Below, one piece after another: positions 1 through 64,000 of a stretch of 64,000 bases of DNA (position 1 is its first letter; each line of letters starts with the position of its first letter). The notes beneath the pieces are model-generated. The model had not been told where the DNA came from and made no database searches. It worked only from the letters and a program-made list of their open reading frames with translations. This stretch comes from Eledone cirrhosa (lineage: Eukaryota): the NCBI GenBank assembly GCA_964016885.1, contig OZ024741.1, positions 85,684,001 to 85,748,000 on the forward strand, written 5' to 3'. The position numbers and the translations under genes are program-made.

Positions 1-104
1 GACTTATGTTACAATATTTTTATTACAATACATTATCCGTATACACGTGTCTCTTCCAAGTGATAGGATAAATTAGAAAATATGTTCACAAACATATGCA
101 TACT

Positions 105-272
105 TTTAGGTTAAAAAATTTACTTCGCAGCCAAGTGGTTCTGGGTTTAGTCCCACTGTGCAGCATCTTGAGAAAGTGTCTTCTATTATATTATAAATTC
201 GAGTTTACCAGTTGACCAATATCTTGTGAGTGTAATTTGGTAGACGCAGACTTGCAGAAGCTTGTCGTATAT
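105..272 (+). mobile_element. Degenerate tRNA-derived SINE, 5' part
   Basis: B-box-like gggtttagtccc followed by cttgagaaagtgtcttct...cttgtgagtgtaatttggtagacg body. Confidence 0.55.
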
Positions 273-359
273 GTGTTTAAGAGTGCTGACCAAGGGTGTC
301 TTTGAGAACATGTATGTATGTGTCTATCTAACTAAGTTTGTGTCTGTGACTGCGTTTAT

Positions 360-640
360 ATCGCATAACTTAGCGGTTCGACAAAAAGAACTCAATAAAA
401 TAACTACTTAACTTGAAAAAAAAGTACTCGGATCGACATGACCGTCCAAAAAAACTTTAAGGTGGTACCTCAACATGACAACCGTCTAATGAAAAAAACC
501 AGTAAAAGACTAAATAAATATCAACCTTATATCAAGTACTGGAGAACTCGATATAATTGACTAAAATAACCTTAGCGACATTGCTCATAGCATGACTGCA
601 AGCCCAATGACTGAAACCAGTGAAACTTTACAACGATAAA
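360..640 (+). mobile_element. Degenerate SINE 3' part with duplicated tail
   Basis: aacttagcggttcgacaaaaag...agcatgactgcaagcccaatgactgaaaccagt; tail occurs twice; related copy at 63310-63450 on the minus strand. Confidence 0.5.
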
Positions 641-993
641 AAAATGTATCAGAAACGAAAATAAAACGAAAGTAAAAATATCTGCAAAACATAACAGATA
701 GTTGGATAAGTATAGAATACGTTCACAAACATTACATTAATAATATCATAATATTTTCTAGAACCTTTCATTACATTGAAGAAGTATTCTTTAATATGAT
801 CAGTCGTCTGCCTAAGGTTAGAACAATCAAACATTGCATTTGTTCTTGTCGTCCACCCTCACCACCACCACAACAACTACTACCACCACCACTACAACAA
901 CATCATCCACCCACCACCACCACCACTATCACTTTCCAGCTTAATTCATGTTTCTGATGTAATATACACACAACATTATATTGAAATAAAGAC

Positions 994-995
<2 letters not shown>

Positions 996-1069
<74 letters not shown>

Positions 1070-1112
1070 GTCTTTATCTATATATATATATATATATATA
1101 TACACGTCTTTA

Positions 1113-1166
<54 letters not shown>

Positions 1167-1216
1167 CATACATATCTGTGTGTGTATATATATATATATG
1201 CATATGTTTATATATA

Positions 1217-1251
<35 letters not shown>

Positions 1252-1376
1252 ACATATGCATATAGATGCATATGTATTTATATACATACATATATATATG
1301 TGTGTGTGGGGGTGTATGCATATGAATACACATACATATATATTTCTGTACATATATATATATATATCTATATATG

Positions 1377-1470
<94 letters not shown>

Positions 1471-1531
1471 GCACGTGGTTGTACGTTTGCATTTGATTGC
1501 TTATATGCGTTCGTAAGTTTGTTTGTTAATT

Positions 1532-1592
<61 letters not shown>
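996..1592. repeat. Compound (TA)n/(TG)n microsatellite
   Basis: Direct reading. Confidence 0.95.
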
Positions 1593-1596
<4 letters not shown>

Positions 1597-2862
1597 ATGT
1601 ACGTATATTCTTGCATGTTACCGCATAAGTGTTCGCACGTTCACTTAACCTAGAGCGTAAACAGTTATGTCGCCTGTATCAAAGCCGTCATTTGGATTCT
1701 ACTTACTTCAGGCTATAATTCAGATTCTTCATCCTTTCCTTCCACGGTACAACCAAACTATGTTTAAATATGTGTGTTTACAACTATCGAATTTGCTTAG
1801 ATAAATCAATATGCAATACGCCAGATGACATCTTCAGAAATGGTAACTTTTAGGCTTTCTTTATTGATGTATGCACATCGTGTGCACAAAAAAACACATA
1901 ATATTACACACAGACATATGTGCATACATATACACACATAAAAACCATAGAAGTATTCATAGATACATACGTGGAAACACGCACACACAAAAATATAAAA
2001 CACACACAAGCATACACGTGTATACACACCCACATACTCATACACGCACACAAAAAAAAATCAGACACACATGTGTATATTCATATACACATGTGTGTCT
2101 GATTTATTCATATATATACACACACGCTCATAAACATACATACTGACAAAAAACAAAAGAATTCACTGATACATACGTGTATAACCACACACACACAAAT
2201 GTGCACACTCATACACACACAAATGATACAAAAATGTCACAGACACACAAATGTATATGCACATACACACACTCATACATAAACATATACACACACATTC
2301 ATTCAAAAATATACACATGCACGCATGCGCACATAAACATACACACACACGTACGTGCATACACATGCATACATAAAAAACAGAGAAGCATACTCACTCA
2401 CACAAACAATACAAAACACTCACAAGCACTCCCATGTATACATACACACTCATACATAAACATAAACTCATAAAAACATACACGAACGTGCACACACAAA
2501 AGAATCTACATAATAAAATTCACAGACACACGCACGCGCACTTCCATCAACGATACTCCAACCTCACACACGCAGAAGTAATAATGCACACCCATGAAAT
2601 GCACTCAATCTGCACACACATAACAACACTCATGACACACCTGGATTTCCATTTTGGACCCCACTCCCGAATGCTGAACTACTCGTTTACCACCCCTAGC
2701 CTTCTTAAAACTGTTTTCAAACTCTGATGCTCTAACCTCTTCACTCTCTTTTCGAACTTTCCATTCCCTGAAGAAGGACTCTTCTATCTACATCTTCCTA
2801 AGCGTGATACTAATAAGACTTTATGTTTTAGCATTTCCGTTTGTCTTGACATTTCTTGAACT

Positions 2863-2919
<57 letters not shown>

Positions 2920-3339
2920 AAAATACTGCAGGTCGCACATGGTAACATATATATATATATATTTACTAAAACAGAGAATGTCTGTTTGTCTGTATGTCTG
3001 TACAATCACTAAAACTCGAGAACCACCCAACCGATTGTTTTCAAACTTTACACATGTAATACTTATGGTCCTGTTGAGTGTTCTAAGCAAAACAAATTTC
3101 AAATTTTGAATGCCCTAGGGACCGCATTAGGCGATTTAGCGATCTTTTTCTCTCTCTGTTAGTCTTTCTCTTTTTAGATAGATACATAAATATTACGTTG
3201 CGCCCTTATAATTGTTTCTACTTTAGGCACAAGGCCAGCAATTACCCAGTGCGCCCTTATAATATCTGTCTATATGCCTGGCTGTCTGCATTACGTCATT
3301 ATGACGCGGTGTGTGTATGTGTGTGTATATGTATATATA

Positions 3340-3401
<62 letters not shown>

Positions 3402-3450
3402 TGTGTGTGTAACGAAATATTTACTTCTGCGTTCACAGATTTATTATTTT

Positions 3451-3501
3451 AATTTCAGACGATCCTGTTAAGGGTGAAAGCAGCGATTCTTCGCTTAAAC
3501 T
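3451..3501 (+). ncRNA. Hammerhead-like motif, variant core CAGACGA
   Basis: aattt-CAGACGA-tcct gttaa gggt-GAAA-gca...cgc-TT-aaact; family copies at 6808 and 23206. Confidence 0.5.
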
Positions 3502-3643
3502 TTAATCTGTTATTTTAATATATATATATATATATCCTTGTCACCACCCTCCCCTCCCACATCTCCGACACCAACCACGCCCTGCGCCTTTTCGACTCCT
3601 TCACCTACCCACCCGGCCCACAGCCCTTGGTACGGGGGTAGCC

Positions 3644-4120
3644 ATGGGTACAAGAATGGGCCCAAACTATGCCAACCTTTTAGTTGGCCATGTTGAGGCC
3701 CAAATCTTTGGCCAGTACACCGGCCCCACGCCCGAACTGTACGGTCGTTACATCGACGACTGTATCGGAGCCACGACCCTCACCCGAGAACAGCTCGACT
3801 CCTTTCTCTCCTTCTTCTGCTCCTTCCACCCCTCCCTCCACTTTACCACCTCTATTTCCACCACCCACGTCCACTTCTTAGACATCTCCGTCGCCTTCGA
3901 CCCCTCCCACCACTCCCTCGACACCTCCGCTTTCTTCAAACCCACCGACTCCCACTCCTACCTCGACTTCACCTCTTCCCACCACACACACACTAAACAC
4001 TCTATTCCCTACTCCCAACTCCTCAGGATCCGCCGCCTCTGTAGCCGAGATGCTGACTTTGAGTCCCAGGCCCTTGCCCTAGTCAGCCATTTCATCCGCA
4101 GAGGTTACCCCCCTCTCTCG
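3644..4120 (+). pseudogene. PLE reverse transcriptase (palm/thumb fragment)
   Basis: GVAMGTRMGPNYANL, RYIDD, FLDISV, KPTDSHSYL, SIPYSQLLRIRRLCS, RGYP. Confidence 0.9.
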
Positions 4121-4249
4121 TCCACACCGCTCCACCACCCTTACCCCACGCCACCTCACACCCACCCACCGTCTCCCCTTCCCGATCACCTACCACCCCT
4201 CCACCATACCCCTCCACCGCACCATCCTCCGCCTCTTCCGACGCCTCCA

Positions 4250-4781
4250 GTCCGACCCCTCCACCTCCCACATCTTCCCAGCCCCACCACTCCCCTCCTT
4301 CAAACGCGCACGCAATCTCCGCACCCTCCTCGTCCACAGCTCCCTACCCTCCAACCTCCCCCCCGGTTCCCTTCCCTGTTCCAGGCCCCGCTGCAACACC
4401 TGTCCCCACATCACCAACACCACCACCTTCCAGGGTCCCAACGGCCACTCTCTCTCTGTCCGGCATGCCTTCCGCTGCCCCTCCTCCAACCTAGTCTACG
4501 GACTGCAGTCTACGGAGTGCAGCGCGACCTATGTCGGACAGACTGGACGTCGCCTGGCGGACAGGTTTACTGAAGACCTCCGAGATATTCGTCTCGGTGG
4601 TAGTTCCCCCATCGCCCGCCACTTTGGTGCCCCTGGACATTCCGCACACCACCTCACATTCTGTGGCCTACTCCAATGCCACGGAACACCCGCCACTCTC
4701 CTCAGGGTCGAACAATGAACCATCTTCACCCTACAGACCCACACTCCCCCCGGCCTGAACTCCCCACCCTTATTCCTTTAG
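4250..4781 (+). pseudogene. PLE GIY-YIG endonuclease, frameshifted, with premature stop
   Basis: CSRPRCNTC, SSNLVYG, TYVGQTGRRLADRF, PPGLN; compare the open copy at 55013-55560. Confidence 0.85.
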
Positions 4782-6325
4782 CCTTCGACCGCCTCCCTCC
4801 CCCACACATATCCCCCACTAACACCACTAACACACCCCTCCTTTTCACCGCCCACCCCGCAACTAACAATACTAACACCTCCACCCCACACCCGATCACC
4901 CTTCCCCAACTAACATACTAACATCCCTCCCTTCTTATCCACCCCCCTCCTTATCACACGCACACACCCACCGGTTCATATATACACGCGCTCACACTAA
5001 ACACACACCCTACTACCACCACTAACCCTCACCCCCACACATCCACCCCATCACCCCGCAACTAACATCACTAACACCCCCCGACCCCAAGCACACGAAC
5101 ACACACATCCATTTACACCACCCACTCTACACGCAACTAACATCACTAAAACCCCCCAACCCTACGCACACGAACACACACACCCTCTTACACCACCTAC
5201 TCTACACACCCTACCACCACTGACCCCCACTCACAGCCGCATTCAACCCTTTCCCCACCTCCAGTATACTAACACCCACTAACACCCCCTTCATCAAACT
5301 ACACACACACACTCGTCCAAACACGCACACACACACCAGTACACTGCACTCCCTCCACCGGCCCCCACACCCTTCTCTCCCCGCTCCACCCACACCCTTT
5401 CTCACACACACACACATCCCACTAACACCTCTACTAATACACACACACACCCTCCTCACTCCAACTTTCACACCTACCCACCCTCTCTCCTGTCCACCGC
5501 ACCTCCGCACACACTGACACACCGACTTTCTTCACTTACCATTCTACCCGACTGCTGCTATGCCCTTATCTCTGACCACCTCCCCGCACACACAGACACA
5601 CAACCCTCCTCCTGCCTTGACCCTCTGACCACTTCCTGTTGCGCGCGCACCCCACGTCTCCTCTCTTCCGACCAATCTCTTCACGGATTACACATATGTG
5701 AACATCGATCCCTAGAATCCACCACATCCCAAGTATATTACTCAGCATTCCACCACATCCTCTACGGAACTACCTTAAGGACTCACCCACTGACATACAC
5801 TCAAAAAAAAAATTTTCCCCACACGCCACCTACATCCACAACACGCATAAACACCACACACACACGTGCGTACCACCACATATTTACACACTGAGCCTCC
5901 GGAATCCTCTCCCCCACCCCTCTGACCCCTCCCCATCCACACACGCACACACACTCCGACCTACACCCCACCCCACACACACCTCTTCCTGAACATGCAA
6001 CTCCGTTCTTCCCCCAACTCTTACTTTCACATACACACACACACACACACACACACGTACACCTACACACACACACACACACGTACACCTACACACACAC
6101 ACCACCTTCAGCCCTCCCCGCTCGGACACCCCGCCTCCCTCTCCCCACTCCACCCGCTACCACCCCTACACGCCCCACACCCTTCCATCACCTGTTTTAC
6201 TTCATGTTTATTTTTATCATGCTTTTATATTTAATTTCATTTGTACCGTTTCATCTCACCCCCTTTTTTCTATATGTCTCTCCACCACTCCCCTACACAC
6301 CCTTGGAAATCTCTTCCCACACACT

Positions 6326-6395
6326 TTTCACCTGAAGAAGGGCTTATGCCCGAAACGTCGTTCCCCACCACCACCCCACACTCAAGAGCGTGAAA
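6326..6395 (+). ncRNA. Hammerhead ribozyme-like core in PLE 3' end
   Basis: tttcac-CTGAAGA-a-gggc ttat gccc-GAAAC...gtgaaa; stem III and NUH site atypical. Confidence 0.6.
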
Positions 6396-6447
6396 CTAAT
6401 AAACCTTTGTTCGTACTGCCTCTTTGTTTTGTTCCCGTTCAATTTTT

Positions 6448-6492
<45 letters not shown>

Positions 6493-6789
6493 TTCGTGTA
6501 CAGATATGTTTGCATACACATATAAACAAAAGTATTTATTTCGCGATAAAGTATTCATTTTCTTCGAACGGAAAAAAACCTGGTAATGTAAGACGAACTT
6601 TTTTTATAAGCACAAAATGTAGACCCCAACCCGAGGCCGAGGTATTCCGTACTTCTCTGTACTGTTATTTATATATTCGTGTACAGATATTTTTGCATAC
6701 ACAATAACAAAAACAAACGTACTTACTTCACGAGGCTCGAGAAGGATAAATATATATCAAAGCAATGCCGAGCCATTCTGCTAGTATAT

Positions 6790-7110
6790 ATTAAAATAAC
6801 AGATTAAAGTTTAAGCAAAAAATCGCTGCTATCACCCTTAACGGGATCTTCTGAAACTAAAAAAAATCAATCTGTGAACGCAGAAATAAATATTTCGAAA
6901 AACATTGCAATCGAAGTAAAACAGGAAGACGATACTTTGGTTCGATACTTTGGTTCGATACCCTGGCAATGAACGGAAAAAGCGAAGATAATACGTCGAT
7001 ATGTGGAGCTATGAAAACAAATATACGCAAAGACAAAATCATGTTTATGGTGTAAATGGAGTCATTAGACTAAAATTCTATTTCGGAAACACAATGATTC
7101 TCGGCTTCGG
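6790..7110 (-). mobile_element. PLE-type terminal repeat fragment with degenerate HHR (6808-6858)
   Basis: Its 6790-6900 end is the reverse complement of the 3413-3520 family; core CAGAAGA, GAAA mutated to GATA. Confidence 0.5.
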
Positions 7111-7782
7111 AGTTAATAATAATGTAAATAAATTAGCAGAACGAAAATGACAGAGGTTATTAAAATCATAAAAGTAACAATAATTAAATATGTACATACA
7201 TACATACATCTATATACGTACATACACGTGCATACGCGAAAACACCCGCCATGCATGCATATACATGCACGTACACATAAACACGCGCACACGTACATAA
7301 ACACGCGCGACACGTGTACCCGCACACATACGAACGTATACACCAAATACACATAAAAAAATATATGTGTGTGCGTGTGTATATATATAATTATATAAAC
7401 GTATATAAATAACACACATAATACGTATATAATGCACACACACACACACACATACCTACAGGTAAATACACATATGTTTACCAAACGTACGTATACCAAA
7501 ACTCAATGTACACATATACACACCTTATATACGTGCAAACACGCATACACGCATACACACACAAAAACAAAATACACATATACACATAACCATATACACA
7601 TAACCATATACACATATACCAGTATATATAATATATACACCTATAACAAATACAAGCGTATATACGTACCTCCACAAAACATACGGGTAAGGTATACTTA
7701 CCTATACAAATAAGTAATGATATAAACATAAAATATACTTAGCTACCACATCAAGACGTAAATTATCCACCTATTGTTCGTA

Positions 7783-8033
7783 CTATCCGTTAGGGTATAA
7801 TGTGGGGCTGTAATACAGGAAAGTTTTATGCAATTTATGTTTACAAGCCGAAATTGCCACAGATTTTTTGTTTAAGATGTGATCATTGGCGTAGAGTATT
7901 TCCAGGGCTTCAGCGGCGCAAAGATTGCATGGTCTTTTATTTCCGTTATACGATCTAGTTTTAGCTAGGATCTCCCAGTGTAACCTATATTGAGTGTGGT
8001 TGTCTTTTAGACTCCAGATATAAGCTGAACGTG
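7783..8033 (-). pseudogene. PLE (Naiad-like) GIY-YIG C-terminal fragment
   Basis: SAYIWSLKD...WEILAK...YNGNKRPCNLC...LNKKS...SACKH. Confidence 0.75.
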
Positions 8034-8050
8034 ACGTCATATACTATATT

Positions 8051-8180
<130 letters not shown>

Positions 8181-8290
8181 CGTACGTGTGTGTGTGTGTA
8201 TGTGAGTGTGTATGTATGTATATATATTATTCATAAATGCATTTATGTAACCTGCCCCGTGAGAGCGAGAAATAAAATTCTAATTTTGTT

Positions 8291-8325
<35 letters not shown>

Positions 8326-8397
8326 AAACAAAATTAGAATTTTATTTCTCGCTCTCACGAATTTTATTTCTCGCTCTTACGAATTTTATAAAGAATA

Positions 8398-8735
8398 TTA
8401 TTATTATTATTATTGGAGTCTCAGTCATTGATGTTATTTAACTGGAAAGTTCAAATGAACATCAAGCCGCTACCTGCAGCCTCAGATATTCATGACGTAT
8501 CGCAGGGTTCTTGCTTTTCCCAGCAAGCATGCCTTTTGAAGTGTTCCAAAAAAGGGGCTGGACTAATGTTCTTTAACCATCCTTGAAAACTCTTTGAGAT
8601 AGTACCTAGTGCTCCTATGACAATCGGAACGATCTTGATCTCATGACAGTCCCAAATCCTTTTTAACTCCCACTTTAAATCCTGGTATCGGTTAATTTTC
8701 TCCTTCTCCTTTTCTTGCACTTTTGTGTCAAAGGG
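8398..8735 (-). mobile_element. R4/Dong-like LINE 3' end (REL endonuclease C-terminus plus (TAA)n tail)
   Basis: KEKEKINRYQDLKWELKRIW...VPIVIGALGT; second tail fragment at 9128-9227. Confidence 0.8.
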
Positions 8736-8737
8736 CA

Positions 8738-9138
8738 GGGGTGGATTGGCAGTATCGGTAGAGGTTTGGACACCATGCTTTGCAGCATAGAATTATGGCC
8801 CTTTATGATCTAAGTTCAAATCCCGCCGAGGTTAACTTTGACTTTTATCCTTACGGGGTCGATAAAATAAAGCACCAGTAAAACACTGGGGTAATTGCTG
8901 GTCTTGTGCCAAAAGTAGAAACAATTATTATTATTATCATTATTATTATTGGCAGTATCGGTAGAGGGTCGGACGCCATTCTTTGACGTATAGAGTTACG
9001 GCCCTTGCCATTCTGAGTTCAAATCCCGCCGAGGTTAACTTTGCCTTTCATCCTTACGGGGTCGATAAAATAAAGTACCAGTAATGCACTGGGTAATTGC
9101 TGGCCTTGTTCCAAACGTAGAAACAATTATTATTATTA
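8738..9138 (+). mobile_element. Two tandem tRNA-derived SINEs (family A)
   Basis: A box tggcagtatcgg, B box gttcaaatcc, core gcctttcatccttacggggtcgataaaataaagtacc, (ATT)n tails; units about 8738-8949 and 8950-9138. Confidence 0.85.
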
Positions 9139-9227
9139 TTGTTCTTTGAGTCTCAGTCATTGATGTTATTTAACTGGAACGTTTGTTGGAATGAATATCA
9201 AACCACTACCTGCAGCCTCAGACATTT

Positions 9228-9812
9228 AGGGCGTATCGTGGACCTGATATCATCGCTCTACACCAACACCAGAGCCCAAGTAAAAGAAGAGCAAAACCTG
9301 GGCGGCGTGCCACAGTTTGAGATTGCTGTAGAAGTTGGGCCTTCGTAAAGACCTGAAGATCCGTCTCTTCGTTGCTACAGTGTAGACTGTGCTACTGTAC
9401 GGGTCTGAGACTTGGACACTGACCAAGAAACTCTTTCAGATGGTGGATGGGTGCTACACGAGAATGCTGAGGATGGCTCTGAACATTAATCAGTATACAC
9501 TGAGGAGGAAGAACTCAGAGCTGTACGGGAACCTCCCAAGAGTCAGCTCGAAAGTAACACAGAGAAGATTGAGGTTAGCTGGACATGCTCACCGACATTC
9601 GGAGTTGACACTGCACTCAGTGCTCCTGTGGGAGCCCCTACATGGACACATTAGAAGAGGGAGACCGAGGTTGACATATATTGATGCCCTAAGGACAGAC
9701 ACTGGTCTCTGGGAGACGCATGATATGGCGGCGATGATGAAGGACAGAGAAAAGTGGAGAGAAATCGTCCATGGATCTTGGGAATTTTACCCGCCTTAGA
9801 TAGATAGATATA
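9228..9812 (+). mobile_element. RTE-like LINE 3' fragment, internally deleted, (TAGA)n tail
   Basis: LLYGSETWTLT...RRLRLAGH...RGRPRLTY (ORF 9389-9799). Confidence 0.85.
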
Positions 9813-10259
9813 TAAGTTGTTATGTATTTGATTAATTGTACACACATGTGTCACGCCCACATACATACAGAGATACAAATATGTCTGTATTCACATTCAT
9901 TTGTATTTTAAATGCCCCTGTGACAAAGCGTTTAATCGATATTCCTTTATACGTAGTTGGAAGTTTGCTTTAATTTTATAAACATGTACATATATACATG
10001 ATCTGGCTGTGCAAACATATGCTTAAATGTGTGTGTGCATGTGTATGTGTATGTTTTACAGTAATATTTCTAGATTTAGCACAAGATCAAAAATTCATAA
10101 ACGATGGATTGGTCGACACAATAGACAAACAAATATTTGTGGTATTTATGTTTACCGTCACTTTGGAATTTAAAAGCAACTTTACCTGCAGTTATATTTG
10201 AAAAGGTGATGCTTTCTAGAGATGAGTAGTTACAACAGAAAAATACATCATGTACACAC

Positions 10260-10700
10260 ACAGACCCCAGCACATGCACCAAATTGCCATTACCGAAACC
10301 CTATCAGTTATCCCCTGAGAGATCCTGTCTCTCAATGATTGTAGTCTATAGAAATGTCCTCGAAACACCAGATGATTGCAGAGGAATTATTTGGGCCAAA
10401 CAGCCAATGAGTTCAAGCGTAGATTTTCCCACCATACGAACTCGTTTAGGTGCAGGAACAGGGAAAATTCCACCTCACTTTCCTGTTTCATTTGGACACT
10501 GCGTGACGCAGGGAACAACATCCCCAGCATTAAACGGAGTATCTTGGACAGGACACACCTCCATATCACTCCGATTGATGCAACTGCCAACTTTGCCTCC
10601 ACGTGAAATGGTACATATTGCAATAACCTGCGATATACAATAACTAGTGAAACGACTTGACGTCTTGCTATCATCAGAGAAATGCCATGTTAGCCAATTT
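10260..10700 (+). pseudogene. PLE (Naiad-like) GIY-YIG fragment, frameshifted
   Basis: SCLSMIVVY...YLGQTANEFKRRFSHHTNSFR...TSLSCFIWTLRD. Confidence 0.7.
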
Positions 10701-10921
10701 CAAACCTCAGATGTCTTAATATCCCATCGAACTGCAATGTATACCATAGGAACACCTGCATGTCTCCTATACCAACTTCAGACCCACCAAAAAGACGACA
10801 TCAAATACACTACATCAAGGTTTCCCCAACTTTTTCAAACGCGGAACCCATTTTGGTTCAGAAACTTTTGGCGTGCGTGTGTATGTGTGTGTGTGTGAGT
10901 GTGCGTGCGTGTGTGTGCGTG

Positions 10922-11030
<109 letters not shown>

Positions 11031-11082
11031 ATATATATATTTGTACGTACGTACATACATACAAACAAACATATATACATAC

Positions 11083-11575
11083 ATGATGGCTGCAGACTCT
11101 GCTAAGAGTATTGCAATCGCTTGTAGCAGATCTTGAACAAGCAATGCCTGTGCTTTGAAGATTTTTTAAGTGGGGAAAGGCATTGAACTCGACCAATCCC
11201 ACTCTCTGAGCATCAAAAAGACTACCCGAAAAGGAGAACTGGTTAACATCATCGGATGCTTCCGAAGCCGCATACATACATACATACATACATACATACA
11301 TACATACATACATACATACATACATACATACATACATACATACATACATACATACATGAGGATGGTTACCTCCTCGTTATCGAGTATGGCCATTGCACGA
11401 TAAACCATTATTAATAATTATTAATTAATTCTATCGTGCAATGCCTGTGCATGAAGATATTGTTTAAAGTGAGGAAAGACTGTGCACTGAACCAATCCCA
11501 TGTTCTGAGCGACAGTAGCTATAACCTGAAAATAAGAAAAGATCAACATCATCGGTAATTACTTAGCCGCAGGTT
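11083..11575. repeat. Two diverged copies of an unclassified repeat separated by (CATA)n
   Basis: gcaatgcctgtgc...accaatccca...ctgagc...aacatcatcgg at about 11141-11270 and 11438-11570. Confidence 0.55.
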
Positions 11576-11774
11576 TTATATCGGAATTATCACAGTTTCC
11601 TGAGTTGCCTTCTCCTAGAAGAATGCCCTGACAAATGCTAGGGGTCCTTCATTCCCAGTGGTTTAACCGCGCGATCGGGTTGATACTATGGAGGAAATTT
11701 GTCCTAAGCCGACTGGACTACCGCTCCCAACTGTGGTCATCCCATAGTATCAAACTAACAACGGAGCTTGAAGC

Positions 11775-12300
11775 AATCCAACTAAAAGGTATGCCACGAT
11801 GAAGGAGATGAGCTACTGGGAGAGTTTAATGAACTGAAACTCTATTCTTTGAAACGAAGACCGGAGAGATACGCAGTGATATACATATGGAAAATCCTGG
11901 AGGGAATAGCACCAAACTTTGGCATTGAGAGCTAGACCAACCCCCGAACAGGACATCACTGTGTGGTGCCTTTCACATCTAGAATAAGGGGCAGAAGGAG
12001 CAGATATTGCAATAACCCGGTGTTCAAAGACCCTCAACTCTTCAACAAGCTGCCAAAAGATTTGATAGATCTGCATGGTGTTGACGTGGATGATTTCAAG
12101 AAACATCTCGACACTCTGCTATCCAGGATCCCGGATAGGCCCACAGCATGGTACGAAGGTAACCTAAGGGCAGCAGCAACGAACTCCCTCTTACACCAAT
12201 GGCCAGCCAACACAGGCTGGAGATAGAACGTCTGGTAACAAGGGCGGAGCCTCAGCATGGCCTCAACCGGATGGCTGGAACAGGTAAAAGAGTAAAAGAG
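11775..12300 (+). mobile_element. CR1/L2-group LINE 3' end with (GTAAAAGA) tail
   Basis: LKLYSLKRR.ERY..IYIWKILEGIAPN; QLFNKLPK...FKKHLDTLLSRIPDRP...AAATNSL. Confidence 0.8.
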
Positions 12301-12740
12301 AATATATATATGGGCTTAATCTCACTTTTTAATCTTAATCTTAACTTTATATTCTACCCTGAAACTTTATTGTGACTATCAATAATACACTTAACCTTTT
12401 CATAAACGCCTCCTTCTGTACATTCTTTAACTAAATCTCCCAACTTTAAACATAAATCTTACTTTTCTAATTTTATCTTAAATGACATCTTTTAATTCTA
12501 AACATAAATTTTAATCGTAATTTCTGACCCTACAATAAAAAAAATATACTGTATATAGTTTTGTTAAAGATATATGTTTATTTTAAAAATATATTTCTTA
12601 ACACCTTTTAGCACTTCTGACCAAATTCTATGTAACCTGATCCCACTACTAGCCTCTGTCCATGACGGGGTGGTAGTAGTACACTATAAGCTTACGCCCC
12701 TTCACCAGAAAGACATAAGAAGACTTAGTAGTCCTTACTT

Positions 12741-13100
12741 GAGGGCGGCCAACCGGACTGGAAACTGCTAAATGTTTGGCCGCCCTCTCGTCTCTCGGCC
12801 TTTTCAGCCCCTTGGATTATGTCTATTATATTCCTTTATTAAATTTCGAATACCTGAAGATGTCACCGGATTCATACTGAACCCGGTCATTGAAATGTTC
12901 ATAGTATAATAAACTTTTAAGGAATTACACCAGTCCAGCCTCCTGTTATTTTATAATAATTAACTCCTTACTCGCACCACCAACAACACAAACGAAGACG
13001 GGTGAGTTGCATTACGTCGAGTGCTCTCCCTAATATTACATCAAGGTTGACTATACGGAATGACCAGTTCTATCCAGTGGTGAACCAACAAACCTAAATG
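12741..13100 (+). mobile_element. Non-coding PLE-type terminal repeat
   Basis: Highly similar to 41998-42356; contains HHR; ends in (TA)n. Confidence 0.7.
12850..12907 (+). ncRNA. Minimal type I hammerhead ribozyme
   Basis: atac-CTGAAGA-tgtcaccggattcatactgaacccggtcatt-GAAA-tgttca-TA-gtat. Confidence 0.7.
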
Positions 13101-13146
13101 AATATATATATATATATATATATCCTGTTACTTTTCTGACACACCT

Positions 13147-13226
<80 letters not shown>

Positions 13227-13228
<2 letters not shown>

Positions 13229-13859
13229 AGGTGTGTCAGAAAAGTAACAGGACATAGTGTGCTGTGTGAGCTATGAGTGGGGTACGGATTAGCGGATTGC
13301 TTCACCACGTGACGCAATATCCAGAGAGTATATAACTGCGATCTCAGCTCTCTGCAGTTATTGTATGTTTTGTGAACAGCTCCTCAATTTTAGGCGCTCG
13401 AGCGATTGGCACAGAACAACAGACCAGCCTGAAGTTTCTGATCTGCCTGGAAAAAACTCCGTCAAAAGCACTCGGAGATGAGACGATGTCACACTCACGG
13501 GTTTTCGAGTGGTACAAAAGGTTCAAAGTGGGACGGGAGGACGTGGAAGATGACGCCAGGAACGGAAGACCTTCAAAGAGCATGAGTGAGGCCAACGTTG
13601 AGCGCGTGAAGCAAGTGGTGCGTGGAGATCTTCGGCTGACTGTTCGACTAATCGCAAGTGAGCAGAGCATGAACCGCGACAGCGTTTGGAAGACTATCAC
13701 CGAAGATATGGGCATGCGGTAGATCTGCGTGAAGATAGCACCGAAGCTGATGGGCGATGACCATAAGGAGCGGCGTATACATGTGTCAGTAATTTAGATT
13801 TGAAATGTTTTTTTTTGTTTTGTTTTTTTGCGCCCCAGTCCTGCTTCTTTTCTGACACA

Positions 13860-13864
<5 letters not shown>
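13227..13864 (+). mobile_element. Internally deleted mariner transposon
   Basis: TIRs caaggtgtgtcagaaaagtaacaggac / gtcctgcttcttttctgacacacctcg; HTH region VFEWYKRFKVGREDVEDDARNGRPS...DLRLTVRLIA (13372-13722). Confidence 0.9.
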
Positions 13865-13936
<72 letters not shown>

Positions 13937-14209
13937 CCACCACATAGTTGTGTTAAGTTGAAGAAACCCAGCAGCGTGCAGAGCTCTGGTGATGCCCTTG
14001 GCAAATCTTGATGAAACATGAAATAAACGCTTTATTCGATCTTAATATAAATCAATCAAATTTATTAAGTTCTTTTCTCCAAATGATGCCTCCATCCAAA
14101 GGATGCCCGGGGCCAACGCACCCCCCCCTCTGCACGCTACTTAAGAAACCGAGTATTATTTTCATATTATTTATACTATCGTTAAAACTACGTGTGATGT
14201 ACTAGAAAT

Positions 14210-14769
14210 ATTTGTTTCTACATTTGGCACAAGGCTAGCAATTATATCAGTGTATTATTGGTACTTTATTTTATCGACTCCGTAAGGATGAAAGGCAAAG
14301 TTAACCTCGGCGGGATTTGAACTCAGATCATAAAGGGACGTAACTCTATGCTGCAAAGTATGGCATCCCAACCTCTACCAATACTGCCAATCCACCGCCC
14401 TTAATAGTAATATTAATTGTTTCTACTTTAGGCACAAGGCCGGCAATTACTCAGTGCATTACTGGTACTTTATTTTATCGACCCCGTAAGGATGAAAGGC
14501 AAAGTCAACCTCGGCGGGATTTGAAATCAGAATGGCAAGGGCCGTAACTCTGCGTCAAAGCATGGCGTCAGACCCCCTACCGATACTGCCAATTGGCAGT
14601 ATCGGTAGAGGGTCGGACGCCATGCTTTCCAGCATAGTTACGTCCCTTTACGACATGAGTTCAAATCCCGCCGAGGTTGACTTTGCCTTTCATCCTTACG
14701 GGGTCGATAAAATAAAGTACCAGTAATGCACTGAGTAATTGCTGGCCTTGTGCCTAAAGTAGAAACAAA
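14210..14769. mobile_element. Cluster of three family-A SINEs (minus, minus, plus)
   Basis: Units about 14210-14401 (-), 14415-14592 (-), 14593-14769 (+); same A/B boxes and core as 8738. Confidence 0.85.
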
Positions 14770-15016
14770 TATTAATAGTAAGCTATCAGCTAACAATCAC
14801 AAGTCACAGCAAACTAACGAAAACGACACTGGAACCTAGAATACAGTTACAGACCTGTAATCGTGTTGTTATAAAGGGAGTATTGAAGAACAGTACAAAG
14901 AAAACTACTGTGCTAGTTATAACAGCTTTATACTTACAGAAGCCTTTTGTTTTAATAGACACAGCCACACATACACGCGAGCACACAAACAAATACACAA
15001 ACAGGCAATACGCAAA

Positions 15017-15235
15017 GGCGTGTAGCTGATTGGTTAGAGAACTGGATTCGCAATCGTGAGGTTGTCAGTTCGATTCCTGGACCAAGTGATGCGTTATGTC
15101 CTTGAGCAAGACACTTTATTTTACGTTGTTCCTTCTATCTGGAGTTGCGACCAATAAATAGTATTAGCTATTGGTAAGATCAATGGAAGCATTGTTTCCT
15201 CGGTCCTATTTGACGGAGGTCGATCGATAAATCAT
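15017..15235 (+). mobile_element. tRNA-derived SINE (family B)
   Basis: A box tagctgattgg, B box agttcgattcc, core gtccttgagcaagacacttt; copy at 22008. Confidence 0.8.
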
Positions 15236-16059
15236 ACGTACACACACATGTTTTTTACATACTTATTTATACGTGTGTGTATGCGGGTGAATGTATGTGT
15301 ATGTATATGCGTGTATATGTATATGTATGTATGGGTGTGTATGTATATATGTATACACATATATAGTCGAGTACGTACGTGTGATTAGATATACATTCGG
15401 CGATATATATATATACGTGCCTCGTGTGTTTGTATGTACGCATGCATGCGCTTTTGTTTGTACGTATTTGTGTGTATAAATATATATTTATATATATATA
15501 TGTGTGTGTGTGTATGTGCGTACCTATGTTTGTTTTCTTTTCTCTAGTGTTAATTGATTACTTTCTCTTTGATTTAAAAAAATTTTTCATTCTCATATAT
15601 TGTTTCATTTTTATACATATATCGAGAATGACACTTCTTTTTACTATTACACTCTCTTCCCTCTTTATCTTCCGCATATAAGTGACCGCGCGTGTGTGTG
15701 TGTTTATACGCGTGCTTTCATACTCGTATGTATTTAATACCTGTATCTGGATGGATATTAACTATATTATCTTACAATTTCCTTTTTCAACTCATATTAT
15801 ATACGTATTTGCGGTCACATATACACAAATATACTTGCCCTCATATATGTACTTATGCACACATTTTCACCATACACATGCATTTGTACATACACACATA
15901 TGTACATTTGTGAGTGTATATACATACTTATACACATACCCTAACTATATTTCCTTATTTTTTTTATATATCTCTTGCATTACTTTTATTTATATATGTT
16001 TTGCCCGTTAAACTCTTGCATTTCTTGAGGAGACTTTTCAAATATTTCACTATGTTTTA

Positions 16060-16137
16060 AATTGCCTCGTCCGACGAACGAATGAGGACGTTTTTCGTAT
16101 TCGTCTTATTCGGGAAACCTCTGGTAATGAGGTAATT
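16060..16137 (+). ncRNA. Type I hammerhead, core CCGACGA
   Basis: aattgcctcgt-CCGACGA-a-cgaatgaggacg...cgtcttattcg-g-GAAA-cc tct gg-TA-atgaggtaatt; 11-bp stem I, GUA site. Confidence 0.7.
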
Positions 16138-16150
16138 ATATTGTATTGTT

Positions 16151-16211
<61 letters not shown>

Positions 16212-16313
16212 TGTATGTATAGTATATTTGGCAATATACCGTATGTTTAATTAAACACATTTTGAAAACCTTGCGCTATCATTTTAAAGTAGTGATTATG
16301 TCACTTACTCCAT

Positions 16314-16403
16314 TTTTCGGCAAAGAAGGGAGAGAAGCTAGCAGATTCTGTTTCACACTGTTGGTGTTCCTCAGAGCAGCGTACTCCCTGTCTTTGCCGA
16401 AAA
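16314..16403 (-). ncRNA. Hammerhead with long distal helix and mutated cleavage triplet
   Basis: Minus strand: gct-CTGAGGA-acac caaca gtgt-GAAA-cag aat ctg-CT-agc, closed by ttttcggcaaaga.agggag / ctccct.tctttgccgaaaa. Confidence 0.6.
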
Positions 16404-16684
16404 TTATAGAGGCTGGATTCTTATAGAATTCCAGTAATAATCAGGAACTGATTATACAGCTGAGATGTGTGAAAGAACAAAATCGGATCTCACACACAAA
16501 ACATATCTTAAGAACTTTCGATTGCAGAGTCGGGTTCGATCTATAATAGATCTTGCCTCGAGCCGATCGATAGAGAAACATATGTAATATGTTAATAAAT
16601 GTAATATGATGCAACACTGAATCGTTCTTTATAATATGTATATATATGATGTGAGAAAACCACAGACCCTCCATCTCAACTCTA

Positions 16685-16717
16685 CTTTTGAAAAGCAGAA
16701 CTGCGAAACCGGTAAAG
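16685..16717 (+). ncRNA. Minimal hammerhead-like motif, variant core TTGAAAA
   Basis: ctt-TTGAAAA-gcag aa ctgc-GAAA-ccgg-TA-aag; related motif at 24371-24408 (-). Confidence 0.45.
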
Positions 16718-16847
16718 GAACCAAATAAATATATATATATATTTTTAAATAAGACTCCAGTTGCATTTTCGATTTCATCTTTTTTTCTTTATACTTTCAC
16801 TCGTGTAGGACACCTCGGTTATTTTTCATTTTGTAAAAAAACCTCAC

Positions 16848-17047
<200 letters not shown>

Positions 17048-17048
17048 C

Positions 17049-17590
17049 TTTTTCGAATATTAGTAATAACATTCGATTCGTTTGCAATTATGCAAACAAC
17101 CCTCAATTTTATAGCCATGTCAGTAGAATGAACCCTTCGTTCTTGCTCTGTGTTGGCATGTGAATTTGGCAAAGCCGGCCATTTATCGCCCGTATACAGG
17201 AAACTGACTGACCAGTCTGTTGATATGCAAATCTGGCTGATCAGTGGATCTGCTAATATGCAGATCTGACTGATCAGCCAGTCTGCTAATATGCATATCA
17301 GGCCAATCAGTCACTGTATTTTTGAAAATAGCATATATTTTCACTAGCTCTGACAGTTTGGCAAGTGAACAGTGAGCTGTACTGATGAAGGGTGATACAC
17401 AGAAACATTAGTGTCTGCAGTTCTGTTCACATGCTAACACAAGAGCAAGAATGAAGGGTTCATTCTACTGACATGGCTATAAAATTGAAGCTTGTTTGCA
17501 TAATTGCAAACGAATCGAATGTTATTATTAATATTCGAAAAACTCAGATTACATTTATTGTATTCAGCCATGTAGAGCGAAAATGTTCTT
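17049..17590 (+). mobile_element. Non-coding HHR-bearing element with about 116-bp inverted arms, flanked by (TA)n
   Basis: Arms 17049-17164 / 17426-17542; internal about 33-bp tandem repeats at 17205-17315. Confidence 0.75.
17365..17430 (+). ncRNA. Canonical type I hammerhead ribozyme
   Basis: gtgaacagt-gagctgta-CTGATGA-ag gtg ata cac a-GAAA-cattagtg-TC-tgcagttc-tgttcac; GUC site, predicted cut after 17415. Confidence 0.8.
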
Positions 17591-17614
17591 TATATATATA
17601 TATACATATACATG

Positions 17615-18589
<975 letters not shown>

Positions 18590-18825
18590 ATAAATAAATA
18601 AATATATACACAAGCACAATAACAACAAACACATATAAACACACACTAATAAACTAAGATAGACTACAATAACCAAAACACAGTCACCCAAACGCGAACA
18701 CACACACCAAACACTATACACACACGCAAACGCATGCGCAGAGAAGAAGACAAAAATAAATAAATAAATAAACAGATAAAATAAAAAGGGCGTAGGCATA
18801 CAATACAACAGGAGGAAACATAATG

Positions 18826-18862
18826 GTACCACTGATGGTGTTGCAGATGTGCAACGAAAGAA
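18826..18862 (+). ncRNA. Degenerate hammerhead core in PLE tail
   Basis: CTGATGG-t-gttgc agatgt gcaac-GAAA; stem I/III unclear. Confidence 0.45.
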
Positions 18863-19127
18863 CTTTGTTAGACTATATATATGTATTTATATATGTATTT
18901 TTGACGGTTGGTCAGTCAATGGTAAACATTGATTGCCGAATGAATTAACTATGGAGATATAAAAGATACAGAAGCGAAAACCAACGAAACAGTGAGCGTG
19001 TTCTGTCATTATTTCTGGCAATATTATTACAACAATATGACCCTCCCCAACTATAACAATATCTGTAGTTGACGGCCGAGAGAAAAGAACTCAATACTGG
19101 ACTATTATCCATAACGAAATGAATAAA

Positions 19128-19462
19128 CAGTGGAACCTCGATTAACGAACGCTTTTCAACACGAACGAATCGGTTCGCGAACAATTTTTCCGAATTAAAA
19201 CGTCTCGGCTCACGAGCAGTGTCTCGAGTAACGATCACGCAAGCCAGCAACAACGGTTGGCAACAAGCTTGGAGCATCGGCGTGTAAGAGTCACTTATTG
19301 TGTAGTAGGTTACTAAGATGATATCTATATGTCTTTCACACAGTTTTTCAATGTATTTCTCTCTCAACATATCGTATGGGCAATATAGTTTCGGCTTACG
19401 AACATTTCAGGTAACGAACGGCCTTCAAGAATGAATTCATTTCGTGAACCTAGGTTCCTCTG
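19128..19462. mobile_element. Tigger/pogo-like MITE
   Basis: TIRs cagtggaacctcgattaacgaa / ttcgtgaacctaggttcctctg; TA on right flank. Confidence 0.7.
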
Positions 19463-19478
19463 TATATATATATATATA

Positions 19479-20244
19479 TCTGTATATATATAAAGACGAA
19501 GTTTTCTGTATGTGTGTATATGTGTGTGTGGACAATTTTTAATGAGGGCTCATATATTCTAAACCATTCATGCGATTTCTTTGAAATTTTTTACAGAGCT
19601 TCTCCTTGCACAAAACCTGTACATGACCTACAAAGGCTTTCAAAAATCGATATTGGGGCTTTTGGAGACATTAAAAAAGTTTCGGTTATTTGTGTAAATT
19701 TTCGTGATTAAGTAAGACAAGAGTTATCTTTAAGTAAGACAAGAGTTATCTTTCGTAATTCGGCCCATTCAGATTTTAATTTACTCTTTGTACTTGAAAC
19801 AAACGGTACGCTTCCTTGAGACTAACAATATCATTTTGTATATTTCACAACCAGCAATTTCTAACAAATTACTAAGTTAAGTTATAGATTTGACATTGTA
19901 TAATTTATCGTTTCAAGCTTGATGTTCATACATTAAGTGATGTCATAACTTTTACAATATTATGCTTTGTACATAATAGTGTCTATTATTCACTTCACTT
20001 CTCTATTTCATGATGCGCTATTACTGTTGTCAAAAAAATGTATACCTAGACTGGATTTCTGTTGTTACATGGGATAACGGATGACACCGAGCTCACATAT
20101 TAATTATTTCGCTGGAATAGTGCCTAAGGTTTTCATGTTTACATAAAATACGTTTTTCTTCTATGTATTCAAATTTACTTTGTTTAGTTTAATGAGCTAC
20201 ATCGAAAGCTACTTGAACCGTCTAAAGGACGAGTAGTTTAGCTA

Positions 20245-20245
<1 letters not shown>
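19479..20245 (+). mobile_element. Non-autonomous Helitron-like element
   Basis: 5' TC(tg)tatatatataaa; 3' hairpin ccgtc taaag gacga followed by CTAG|T. Confidence 0.6.
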
Positions 20246-20308
<63 letters not shown>

Positions 20309-20363
20309 TGATTTAAAACTGCACTATTCACAAGTGTATTTTAACCTTCATATCATGTCTTCC

Positions 20364-20434
20364 TATTTTATCTGACGAAAACACAAATGTTATTGCATGA
20401 TGATATTTGTTTTTGAAATGCGCATAATAAAATA
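20364..20434 (+). ncRNA. Minimal type I hammerhead with palindromic loop III
   Basis: tattttat-CTGACGA-aaac acaaatgttatt gcat gatgatatttgt tttt-GAAA-tgcgca-TA-ataaaata; lies in an about 170-bp insert between TA tracts. Confidence 0.75.
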
Positions 20435-20464
20435 CATGGAACTCTTTTAACCATCTTTTGATCT

Positions 20465-20522
<58 letters not shown>

Positions 20523-20599
20523 GTTTGTTTTTCTGTTTGTCTCCGGTGGATCCATCATGTTTAAACTTGGCATATGTGTTCGTTAGGCTCAGGAATAGA

Positions 20600-21823
20600 T
20601 GTTTGACCTATATTGATTTGTTTATGTGTTTGTTTGTCTGTTTGTCAATCTGTAGTCCTGATTGATGGTCATCATGAGTTATTGTTTTCACTATGACAGA
20701 ATGTGACGAAAAATACAGAGAATGAAGAAGTGAAAATTTGAAAGTTAGCACACGTTAAATTAAATAAAGATGGAATTAAGCAAGTAAGTTAATAATACAT
20801 GAACGAGGAGAAAAAGAATCAGAGATAAAGAAAGCGAAGAAAGTGAGCGACACGCGTTCAACATATTAGCCGATACTAAAGCAACAAGCACATGCCTGCC
20901 AGTTTGTTGCTGATAGGACCAGGAAAGCAACTATTCGTCAAGAGGTATTAGATGTACGAAACTGCAGCACAAAACAAAGAAGATGGATCAGATGCACAAA
21001 GATCATTAAGACATAAAAACAGAAAATAACAAGTGCAGAGAATAGACAGGATGAAACAAAGATAAAAAAGGCTTGCTGAAGATAGAACAATGAAAGCAAC
21101 TAATCATCAAGAGGCATCACATGTACGAAAATCATTAAGAGAAATAGAGCAGTTCAAAGGCGGCAAGAAATAACTGAAGCTCAAACAACTCAAAAGCAAT
21201 GTGAACAGAGACCAACGTCAGAAGATTTACAAAAGAGTTGTCGAGTGGAACGTTGCAGATTTGCTGCTCAAGACTGTGTCTAAGAACCTTTAATTAGAAT
21301 TTCCTCAATGAACAAAATTTGTCCTAATTGTGGTGCTAAAAATCGAATGTAGAGTCAACTGGATTGTGCTGTTTGAATGGAAAAATTAAGTTTAGACCTG
21401 AACCACATGACCATTGAGGAGACTGCTGATTGGTACAACTACTAAATCAAGACAATTTCTTCAAAATATCCAGAAGTATAATAATACATTCCAAATGACA
21501 TCATTTGGTGCAAATATCATCAATGAAAGTGGCTTTATGACCACTTTCAAGATCCAAGACCATGTGTACCATAGAATTGGACCGCTTCAGCCACTTTTAG
21601 AAGAAGAACCAAAATATTTCCAACTGTTTTTCACCAGTGACATGAAAACCCAAGCACAGACAAAATATAAAAGGAATAAAGAAACTAAGTGTGAATTCAT
21701 GTTGTAATATTATGTTACATGTAAGAATCAACTATATTAGACGTTTCAAATATGCCCTAGAAAAGTTTTGAATAAAATTTCATTATTTTCTTTAACCCGG
21801 GCAACGCTGGATACTTCTGCTAG
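20600..21823 (+). mobile_element. Helitron deletion derivative with Rep N-terminal remnant
   Basis: CPNCGAK...GLCCLNGK...FLQNIQKYNNTFQMTSFGA...FKIQDHVYHRIG...PKYFQLFF; 3' ccgggcaacgctgg hairpin plus CTAG|T; 5' limit uncertain. Confidence 0.8.
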
Positions 21824-21845
21824 TATATATATATACATATATATA

Positions 21846-21900
<55 letters not shown>

Positions 21901-21931
21901 TCATATATATATTTTCTGGTTGTTGAGTAAT

Positions 21932-22006
<75 letters not shown>

Positions 22007-22007
22007 A

Positions 22008-22222
22008 AGGCGTGTAACTGAGTGGTTAGAGAATTGGATTCACAATCTTGAGGTTGTGAGTTCGATTCCTGTACCGGGCGATGCGTTATGTCCTTGAGCA
22101 AGACACTTTATTTCACGTTGGTCCTTCTACCTGGAGTTGCGACCGATAGATAGTACTAGCAACTGGAAAGACCTGCGGAAATATTGTTTCCTCGGTCCGA
22201 TTTGACGAAAGTCGATCGTTCC
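22008..22222 (+). mobile_element. tRNA-derived SINE (family B)
   Basis: Similar to 15017-15235. Confidence 0.8.
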
Positions 22223-22338
22223 TTTATATATGTGTGTGTGTATTTATTTGATTGTGTGTATGTATGTATGTATGTATGTACGTGTATATATATATATATG
22301 TATATGTATATATATGTGTATAAATATTTCGTATCTCC

Positions 22339-22676
22339 AAAGAAATACGGTTTTAGGAAGCCGTAGCCATGCAAACACCGGGGAGCTAACGCCCTCTAGT
22401 GATGTCCAGCAGAAGCAAGGGGAACAACCGTCTATGCATTTCAGGCTTAACTGGTCATCATCAGGACGGCCCCTCCCACCGCTTGCGACTGCTGGACTAG
22501 AAGACAGGCGAGAATATATAGTTTTCTCGTCTGTGTAAATGAGGTGATTAATCTCATTTGCATATGAAGTTGCATAAGTTGGACATCACCAGAGGGCGTT
22601 AGCCCCCCGGTGTTTGCATAGCTATTTTATTTATACATATTGTATAAAGCAATGCTTGAAGCGAAATCCTATTTCT

Positions 22677-22677
<1 letters not shown>
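22339..22677 (-). mobile_element. Non-coding element with inverted arms and internal HHR
   Basis: Arms 22364-22410 / 22578-22624 plus outer aagaaata.g.ttt match. Confidence 0.7.
22418..22474 (-). ncRNA. Minimal type I hammerhead
   Basis: Minus strand: aggggccgtc-CTGATGA-tgaccagttaagcct-GAAA-tgca-TA-gacggttgttcccct; stem II weak. Confidence 0.65.
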
Positions 22678-22765
<88 letters not shown>

Positions 22766-22951
22766 GTGTGTGTGTGTATATATGTATATATGTGTGTATG
22801 TATGTATATGTGCATGTATGAGTATGTATGTATGTGTATGTATGTATAGTTTATTATATAAACAGAGAACATATGAACAGAGAACATAAAACAGAGATGC
22901 AGCACAATTGATATGGTCTTTTTTTCACGCTATATATATGTATATATATAT

Positions 22952-23014
<63 letters not shown>

Positions 23015-23102
23015 TATATATATGTGTGTCTATATATATGTGTATATGTGTGTATATGTATGTATATGTATGTGTATGTATATGTGTGTATAGGTGTACG
23101 TG

Positions 23103-23194
<92 letters not shown>

Positions 23195-23205
23195 TAACAG
23201 ATTAA

Positions 23206-23256
23206 AGTTTAAGCAAAGAATCGCTGCTTTCACCCTTAACGGGATCTTCTGAAACT
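23206..23256 (-). ncRNA. Hammerhead-like motif, core CAGAAGA, in an about 100-bp element with inverted arms (23187-23287)
   Basis: Minus strand: agttt-CAGAAGA-tccc gttaa gggt-GAAA-gca...tgc-TT-aaact. Confidence 0.55.
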
Positions 23257-23384
23257 CTTTGCTTAAACTTTAATCTGTTATTTTAATAAATATTTGCTCT
23301 ACGGTTCTTATATATTTGATATAAATTTATCCTTATCGAGCCCTCTTTGGATTTTAGTCTTCAAATTTATTATTATTACTATAT

Positions 23385-23676
23385 AAGGATCTCTATGGCA
23401 ATATACCACCTATCAGCAGGTCAATACGTGGACAGAGACTCAGATTTGCTGGCCACTGCTGGCGCAGCAAGGAAGAAATAGCAGGTCATGTGTTGTTATG
23501 GAGTCCATCTCATGGAGCAAGAAACGCTGGTCGTCCCAAGAAGACATACGTCAAGCAACTTGAGGACGATACTGGATGCACTGCGGAAGAACTGGCAAAC
23601 GCTATGAGAGACAGAGATGGATGGAGGAAACGTGTCGTAGAAAGCCGAGCAAGCTCGACCTGATGATGGTGATGAT
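23385..23676 (+). mobile_element. RTE-like LINE 3' fragment with (TGA)n tail
   Basis: LYGNIPPIS...RLRFAGHCWRSKEE...GRPKKTYVKQLEDDTG. Confidence 0.75.
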
Positions 23677-24449
23677 ATATATATATATATATACATATAT
23701 ATATCATAAATCATGTCCTTAGAATTATTAGATAAAATATATACCATTTCCTCTCCCAATTAGCATAATTAACCATATAAAAAATCAATTAGACCTAGCT
23801 ATAAGAATAAAGGTTCCTATGAAGAAATTTCCGACAAAAACCGAAAGCGGCCTCTTCGCGGTGGCCCCGATAGAGTATTTATCCAACATTTCAACAGCAT
23901 GTAGAAACTGACTAATATACCGTCAACCATACACAATTAGGTGTAAATTCAAACGTAGAAGAAATGTGTACATACCGTAATTATATCTCTACCATGGTTT
24001 CGTCCGTATTTTTAGACATCCAATTAACAGGATATATCCAGAGTATTGGACTCATCAGGAGTAAACTCAAAATTAGACATTTAATTTTCCAAAGTGATCG
24101 CGCCAAAAATAGATTCAAAAATGGCTAAGAATCGTGACGTGGCAGTGGTCAAGTTAGAAAGAATGTGATTAGTTGCTTACGGCGGGTAGGCTTGTTGCTA
24201 GAAAGCGCAGCCCAATATTGCCCAATTGTATCTCAACCTAACGGGAGATGTGATATATTAGTAAAAGGAAAAGAAAATGGTGACAAATTTTTCCCAGTGA
24301 AAAATAGTTTAATTAGGAATAAGTATAAATTAGTAATAAGTATTGGTTAGTATTCAGTTTTAGTTTTAAGTTTTTACCGGTTGCGCATTTCTAATGCTTT
24401 TCAAAAATAATTTTGAGATAGAGCGCTCGTGATGTTTGCTCTAATCTGA

Positions 24450-24509
<60 letters not shown>

Positions 24510-24515
<6 letters not shown>

Positions 24516-25134
24516 GGGGAGAAGAATACTGCTGGTTGCACATGGATAACATGTAATAAAATAAGTCCCTCATCAGTGATTTGCCGACGATCATAGATAT
24601 TTCATTGCATTAAAAATCATATACCTCACGTCGGTGCAATAATAACTAAATTAAGTTATTAGGACAATTAAAACGCGTTAAGCGAGTGAAACAAGATAAC
24701 AACAAAGAGGATAGCTAACCGTAGAAGGAAGGGAACAAGCTTCATAGTTATTCTGTTAGCATAAGCTAGGTGAATATATGAGCGCTTAGAAAAAAGACCT
24801 TTTAGGAGCGAATTCAAATGTGAGAAAGAGAGAAAATGATTTCGTCGCGAAACGGGGTGAAGTGAGAAGAGGAGAAACAGTGAGTGAGTGAGTGGAAGTG
24901 TGAGGAAGAGTTAACTGACATGACAGAGGGGGCGAAAGAAAGTAGGAGAAACAGAGAGAGCGAGGGAGCAGTAAGAGAGAGAGAGAAAAAAACAGAATCG
25001 CAGTTTAGGTAAATATATGTGAAAAAATGGGGAGAAGAATACTGCTGGTTGCACATGGATAACATGTAATAAAATAAGTCCCTCATCAGTGATTTGCCGA
25101 CGATCATAGATATTTCATTCCATTAAAAATCATA
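24510..25134 (-). repeat. About 110-bp direct repeats (24510-24620, 25023-25134), probable PLE-type terminal repeats
   Basis: Near-identical copies carrying CTGATGA on the minus strand; further degenerate core near 25359. Confidence 0.6.
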
Positions 25135-25972
25135 GGACCCAGCATATTTATCAATACCAGTACCGGTTGTATCTCAGCGCACTCAATGGGCAATGTAAGA
25201 TACATTACCAGAGTATACACATAGTTATTTGCCTCAACACAACACACGTAAAGCGGGTGCCTATAAGGTTCCTAGACTCGAGTTTCTGCAGCTCTAAGGT
25301 GCACTGCACCATCTGTCTACATATATTATGCAACAATGCACAATCGGCTTATGCTGCTTCATCAGCGGGTATCGCCTAATCAATAACCAATCGATCGACA
25401 TAATCCAAACACCGGCCCGTGCCGGTCATGACTGTTTGTGACAACCGACACGGTAAAGCGATTAACTGGCAACTGATAGGACTCTATCTCTCAACTAGCC
25501 ACTGATTTATAAATTTTACGTGGGGACGGGAAGCTAAAAATAATCAATCTATTAGTTCCTGTCAGAAGACTCAGCCAACGTGTCTCACACACAAATTATC
25601 AAGGGGTGAAAAGATGGCTATTAGAAATAGCAGTTCACATTGATATAAAATAGAATGGTAGCATTCGGTTCATGTCCCCAAATCCCATGGCTAAAGGAAA
25701 GCGATGGTAACAATGGTAGTGCCTAGAACCTTTAACGGACACCAAATGCGATCATCCATTATATACCAATATAGTAGCGAGCTGAAATGTGTCAGCCACG
25801 TGCGTAGATAACCAGTCTAATTCACGACTTAAAAGAGTGAGAGACAAAATTAGTAGCAGGAAAAAGAGTGCATATCAAAACAAAAACACAATAAAAAGTG
25901 AAAAATTGTTTAACTTACTCTCACTATTCCGCTCGTTGGGAGATAATAATAATATTATATAATAATAAAATA

Positions 25973-26608
25973 GGCATAGGTTAAGAATAACGTCCTCGAA
26001 ATTGAAACTAGGTTTTCTGACAAGTGAATGTGTTTTTTTTTTTTTTACAATGAAATTTACGATACACTCTTTGTTTATTTACAACAGGTCTCTATAGTGA
26101 TATGGTGTTAATTAGTATTGCGTGTGTGATTATTTTCTCTTATATATATATATGTGTGGGTGTGTATATGTGTGTATATATATGTGTCTGTATGTATATA
26201 TATATATGTGTGTTTGTATATATGTGTTTGTGTCATCATCATCGTTTAGATGTTTTTGTAATATCTTGCCAAAGTTGGCACCAACTATAAACAAATTAAG
26301 GCCGGGTCATAAGAAGGACAGAGAATGATAAGGGATTTGGGTAAAAACATCTAAACGATGATGATGACACAAACACACATATATATATACATACAGACAC
26401 ATATATATACACACATATACACACCCACACATATATATATGAGAAAATAATCACACACGCAATACTAATTAACACCATATCACTATAGAGACCTGTTGTA
26501 AATAAACAAAGAGTGTATCGTAAATTTCATTGTAAAAAAAAAAAAAAACACATTCACTTGTCAGAAAACCTAGTTTCAATTTCGAGGACGTTATTCTTAA
26601 CCTATGCC
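25973..26608. repeat. Long inverted duplication (arms 25973-26257 / 26343-26608)
   Basis: Near-perfect reverse complement except for microsatellite length. Confidence 0.9.
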
Positions 26609-26799
26609 AATAAAATATATATATATATATTATATGCAAAAGTTTTATTTAAGATTGTTGGGTTACAACGAGTAAATATTTTATAACTGATATAAAAGCA
26701 CTCAACCCTGGAGTAGGTTTACGATATTAAACAATTACAATTACAATTGCATTATTACAAGGTATGTCACTAATTATTTATAAAACAGCTTATGTATTG

Positions 26800-26866
26800 T
26801 ATTTTGTCTGAGGAAGGCATACCATATTTTTTAATATGATATCCCAGAAATATATATAACGAAATA
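26800..26866 (+). ncRNA. Minimal type I hammerhead
   Basis: tattttgt-CTGAGGA-aggcatac catatt tttt aatatg atatccca-GAAA-tatata-TA-acgaaata. Confidence 0.65.
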
Positions 26867-26931
26867 AATATGGTTTTATAAATATAGTTTCCATTTGTTT
26901 AATATCGTATATATATATTATATATATATAG

Positions 26932-27122
26932 GAACAAGTAAGACCCCGACGGCTGAGCTCAAGCCGTTTCGACGGCTAATTCTGTGCGTCCAGAATTAGC
27001 CGTCGAAACGGCTTGAGCTCAGCCGTCGGGTCTTACTTGTTCAAATTACCCACTCTACTACCCTAAGTATTGAGTACTTTGGTACGTTATGATCCACCTG
27101 GTTCCTTACCACATTTCCTTCG

Positions 27123-27124
<2 letters not shown>
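26932..27124 (+). mobile_element. Fold-back palindrome (26932-27042) containing the HHR 3' half, plus tail
   Basis: gccgtc-GAAA-cggc ttgagctca gccg-TC-gggtc; family copy at 58507. Confidence 0.75.
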
Positions 27125-27175
<51 letters not shown>

Positions 27176-27310
27176 ACCGTCTAACCCATGCTAGTGTGGA
27201 AGAACGGACGTAAAACGGTGATGATCATGATCATGATGATATATAGTAATAATAATAACGTATATGTGTGTGTGTGTTTGTGCGTGTGTATGTGTATATG
27301 TGTGTATATG

Positions 27311-27369
<59 letters not shown>

Positions 27370-27805
27370 ATGTATGTGTATGTGTATGTATCTGTATATA
27401 TTTGTGTATATATATATATATGTGTGTGTGTGTGTATGTAAGTGTATGCGTATGTATGTACACATGTATATGTATATGATATGTGTATGTATGTATGTGT
27501 GTATGTACCATTATGTATGTTTGTTGTGTGTGTGCCTGCCTGCGTGTGCGTGCGTGTAAGTGTGTGTACGTGTGTAAGTGGGCGCGTGTGTGAATGTGTT
27601 TGTCGACACCTGGAATATATATTAAGTGAAACTTCACAATAAGGGGGTTCACCCCAACACTTGAATCTGTTGATTGAACCTTTTCCGCCTTTGTCACCCT
27701 TATTTTAGCCTTAAAGTATTAACTTTTAAAGAATTTCCCTTTATTTAAACCATTGAACCCCACCCATCCTGTAGACACCTGACTTACAGGCATTGTTATT
27801 TTAAG

Positions 27806-27990
27806 TGGATGGTGAATTGGCAGTATCGGTAGAGGGTCGGACGCCATGCTTTGACGCATAGAGTTACGGCCCTTGCCATTCTGAGTTCAAATCCCGCCGA
27901 GGTTAACTTTCATCCTTATGGGGTCGATAAAATAAAGTACCAGTAATGTACTGAGTAATTGCTGGCCTTGTGTCAATAGTAGAAACAATT
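27806..27990 (+). mobile_element. Family-A SINE inserted in a PLE-type tail
   Basis: A/B boxes; degenerate TSD attgttattttaagtg / attgtttctttaagtg. Confidence 0.85.
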
Positions 27991-28208
27991 GTTTCTTTAA
28001 GTGATAAACAAGGATTGGTATTCCAATTTTTAACTTGTTTACAGTATTCTTTCTGCCTTTGTTAATTTTATAGCTTTAAAGAATTAGCTTTTAATGAACT
28101 CCCTTTTCTTTAAATCCTTCAACCAATGACCTACACCCATCCCAATTCCCACCCTCTCCTACCACCAGATAAGGAAAGACATAAATACTACCATTTACTT
28201 GGACAGCC

Positions 28209-28259
28209 AGCTTCCTGATGATTTCTCACGGATGAAACAGTTCTAGTCCTGTAGAAGCT
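28209..28259 (+). ncRNA. Canonical type I hammerhead
   Basis: agcttc-CTGATGA-tttc tcac ggat-GAAA-cag ttctagtc ctg-TA-gaagct; GUA site. Confidence 0.8.
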
Positions 28260-30739
28260 CTTCTATATTAAAACTTGTATACTCTGTATTGAGTACCTTA
28301 CTTACTGTGGTTACCTCCGATATATATATATATATATATAAAAGGAATTCCAACTTTATCTGATTTACTCGTTTTATTTACAATCCTTTAAAATTTATAA
28401 TGGTATTAGAATGAAATAGTATGGTAGAATATTAAATGTTAAGTGTTAATTGAACAAGTACTTTCATGCTTTCGCAATCTTCAGGTTCATAATGTGTGGT
28501 GACAGTCAAGTTTGCAATTTTCAACAGAGAGAGAGAGAGAGAGAGAGCAAGTAATTATTATACTCAACAACCAGATAATATATATATGTGAGTGTGTATG
28601 AAGTGAAAGAAAAGAGGGAAAGAGTAAGAGGGACAGAGAAAGGATGAGGATGTACTGTAAATGTGTGTGTAGGTTAAAGTGTATTGACATATAGTAAAGG
28701 AAGTAAATTAAGGAGACAGCGAAAGACTGACTATAACATAAGAGTCAGTGTGAATGAATAAAATGAGAACTGGACAGTTTTGTATTCGTGCGTATGTGTG
28801 AATGTGGTTGGGTGTGTAAAGAAAAGAAGAAATAAACGGGCACAATACACTATATATATATATATGTGTGTATGTATGTATGTATGTATGTGTGTGAGTG
28901 TGATTTTATCCATGAGCTGGAGGGAGGCGAGAAGGAGATATAGCCAGAGAGATAGAGTGAGTGAGGCACACGCACTCACTCATAAAGATAGAGAGAAAGT
29001 ATAAATGACAGAGAGAGTGAAATGGAGAAAGACAGATACATAGAGAATGGGTAGAAGAAAGAAAAACACAAACAGTTGAAGAAAGAAGGGAGGGAAAGAG
29101 AACGAGGAGATAGGGGAGGACACTTTTTGTTGTTGTTTTTTTCTTTTCGTATTCTTTTCTTTCGTCATTGTGTGTCGGGCCGGGCTGATGTGGAGGAGGG
29201 TAGACTAAAAACTATGACCAAACACTTGCGGATTTAATTTTAAAAACTCGATCGCCATGTATAATAGAACAATAACTAATGGGTTAAATCGTTCTCCTTG
29301 TTAAACAAACAAACAAGCTATTAATTATTACCTCTATCCCATCCCGTCCGTCATTAAGATTCTCTCTTGGATTGCAAACGTTTAAACTTTTTTTTTTCTT
29401 CTACGTTCCATGCTCGGATTTTTATCATTCCAAAATCTGGCATTCTGACATTCCGAACGAAAACATCAACTCTATATGAAACAGGTACGACAAAAAATTA
29501 TATATATTATACACAAACTAGAGAGTATGTATTTATATATATATATATACATTCTCTAGTTTGTGTGTTTAGAATGTGTTCGTATGTTTAAAGTGCGTGT
29601 AGTATCGTAATGTATGTATATGTATATGTATCTATGTATTTATACGTGTGTGTATCTATGTGTGCTTTACATCTGCTTTTTTTCTGTTTCTTTGTTCGTC
29701 GTGTTATCATTGGACTTCAGTATAAATACAAGTTTGTGTACACACACACACACACATAATCATGTTTTTCTGTGTACGGAGAAGTATTTGAAGGTGTTTA
29801 CAATTTACGCTTCGTTGTTTTCTTTTCACAGCTCCGGCTTCTAATTAAAAAAAAAAGTTTACCTTAATCATCGAATATACTCTGTGTTCTGGCATATATA
29901 TCCATTATATATTTATGTATGTGTATGTGTGTGAATGTGAATTTAGAGGGAAATACTACACCAGTCTTTCCTCTAATGTGTTGTGTAAGGAGTTAAAGGA
30001 GAGTGCATGTCTTTTTTACTTAATTATTATTGTTATTGTCCATTTACTCATAATATATATTTTCTAGTAAGTAGTTTTCTAATGAATAAACCAATTTTTG
30101 TTTTGAATAGGAAATATTTACTTCGACACACACACGCACATCTTTCCACAAATACACACACGCATACACATATATATATATATACATATATACATAGATA
30201 TATACACACACATATTATATATACACACATTATATATATATATATTCATACATGTACACACACACACATACATAGATATATACACACATTATATATGTTT
30301 ATATATATATATTTAAGAGTTAAACAAGATTCAATGAATACATCAAAGAATGAGTTTTTACAATAGATTGGAAGCACTCTACAGTAATATATTTTCCAGA
30401 GTTATTAATATTAATTCCAAATATTAACAAAATAGATATTCTTGTGATCAATTATATTTTATTATACATATTTCAGAGGTACTGAATTAAGTTCAACAGT
30501 CGACATACCCTGACATGGTGCATGGTTAAGATTTAAATCTTAACCATCTACCATGTCTCATGGTCGGGTCGTTGGCGACTAAACTGGCAACCCCACCGAG
30601 GTTTCTTGGTGAGGAGGGTGACTTTGGACATCCTGCAGGACTAAAAACAAAACCTGTCAAAGGGCAAAGGAGCTCTTAAGAGTCAATGGCCATATATATA
30701 CATATATATATATACATATATATATGTAGACATACAACA

Positions 30740-31022
30740 CAACAGGAGGAACAATGAATATAACACCACTGACGATGTTGCAGATGTGCAACGAAAGATT
30801 TATGTAAATTATGTAAACTATATATATATGTGTTTGTCTATATTGTATCTGTATTATTTTTGACCGCCGGTCAGTCAATGGCAACATTGAGGACCGAGTA
30901 AGTTAGATCGCAGATATATATATATAAAAGACAGCGAGAAGCGAAAACCAACCAAACAGTGAGTGTGTTCTGTTATTAATTCTGGCAATATTACGCAAAT
31001 ATGACCCTCCCCAAATATAACA

Positions 31023-31025
<3 letters not shown>
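30740..31025 (+). mobile_element. Solo 3' tail of the Nematis-like PLE with HHR core (30769-30796)
   Basis: Matches 18805-19060; CTGACGA-t-gttgc agatgt gcaac-GAAA. Confidence 0.7.
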
Positions 31026-31058
<33 letters not shown>

Positions 31059-31083
31059 GTATATATATGTATATATATATATG

Positions 31084-31116
<33 letters not shown>

Positions 31117-31130
31117 GTATATATATAAAG

Positions 31131-31670
31131 GACGTAAAATAAGAAAATGTTTTTTTAAAAAAATTTTAAAAAAAATTTTTTTTTCTTACTTAAATTTTCA
31201 CTCCAACTAATTAGTTTCTGCAATGGGATAAAGACAGTTACGTAATCCAACACGTGATTGATTCTTTAGAATCGGCCATTTGACTTGAAGCAGTGAGAAT
31301 TTCGGTACATAGAATCCAGTCCTCGCAAGCTGTTCGATCTACCGAATTATTACTATTTTTATATGAGCCGCCAGTGTCCGCGCATTGCCTGGAGACTTAA
31401 CTGAGAATAGACTTCCTGATGACGCAATGAATTCTCGACAGTTGGATTACGTAACTGTCTTTATCCCATTGCAGAAACTAATTAGTTGGAGTGAAAATTT
31501 AAGTAAGAAAAAAAATTTTTTTAAAATTTTTTTAAAAAAACATTTCTTATTTTACGTCTTTATATTATTGTTCTGCATTCTCCTGCATTGAACCACCTAG
31601 GTACTATGACATAACCTGTGTATTGCTGGCATGGCGTGCATCTGTGCGCTTATGTTAGTTGATATATTAA
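31131..31670 (+). mobile_element. Non-coding element with about 120-bp inverted arms and a partly deleted HHR
   Basis: Arms 31131-31251 / 31441-31558; CTGATGA at 31416 between gagaat and attctc. Confidence 0.65.
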
Positions 31671-31675
31671 ATTAT

Positions 31676-34031
<2,356 letters not shown>

Positions 34032-34231
34032 NNNNNNNNNNNNNNNNNNNNNNNNNNNNNNNNNNNNNNNNNNNNNNNNNNNNNNNNNNNNNNNNNNNNN
34101 NNNNNNNNNNNNNNNNNNNNNNNNNNNNNNNNNNNNNNNNNNNNNNNNNNNNNNNNNNNNNNNNNNNNNNNNNNNNNNNNNNNNNNNNNNNNNNNNNNNN
34201 NNNNNNNNNNNNNNNNNNNNNNNNNNNNNNN
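34032..34231. other. Assembly gap (200 N)
   Basis: N run. Confidence 1.
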
Positions 34232-34645
34232 TGTAGTCTTTGTGTAGTTCCTTATAGATTAATTTTTTATACTCACTCGTGTCCATCTTGTACAGCTTTT
34301 TGGTTTTGTCGGAGGTGACGAAGAGGTGCGGGTCATTCTTGATCTTAGTTATTAGTGTATCAAGGGACGTTAAGAATGGATTGCTGCATTGGTGTTTCTT
34401 TCTGAACTTAACGTTTTTGATCATTTTCAGTAGGTCCTCTTCAAAGGAGTCCAGTAAGGTGCTGTGCGGTGGGTTTCGGTATGTTTTGAAGCCATACCTC
34501 TCTTTGGGTTCAGGAAGGTTACGGGTGTTCTTACCCAGGTGGTAGGCCTTCCATCTGACTCTCCGTATAAACGAATTAGTAGCGTCTATAAGCAGTTTAA
34601 GGTAGGTTTTTCTGCTGGGTAAGTGGATACACTTAAAAGAGACAT
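34232..34645 (-). pseudogene. PLE (Naiad-like) ORF N-terminal region running into the gap
   Basis: SLKCIHLPSRKTYLKLLIDATNSFIRRVRWKA...YGFKT...FEEDLLKMIKNVKFRK...VTSDKTKKLYKM; HHR-like motif upstream. Confidence 0.7.
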
Positions 34646-34932
34646 GGGTAACGGCTGGTTCTCCAACATAATGGCAAATAAGGTGAGATGCTCTACAAAA
34701 GGAGCACGGTAATACAGTATTTACGTATCGAGAAAGAGAAAAGAAGGGGAGGATAGGTGATACATATAGTTATTTGCCAAGTAGCGTATGCCAAAGGTGC
34801 TCGATACTAGTGCCGGCAGTATTAAATATTCGAAGTGTTAATATTTAGTGGGCTAGAGAGTTAGCAGAGCGTAAGCACGTGGGAAAGTAAAAAATCGGAG
34901 AATAGACTGTTAAAACATGTTTATTTAAAACA

Positions 34933-34973
34933 GCACCTACGTACGTTTCGCCCAGTTGGGCTTCTCAAGGGCA
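34933..34973 (-). ncRNA. Hammerhead-like motif upstream of the PLE ORF, variant core TTGAGAA
   Basis: Minus strand: gccc-TTGAGAA-gccc aact gggc-GAAA-cgtacg-TA-ggtgc. Confidence 0.55.
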
Positions 34974-35328
34974 TAAATAATCACAAGTGTTCCTTATATT
35001 GCTCGGAAAGAGTTTTTGGGGGTTAAATCCACATCAAGGTTCATTGCTCGCAAAAATATCTTGTTTTGATTTTGCAGCAGGTCAAGGGAGGTAACTCTGG
35101 CGGTGTTAGGGCAGTCTTTCCCGGACAATTTTTTTTTTTTTTTTTTGCCGCATCTGTTTGTCTGAGGCTGGGTTGGTATGCAAGGATAGTTTCCTGGGTG
35201 TTATTTTGCAGCGCCTGCCCGCCGGGGTGTTAAGACTTGTTGCAGTAAGATCCGGTGTACGGTTTCACTCGTCATCCATAACCCATCTGAAGAAGGATAT
35301 TTTTAAGCGATGTGTACAATTTATCGCT

Positions 35329-36962
<1,634 letters not shown>

Positions 36963-37126
36963 TTAAGGATACTATTTATGGTTATGTATATAATAAAACC
37001 ATTTATAGTTATATATATTTTAGACCCTAAATAGTGAAAGACCACTGTGGGTCAATATATACATTTTGTTTCTATATGTCTCTTGTGTTGAAAAGGAGGT
37101 CAAGTATGTAAAAAATCACTAAATAA

Positions 37127-37175
37127 TTGCTCCGAAGAATCCAAACCTCGGTTTGGAGGAAACAATTGTAAGCAA
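37127..37175 (+). ncRNA. Minimal type I hammerhead, core CCGAAGA
   Basis: ttgct-CCGAAGA-a-tccaaac ctcg gtttgga-g-GAAA-caattg-TA-agcaa; lies in an about 250-bp island inside TA satellite. Confidence 0.7.
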
Positions 37176-37211
37176 ATAAATGATTTAAACTGAACTTTGA
37201 TTCATGTAATT

Positions 37212-37250
<39 letters not shown>

Positions 37251-37297
37251 GTAATATATTGTATATAAAGATATGTATATACATGTCTATATATATA

Positions 37298-37330
<33 letters not shown>

Positions 37331-37595
37331 ATATATATATATGTATATGTATATTTATATGTATATATGTATTATATATATATATATGTATATATATATA
37401 TGTATATATATATATGTATATGTATATTTATATGTATATATATAATATATATATGTATATATATATAAATATATGTATATATTAATATATGTATATATAT
37501 ATATATGTATATATAAATATATGTATATATATATGTATATATGTATATATATATGTGTGTATATATATATTATATATATATGTATATATATCTAT

Positions 37596-37927
37596 CTAAG
37601 GCGGGTAAAATTCCCGAGATCCTTGGACGAGTTCTCTCCAGTGTCTGACCTTAGGGCATCAACATACGTTAACCTTGGTCTTCCGCTTCTAGTGTGTCCA
37701 TGTAGGGGCTCCCAAAGGAGTACTGAGTGCAATGTCAACTCTGGATGTCGGTGAGCATGTCCAGCTAACCTCAGTCTCCTCTGTGTCACTTTTGAGCTGA
37801 CTTTTGGGATGCTCCCATACAGCTCTGAGTTTTTCATCCTAAGTGTATACTGATTAATGTTCAGAGCCATCCTCAGCATTCTCGTGTAGCACGCATCTAC
37901 CATCTGAGTGAGTTTCTTGGTCAGTGT
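37596..37927 (-). mobile_element. RTE-like LINE 3' fragment (same family as 9228-9812)
   Basis: [15 protein letters not shown]...RRLRLAGH...GRPRLTY. Confidence 0.85.
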
Positions 37928-41258
<3,331 letters not shown>

Positions 41259-41261
<3 letters not shown>

Positions 41262-41890
41262 CGTTTCTGAATTTGTTTAGCAAGATTCTTTATCTGAAAA
41301 CGTGTGTTGAAACCTATATTGTTATACTTTGGGAGGGTCATGTTGCCAATAAGAAACACACGCACCAGTTGCTTTCACTTCAATTTAATATAAATTAAAT
41401 TTATAAATTTAGGAATTTATAAATATCTGGTTGGTTGGTTGGTTCCACAACCAGACGATTGTTCATATATTGTCAAAGTTCTTTCGTCACACATTCTGTG
41501 ACCTCTTCAGTGACTGGGTATTCTTTTCTTTGTTTTTGTGCCTCTCCTTTGTTCTGTCCTACGTTATCTTGTTTTTGTGTGTGCTGTGTGCTTAGTTTGC
41601 GCATGTGTTGCATGTGTGTGTGTGTATTTATATTTGTTTATTTATTTGTTTATTTACATGTTACTGGTTGGTTGTTTGTTCTATGTGTGTGTGTGTGTTT
41701 TCAATTTGTCCTTAATTGTAAGTTGTGATGTTGCTGTTCCATTCATGTTTTCTAATTAATTTTGCTTGAAGTTCAATTATGTTTATTGCCTCTGTGATTT
41801 GTCTAAACATTGGTTTTTTCTGTGTGTAGATTCTATTTTTATTTCTATGTCCTCTAATTTACCTTTATGTTCTATGTTAGCATGCTAAAA
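41259..41890 (-). mobile_element. Nematis-like PLE 3' fragment
   Basis: HANIEHKGKLEDIEIKI...RQITEA...LIRKHEWN; shared atgaccctccc.aa.tataacaata tail motif. Confidence 0.7.
41448..41516 (-). ncRNA. Type I hammerhead in PLE tail
   Basis: Minus strand: cagtca-CTGAAGA-g-gtcac agaatgt gtgac-GAAA...GTC-tggttg; stem III weak. Confidence 0.6.
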
Positions 41891-41947
41891 TAGAACATAA
41901 GGGTAAATTACCCTTATGTTCTATTTTAACATGCTAAAATAGAACAT

Positions 41948-42356
41948 AAGGTTTATTATACGATGATCATTTCAATGACCGGGTTCAGTATGAATCCGAG
42001 GGCGTTCGACTGAGGTAGAAGCTGCTAAATAGTCGGTCGTCTTCTTGTCTCTGATTTTCAGCCCCATGGATTTAATCTGTTATATTCCTTTGTTATATTT
42101 TGAATACCTGATGATATCACCGGATTCATACTGAACACGGTCATTGAAATGATCATAGTATAATAAACCTTTAAAGGATTTACACCAGTCCAGCCACCTG
42201 TTATTTTATAATTATTAACTCCGTACTCGCACCACCAACTACACAAACGAAGACGGGTAAGTTGCATTATGTTGAGTGCACTCCATAATATTACATCAAG
42301 ATTGACCATACGGAATGACCAGTTCTATCCAGTGGTGAACCAACAAACCTAAATAT
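41948..42356 (+). mobile_element. PLE-type terminal repeat with inverted partial copy at its 5' end
   Basis: 41948-41998 is the reverse complement of 42121-42171; body matches 12741-13100. Confidence 0.75.
42104..42161 (+). ncRNA. Minimal type I hammerhead with palindromic loop III
   Basis: atac-CTGATGA-tatcaccggattcatactgaacacggtcatt-GAAA-tgatca-TA-gtat. Confidence 0.7.
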
Positions 42357-42469
42357 GTATATATTATATATAGTAATAATAATAAATTTGAAGATCCCGT
42401 TAAGGATTTAATCTGTTATTTTAATAAATATATATGATATATATGTATATATTATATATATATATGTGT

Positions 42470-43082
42470 ATATATATAAAATTAAGTGTGCGTCTGTGTG
42501 TCTGTGTATTACCTATAGGGGCCTACATCTTACGACCGATTTTCATGAAACTTTATAGGCTCATAGATTAGTCATCGGGGAGTGTTTTCTATATGTCAGC
42601 GTATCGTTTTTTTATTCCGGGTCATTCAGCAGATCAATAGGGGGGGGGGGGGGGTCACCTTTTTTTGGGGTATCGAAAAATAAGATTTTTGGCTCTAGCT
42701 CCCACATTTTGCCACCGATTTCGTTCAAATTTTAAAGCAAAATAGATTTTATCATTGCACATCCTGTAATTGCTTTATATTTTGCATTTGTTGTTCAGGG
42801 ACGGCGTGGCGGCAGCTTAAATATTCAAAAATACCACTTTTAGACTCAAAGTTCCACTTTTTCGGCTCTAGCTCCCACATTAATCAACCTACTTTGTTCA
42901 AATTTTACACTACGCTAGATCTGATTATTTCACGTCTAAAAGTAGCTTTACATTTTGGATTTTTTGTTGAGGAACGGCGTGGCAGCCGCTTAAATAATCG
43001 AAAATACCACCTTTTCGCTCAAATTTCCGCCTTTTCGACTCTAGCTCCCACATTTTTCAACCGATTTCGTTCAAATTCGAAA
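42470..43082 (+). mobile_element. Helitron-like non-autonomous element with about 173-bp internal tandem repeats
   Basis: ctctagctcccacatt...gttcaaatt at about 42693, 42866 and 43039; start resembles 19479. Confidence 0.5.
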
Positions 43083-43129
43083 CTCCCTCCCCCAGCATGC
43101 CTCTTCGTCAGTTAGCCGCGTAACTGTAC

Positions 43130-43337
43130 TCAATGCCACAAAGCATGTTGACCGACGCTCTACTGATACTGTAAATAATGTTACGGCTCTTTAAGTTCTG
43201 ATTTCAAATCCCGCTAAAGTTAGCTTTGCTTTTCATCCTTGCGGGGTCAATAAATAAAGTACCAGTAACATACTGGGTCGATTTAATCCACTTACCCCCC
43301 AAAATTGTTGGTCTTGTGCCTAAATCAGAAACCATTA
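43130..43337 (+). mobile_element. Diverged family-A-related SINE
   Basis: tttcaaatcccg...tttcatccttgcggggtcaataaataaagtacc...cttgtgcctaaatcagaaac. Confidence 0.7.
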
Positions 43338-44763
43338 TTTAATAGTTGAAACCATGCAAGGGGTACTGTAATACTAGAACACCAATAATAAATTCTTGTG
43401 TAAACGGAAATCGTGCGGAAGCCTGTTTAATGGATTTTACCTGTAAATCAAAGGTACAGTCTATCTAACAGGCACCGCTGATTGGATGTGGGAACTGTTA
43501 ATAATATACGTGCCTGCAAAATATTAAACCGCCTACACGTTAATTAACGTGTTGAGCGTTAAGTTGATCGAACAACTGAATGCTCATCATCGAAATCGAC
43601 GGAAGATCCATCATTTCATCATAAAAAATTATTTAGTTCAAATCCTTCTGAATTCAACTTTCCTTTTCCAGTCCACTGGGGTCGATTATATATCCCTTAT
43701 TTATTAATGTGGAGTGGTTTATGGTGTAATATTTCTCAGTTAAACATATACCGCATCGTTTTTAACTATTACGGAATTAAGTGGCTCTATTCAAAATAGA
43801 GTCTGATTCCAAATATACTTCGAGAGTGATGTAATGTTTTATTTGTAACGGGGTTTGAAGGTGTGAAACACTGGTGTATTCGCAAATATTATTTACAGTG
43901 TTCGCGATATTACTATATAATTAATAAAATAGTATATGAGAAAACATACACGCGTCGCTTAGTGGTTAGGGTATTCAACTCACAACTATAACGTCATTGT
44001 TTCAATTCTTGGGCTGACACATCATTTCATGTTGCTCTTATTGATAAAACTGGGATCCCTATCACTAAAATACGCAAGAAACCTTCTGTGAGATACAAGC
44101 TCGTAGGATGCCAGTTAAAACTATATAGGCGGAAGCTGTTGATTTCATGTGAATATCCTTCTGTCTATCTGTTCTATCTTCGTAATATGAAATATTCTTA
44201 GTTACAAATGTAGTTAAAGAATACACCTTTCCCTAGAAACACGCGTGTGTGTGTGTGTGTATATATATATACCCATAAGTATACAAAATGTTTCTTCCAA
44301 TATATATATATGTGTTTGTGTCTGTATATGTATTGTGATTTATATTTCCAAGATTTCTATTTTAAAAAATGTTCGGTTATATCAGCTATCTCTAATTCTG
44401 CTTCGTTTTAAAATATCTTCCACCACTACCACGCTCTTCCTTTTTCTCATCCACCCATTACATTACTCTGTCCTTCTCTCTTTCTGCTTAATCGTCCCCC
44501 TCCCTTCTTCTCTCACTCCTTTTCTCTCTCTTCCGGATAACCAAATATAAAACACACAGAGACATATGTATGCACGTGTGTGTACATGTATGGTGGGGGG
44601 GGGGGCTATGTATTACTTTTACGTTGTGTGTAATCAGGTATTACTTTCTCTAGCTCGCTCGCTTTCTCTCTCTCTCAACTATATACATACACATACATAT
44701 ATATAAGGTGATATACAAAATATACACACACAACACGTGTACGCCTCCCTCCACACACACACA

Positions 44764-44806
<43 letters not shown>

Positions 44807-45364
44807 GATGCACACACAATACAAAAACACACGCACACACACGCACAAAAGACATACAGACACATTGTTGGTTCCTCTTGAAAGCAGGCAACATGTCAGT
44901 GTTTCTGCCACTTGATTTTGGTTCGGAAATAACGTCTGAAGATAAAAGGAACATTGTGGAACTTCAAACAAAGCGACTATTCTTCATCTCTTTACCTCAC
45001 CACTACCACCCAAATCAACAAAAACAATACTACCACCAACAACACCACCATCAGCATCGCCATCAACTACATCACCAACAATAAGCCCACTAACAACAGC
45101 TACAACAATAATAACACCAACATCAGCAACAACAATAAAATCATCTTCAACAGCACCAACACCGTCACCAATATCATCAACAGCTCCACAAACACCATCA
45201 ACAATAACATCAACATCATCCTCGGTACCACCAACACTAACACATCTATGTACTTGTGCATATGTATGTATGTAATCATGTATGTATCTATCCGTAAGTG
45301 TATGTGTGCAAGGATGTATGCATTTTCTATCATCAATTTTTTTTTTTTTCTCTATTTTGTTTCG

Positions 45365-45417
<53 letters not shown>

Positions 45418-45721
45418 TCTGTGTGTGTGCTTATAATATTGCTATACTCTTACATATTGTGGCGGTATAATGAAACAATATTGATAACATACAACACAAA
45501 CAACAACAATAATAATACTAAGAAATGAACACCAGCAACGATAACAACAAATACAGTATCAATATCATAAAATATAATCAAAAAGCAAATATATACGTAA
45601 ATTTGTAACTTTGATTATATATACAAAGATATATATGAAACCTAACGAAAGGTTGGGCTCGACCAACTTCAAAACATATGTAGCATTTTTTTGAATAGAC
45701 AAGACATCCGTGGATTTAGAC

Positions 45722-47284
45722 CAGGGGTCGGCAACCTTTTGGAGAGAGAGGGCCAAACAGCTATGCAGTGTCATGGAAGAGGGCTATGTTATTAAATATG
45801 TAAATAAATTTTATGGAGGTTTAAAGCAAAACAAGGAATTTAATATAATTTTATTTTACTGCAGGAATAACAAAAAAAAAAAATGAAAAAAAAAAAACTA
45901 CAAACACATTCAACAAAAAAAAAGCAAATTCCTTATTTTACTGCAGGAATGACAGAAAAACAACTACTATCACAATCAACAACAAAAAAAAGCAAATTCC
46001 TTGTTACAAACGAAATACAGTTAGAAATGGTAAATGATTTAATGAGACACTTGTTTCTGCTTATTGTGCGATAACTTCTCCACATCAGGTGAAATATTTG
46101 TCGATGACAGGCGCAAAACACATCCAGGTGGTCGTCACGCAACCTTGTTCTTAAATGACTTTTAGTATATTTCATTTTGGAAAAAAGTTGTTCACAAGCA
46201 TATGTACTTCCAAATAATGATATCAGTTTCGCATTAGTCAAGATGTTTTTATAATTTCTGCTTGGCAATATATATTTCTTGTCGAAGTCAGCAGTGGATT
46301 CGAACTGAAATTTCGACTTCAAAAATTCGTCGCACTGTAAGTCAATTAACTCCAACTGATATTCTTCTTAAAAGTTCGGCACTCCAAATCGACTTTTCTT
46401 TTCTTAGCTTCCAGGGGCTTGTTTTTGTTCAAACAAAAAAGATTTATGGAAAGGAAAAAGAACAAAAAGTATAATAATCAGAATAAAGAAATTAAAAAAA
46501 CAATGAAAACAAATGTAAATGCAAATACAGTAATGCGATAAAATATGATAATTGTGAATAAATTATATAAAACCAGGTTTTTAACGACGTTGTTAGATCA
46601 GGGTGGCCATTTGTTTTTTTAAACCACTTTTGGCCTAATTCTAATAATAATAATTCACACAATTTATCACAAATTATTAAATAAACGTTATTATCGAATA
46701 AAGATACCTACTGTATAGTTGTTATACCCCAGACAACAAACTCAAATGAAAATACTCTGGGGAGGAGGGAACGAAGTAATTTTTCCAAGGACAGCTTTAC
46801 CTTGTGCCGGGGGGCACAGGTAAGGTCAGGCAAACGTAGACGACAATAATTCACGAGTGATTTTATTGAATGACAATATGGGTATAAAAGCGAGTCATGC
46901 GAACCGTAAGGTGGTATACCTTCCAGTCGCTGACGAAAATGCATACTTCCAGCCAACATTTGTGTTTGTTGACTGGAACAAAAACACATACATGAAATCA
47001 CTGGAAATAATAATACAGGTGATATAATGCTTGGCGGAAAGCCCAGAAAAAGATGGATAAGAGGAAATAATAATAAATGGAAAATATAATAAAGTTACAA
47101 AGGTATCTGTAAATATATACGGTATGAGCAGCGATTTGTGATGGGCATCAGGTCGGCACAACCTTGAAGTGAACTACTGTATCTGTATTCGATACTAATT
47201 CGATAATTAGTGTCCAGTGTAAGATGGCGGACCGGACAAAAATCACTGGAGGGCCGGATGTGGCCCGCGGGTTGCCGACCCCTG
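45722..47284 (-). mobile_element. hAT (Buster/Charlie/SPIN-type) deletion derivative
   Basis: 15-bp TIRs caggggtcggcaacc / ggttgccgacccctg; 8-bp TSD atttagac / gtttagac. Confidence 0.9.
46050..46355 (-). pseudogene. hAT transposase C-terminal dimerisation domain
   Basis: ELIDLQCD.FLK...LFGSTYACEQLFSKMKYTKSHLRTRLRDDHL. Confidence 0.85.
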
Positions 47285-47724
47285 GTTTAGACAATAGTGT
47301 TCCAGTTGTTCGACCAACGGAACAACCTGCTCGTGAAATTAACGTGCAAGTGACAGAGCATTCCATTGACGTGTGTACTTTTAACGAAATTCTCAAGGAA
47401 ATACAGTGTGACACTGTATGATGATGCTGTCCCTTTGTATCGCAGATACAGTCCATCCAACGAACTTCTAAACAGTTTCCATCTACCCAATTTCACTGAT
47501 TAACAAAAGCTTTTCTTAATCATAGTCTATGGTAAAAGACACTTGCCCAAGAGTTGGATCGAACCTGAGACCTAACGATTTTGGAGAGAACTTTGTAAAC
47601 ATTCAGCCATGCTACTGTAAATATAGTACTGTCTATAAAGACACAGAAATATATAGATATAATCGCAGGACGTTTCCCCCGAAATATACTCACACTTTTA
47701 ACTTATTGAACATACTCTAGGGCA

Positions 47725-49160
47725 AAGGTTCTCAGTGGGGGGGGGTCATAACTCCAGGGGGCGTTTGAAGCTTTGGGGGCGCTGGAAGGCTCTTTACTTT
47801 GGTAAGTTTTATAAGCCATATTTGTATGTCTTTGAGACAGCCAGTGTGAATGCATTTGAATGAGCATGCAGACAGCATAACTATGGTCTGACCAGATGCA
47901 ACACACAAGCAGGTAATACATTCCTCTAGGACTACATACAACACACATTGTATCATGTGCTACGGACGATGCAAGAGCAATGGTCGACCAACATAAGGGT
48001 TTCGTCACTCTTCTGAAGAGAGAAATTCTATCTGTATTTGTTGTTCATTGTGTCATTCATCGACAACACTTGGCTGCGAAGAAACTCAGCGAGCCGCTGA
48101 GGAAGTCCTTGCAGGTGGCCATTGATGTCATTAATTTTATCAAACGGCATTCCCTCAATGAACGAATTTTCCGGCAACTGTGCCAAGATAATTGTTTCTA
48201 CTTTAGGCACAAGGCCAGCAATTAACCAGTGCATTACTGGTACTTTATTTTATCGACCCCGTAAGGATGAAAGGTAAAGTAAACCTCGGCGGGATTTGAA
48301 CTCAGACCGTAAAGGGACGTAACTATGCTGGAAAGCATGGCGTCCGACTCTCTACCGATACTGCCAATCCACACCAACTGTGCCAAGATAATGACGAAGA
48401 ATTCGTCAAGCTGCTCCTTCATACTGAAGTGAGGTGGCTTTCAAAGGGCAAGTGCCTTACTCACTTCTTTGAACCTTTCGACTCTATCATTGAGTTTCTG
48501 CGAGGACGCAACACAGAACTGAACGAGAAAACCCTCGATGTGAGGCAAAAATGCTCCTACCTCACCGACATCTTCGACAAATGCAATAGCGTATTTTTGC
48601 TTTGCAGTGGAAGAAGATCACCTTGCTTAAAGCAAGGAATGCTGTGAAAACATTCCTGGCCAAATTGAATGTCATCGAAAGGAATCTTTGTTGATGGGAA
48701 TTCTATAATTTTCCTAGTGTTGCCAATGTTCAAAACATTGTAAGCGATGACCAACTCCGAATTTATACAACTCCCCTCCGTGCGCCACAAGATAATATGA
48801 GAGAACGGTTTGTCGACCTTTTGCCGATGGACATCCCAATGTGGATAGCAGATCCCTTCATAGCTACGGTCGATGATTTGGACGTTAAATTTCAGGAAGA
48901 ATTCATTGAACTTCAAGCAGATGACATGATCAAAATTAGATTTCCCAAAATAGGTGAACCCCTTTTGGGGATGCAGAGGCTAAGAGATTTGTTCTGCCTT
49001 TTCCAAGCTCATACTTAGTCGAGAGGGGGTTTGGCGCTGTTTCCAGACTGTACAGTAAGGTTCGCAACCGCTACAATGTAATTACACGTGGAGATCTCCG
49101 GCTACATCTTACGAAAAAGAGTTAACTAGACTCCATGAAGCTCAAGGGTCCCATTGAAAT
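47725..49160 (+). mobile_element. hAT Buster/Charlie-type transposase remnant
   Basis: TIR-like caaaggttctcag; CATDDARAM...HCVIHRQHLAAK...LLLHTEVRWLSKG...FPSSYLVERGF; frameshifts. Confidence 0.85.
48193..48374 (-). mobile_element. Family-A SINE nested in the hAT transposase
   Basis: Perfect 18-bp TSD caactgtgccaagataat at 48175-48192 and 48375-48392. Confidence 0.95.
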
Positions 49161-51599
49161 AATTTCAAAGTTAAAGTAAGTTGATTTATCCGAAAACTTG
49201 GATATGCTATTGTTAGAAAGCAAACTAACAATTTTTTTATTTGTAGTTGCAGTCTGACTGGACTGAAAACCATCTACTTCAATTCACTTACTCATTTGTT
49301 GTATATATTTTACCATTTACTAATAAATATACCCTCTTACGTGGTCATGAAAACCCTCTTCCGTGGTCTCTAAGTTCACAAAGCGGAGGGGACATCAAGT
49401 TAGATATCAACATTTATTCTGTCCGTTTCATTAAAGGGAACATTGGAAAGCTTTCAAATGATATAATTGCCACTTTCTTCCAGATAAGAGAAGAGCACTC
49501 TTTGGATAGACAGAGTTGCTCTTGTATAAATGTTCAAAATAGCTGATATCGCCTGGTGGGAATATAACAAATTCAACTGGTCCTTATTCATAAAAAAAAA
49601 CATTTATGTTCCTTTTTTTGAAATTTATATATTTCCTTTCAAGGAATGTATTTATACTCTCAGCTGCCTGCAATGGTATCTTTGGAATATTGTTAATACA
49701 TTTTTTAGTAGTCTACTGATATCAAACAAGCTAACCCGAGACTGATTTGAAATGAATTTTTTCCTATCACCTGGCTATCTGAATATGGATTCAAATTACC
49801 AGGATGCAAGGTAAAGTAGATGTAATTTAAAATTTCCTACTATATCAAGCGTGAAACCAATATATTTCTGCATTGTACTGTGTTGTTTGCTCTGTTGTTT
49901 CCGTTTACAACTGCATTCGGTACATCAAAGTAAATGGGTAAAAAAACATTTCTTGTTTACTTTTCTCAAATATAATTTTATATACATATAAGATATATAA
50001 AAGACAGACAGGTGTATAATAAACAGAATGTTCCTCAAAAATATGTAGACACTTTTAACTTTTTGAACATATGTAAAAGAATCAGTCGTGTCACATCTGA
50101 AAATCTACGGTCGAAGGAAAGTTATACTTTCAAAAAAATAAAACTGTACCATCTGTACCATCGTGTTGTGATTTATCTTGATTCTAAAGAATTTACTGAA
50201 CCGGTGGTTCGGTCAATTAGACAGTATTGAACACCTCCCACTTTCACAACACTTCAGCATTGAATACCTTGACCTTGCTAGAAATAGTAGACAAATTTCA
50301 CTTAAATTACAACCTTCAGTCATGAAAAAAACGCAAATGCGTTTGTACTCAGATGTCTACTGTGGCACTCGTGACATGACATATAGTTTTGTAAAACAAC
50401 GTTTTGTTTGACATATAGAAATGCCAACAAAGAGGTGTTTAGGTTTACACAGATAAAAACATTTCATGTAGAAACACAAACACTAGAATGTGCACGCATA
50501 TGCAGTATGTTAGATTTCTGCTTGCGTAATGTTTGCCTGCCTGCGTGTTCAAAAAAAGTTCTCACTATTCCCAAAATATTTCAAGGTCCTGTTAACCCAA
50601 AAGAATTCATCTCTCTGCAGCCTGTTCATAATGAAATTTATGAATGTTTATTATACAAGAACATATTGTATATGCCTTCATATAAACCCCTGTTATGAAT
50701 CAGACTATATTAGTGTTATTGCTAATTAATCTTAGCCAGTCAAGCTCGGACCATCTGCAAATGATCATCTCCAGATGTTTTATACGAAAGATGTATATAA
50801 GTTATGGCTCATTTTAGTCTCAGTACCCGAGTGGCTAGACGACACCGATGATGGACAAAAATTCTGAAACACGTGTCTGGCGTCCTCATGTGGTCTCTGT
50901 TATAGCTGTGACATAGCAGCTTAGAACATTCATAGCAAGATTTAAATATGTTTATTAAGCATAAACATATATATGCCTTCATAAATGCCTCTATCATGAA
51001 TCACGCTGTGTTAGTGCGACTGCTAACCAAATGAAAGTAATATGTAAGTTATTAAATAGTGGTTTCAGAGAAAAATTTGAACAGGGTGGTTAAAAGAAAT
51101 TATCCCAGGGCACAAAGCAGAACGATCTTTTTCAGCTATGAAAGTGGTTTGCTGAAAACATGTAACTAAATCACGAATCATCGATTTAGAAAGTGCCTTC
51201 TGCAAATTAAAATGTCTTTGGTTTGTTCTTAAAATCTATCAAATCTATATATAAATTTGAGCGACTTCCGTCATGCACTAGAGATGATTGAGGAAAGAAG
51301 GGTTGATGACGTCACGCACTAGAGATTATTGAGGAAGGAAGGGGTGATGATAAACTATAGAAAACAGCGTCTAACTGCACATATACACATACGCGTCAGC
51401 GTATTGAAAAAAATCCTTGTACTAGTAAAATTGGACAATTTTCCTTTATTCTTCGACTTTCGAATAATAAGGATCCGGAAAAAAATATAATTAAGATTTT
51501 TCAATTATGTACTTCGGAAAAAATGTCAACCTTTGAAATTCCTGGATGACCTTTGGGTCACCCTGTAAATATGTAGCATTCCACACAAAAAAGAACTTG

Positions 51600-51745
51600 G
51601 AAGAGATGTATTATTTGGTTCAATGTCCTTTATAGCAGGAACGTAACCCACCACTATAGCTAAGAACTTCCCAACCATGCATAAATGTCGCAAGCTCTTT
51701 AACAAGAACATTCTAAAACTGAGCTAAGTTTGCTTGGAAAGCATC
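51600..51745 (+). pseudogene. Old PLE (Naiad-like) linker fragment
   Basis: WFNVLYSRNVT...KNFPTMHKCRKLFNKNILKLS. Confidence 0.55.
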
Positions 51746-52644
51746 GCTTCCTAATTGTACCACCAGGTCCTCAGCCATTCATCCTGTACTTCCTTACCAC
51801 AACATCCAGCATGAAACTGTACTTACTGAAATGAAAATGCCTTTCAAAAGCAATAGAGGACAAGGATAATAGTTGCCGGTGGTATTGGGATCAAAATATT
51901 CGCTAAAATAGTTCAAGTTCCAAACAGGATAGACACCAAAAAGAGTGGTTGTCACAGCTAAAACACCTTTGGTGTGCTCGATTAGGGATGACCTAGGTCT
52001 AAACAACATTCAAAACTACCATCAACACCACAGCTGTCATCACTGAAAGTAATTATTAAACGAGCAAAACCATTATCTCCACAACCACCCTGAACATGAC
52101 GGTTAAGCCCCCCACCTAACATTATCATCATAAAAATTAACAGCTGCGTAGCAGATGCGATGGTGATGGAGATTTTGTGGTCGGTGGTGTTTTTCTTTCG
52201 TTGATGTTGATATTGCTGTTGGTGGTTGTGATGGTGGTCGTATTATGAGACATAATAGATATGGTAACGGTAGTGGTGGAGTGAGAATGAGGTGGGGGCG
52301 GAGAGTTAATACAGACATCTTAAAAATGTTTTACGGCGAAATAATATTTGTGTACAAGATGGTAGCTGAACTATAATGTTGCTTCTGTATCCGGTTTTAA
52401 GGAAGGGAAGTGTTGCCGTTAATTAATCCGGCATGGTTTGATAAACTAATTAGAATAAACAGGGTTTCATGTGGGGGGGGGGGGGGGCAAAGGAGGCAGT
52501 TTTATTAGACACACACACACACAAACACACACACATGTCTAAATATGGTTATAATTAACTTGTGCGGTTATGTGTACATTTGACTGTGTATGTATGTGTG
52601 CATATATATATATGGTTTGTGTATATATGTGTGTGTGTGAGTGT

Positions 52645-53085
52645 GTGCAGAGGAGAGCAACCTACAAGAGCATAGCACCGGATACACCCTTTACTGGTTA
52701 GACAAACCAGCAGCAGAGAGACGCCTTTCAGGAGTGGGCTCCGTGGTCAGGACTCTATCGCAACCAAGCTTGAAAACCTGCCAACAGGTCATTCTGACGC
52801 CATCATCTCTATGCGCCTCCTACTGAGTAATCAGCAATATGCTACACTCTTCAGCGTGTACTCCCCTACGCTTCAAGCAGACCTTGCGGAAAAGAATAAG
52901 TTTTACTCTGATCTGCACAGTCTCTTACATAGCCCCCTGTGGACGACAAGGTCATGATCCTTGGCGTTTCAGCGCTGGAGTAGCTGTAACTTGAGAGGGA
53001 GTGTTTGGGAGACATGGCGTTGGTAACTGCAATGACAATGGATTCTTGCTGTTGGAGTTTTGCGCAGAACATCAATTGCGTTTTG
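52645..53085 (+). mobile_element. RTE/BovB-like AP-endonuclease fragment
   Basis: GYTLYW...SGVG...TLFSVYSPTL...KFYSDL...GRHGVGNCNDNGFLLLEFCAEHQL. Confidence 0.8.
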
Positions 53086-53099
53086 GGAATATATATAGT

Positions 53100-54795
53100 C
53101 ATGAAGATAAGTTCGAGGATAGCCACAGAAGGATGGAAGAAGTCCTTGACAAACTGGACCAGGGTCTCAACATCCTGCTGCTGGGACACTTTAACCTACC
53201 AAAGGTCAAATAGCCTGAGGGTCACCTATTCCCTGGAATGACATCACTCAAACAGAGACAAACGGATTCCCTGGCTCTCTCACACAGGCTGTTCATGGAA
53301 CAAGCAGTACTCCTCCTAACAAGAGGCGAGAATGACCTGAATCTCTTGCTTTACAAACAACGCAGTGCTCATCCACAATGTAAAGGTGAGACCAACGATT
53401 TTCTCGGATCATAACTTAGTAGAACTAATGATATGTGGTCTGAGAGAGTCACCAGAGATGCAACCATTAAGAAGCACCGGGAATTTATCCAACTTAAATG
53501 TTCGCAAGGCTAACTGGAAAAAGATCCAGAAAGAGATCCGGATGCAAAACTGGAGCGACATCCCCACACAAGACACCAACACACATTTTCAACATTCCAT
53601 GACAACAATACAAACATATGCCATAAGTTTGTGCCGGAGCAAAATGCCAACAGACAAATATCTTATTCCCAGAGACAGGAAAATCCTTATGAGACGAAGA
53701 ACTAAGCTCTCAAACTAGTTAAATGCACAACAGAAAAACAAGAAGGTACCCTATCTGAAAAAGGCACTACTTGAAATTGAAACTGCACTCAAATTTTGCC
53801 ATGAGAATGAGAAGGCAGAGAGAGAAGCCATGATCATAGAAAATATTAAAACAAACCATAAGGCCTTCTTAAATTTGCAAAAGAGACTGCCTCGGTACAC
53901 TGCAAGATTGGGCCATTCTTCCATAAAGATGGCTCATTAACCGAGAATCCCCAAGGGATAAGTGAAATACTGAATGAACAGTACAAAAGTGTGTTCACAT
54001 GTCCACTGAGGCACGTGAAAATAACAAAACCAGAGGAGTTCTTTGATTCCACAATACTCCACGAAGAAATGGCGACCATCAACCACATAGACATAACGGA
54101 GGAAGATGTGATATCCGCCATAGACGAAATTAGAACAAACTCAGCTGCTGGACCTGATGGATTCCCAGCAGTCTTCTTAAAAACATTTAAGCGGTTCTTA
54201 GCAACTCCACTGACGACACTCTTCAGAAGCTCCTTGGCTAGCGGTAGACTACCCAGGGATATGCCCTATCCATAAAGGAGGTAGCAGAGCTGAAGCCAAA
54301 AACTATAGGTCAGTCTCCCTGACGTCACATGTTACGCAGCTGTTACAACACTATGACTTGGTACTGAAACAACTGCTGGACAGCTCACATGTGGACATGT
54401 AGTCACAAACTACACGTACTCGTATAACTGGAAATGTAGGTGAGTGGCTGCATGATTTCTTAAAAGACAAAAGCCAGACAGTTGCAGCCAATGGGGCCCT
54501 CTCAAAGGAAACATCAATAAGTGGGGTGCCCAGGGCACAGTCTTGGGATCACTACTGTTTTTGGTGGCTCTCTCAGACATGCTCTATGTAATACATACGA
54601 CATCCCTCACTAGCTATGCTGATGACACAAAGGTAGCACAGCAATCAAAAACCCGGCTGATGCTGCCCTTTTACAACAATATCTGGATGCCATATACAAA
54701 TGGACTGAGGACAACAACATGCAGTTTAATGCTGGAAAATTTCAAACCCTACAAAACCAACCTGCAAACACAAAGACAACGCAACACAGCTATAC
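53100..54795 (+). mobile_element. CR1/L2-group LINE, decayed APE plus RT with deletions
   Basis: LGHFNLP, SDHNLV, SAAGPDG, NYRSVSLTS, QGTVLGSLLF, YADDTK, NNMQFNAGKF. Confidence 0.85.
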
Positions 54796-55012
54796 CGTAA
54801 GTCCTACACCCTTACCACTAGCCCACGTGCCTCCATGTATATATATATATATATATACTGTATATATATATACTCGACCGGAACAGTTCTCCACATCCCT
54901 TTTTTCTTGACCATTATCTTTTGTGTGGCACAAAACTCTCTAAATGGTTACAAAGAACCCCCAAATACGAACTGCCGCGAAATTTAATGTACTTATTCAC
55001 TTGACAGTCATA

Positions 55013-55560
55013 CCCCTCCACCTCCCACATCTTCCCAAGCCCCACCCCTCCCCCCCTTCAAACGCGCACGCAATCTCCGCACCCTCCTCGTCCACAGCTC
55101 CCTACCCCCCCCCCCCAACCTACGCTCTCCCCCCCCCAGGTTCCTTTCCCTGTTCTAGGCCCCGCTGCAACACCTGTCCCCACATCACCAACACCACCAC
55201 CTTCCAGGGTCCCAACGGCCACTCTCTCTCTGTCCGGCATGCCTTCCGCTGCACCTCCTCCAACCTAGTCTACGGACTTCGCTGCACGGAGTGCAGCGCG
55301 ACTTACGTCGGACAGACGGGACGTCGCCTGGCGGACAGATTCACTGAGCACCTCCGGGATATTCGTCTCGGTGGTAGTTCCCCCATCGCCCGCCACTTTG
55401 GTGCCCCTGGACATTCCGCACGCCATCTCACAGTCTGTGGCCTACTCCAATGCCACGGAACACCCGCCAATCTCCTCAGAGTTGAACAAAGAACCATCTT
55501 CATCTTACAGACCCACACTCCCCCCGGCCTGAACTCCCACCCTTATTCCTTTAGCCTTCG
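55013..55560 (+). pseudogene. PLE GIY-YIG endonuclease domain (5'-truncated)
   Basis: CSRPRCNTC...NLVYGLRCTECSATYVGQTGRRLADRFTEH...EQRTIFILQTHTPPGLN. Confidence 0.85.
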
Positions 55561-56951
55561 ACCGCCCCCCTCCCCCCACACATATCCCCCACTAACACAC
55601 CCCTCCTTTTCACCGCCCACCCCACAACTAACAACACTAACACCTCCACTCCACCCCTCATCCGACCACCCTTCCCCAACTAACATACTAACATCCCTCC
55701 CTTCTTCTCCTCCCCCCCTCCTTATCACACACACACACCCACCGGCACATATATACACGCGCTCACACTAAACGCACACCCTACTACCACCACTAACCCT
55801 CACCCCCACACATCCACCCCGCAACTAACACCCCCTGACCCCAAGCACACGAACACACGCACCCACTTACACCACCCACCCTACACGCAACTAACATCAC
55901 TAACACCCCCCCCTAACCCCACGCACACGTACACCCACACCCTCTTACACTACCAACTCTACACTCCCTACCGTCACTGACCCCCACTCACACCCGCATT
56001 CAACCCTTTCTCCACCTCCTGTATACTAACACCCCCTTCATCAAACTACACACACACCAGTACACCACACTCCCTCCATCGACCCCCACACCATTCTCTC
56101 CCCGCTCCACCCACACCCTTTCTCCAACACTCACTCATCCCACTAACACCTACTAATATACACACACCCCTTACTCACTCCTACTTTCACACCTACCCAT
56201 CCTCGCCCCTTTACCATTCCACCCTACTGCTGCTATGCCCTCTGACCACCTCCCAGCACACACAGACACACAGCACTCCTACTGCCTTGGCCACTTCCTG
56301 TTGCGCGCGCACCCCACATCTCCCCTCTTCCGACCATCTCTTCACGGATTCCTCGTATGTGGACCTTGACCGCGGAATCAACTACCATCCTAGGATTTTA
56401 CCAACCTTTCCACATCTTCTTACGGAATCACCCTCATGACTCACCCACACACACACACCCAAAAAAAAATTTGTTTGCCACACGCCACCTACACCCACAA
56501 CACGCTTAAACACCACACACACGTTCCGCCACATATTTACACATTCAGCCTCCGGATTCCTCTCCCCCCACCCCTCTATCCACACACGCACACACACTCC
56601 GACCTACACCCCACCCCACACACACCTCTACCTGCAACCCCGTTCTTCCCCCATGCAACCTCGTTCTTCCCCCAACCCTTGCTTTCACATACACACACAC
56701 ACACGTACACCTACACACACACACCACCTTCAGCCCTCCCCGCTCGGACACCCCGTCTCCCTCTCCCCACTCCACCCGCCACCACCCTACACGCCCCACA
56801 CCCTTCCACCACCTGTTTTACCCCATTTTAATTTTATTTTGATCATGTTATTATTTTTATTTTCATTAGCACCGTTTCCTCCCACCCCCTTTTTGCTATA
56901 TGTCTCTCCACCACTCCCCTACACACCCTTTGAACTCTCTTTCCACACACT

Positions 56952-57021
56952 TTTCACCTGAAGAAGGGCTTATGCCCGAAACGTCGTTCCCCACCACCAC
57001 CCCACTCTCAAGAGCGTGAAA
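56952..57021 (+). ncRNA. Hammerhead-like core in PLE 3' end
   Basis: Core identical to 6326: CTGAAGAAGGGCTTATGCCCGAAAC. Confidence 0.6.
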
Positions 57022-57076
57022 TTAATAAACATTCGTTGTACTGCCTCTCTGTTTTGTTCCTGTTCAAATTTTCCAT

Positions 57077-57123
<47 letters not shown>

Positions 57124-57248
57124 TATAGAGTAAAGCATGTCCAGAGAATTATTTGATAATATATATATACATTATCTCTACTCCCAATCAGAAAAGTTGC
57201 AAAAACACATATATACCTGTGACTTTGTTTAATTGGTGTATGTGTAAA

Positions 57249-57322
<74 letters not shown>

Positions 57323-57329
57323 CAAAAAA

Positions 57330-58190
57330 AATCAGCAGTGGTGGGGGGTGCTCAGAAAGTACAGTAGCCAGAGTAAGAATGGGATGGAAAAAATTCAGAG
57401 AGCTTATACCACTATTGGCCACTAAAGGTTTCTCTCTAAAAATGAAAGCAGACTGTATGATGCCTGCATACGAACAGCTATGTTACATGGCAGTGAGACC
57501 TGGGCATTGTGTGCAGAGGATCTGCGCAGACTGGAGAGGAACGAAACATGCATGCTCCGCTGGATGTGTAATAGTAACATACGTGAACAGCAATGCATAA
57601 ATGAACTAAGTGAGAAATTATGAATAAGAGGGATCAGATTGTTTACTCGAGAGAAGACTACGTTGGTATGGCCACGTGATGCACATGAAAGACGACAGCT
57701 GTATAAAAAGGTGCAGGGCGATCAAAATTGACGGAAGTTACAGAGTAGGCAGACCCAGAAAAACCTGGGACGATTTGATAAATTCCGACCTTACACACTT
57801 ACACCTCTCTAAGACAATGTCACTGGACCGAGATCTTTGGCGCTACGCCTTGCCTAAGTACAAAGCGAAACCTACAGTCAGTAGGCACCTCTTAATCAAA
57901 TATACACCCCCATCAACACCACCCCTTTCTCATCCAGTCCTAAATAAATGAGGTCGTGTAGGTGTCACGACAAAAAAACACACAGTCCACGCTGTAATGT
58001 GGCCGTGTAAGTAACACGGTAAAAACCTCCCAGTCCACACTGTAAACGTGGTTGGTGTTAGGAAGGGCATCCAGTCGTAGAAAACCTGCCAGACAGTCCT
58101 ATACGAGCAGGACAACCAATCTTGCCTCAAGTGGGACAATTCCCGTCTATCCCATGCTAGCGTGGAAGATAGACGTTAAACGATGATGAT
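57330..58190 (+). mobile_element. RTE LINE 3' fragment and (GAT)n-ending tail
   Basis: ARVRMGWKKFRELIPLL...HGSETW...RRLRWYGHV...GRPRKTW; tail also at 27175-27240. Confidence 0.8.
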
Positions 58191-58506
58191 ATGAATTTGT
58201 TCCTTAAAGGATGGTAGCATGTGATCTAAGGGTGATTTGACTATTATTTTAGCAGGCCGTCTGACCACGCAAGGGCTCCTTTGCTGATTCGAATAATGAT
58301 ATGTTTGACATTTGTAATATTAGCACAGGCAGATGATATGTCTACACATGTCCGTTCAACATCAATTTCCATATCACCCGTATAAGTGCTCTAGTGAGTG
58401 TGTATATGTGATCAATCACATACTATCTCATACACGTACACACACCTATATATGTGTGTGTTTGTAAATAGGGTGTTTTTTCCACACATCCCATATATAT
58501 ATATAT

Positions 58507-58712
58507 ATAGGAAAAAGTATGACCCCGACGGCAGAGCTCAAGCCGTTTCGACGGCTATTTCTGGGCTAAATTTAGTCCAGAAATAGCCGTCGAAACGGCT
58601 TGAGCTCTGCCGTCGGGGTCATACTTTTTCCTATTTCCAACTCTACTACCCTAAGTATTGAGTACTCTGGTGCGTTATGGTCCATCTGGTTCCTTACCAC
58701 AATCCCTTTGTT
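58507..58712 (+). mobile_element. 128-bp fold-back palindrome (58507-58634) with HHR 3' half, plus tail
   Basis: gccgtc-GAAA-cggc ttgagctct gccg-TC-ggggtc; family copy at 26932. Confidence 0.75.
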
Positions 58713-59149
58713 ATATATATATATACACACACACACACATACACTGTTTTATTATACTTATTCTTAGTATATGGAGTATATATTGTTACCATAACAACTT
58801 AAGAAAGATCAAAGGATGTTGTTTGGTAACACATTACGTATTTGTATGCACTTATATACACGTGTACATGCACATACATAGATACCTACATAGATACATG
58901 TTTGTGCCTGTCTACTATTTAATACCCGTTGATATAGGTGTGTTCATACATACATACATGCGTGCGTGTGGGTGTGTGCAAACGGACACGCGGCTTGTCT
59001 TGGGCATTGTAAACCTGGTGAAATAGTACTTCTAGAGAAGGAGGAAAAATCACCTCCAGTGCTAGGCTGATACTTTATCTACCTCTTAAGCGGAGGTCAC
59101 CAAACTTTTTAGACCACCGACCCCTGGCATGTACAAAAATTAAATAAGT

Positions 59150-59750
59150 AGATGCGCCTCGTCATCAACCAGTACCCTTCTTGATGAGTGCACTCGCATT
59201 GGTGTGGCCCAGCACCTCGGACTCCGTGTGTGAGCCGCACAAATCCGTAGAAGTTAGGCCCCTACCAGCTACTGTGTCGCCTTACTGTAGTGCAGTTTAC
59301 TCGCCACGCAACCTTAAACAATGTCATCCGAAGGGGCCTCGAGGTAGCTGGCTTCCTTTCTCAGCTGGAACCAGTTGGCTTCGATCGTGGCGACGGTAAG
59401 CGTCCAGATGGGATAACCTTCTTCCCATTCTATAGAAGTAAATCCCTAATCTCGGATGCGACGTGCTGCGCCTCTTTCTCTGTCACCAACCTTGTCAACC
59501 CGGTCGCTGACCCAGGCATTGCCGTCCGCAGTGCAGAGGAGAGGAAAATTGTTAAATAGCGGACCTGGCCGACGCTTCTATTTCGATCTGGTGTCCTAGG
59601 CCCCCAAACTACCCATTTCCTGCACAAAGTCGATAGAGTGGTGTCCCACCTGAGGAAAGAGCCCCGTGAGGCAGAGTGGTTATTTCAGCGGGCGTCGCAG
59701 GTCATTCTCCGTGGCAACCCTTTCGCCATTTTGTAAGCAGGACGTAGCTG
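59150..59750 (+). mobile_element. CRE-like non-LTR element, REL endonuclease fragment
   Basis: RHATLNNVIRRGL..AG..SQLEP.G.DRGDGKRPDGIT...DATC...AEERK..K. Confidence 0.75.
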
Positions 59751-60144
59751 AAGGACGCCGCTCAGTCGGGTCTGTGGTTTCTGTCTCCCCTTTCCAAAGC
59801 GTTTTTTTTTTATCTCTTTGGTTGTTCTTTTTTTTTCTTTTTTCACTTACTTACAAAGGCTACGTTTTGATAAAAATGATTTAGGTATATAAATACACAT
59901 TGGCTATTATTCTAGTTGACGTTTTTCTACCACATAAATACATTAAACAGGTACACAGACAATAGAATTACAAACGCACACACATCTACACGTGTGAGTG
60001 TGTGTGTGTTTATATCACTTGTGTAAGTGTATGTGTGTTTGCGTGTTTATATCACTTGTGTATATGTATGAGTATATATGTGTGTTTATGTGTTTCTATT
60101 TATACTTGCGTGAGTGTAAGTGTATTTATATATTCTTCGCCCAC

Positions 60145-61040
60145 TTATTCTTGAGAGGGTCGTGGGGGCAGAGTTTTCAAACGGGTTCTGTCAGAAGCAA
60201 CTGTCTCCAACTGATCCGGCTGGATCCCCAAGTGAGACCAACCAAGCTCATGGATGTTATCTAACCATCTTGCTCGCGGTCTGCCGTTGGGTCTCTTGGC
60301 GGTTGGTTTTGCCCGTAAAATGTGTCCAACGATTCTTTCCTGAGACATTCTAGTATAGGAGCTGTGATCTCTCAATTCGGATAAGTAGCGGCTCGCCTGG
60401 AGCGACTCTCTGATCTCCGAACTACACACTCTATGGAGTAACATTACTTTAAAGAGTCCTTCGGGGGAACCCCATTTCGGCCGATTGTATTCGCGATCGT
60501 ATTTTTTCGGTATTTACCCAAAATTCATGACCATAGGTAAGGGTTGGCACTAATACTGATTTGAAGTGAGTTTGGCTTTTACACCTACCTCCCTTCTTCT
60601 GATTACCGTATGATGAGCCTGGCGCATTACTGCCCCAGCTCCTGCAATTCTTGCACTTCCTGCCCTCCGTCACTCGTGACCATGGCCCCGAGATACTTTA
60701 ACTTCTCCACCTACTTCAGTGGAACTTCTTTCACATGTAGTGTCCACTATGCAGGCTTCCTTGAGAGATTGAGTGCCTGAGTTTTCGCAGCATTGATTTT
60801 CATTCCAGCCATGCAGCACTCGGCATCAAACCTATCAAGTGTGAGTCGGAGCTCACCTTCTGTCGAGTTAAGTAATACCATGTCGTCTGCAAATTCCAGC
60901 CAACTGATTCTACACTTCCAACCCCGCTGTGCTTGTCAATCCTGTACATGAAAATAATGAACAGTACGCACTTTTGGTTAAGTCCGACTCCCACGTTGAA
61001 TAGTTTCGATCTAGCACCATTTATCCGAACCCAAAGCCGG
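60145..61040 (-). mobile_element. RTE (Expander/Rex3-like) LINE 3' fragment
   Basis: VGVGL...EFADD...LVPTLTYGHEFW...RIQSAEM...GRPRARWLDNI. Confidence 0.75.
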
Positions 61041-61065
61041 ACTCGTGTGTGCCGGATGGCCTAGA

Positions 61066-61203
61066 TCTCTGGAAAAGCACCTAAGGAATGGCAATCGGGA
61101 ATGATAATCCCAGTTTTCAAAAATGGAGAAAGACAGATTGCTCCAATTATAGAGGGATCTTCTTGTTAAGCCTCCCCGGTAAATTCTATGCTACGTGTCT
61201 GGA
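61066..61203 (+). mobile_element. Inverted RT N-terminal fragment adjoining the minus-strand LINE
   Basis: SGKAPKEWQSGMIIPVFK...DCSNYRGIFLLSLPGK. Confidence 0.7.
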
Positions 61204-61959
61204 ATCGAACCCACATCCTAGTGGTTAAATTGTCCAGCAATCTAACCACTAGGTCATGCGCCGTCACATCCCGGTTAAAGAATAAACTTCACAAGATTAC
61301 TCTTAACCCTTTCATTACCATATTTCTAATGAAAGACACTACATATCATTTTCAAATAACTTTTAATATGATCGAGAATTTGGAGTTCATTATTGGGTTG
61401 GTGTTTGAAATATAACTTAAAGGTTATTACATAAAATTATGACCGAGTGAAGTGGGGTAGAAAAGAGACGTGCAAATAGCCTTTAGCATCTTTGCGTAAA
61501 TCCTCTTGGCAAATCGTATCAGCATTACGGTTTCGTATCTAGTTTAAGGAGTTTTCATTTAAATTCTAATTACCTAACGATTTCCGGCCATAGTAAATTA
61601 TAGACTCTCTCCTCCTCAAATTACTGGCTTTGTGCCTAAATCAGAAGCCATTACTATTTTTATTTCTATAAAATTTCTTTTCTTTTTTCTTTTACAGACT
61701 AAACATATTCGAGGGAGGGAAAAATATTTATTATTACACTTATTGGATTTTTATAAATTTTTACACAACGAAAAATTAAGGTAAGAAATTTTTAAATTGC
61801 ATCATTTTGTAACTTAGTAGAGATATCTTTAATACAGAGAGTAGTGGTGTGTAGCTCTTTATTACCGAGAGCGGTTGTGTGTAGTTCTTTATTACAGCGA
61901 GTGGTGGCGTGTAACTCTTTAATACAGAGATACGTTCCTCTAAACATTGTGTAGGGTGG

Positions 61960-62200
61960 TGTGTAAATGGCTGAGTATTTCACTGACACATGTACACTTA
62001 ACGTAACACTCAGTGTGACACAATGTCTGACAAAGTTGGACCTTTGGATTTCAGGACAACCCATCCGACGGGCTTCCACGCAGTTTCGGTCTACCCAATT
62101 CCAACCACAAGGTTTTGGTCGACCCAAGGTTATGATAAAACCAGTTGTTCAAGATGCCACGCAGTGGGATCAAACCCAGGAGCTCATGATTGCAAAGCGA
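61960..62200 (-). mobile_element. Degenerate SINE-like repeat
   Basis: gtaaatggctgagtattt...gtgggatcaaaccc (B-box on minus strand); partial copy near 62375. Confidence 0.5.
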
Positions 62201-63309
62201 ACCTCTTGCCCACTCTATTTAATGGCCGACCTTACCCATGTAACTAACCAAACAACCAGCCAACTATTAAGCATTAACAGAATATAATACTGACGATGTT
62301 GGATCTCCGTCGGTTCTGACGACGAATGTTTCAATTTTCGAACAACGGGACATACCGCTCTTAAAATTAGCATACAAGTGGCTGAGTATTCCAGAGATAC
62401 GTGCATATTTAACATAGGCCTCATGCAGATTCAGCGTAACCTAATGTTTGTCATGGTTTGCTGTTTTGAATTACAGGTACAACTCATGTTTGCCATTTAA
62501 TACTTCACTGGATATAATAGAACTCACACATTCGAGATAAACAACGAAATTGACAGGTGTCAATTCATGTCAATTAAAATTGACGTGACTTACCTGTCTC
62601 CTCAAAACATGTATAAACTGGCATTTGTGTGCAGGTGTGTCTGTGTCTGCATGTATGTATGTGTGTGTGTGTGTGTAAGTGGTAGAGTTTACTTCTCGTA
62701 CACAGTATAAATAACGATTGTTCATTAAACAATAGATGCTGCACGGATGAACACACACACACACACACACACGTGTATGTATACATACATACATATGTAT
62801 AGGCTTGATACGTTAAACAATTAAGCCAGTATATTCAAAAAGAGCTCAATTCGTTATGTGTGAATGATTGGGAGCAGGAATAAAACTGACGAATATTGGA
62901 TCTATGTATTCGTATCGTTCCATACGATCATTTCAATGCTGCACAATATATGACTAGCGTGCGCGCGCGTGTGTGAATCATGCTACAGTAGAGGCGCAAC
63001 GTTAGCATACTGAGGCGGTGGAAGACAACCTAGCAGGGAGGGAAATTGGATATAAGAGAAATCAGATGTATGCCAGAAAGAAGATTGCGCTGGTACGTTA
63101 CGGTGCATGTGATACATATATAGGATGTCAGTTGTGTAGATAGGATTTATGGAAGACTGAGGAAGACATGGAAAAAGTGACAGAGGCTAATGTCAAAAAG
63201 CAGAACCTCATCAAGAAAATAAATAGAAAAGAGAAAACGTAGCAATCGAAATCTATAACATAATGTCATACATTAAATATCCTTAACTATGGAATTAAAT
63301 TATTTTACT

Positions 63310-63450
63310 GGGGGTCAGTTATTCGACTGCAGTCATGCTGGGTCACCGCCTACATTTAATTGATCATATCGACCCTAGTACTTATTATTTCAAGTCTGGT
63401 ACATAATTTATCGATCTCTTTTTGTCGAATTGGTAATTTGCAGGACATAG
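63310..63450 (-). mobile_element. Degenerate SINE 3' part (family of 360-640)
   Basis: cagtcatgctgggtcaccgcc...atcgaccctagtactt...tcgatctctttttgtcgaa. Confidence 0.5.
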
Positions 63451-63789
63451 ACACAGACACAAACGTAAACATAAAAAGGACACAACACACACACACACAT
63501 GTATATATGTGAGTGTGTGTGTGCGTGTTACTCCTTTCTTATATCGTTAAGCTAAAGTATATATCATAGTACTGTATCGTTCTTCCGCGTTATTTTTCGT
63601 TGTTGACTTTTCTTTTATATGTGTGTGTGTGAGTACTCATTTTCACGCCTGTCAACATCGCACAGATATAAGACAAAGACATCATGTATGTGTATATATG
63701 TGTGTGTGTTCATCTATCTTTTCTTCGTCAACCACTAATGGTAATGCAATTTCATGAAAAAGGGATATATTGCATAACATTAAACCCAG

Positions 63790-64000
63790 GCTGTACGACT
63801 GGTTTATCAAGCCGCCGAAAAGATGCATCCCCGGGTCTCGATGGTCTTCCATACGAACTATATCTAGCTATGCCGGACTTGTTCCCCGATCTCCTCGAGG
63901 CGGTCTACTGCAACTGGCAACAGAACGGGAGAATTCCCTGTGCTGTGACCAAGGGCGTAGTCACGCTAGTGAGGAAGGACGAGAACACGGGGGACGATAT
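63790..64000 (+). mobile_element. Tx1/L1-clade RT fragment continuing beyond the window
   Basis: SPGLDGLPYELY...VYCNWQQNGRIP...GVVTLVRKD. Confidence 0.75.

What the first reader, a model, noticed from the sequence alone, without database searches (positions are those of the whole stretch)
26932..27042. Near-perfect palindrome folded back inside HHR stem II (paired with 58507-58634)
Both loci are 110-128-bp palindromes centred on the presumed stem II hairpin. Each strand has GAAA-stem III-GUC-stem I' but no CUGANGA. The two copies differ from each other (ggctgagctc vs ggcagagctc; caagtaagac vs aaagtatgac), yet each is internally symmetric. Inference: the fold-back arose independently at the same spot, with nascent cDNA snapping back at the ribozyme's own hairpin to self-prime second-strand synthesis. 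Arm-to-arm conversion is the alternative.
Basis: partly seen in the sequence, partly recalled or inferred. Interest (0 to 1): 0.75.

Follow-up and report, generated by a model that had tools for sequence, protein, structure and literature searches.

The report
Twin-primed stubs of a Penelope retrotransposon
These two DNA palindromes belong to about 30,000 genomic copies, mostly short head-to-head stubs, of a Penelope-like jumping gene that inserts in TA repeats; each stub was likely made when both cut DNA strands copied the element's RNA up to its likely capped start, not by folding back on the ribozyme hairpin, which would show which RNA these poorly understood elements copy.

Summary
The palindromes are real. 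Both are the shortest size class of a (TA)n-targeting Penelope-like element (PLE) with Hydra-clade motifs (31,479 exact tail matches). Every copy reads (TA)n, inverted arm starting 79 nt before the element end, variable junction, direct arm, 78-nt tail, (TA)n; long copies show the same ends with kb arms around an RT/GIY-YIG gene. The parent has a complete hammerhead, mostly with a U3-A8 core (2,883 matches against 8 CTGANGA). The quoted differences are subfamily markers; conversion is minor. Arms stop at an initiator-like T(C/T)AGT, often with one untemplated C (19 of 23 vs 9 of 87), the known mark of a copied RNA cap. Best reading: two cDNAs primed on opposite target strands run off the capped 5' end and are end-joined. 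The architecture is published; the cap evidence is inferred, no RNA seen. This scan reached the same reading before on other DNA, in this genome and others.

The parts
26908..26929 (.). (TA)n target, left flank of copy A; its last ATA is shared with the start of the inverted arm
   Evidence: sequence; same flank type in 59 of 66 unbiased copies with a recognisable inverted arm
26928..26984 (-). Copy A inverted arm: element positions -79 to -135, inferred cDNA primed at the inner start site
   Evidence: same start base in kb-scale copies
26985..26987 (.). Copy A junction: 2-3 untemplated bases (T)GC
   Evidence: junction parse
26988..27046 (+). Copy A direct arm, positions -138 to -79: 3' edge of loop II, stem II 3' strand, GAAA (27005), stem III with palindromic loop, cleavage C17 (27027), stem I 3' strand; 5' half of the ribozyme absent
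27047..27124 (+). Copy A one-sided 78-nt PLE 'tail' between the two inferred RT start sites
   Evidence: 31,479 exact 26-mer matches; continues into 5' UTR and ORF in L086
27125..27171 (.). (TA)n target, right flank of copy A
   Evidence: sequence
58507..58572 (-). Copy B inverted arm, positions -79 to -144 (subfamily B), one change at -137; preceded by (TA)n
58569..58572 (.). Copy B junction: 4-nt self-complementary overlap (AATT) shared by both arms
   Evidence: same junction in L098, L099, L102
58569..58634 (+). Copy B direct arm, positions -144 to -79, including the initiator-like TTAGT (A at 58574 = -139), GAAA (58592), C17 (58614)
58635..58712 (+). Copy B one-sided tail, followed by (TA)n

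Best explanation
The two palindromes are minimal head-to-head insertions of a TA-targeting Penelope-like retroelement with Hydra-clade motifs, likely made by two cDNAs that were primed on opposite strands of one cut, ran off the likely capped 5' end of the element's RNA and were joined end to end. Steps. (1) Shown: the parent carries an RT + C-terminal GIY-YIG gene; the palindrome sequence is its pseudo-LTR, just upstream of the start codon. (2) Shown: one arm always starts at -79, the other at -1, both against (TA)n; inferred: these are two RT start sites primed by the two nicked target strands, as shown in vitro for another PLE. (3) Shown: most arms stop at -130 to -145, peaking around an initiator-like T(C/T)AGT 29 nt downstream of a TATA-like word, often with one untemplated C; inferred: this is the capped transcription start, which lies inside loop II of the ribozyme, so RNA from the 5' pLTR lacks the ribozyme's 5' half and cannot self-cleave. 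(4) Shown: junctions are blunt, share 1-6 nt, or hold untemplated bases; inferred: end joining or an RT jump links the two cDNA 3' ends. (5) Shown: both arms come from the same subfamily; inferred: one RNA copied twice or sister RNAs of one locus. The copies are predicted to be inert.
For: Parent: L063 has (TA)n, a 2.3-kb inverted arm starting at the same base, the RT/EN gene, intact hammerhead, tail, (TA)n; L086 shows tail, then ATG 93 nt later; 10 homologues of 495-721 aa, one with RVT_1 and GIY-YIG hits; DKT, RWR, CxCX5C, CxxC, CxH, no CxxC between VIY and YIG. Inverted arm at -79 in 66 of 99 unbiased tail-bearing copies. Two separate cDNAs: inverted arm longer 18, tail arm longer 19, equal 12 of 49; inverted arm longer in L315, L317, L319, L328 of 20 long copies and 1.2 kb against 143 nt in L198. 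Hard stop: 25 of 93 tail arms end between -80 and -129, 59 of 68 between -130 and -145, 2 of 9 between -146 and -329. Cap mark: first untemplated base after -139 is C in 19 of 23 arms against 9 of 87 at other ends, p = 4e-11; C:T 19:4; on both arm types (11 of 12, 8 of 11); on both arms of one copy in 5 of 156; 2,761 exact subfamily-B matches ending in C against 2,318 in G or T, T being 13 of the 100 listed. Same source: 1 of 137 copies has 2 or more diagnostic mismatches between arms, 65% expected if shuffled. Literature: two RT start sites bounding the tail, both strands cut and extended, uncleaved RNA used (PMC11167929); extra G marks capped full-length L1 copies (PMC11702581); PLE promoter lies in the pLTR (PMC2377424; PMC3846280).
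Against: No RNA evidence for a start at -139; initiator and TATA labels are recalled consensus words. Neither window copy shows the C itself. Ends spread over -132 to -145, and subfamily A2 mostly ends at -142 followed by A (14 of 26 read AAAA after -139), which the cap model does not explain without RT stutter or a second start at -143. Only C or T could be scored at -139 because A and G are templated in some parents; in the query-neutral set alone the count is 9 of 12. Genome-wide G after -139 is nearly as common as C and both can be the partner arm's first base. 13 core changes are shared by both arms against 2.5 expected, so some copying of one arm from the other, or source-locus variants, occurs. 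Tail arms are longer in 10 of 20 long copies, compatible with snap-back in those. One RNA versus two was not resolved.
Confidence: 0.72

Rival explanations
1. Twin priming is right, but arms stop at -130 to -145 because RT stalls on RNA structure or meets a processed, uncapped end there, not a transcription start.
For: Ends are spread over about 12 nt; A-runs follow -142 in 18 of 18 unambiguous cases; the spot lies beside stem II of a predicted fold; no RNA start was seen.
Against: The untemplated C is specific to -139 (19 of 23 vs 9 of 87); the stop lies past the stem II 3' strand, in the loop; once past -145 arms rarely stop (2 of 9 over 183 nt); the site is a conserved T(C/T)AGT in 93 intact copies' commonest words.
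Confidence: 0.12
2. One cDNA primed at the tail folds back near its own 3' end (at the RNA's 5' end, by chance microhomology) and primes the second arm, which is then resolved at -79 (self-priming as proposed in PMC3846280).
For: Arms share subfamily and minor variants; excess of shared private changes, 13 vs 2.5; 28 of 77 junctions have microhomology; tail arm longer in 19 of 49 short and 10 of 20 long copies.
Against: Inverted arm carries sequence the tail arm lacks in 18 of 49 short copies and 5 long ones; young copies are as varied as old, so later erosion is not the cause; zero- and 1-nt spacers leave no loop; both strands are extended in vitro (PMC11167929).
Confidence: 0.09
3. One reading: the cDNA snaps back on the hammerhead's stem II.
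For: Junctions lie within loop II; the parent has a foldable stem II.
Against: 0 of 273 inverted arms continue into sense loop II as this predicts; only 9 of 68 tail arms pass -145 whereas the stem II 5' strand lies at -167 to -175.
Confidence: 0.02
4. All copies descend from a palindromic master (DNA MITE or hairpin SINE) whose centre later eroded, with arm-to-arm conversion keeping symmetry.
For: Very high copy number and fixed ends; a few junctions recur 2-4 times.
Against: Ends are not terminal inverted repeats (one-sided tail); continuous size series up to full RT/EN copies with the same ends; 16 distinct junctions in 18 unmutated copies; arm-arm difference 4.6% against arm-consensus 2.6%, ratio 1.74 where 2 means independent decay.
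Confidence: 0.04

Closest known systems
Hydra clade of C-terminal EN+ Penelope-like elements (Craig et al. 2021, PMC8557442; passages, section 11, rows of supplement S1)
   Same: Single RT + C-terminal GIY-YIG ORF with RWR/RWK, DKT, CxCX5C linker, CxxC and CxH, no CCHH; (TA)n targets; hammerhead in the pLTR; molluscs are among listed hosts.
   Different: Unit is about 3.6 kb with a 1.3-kb 3' region (Hydra 'generally <3 kb'); core mostly U3-A8 rather than canonical; no tree with reference Hydra proteins was built.
EN+ PLE insertions with an inverted 5'-truncated copy and a one-sided tail (PMC8557442 Fig. 2 legend; Adineta Pen2a, PMC3846280; D. virilis, PMC2377424; passages)
   Same: Head-to-head inverted copy, tail on one end only, palindromes at the inverted junction.
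   Different: Tail is 78 nt, not 30-40; the dominant product is a 190-210-bp stub; PMC3846280 reads such palindromes as self-priming on an antisense template, while the cap mark here points to two cDNAs from sense RNA.
Poseidon PAc in vitro (Frangieh et al. 2024, PMC11167929; parts 1-2 of 4 read)
   Same: Two RT start sites bound the tail; both target strands are cut and extended; AT-rich target; uncleaved RNA is the main template; predicted dimer.
   Different: Other clade; in the parts read it does not derive head-to-head palindromes or run-off at the cap; here the start sites lie before the start codon and share TAT with the target.
L1 twin priming and cap-derived extra G (PMC11702581, passages)
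   Same: Second target strand primes a second cDNA; junction by end joining; extra G at full-length 5' ends.
   Different: L1's two cDNAs cover adjacent parts of the RNA; here they cover the same stretch, giving a palindrome.
U3-A8 hammerheads of Schistosoma Cercyon PLEs (Cervera and de la Pena 2014, PMC4209133; part 1 of 4 and passages)
   Same: Same core covariation in a PLE pLTR; dual ribozymes on opposite strands 100-700 bp apart were noted.
   Different: Here stem III is a full 5-6 bp helix and loop II is 37-39 nt, so it is not a minimal hammerhead; activity untested.

Membership tests
EN+ Penelope-like element | Single ORF with RT and GIY-YIG endonuclease | tested here: met
   ORF pieces in L063 and L086 align with 700-aa homologues; homologue P0010 hits RVT_1 (1.2e-5) and GIY-YIG (2.9e-4), both under Pfam cut-offs; own pieces hit weakly or not at all. 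The copies seen are frameshifted.
EN+ Penelope-like element | Partial-tandem pseudo-LTR | tested here: met
   In L086 and L331 the tail runs on into the ORF start of a second unit.
EN+ Penelope-like element | Inverted 5'-truncated copy and one-sided tail | tested here: met
   66 of 99 unbiased copies; long copies.
Hydra clade | RWK, DKT, CxCX5C, CxxC, CxH motifs; CCHH absent | tested here: met
   RLRWRT, SDKTG, CNCPNRSSC, CNLC, CKH; one Cys only between VIY and YIG, against the list in PMC8557442 section 11.
Hydra clade | Insertion into (TA)n | tested here: met
   59 of 66.
Hydra clade | Canonical hammerhead | tested here: inconclusive
   Fold and core present, but canonical C3-G8 in 8 exact matches against 2,883 U3-A8; one subfamily has C3-A8.
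Hydra clade | Placement in the Hydra RT clade | not tested
   No reference Hydra proteins were on hand for a tree.
Type I hammerhead ribozyme (parent) | Three helices around C/U-UGAN-G/A-A, GAAA, NUH | tested here: met
   Minimum-energy fold gives the three-way junction, z only -1.5; 85 of 93 intact copies U3-A8 with N7 free (T, G, C, A), set enriched by my searches.
Type I hammerhead ribozyme (parent) | Self-cleavage | not testable with these tools
   Only a weak hint: arms ending at the cut site 35:62 against 17:81 at a control site, hand count, p = 0.004.
Type I hammerhead ribozyme (window copies) | 5' core strand present | tested here: not met
   Both copies stop at or before -144; the core lies at -182 to -176.
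MITE | Terminal inverted repeats, uniform master, DNA transposase parent | tested here: not met
   One-sided tail, varied junctions, retroelement parent. Target-site duplication cannot be read inside (TA)n.
Non-LTR retrozyme | Tandem monomers each with a whole hammerhead | tested here: not met
   Copies are single head-to-head stubs without a whole ribozyme.

The most novel reading that the evidence does not exclude
The stubs are a fossil 5'-end map of the element's RNA: a Penelope RT primes from both nicked strands on capped sense RNA, makes two 'strong-stop' cDNAs and joins them, so the clade's inverted pLTR comes from twin priming rather than antisense self-priming. The promoter starts inside the ribozyme, so only the read-through 3' copy can fold and cut, and the uncuttable 5' end becomes the main template, which is why stubs outnumber ribozyme-bearing copies about ten to one.
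Probability: 0.55. Interest if true: 0.7.

Novelty: new member of a known kind. Interest (0 to 1): 0.5.

Why it matters
How PLEs build their inverted ends, which RNA strand they copy and what their hammerhead does are called open in PMC8557442, PMC3846280 and PMC11167929 (passages read). Tens of thousands of stubs with base-resolved junctions give a direct prediction (capped start at -139, two cDNAs, cap-dependent extra base) that CAGE and the existing in vitro assay can test. The element and its architecture are otherwise of a known kind, and annotation tools could mistake such stubs for MITEs.

Tried and rejected
Rfam scan of the window: 268 matches at E up to 1; the 150 shown were low-scoring miRNA-type or small-RNA models, none a hammerhead. 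The repeat finder was swamped by (TA)n. Search for the canonical CTGANGA parent: 8 matches only; the 5 viewed come from two subfamily backgrounds. Pfam on the parent's own ORF pieces: nothing at cut-off; PDB: nothing below E 0.69; the protein atlas gave no result. A genome-wide listing of whole palindromes was not obtained; arm concordance rests on loci held. First concordance script misaligned two sites in subfamily A2 and numbered sites one base off; redone. Ends at the predicted ribozyme cut: only a 2.7-fold excess by hand count, about 46 such arms in one pattern against 2,761 ending in C at -139, so cut RNA is at most a minor template. Dimeric-ribozyme pairing of two different RNAs as templates was considered; arms from different subfamilies were almost absent (1 of 137), so it has no support. 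Host species was not established; the repeats look cephalopod-like by recall only.

Full report
Observation. Both palindromes are as described: copy A has perfect 40-bp arms inside 26932-27042, copy B perfect 58-bp arms at 58507-58634, with folding z-scores of -19 and -26. They are 86% identical and share a tail, and both sit between (TA)n runs. GAAA, stem III, GUC and stem I' are present; CTGANGA is not. Below, positions count back from the element's last base (-1 = 27124 in A, 58712 in B).

Family. A 26-base word of the tail has 31,479 exact matches in the window's genome, none for the reversed control. For an unbiased sample I took 99 tail-bearing copies from the first places listed on contig C1 (one duplicate locus dropped). 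In 66 of 99 an inverted arm begins at -79 within 330 nt of the tail, in 59 of those 66 right after an AT-rich run; the 33 misses include 8 long copies and several diverged arms visible by eye.

Parent. Long copies continue upstream. L063 reads (TA)n, a 2.3-kb inverted arm starting at the same base as in the stubs, a direct copy with RT and C-terminal GIY-YIG coding sequence, a 1.3-kb 3' region, the ribozyme, the tail and (TA)n; arms are 96% identical. In L086 the tail runs on to a start codon 93 nt later, so the palindrome sequence is the pseudo-LTR ahead of the ORF. Ten homologues of 495-721 aa were found among 560 candidates; one hits RVT_1 and GIY-YIG below Pfam cut-offs. The pieces carry RWR, DKT, CxCX5C, CxxC and CxH and lack CCHH, the Hydra-clade features listed in PMC8557442 section 11. 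No tree was built.

Ribozyme. Intact copies fold into a type I hammerhead (z only -1.5). The 5' core is mostly TTGANAA: 2,883 exact matches in context against 8 for CTGANGA. Position 7 varies freely while the rest is fixed (85 of 93 intact copies, a set enriched by my searches), which fits the U3-A8 covariant reported in Schistosoma PLEs (PMC4209133). Subfamily A2 has C3-A8 (4 of 12 rows in the unbiased loci), predicted weak or dead from known core pairing (own knowledge). The core lies at -182 to -176, the stem II 5' strand at -175 to -167, loop II at about -166 to -130. The stubs lack all of this up to about -140.

Independent origin. Among 77 query-neutral short copies with both arms parseable there are 64 distinct junctions: 28 with 1-6 nt of microhomology, 9 blunt, 40 with inserted bases by a strict parse that counts later mutations as inserts. 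The 18 copies without any change in 30 core sites have 16 distinct junctions and about the same junction length as 59 older ones (17.8 vs 19.9 nt), so the variety dates from insertion. Arms share their subfamily: 1 of 137 parseable copies (of 156) has two or more diagnostic mismatches, against 65% if arms were shuffled. Conversion is minor: 220 one-arm changes and 13 shared ones (2.5 expected) in 4,648 site pairs; arm-arm difference 4.6% against arm-consensus 2.6%. The excess of shared changes fits source-locus variants or occasional copying, and I cannot tell which.

Not a stem II snap-back. That mechanism predicts an inverted arm that runs on into sense loop II. None of 273 inverted arms in the loci held does, and only 9 of 68 tail arms pass -145. 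Any snap-back of the tail-primed cDNA predicts that the inverted arm never exceeds the tail arm. In 49 short copies without overlap the inverted arm is longer in 18, the tail arm in 19, equal in 12. In 20 long copies chosen as opposed ribozyme pairs, the inverted arm is longer in 4, the tail arm in 10, about equal in 2, and 4 were unresolved; L198 has 1.2 kb against 143 nt. The tail itself needs a cDNA primed at -1, so these copies need two cDNAs. PMC11167929 shows for a Poseidon PLE that the tail lies between two RT start sites, that both target strands are cut and extended, and that uncleaved RNA is the main template.

Why the same spot. Tail arms end at 0.5% per base between -80 and -129 (25 of 93), 5.4% between -130 and -145 (59 of 68) and 0.1% beyond (2 of 9). 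Position -139 is the A of T(C/T)AGT, 29 nt after TATTTAAA or a variant; reading these as initiator and TATA is recalled consensus, in line with promoters inside the pLTR in PMC2377424 and PMC3846280. Where a junction has two or more inserted bases, the first one after an arm ending at -139 is C in 19 of 23 against 9 of 87 at other ends (pattern-selected C set excluded; 9 of 12 in the neutral set alone). It occurs on both arm types and on both arms of 5 of 156 copies. Genome-wide, subfamily B has 2,761 matches ending in C and 2,318 in G or T, with T in 13 of 100 listed. An extra G in sense is the known mark of a copied cap in L1 (PMC11702581). Against this: G is also common and both C and G can be the partner's first base; subfamily A2 mostly ends at -142 followed by A or A-runs; neither window copy shows the C (A has a (T)GC insert, B a 4-nt overlap); no RNA start has been seen. 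Ends at the predicted cut site (-98) show only a small excess (hand count: 35 ends to 62 point changes, 3 deletions set aside, against 17 to 81, 2 set aside; p = 0.004).

Mechanism. The element's capped sense RNA likely starts at -139, inside loop II, so its 5' end carries only the 3' half of the ribozyme. The endonuclease likely nicks both strands of (TA)n; one end primes at -79, the other at -1, each beside a TAT that can pair with the target; both cDNAs run off the cap and their 3' ends are joined. Long copies arise the same way from the 3' pLTR. The ends, lengths, junctions and extra C are shown; priming, start site and joining are inferred.

What is known. The inverted 5'-truncated copy with a one-sided tail, TA targeting and the Hydra clade are in PMC8557442 (passages, section 11, supplement S1 rows). 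I found no paper deriving them from twin run-off at a capped start in searches and the passages read (also bioRxiv 10.64898/2026.07.22.740005, and PMC13282606); the library lacks most subscription journals, and supplements other than file S1 were not seen. Earlier notes of this scan, read after I had stated my reading, reach the same view for families in this and other genomes; they are unchecked and are not counted as support.

Verdict. A real, very abundant feature; a new member of a known kind of element with a known architecture. Its value is the base-level evidence on a mechanism that specialists call open. Interest 0.5.

Noticed in passing
window 23187-23384: Another family with the same look: (TA)n, 33-bp inverted arm, 36-nt spacer, direct arm, longer tail ending in TATA; its ends recur as flanks in L003, L012, L025, L032, L056, L139.
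   Followed up: no
window 26560-26907: A different repeat with a CTGAGGA...GAAA motif at 26808 ends in the TA run that copy A entered; the same end flanks L054, L099 and L108, so these families nest in each other's TA runs.
   Followed up: partly
window 6332-6361 and 56958-56987 (repeat pair 4355-4654 / 55129-55428 nearby): Two copies of a C-rich repeat with a compact canonical CTGAAGA-stem II-GAAA motif; likely another Penelope family.
   Followed up: no
window 12854-12903 and 41960-42160: Hammerhead-like CTGA(A/T)GA...GAAA family; the 42-kb copy has a short inverted segment upstream of the direct copy.
   Followed up: no
window 13123-13252: 26-bp unique arms around a long (TA)n form a perfect 130-bp palindrome; only the right arm continues into a longer sequence.
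   Followed up: no
window 31600-41200: About 10 kb of degenerate (TA)n, GC down to 8%, with strong G skew and large inverted blocks near 39.9 kb.
   Followed up: no
L061 1770-5368: Tandem array of a 470-bp unit, over 99% identical, folded into a palindrome at 4469; retrozyme-like.
   Followed up: no
L143, L146, L194, L262 junctions: Runs of 10-18 untemplated A right after -142, as if RT stuttered on the U-tract at the RNA's 5' end.
   Followed up: partly
L120, L339 and three rows: Tiny palindromes in which both arms stop at the predicted ribozyme cut (-98).
   Followed up: partly
L140, L048, L003: A few insertions carry the tail on both ends or a tail-less palindrome abutting a tailed one.
   Followed up: no
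L062 and L065: Other Penelope-like RT ORFs (496 and 606 aa pieces) lie next to copies of this family.
   Followed up: no
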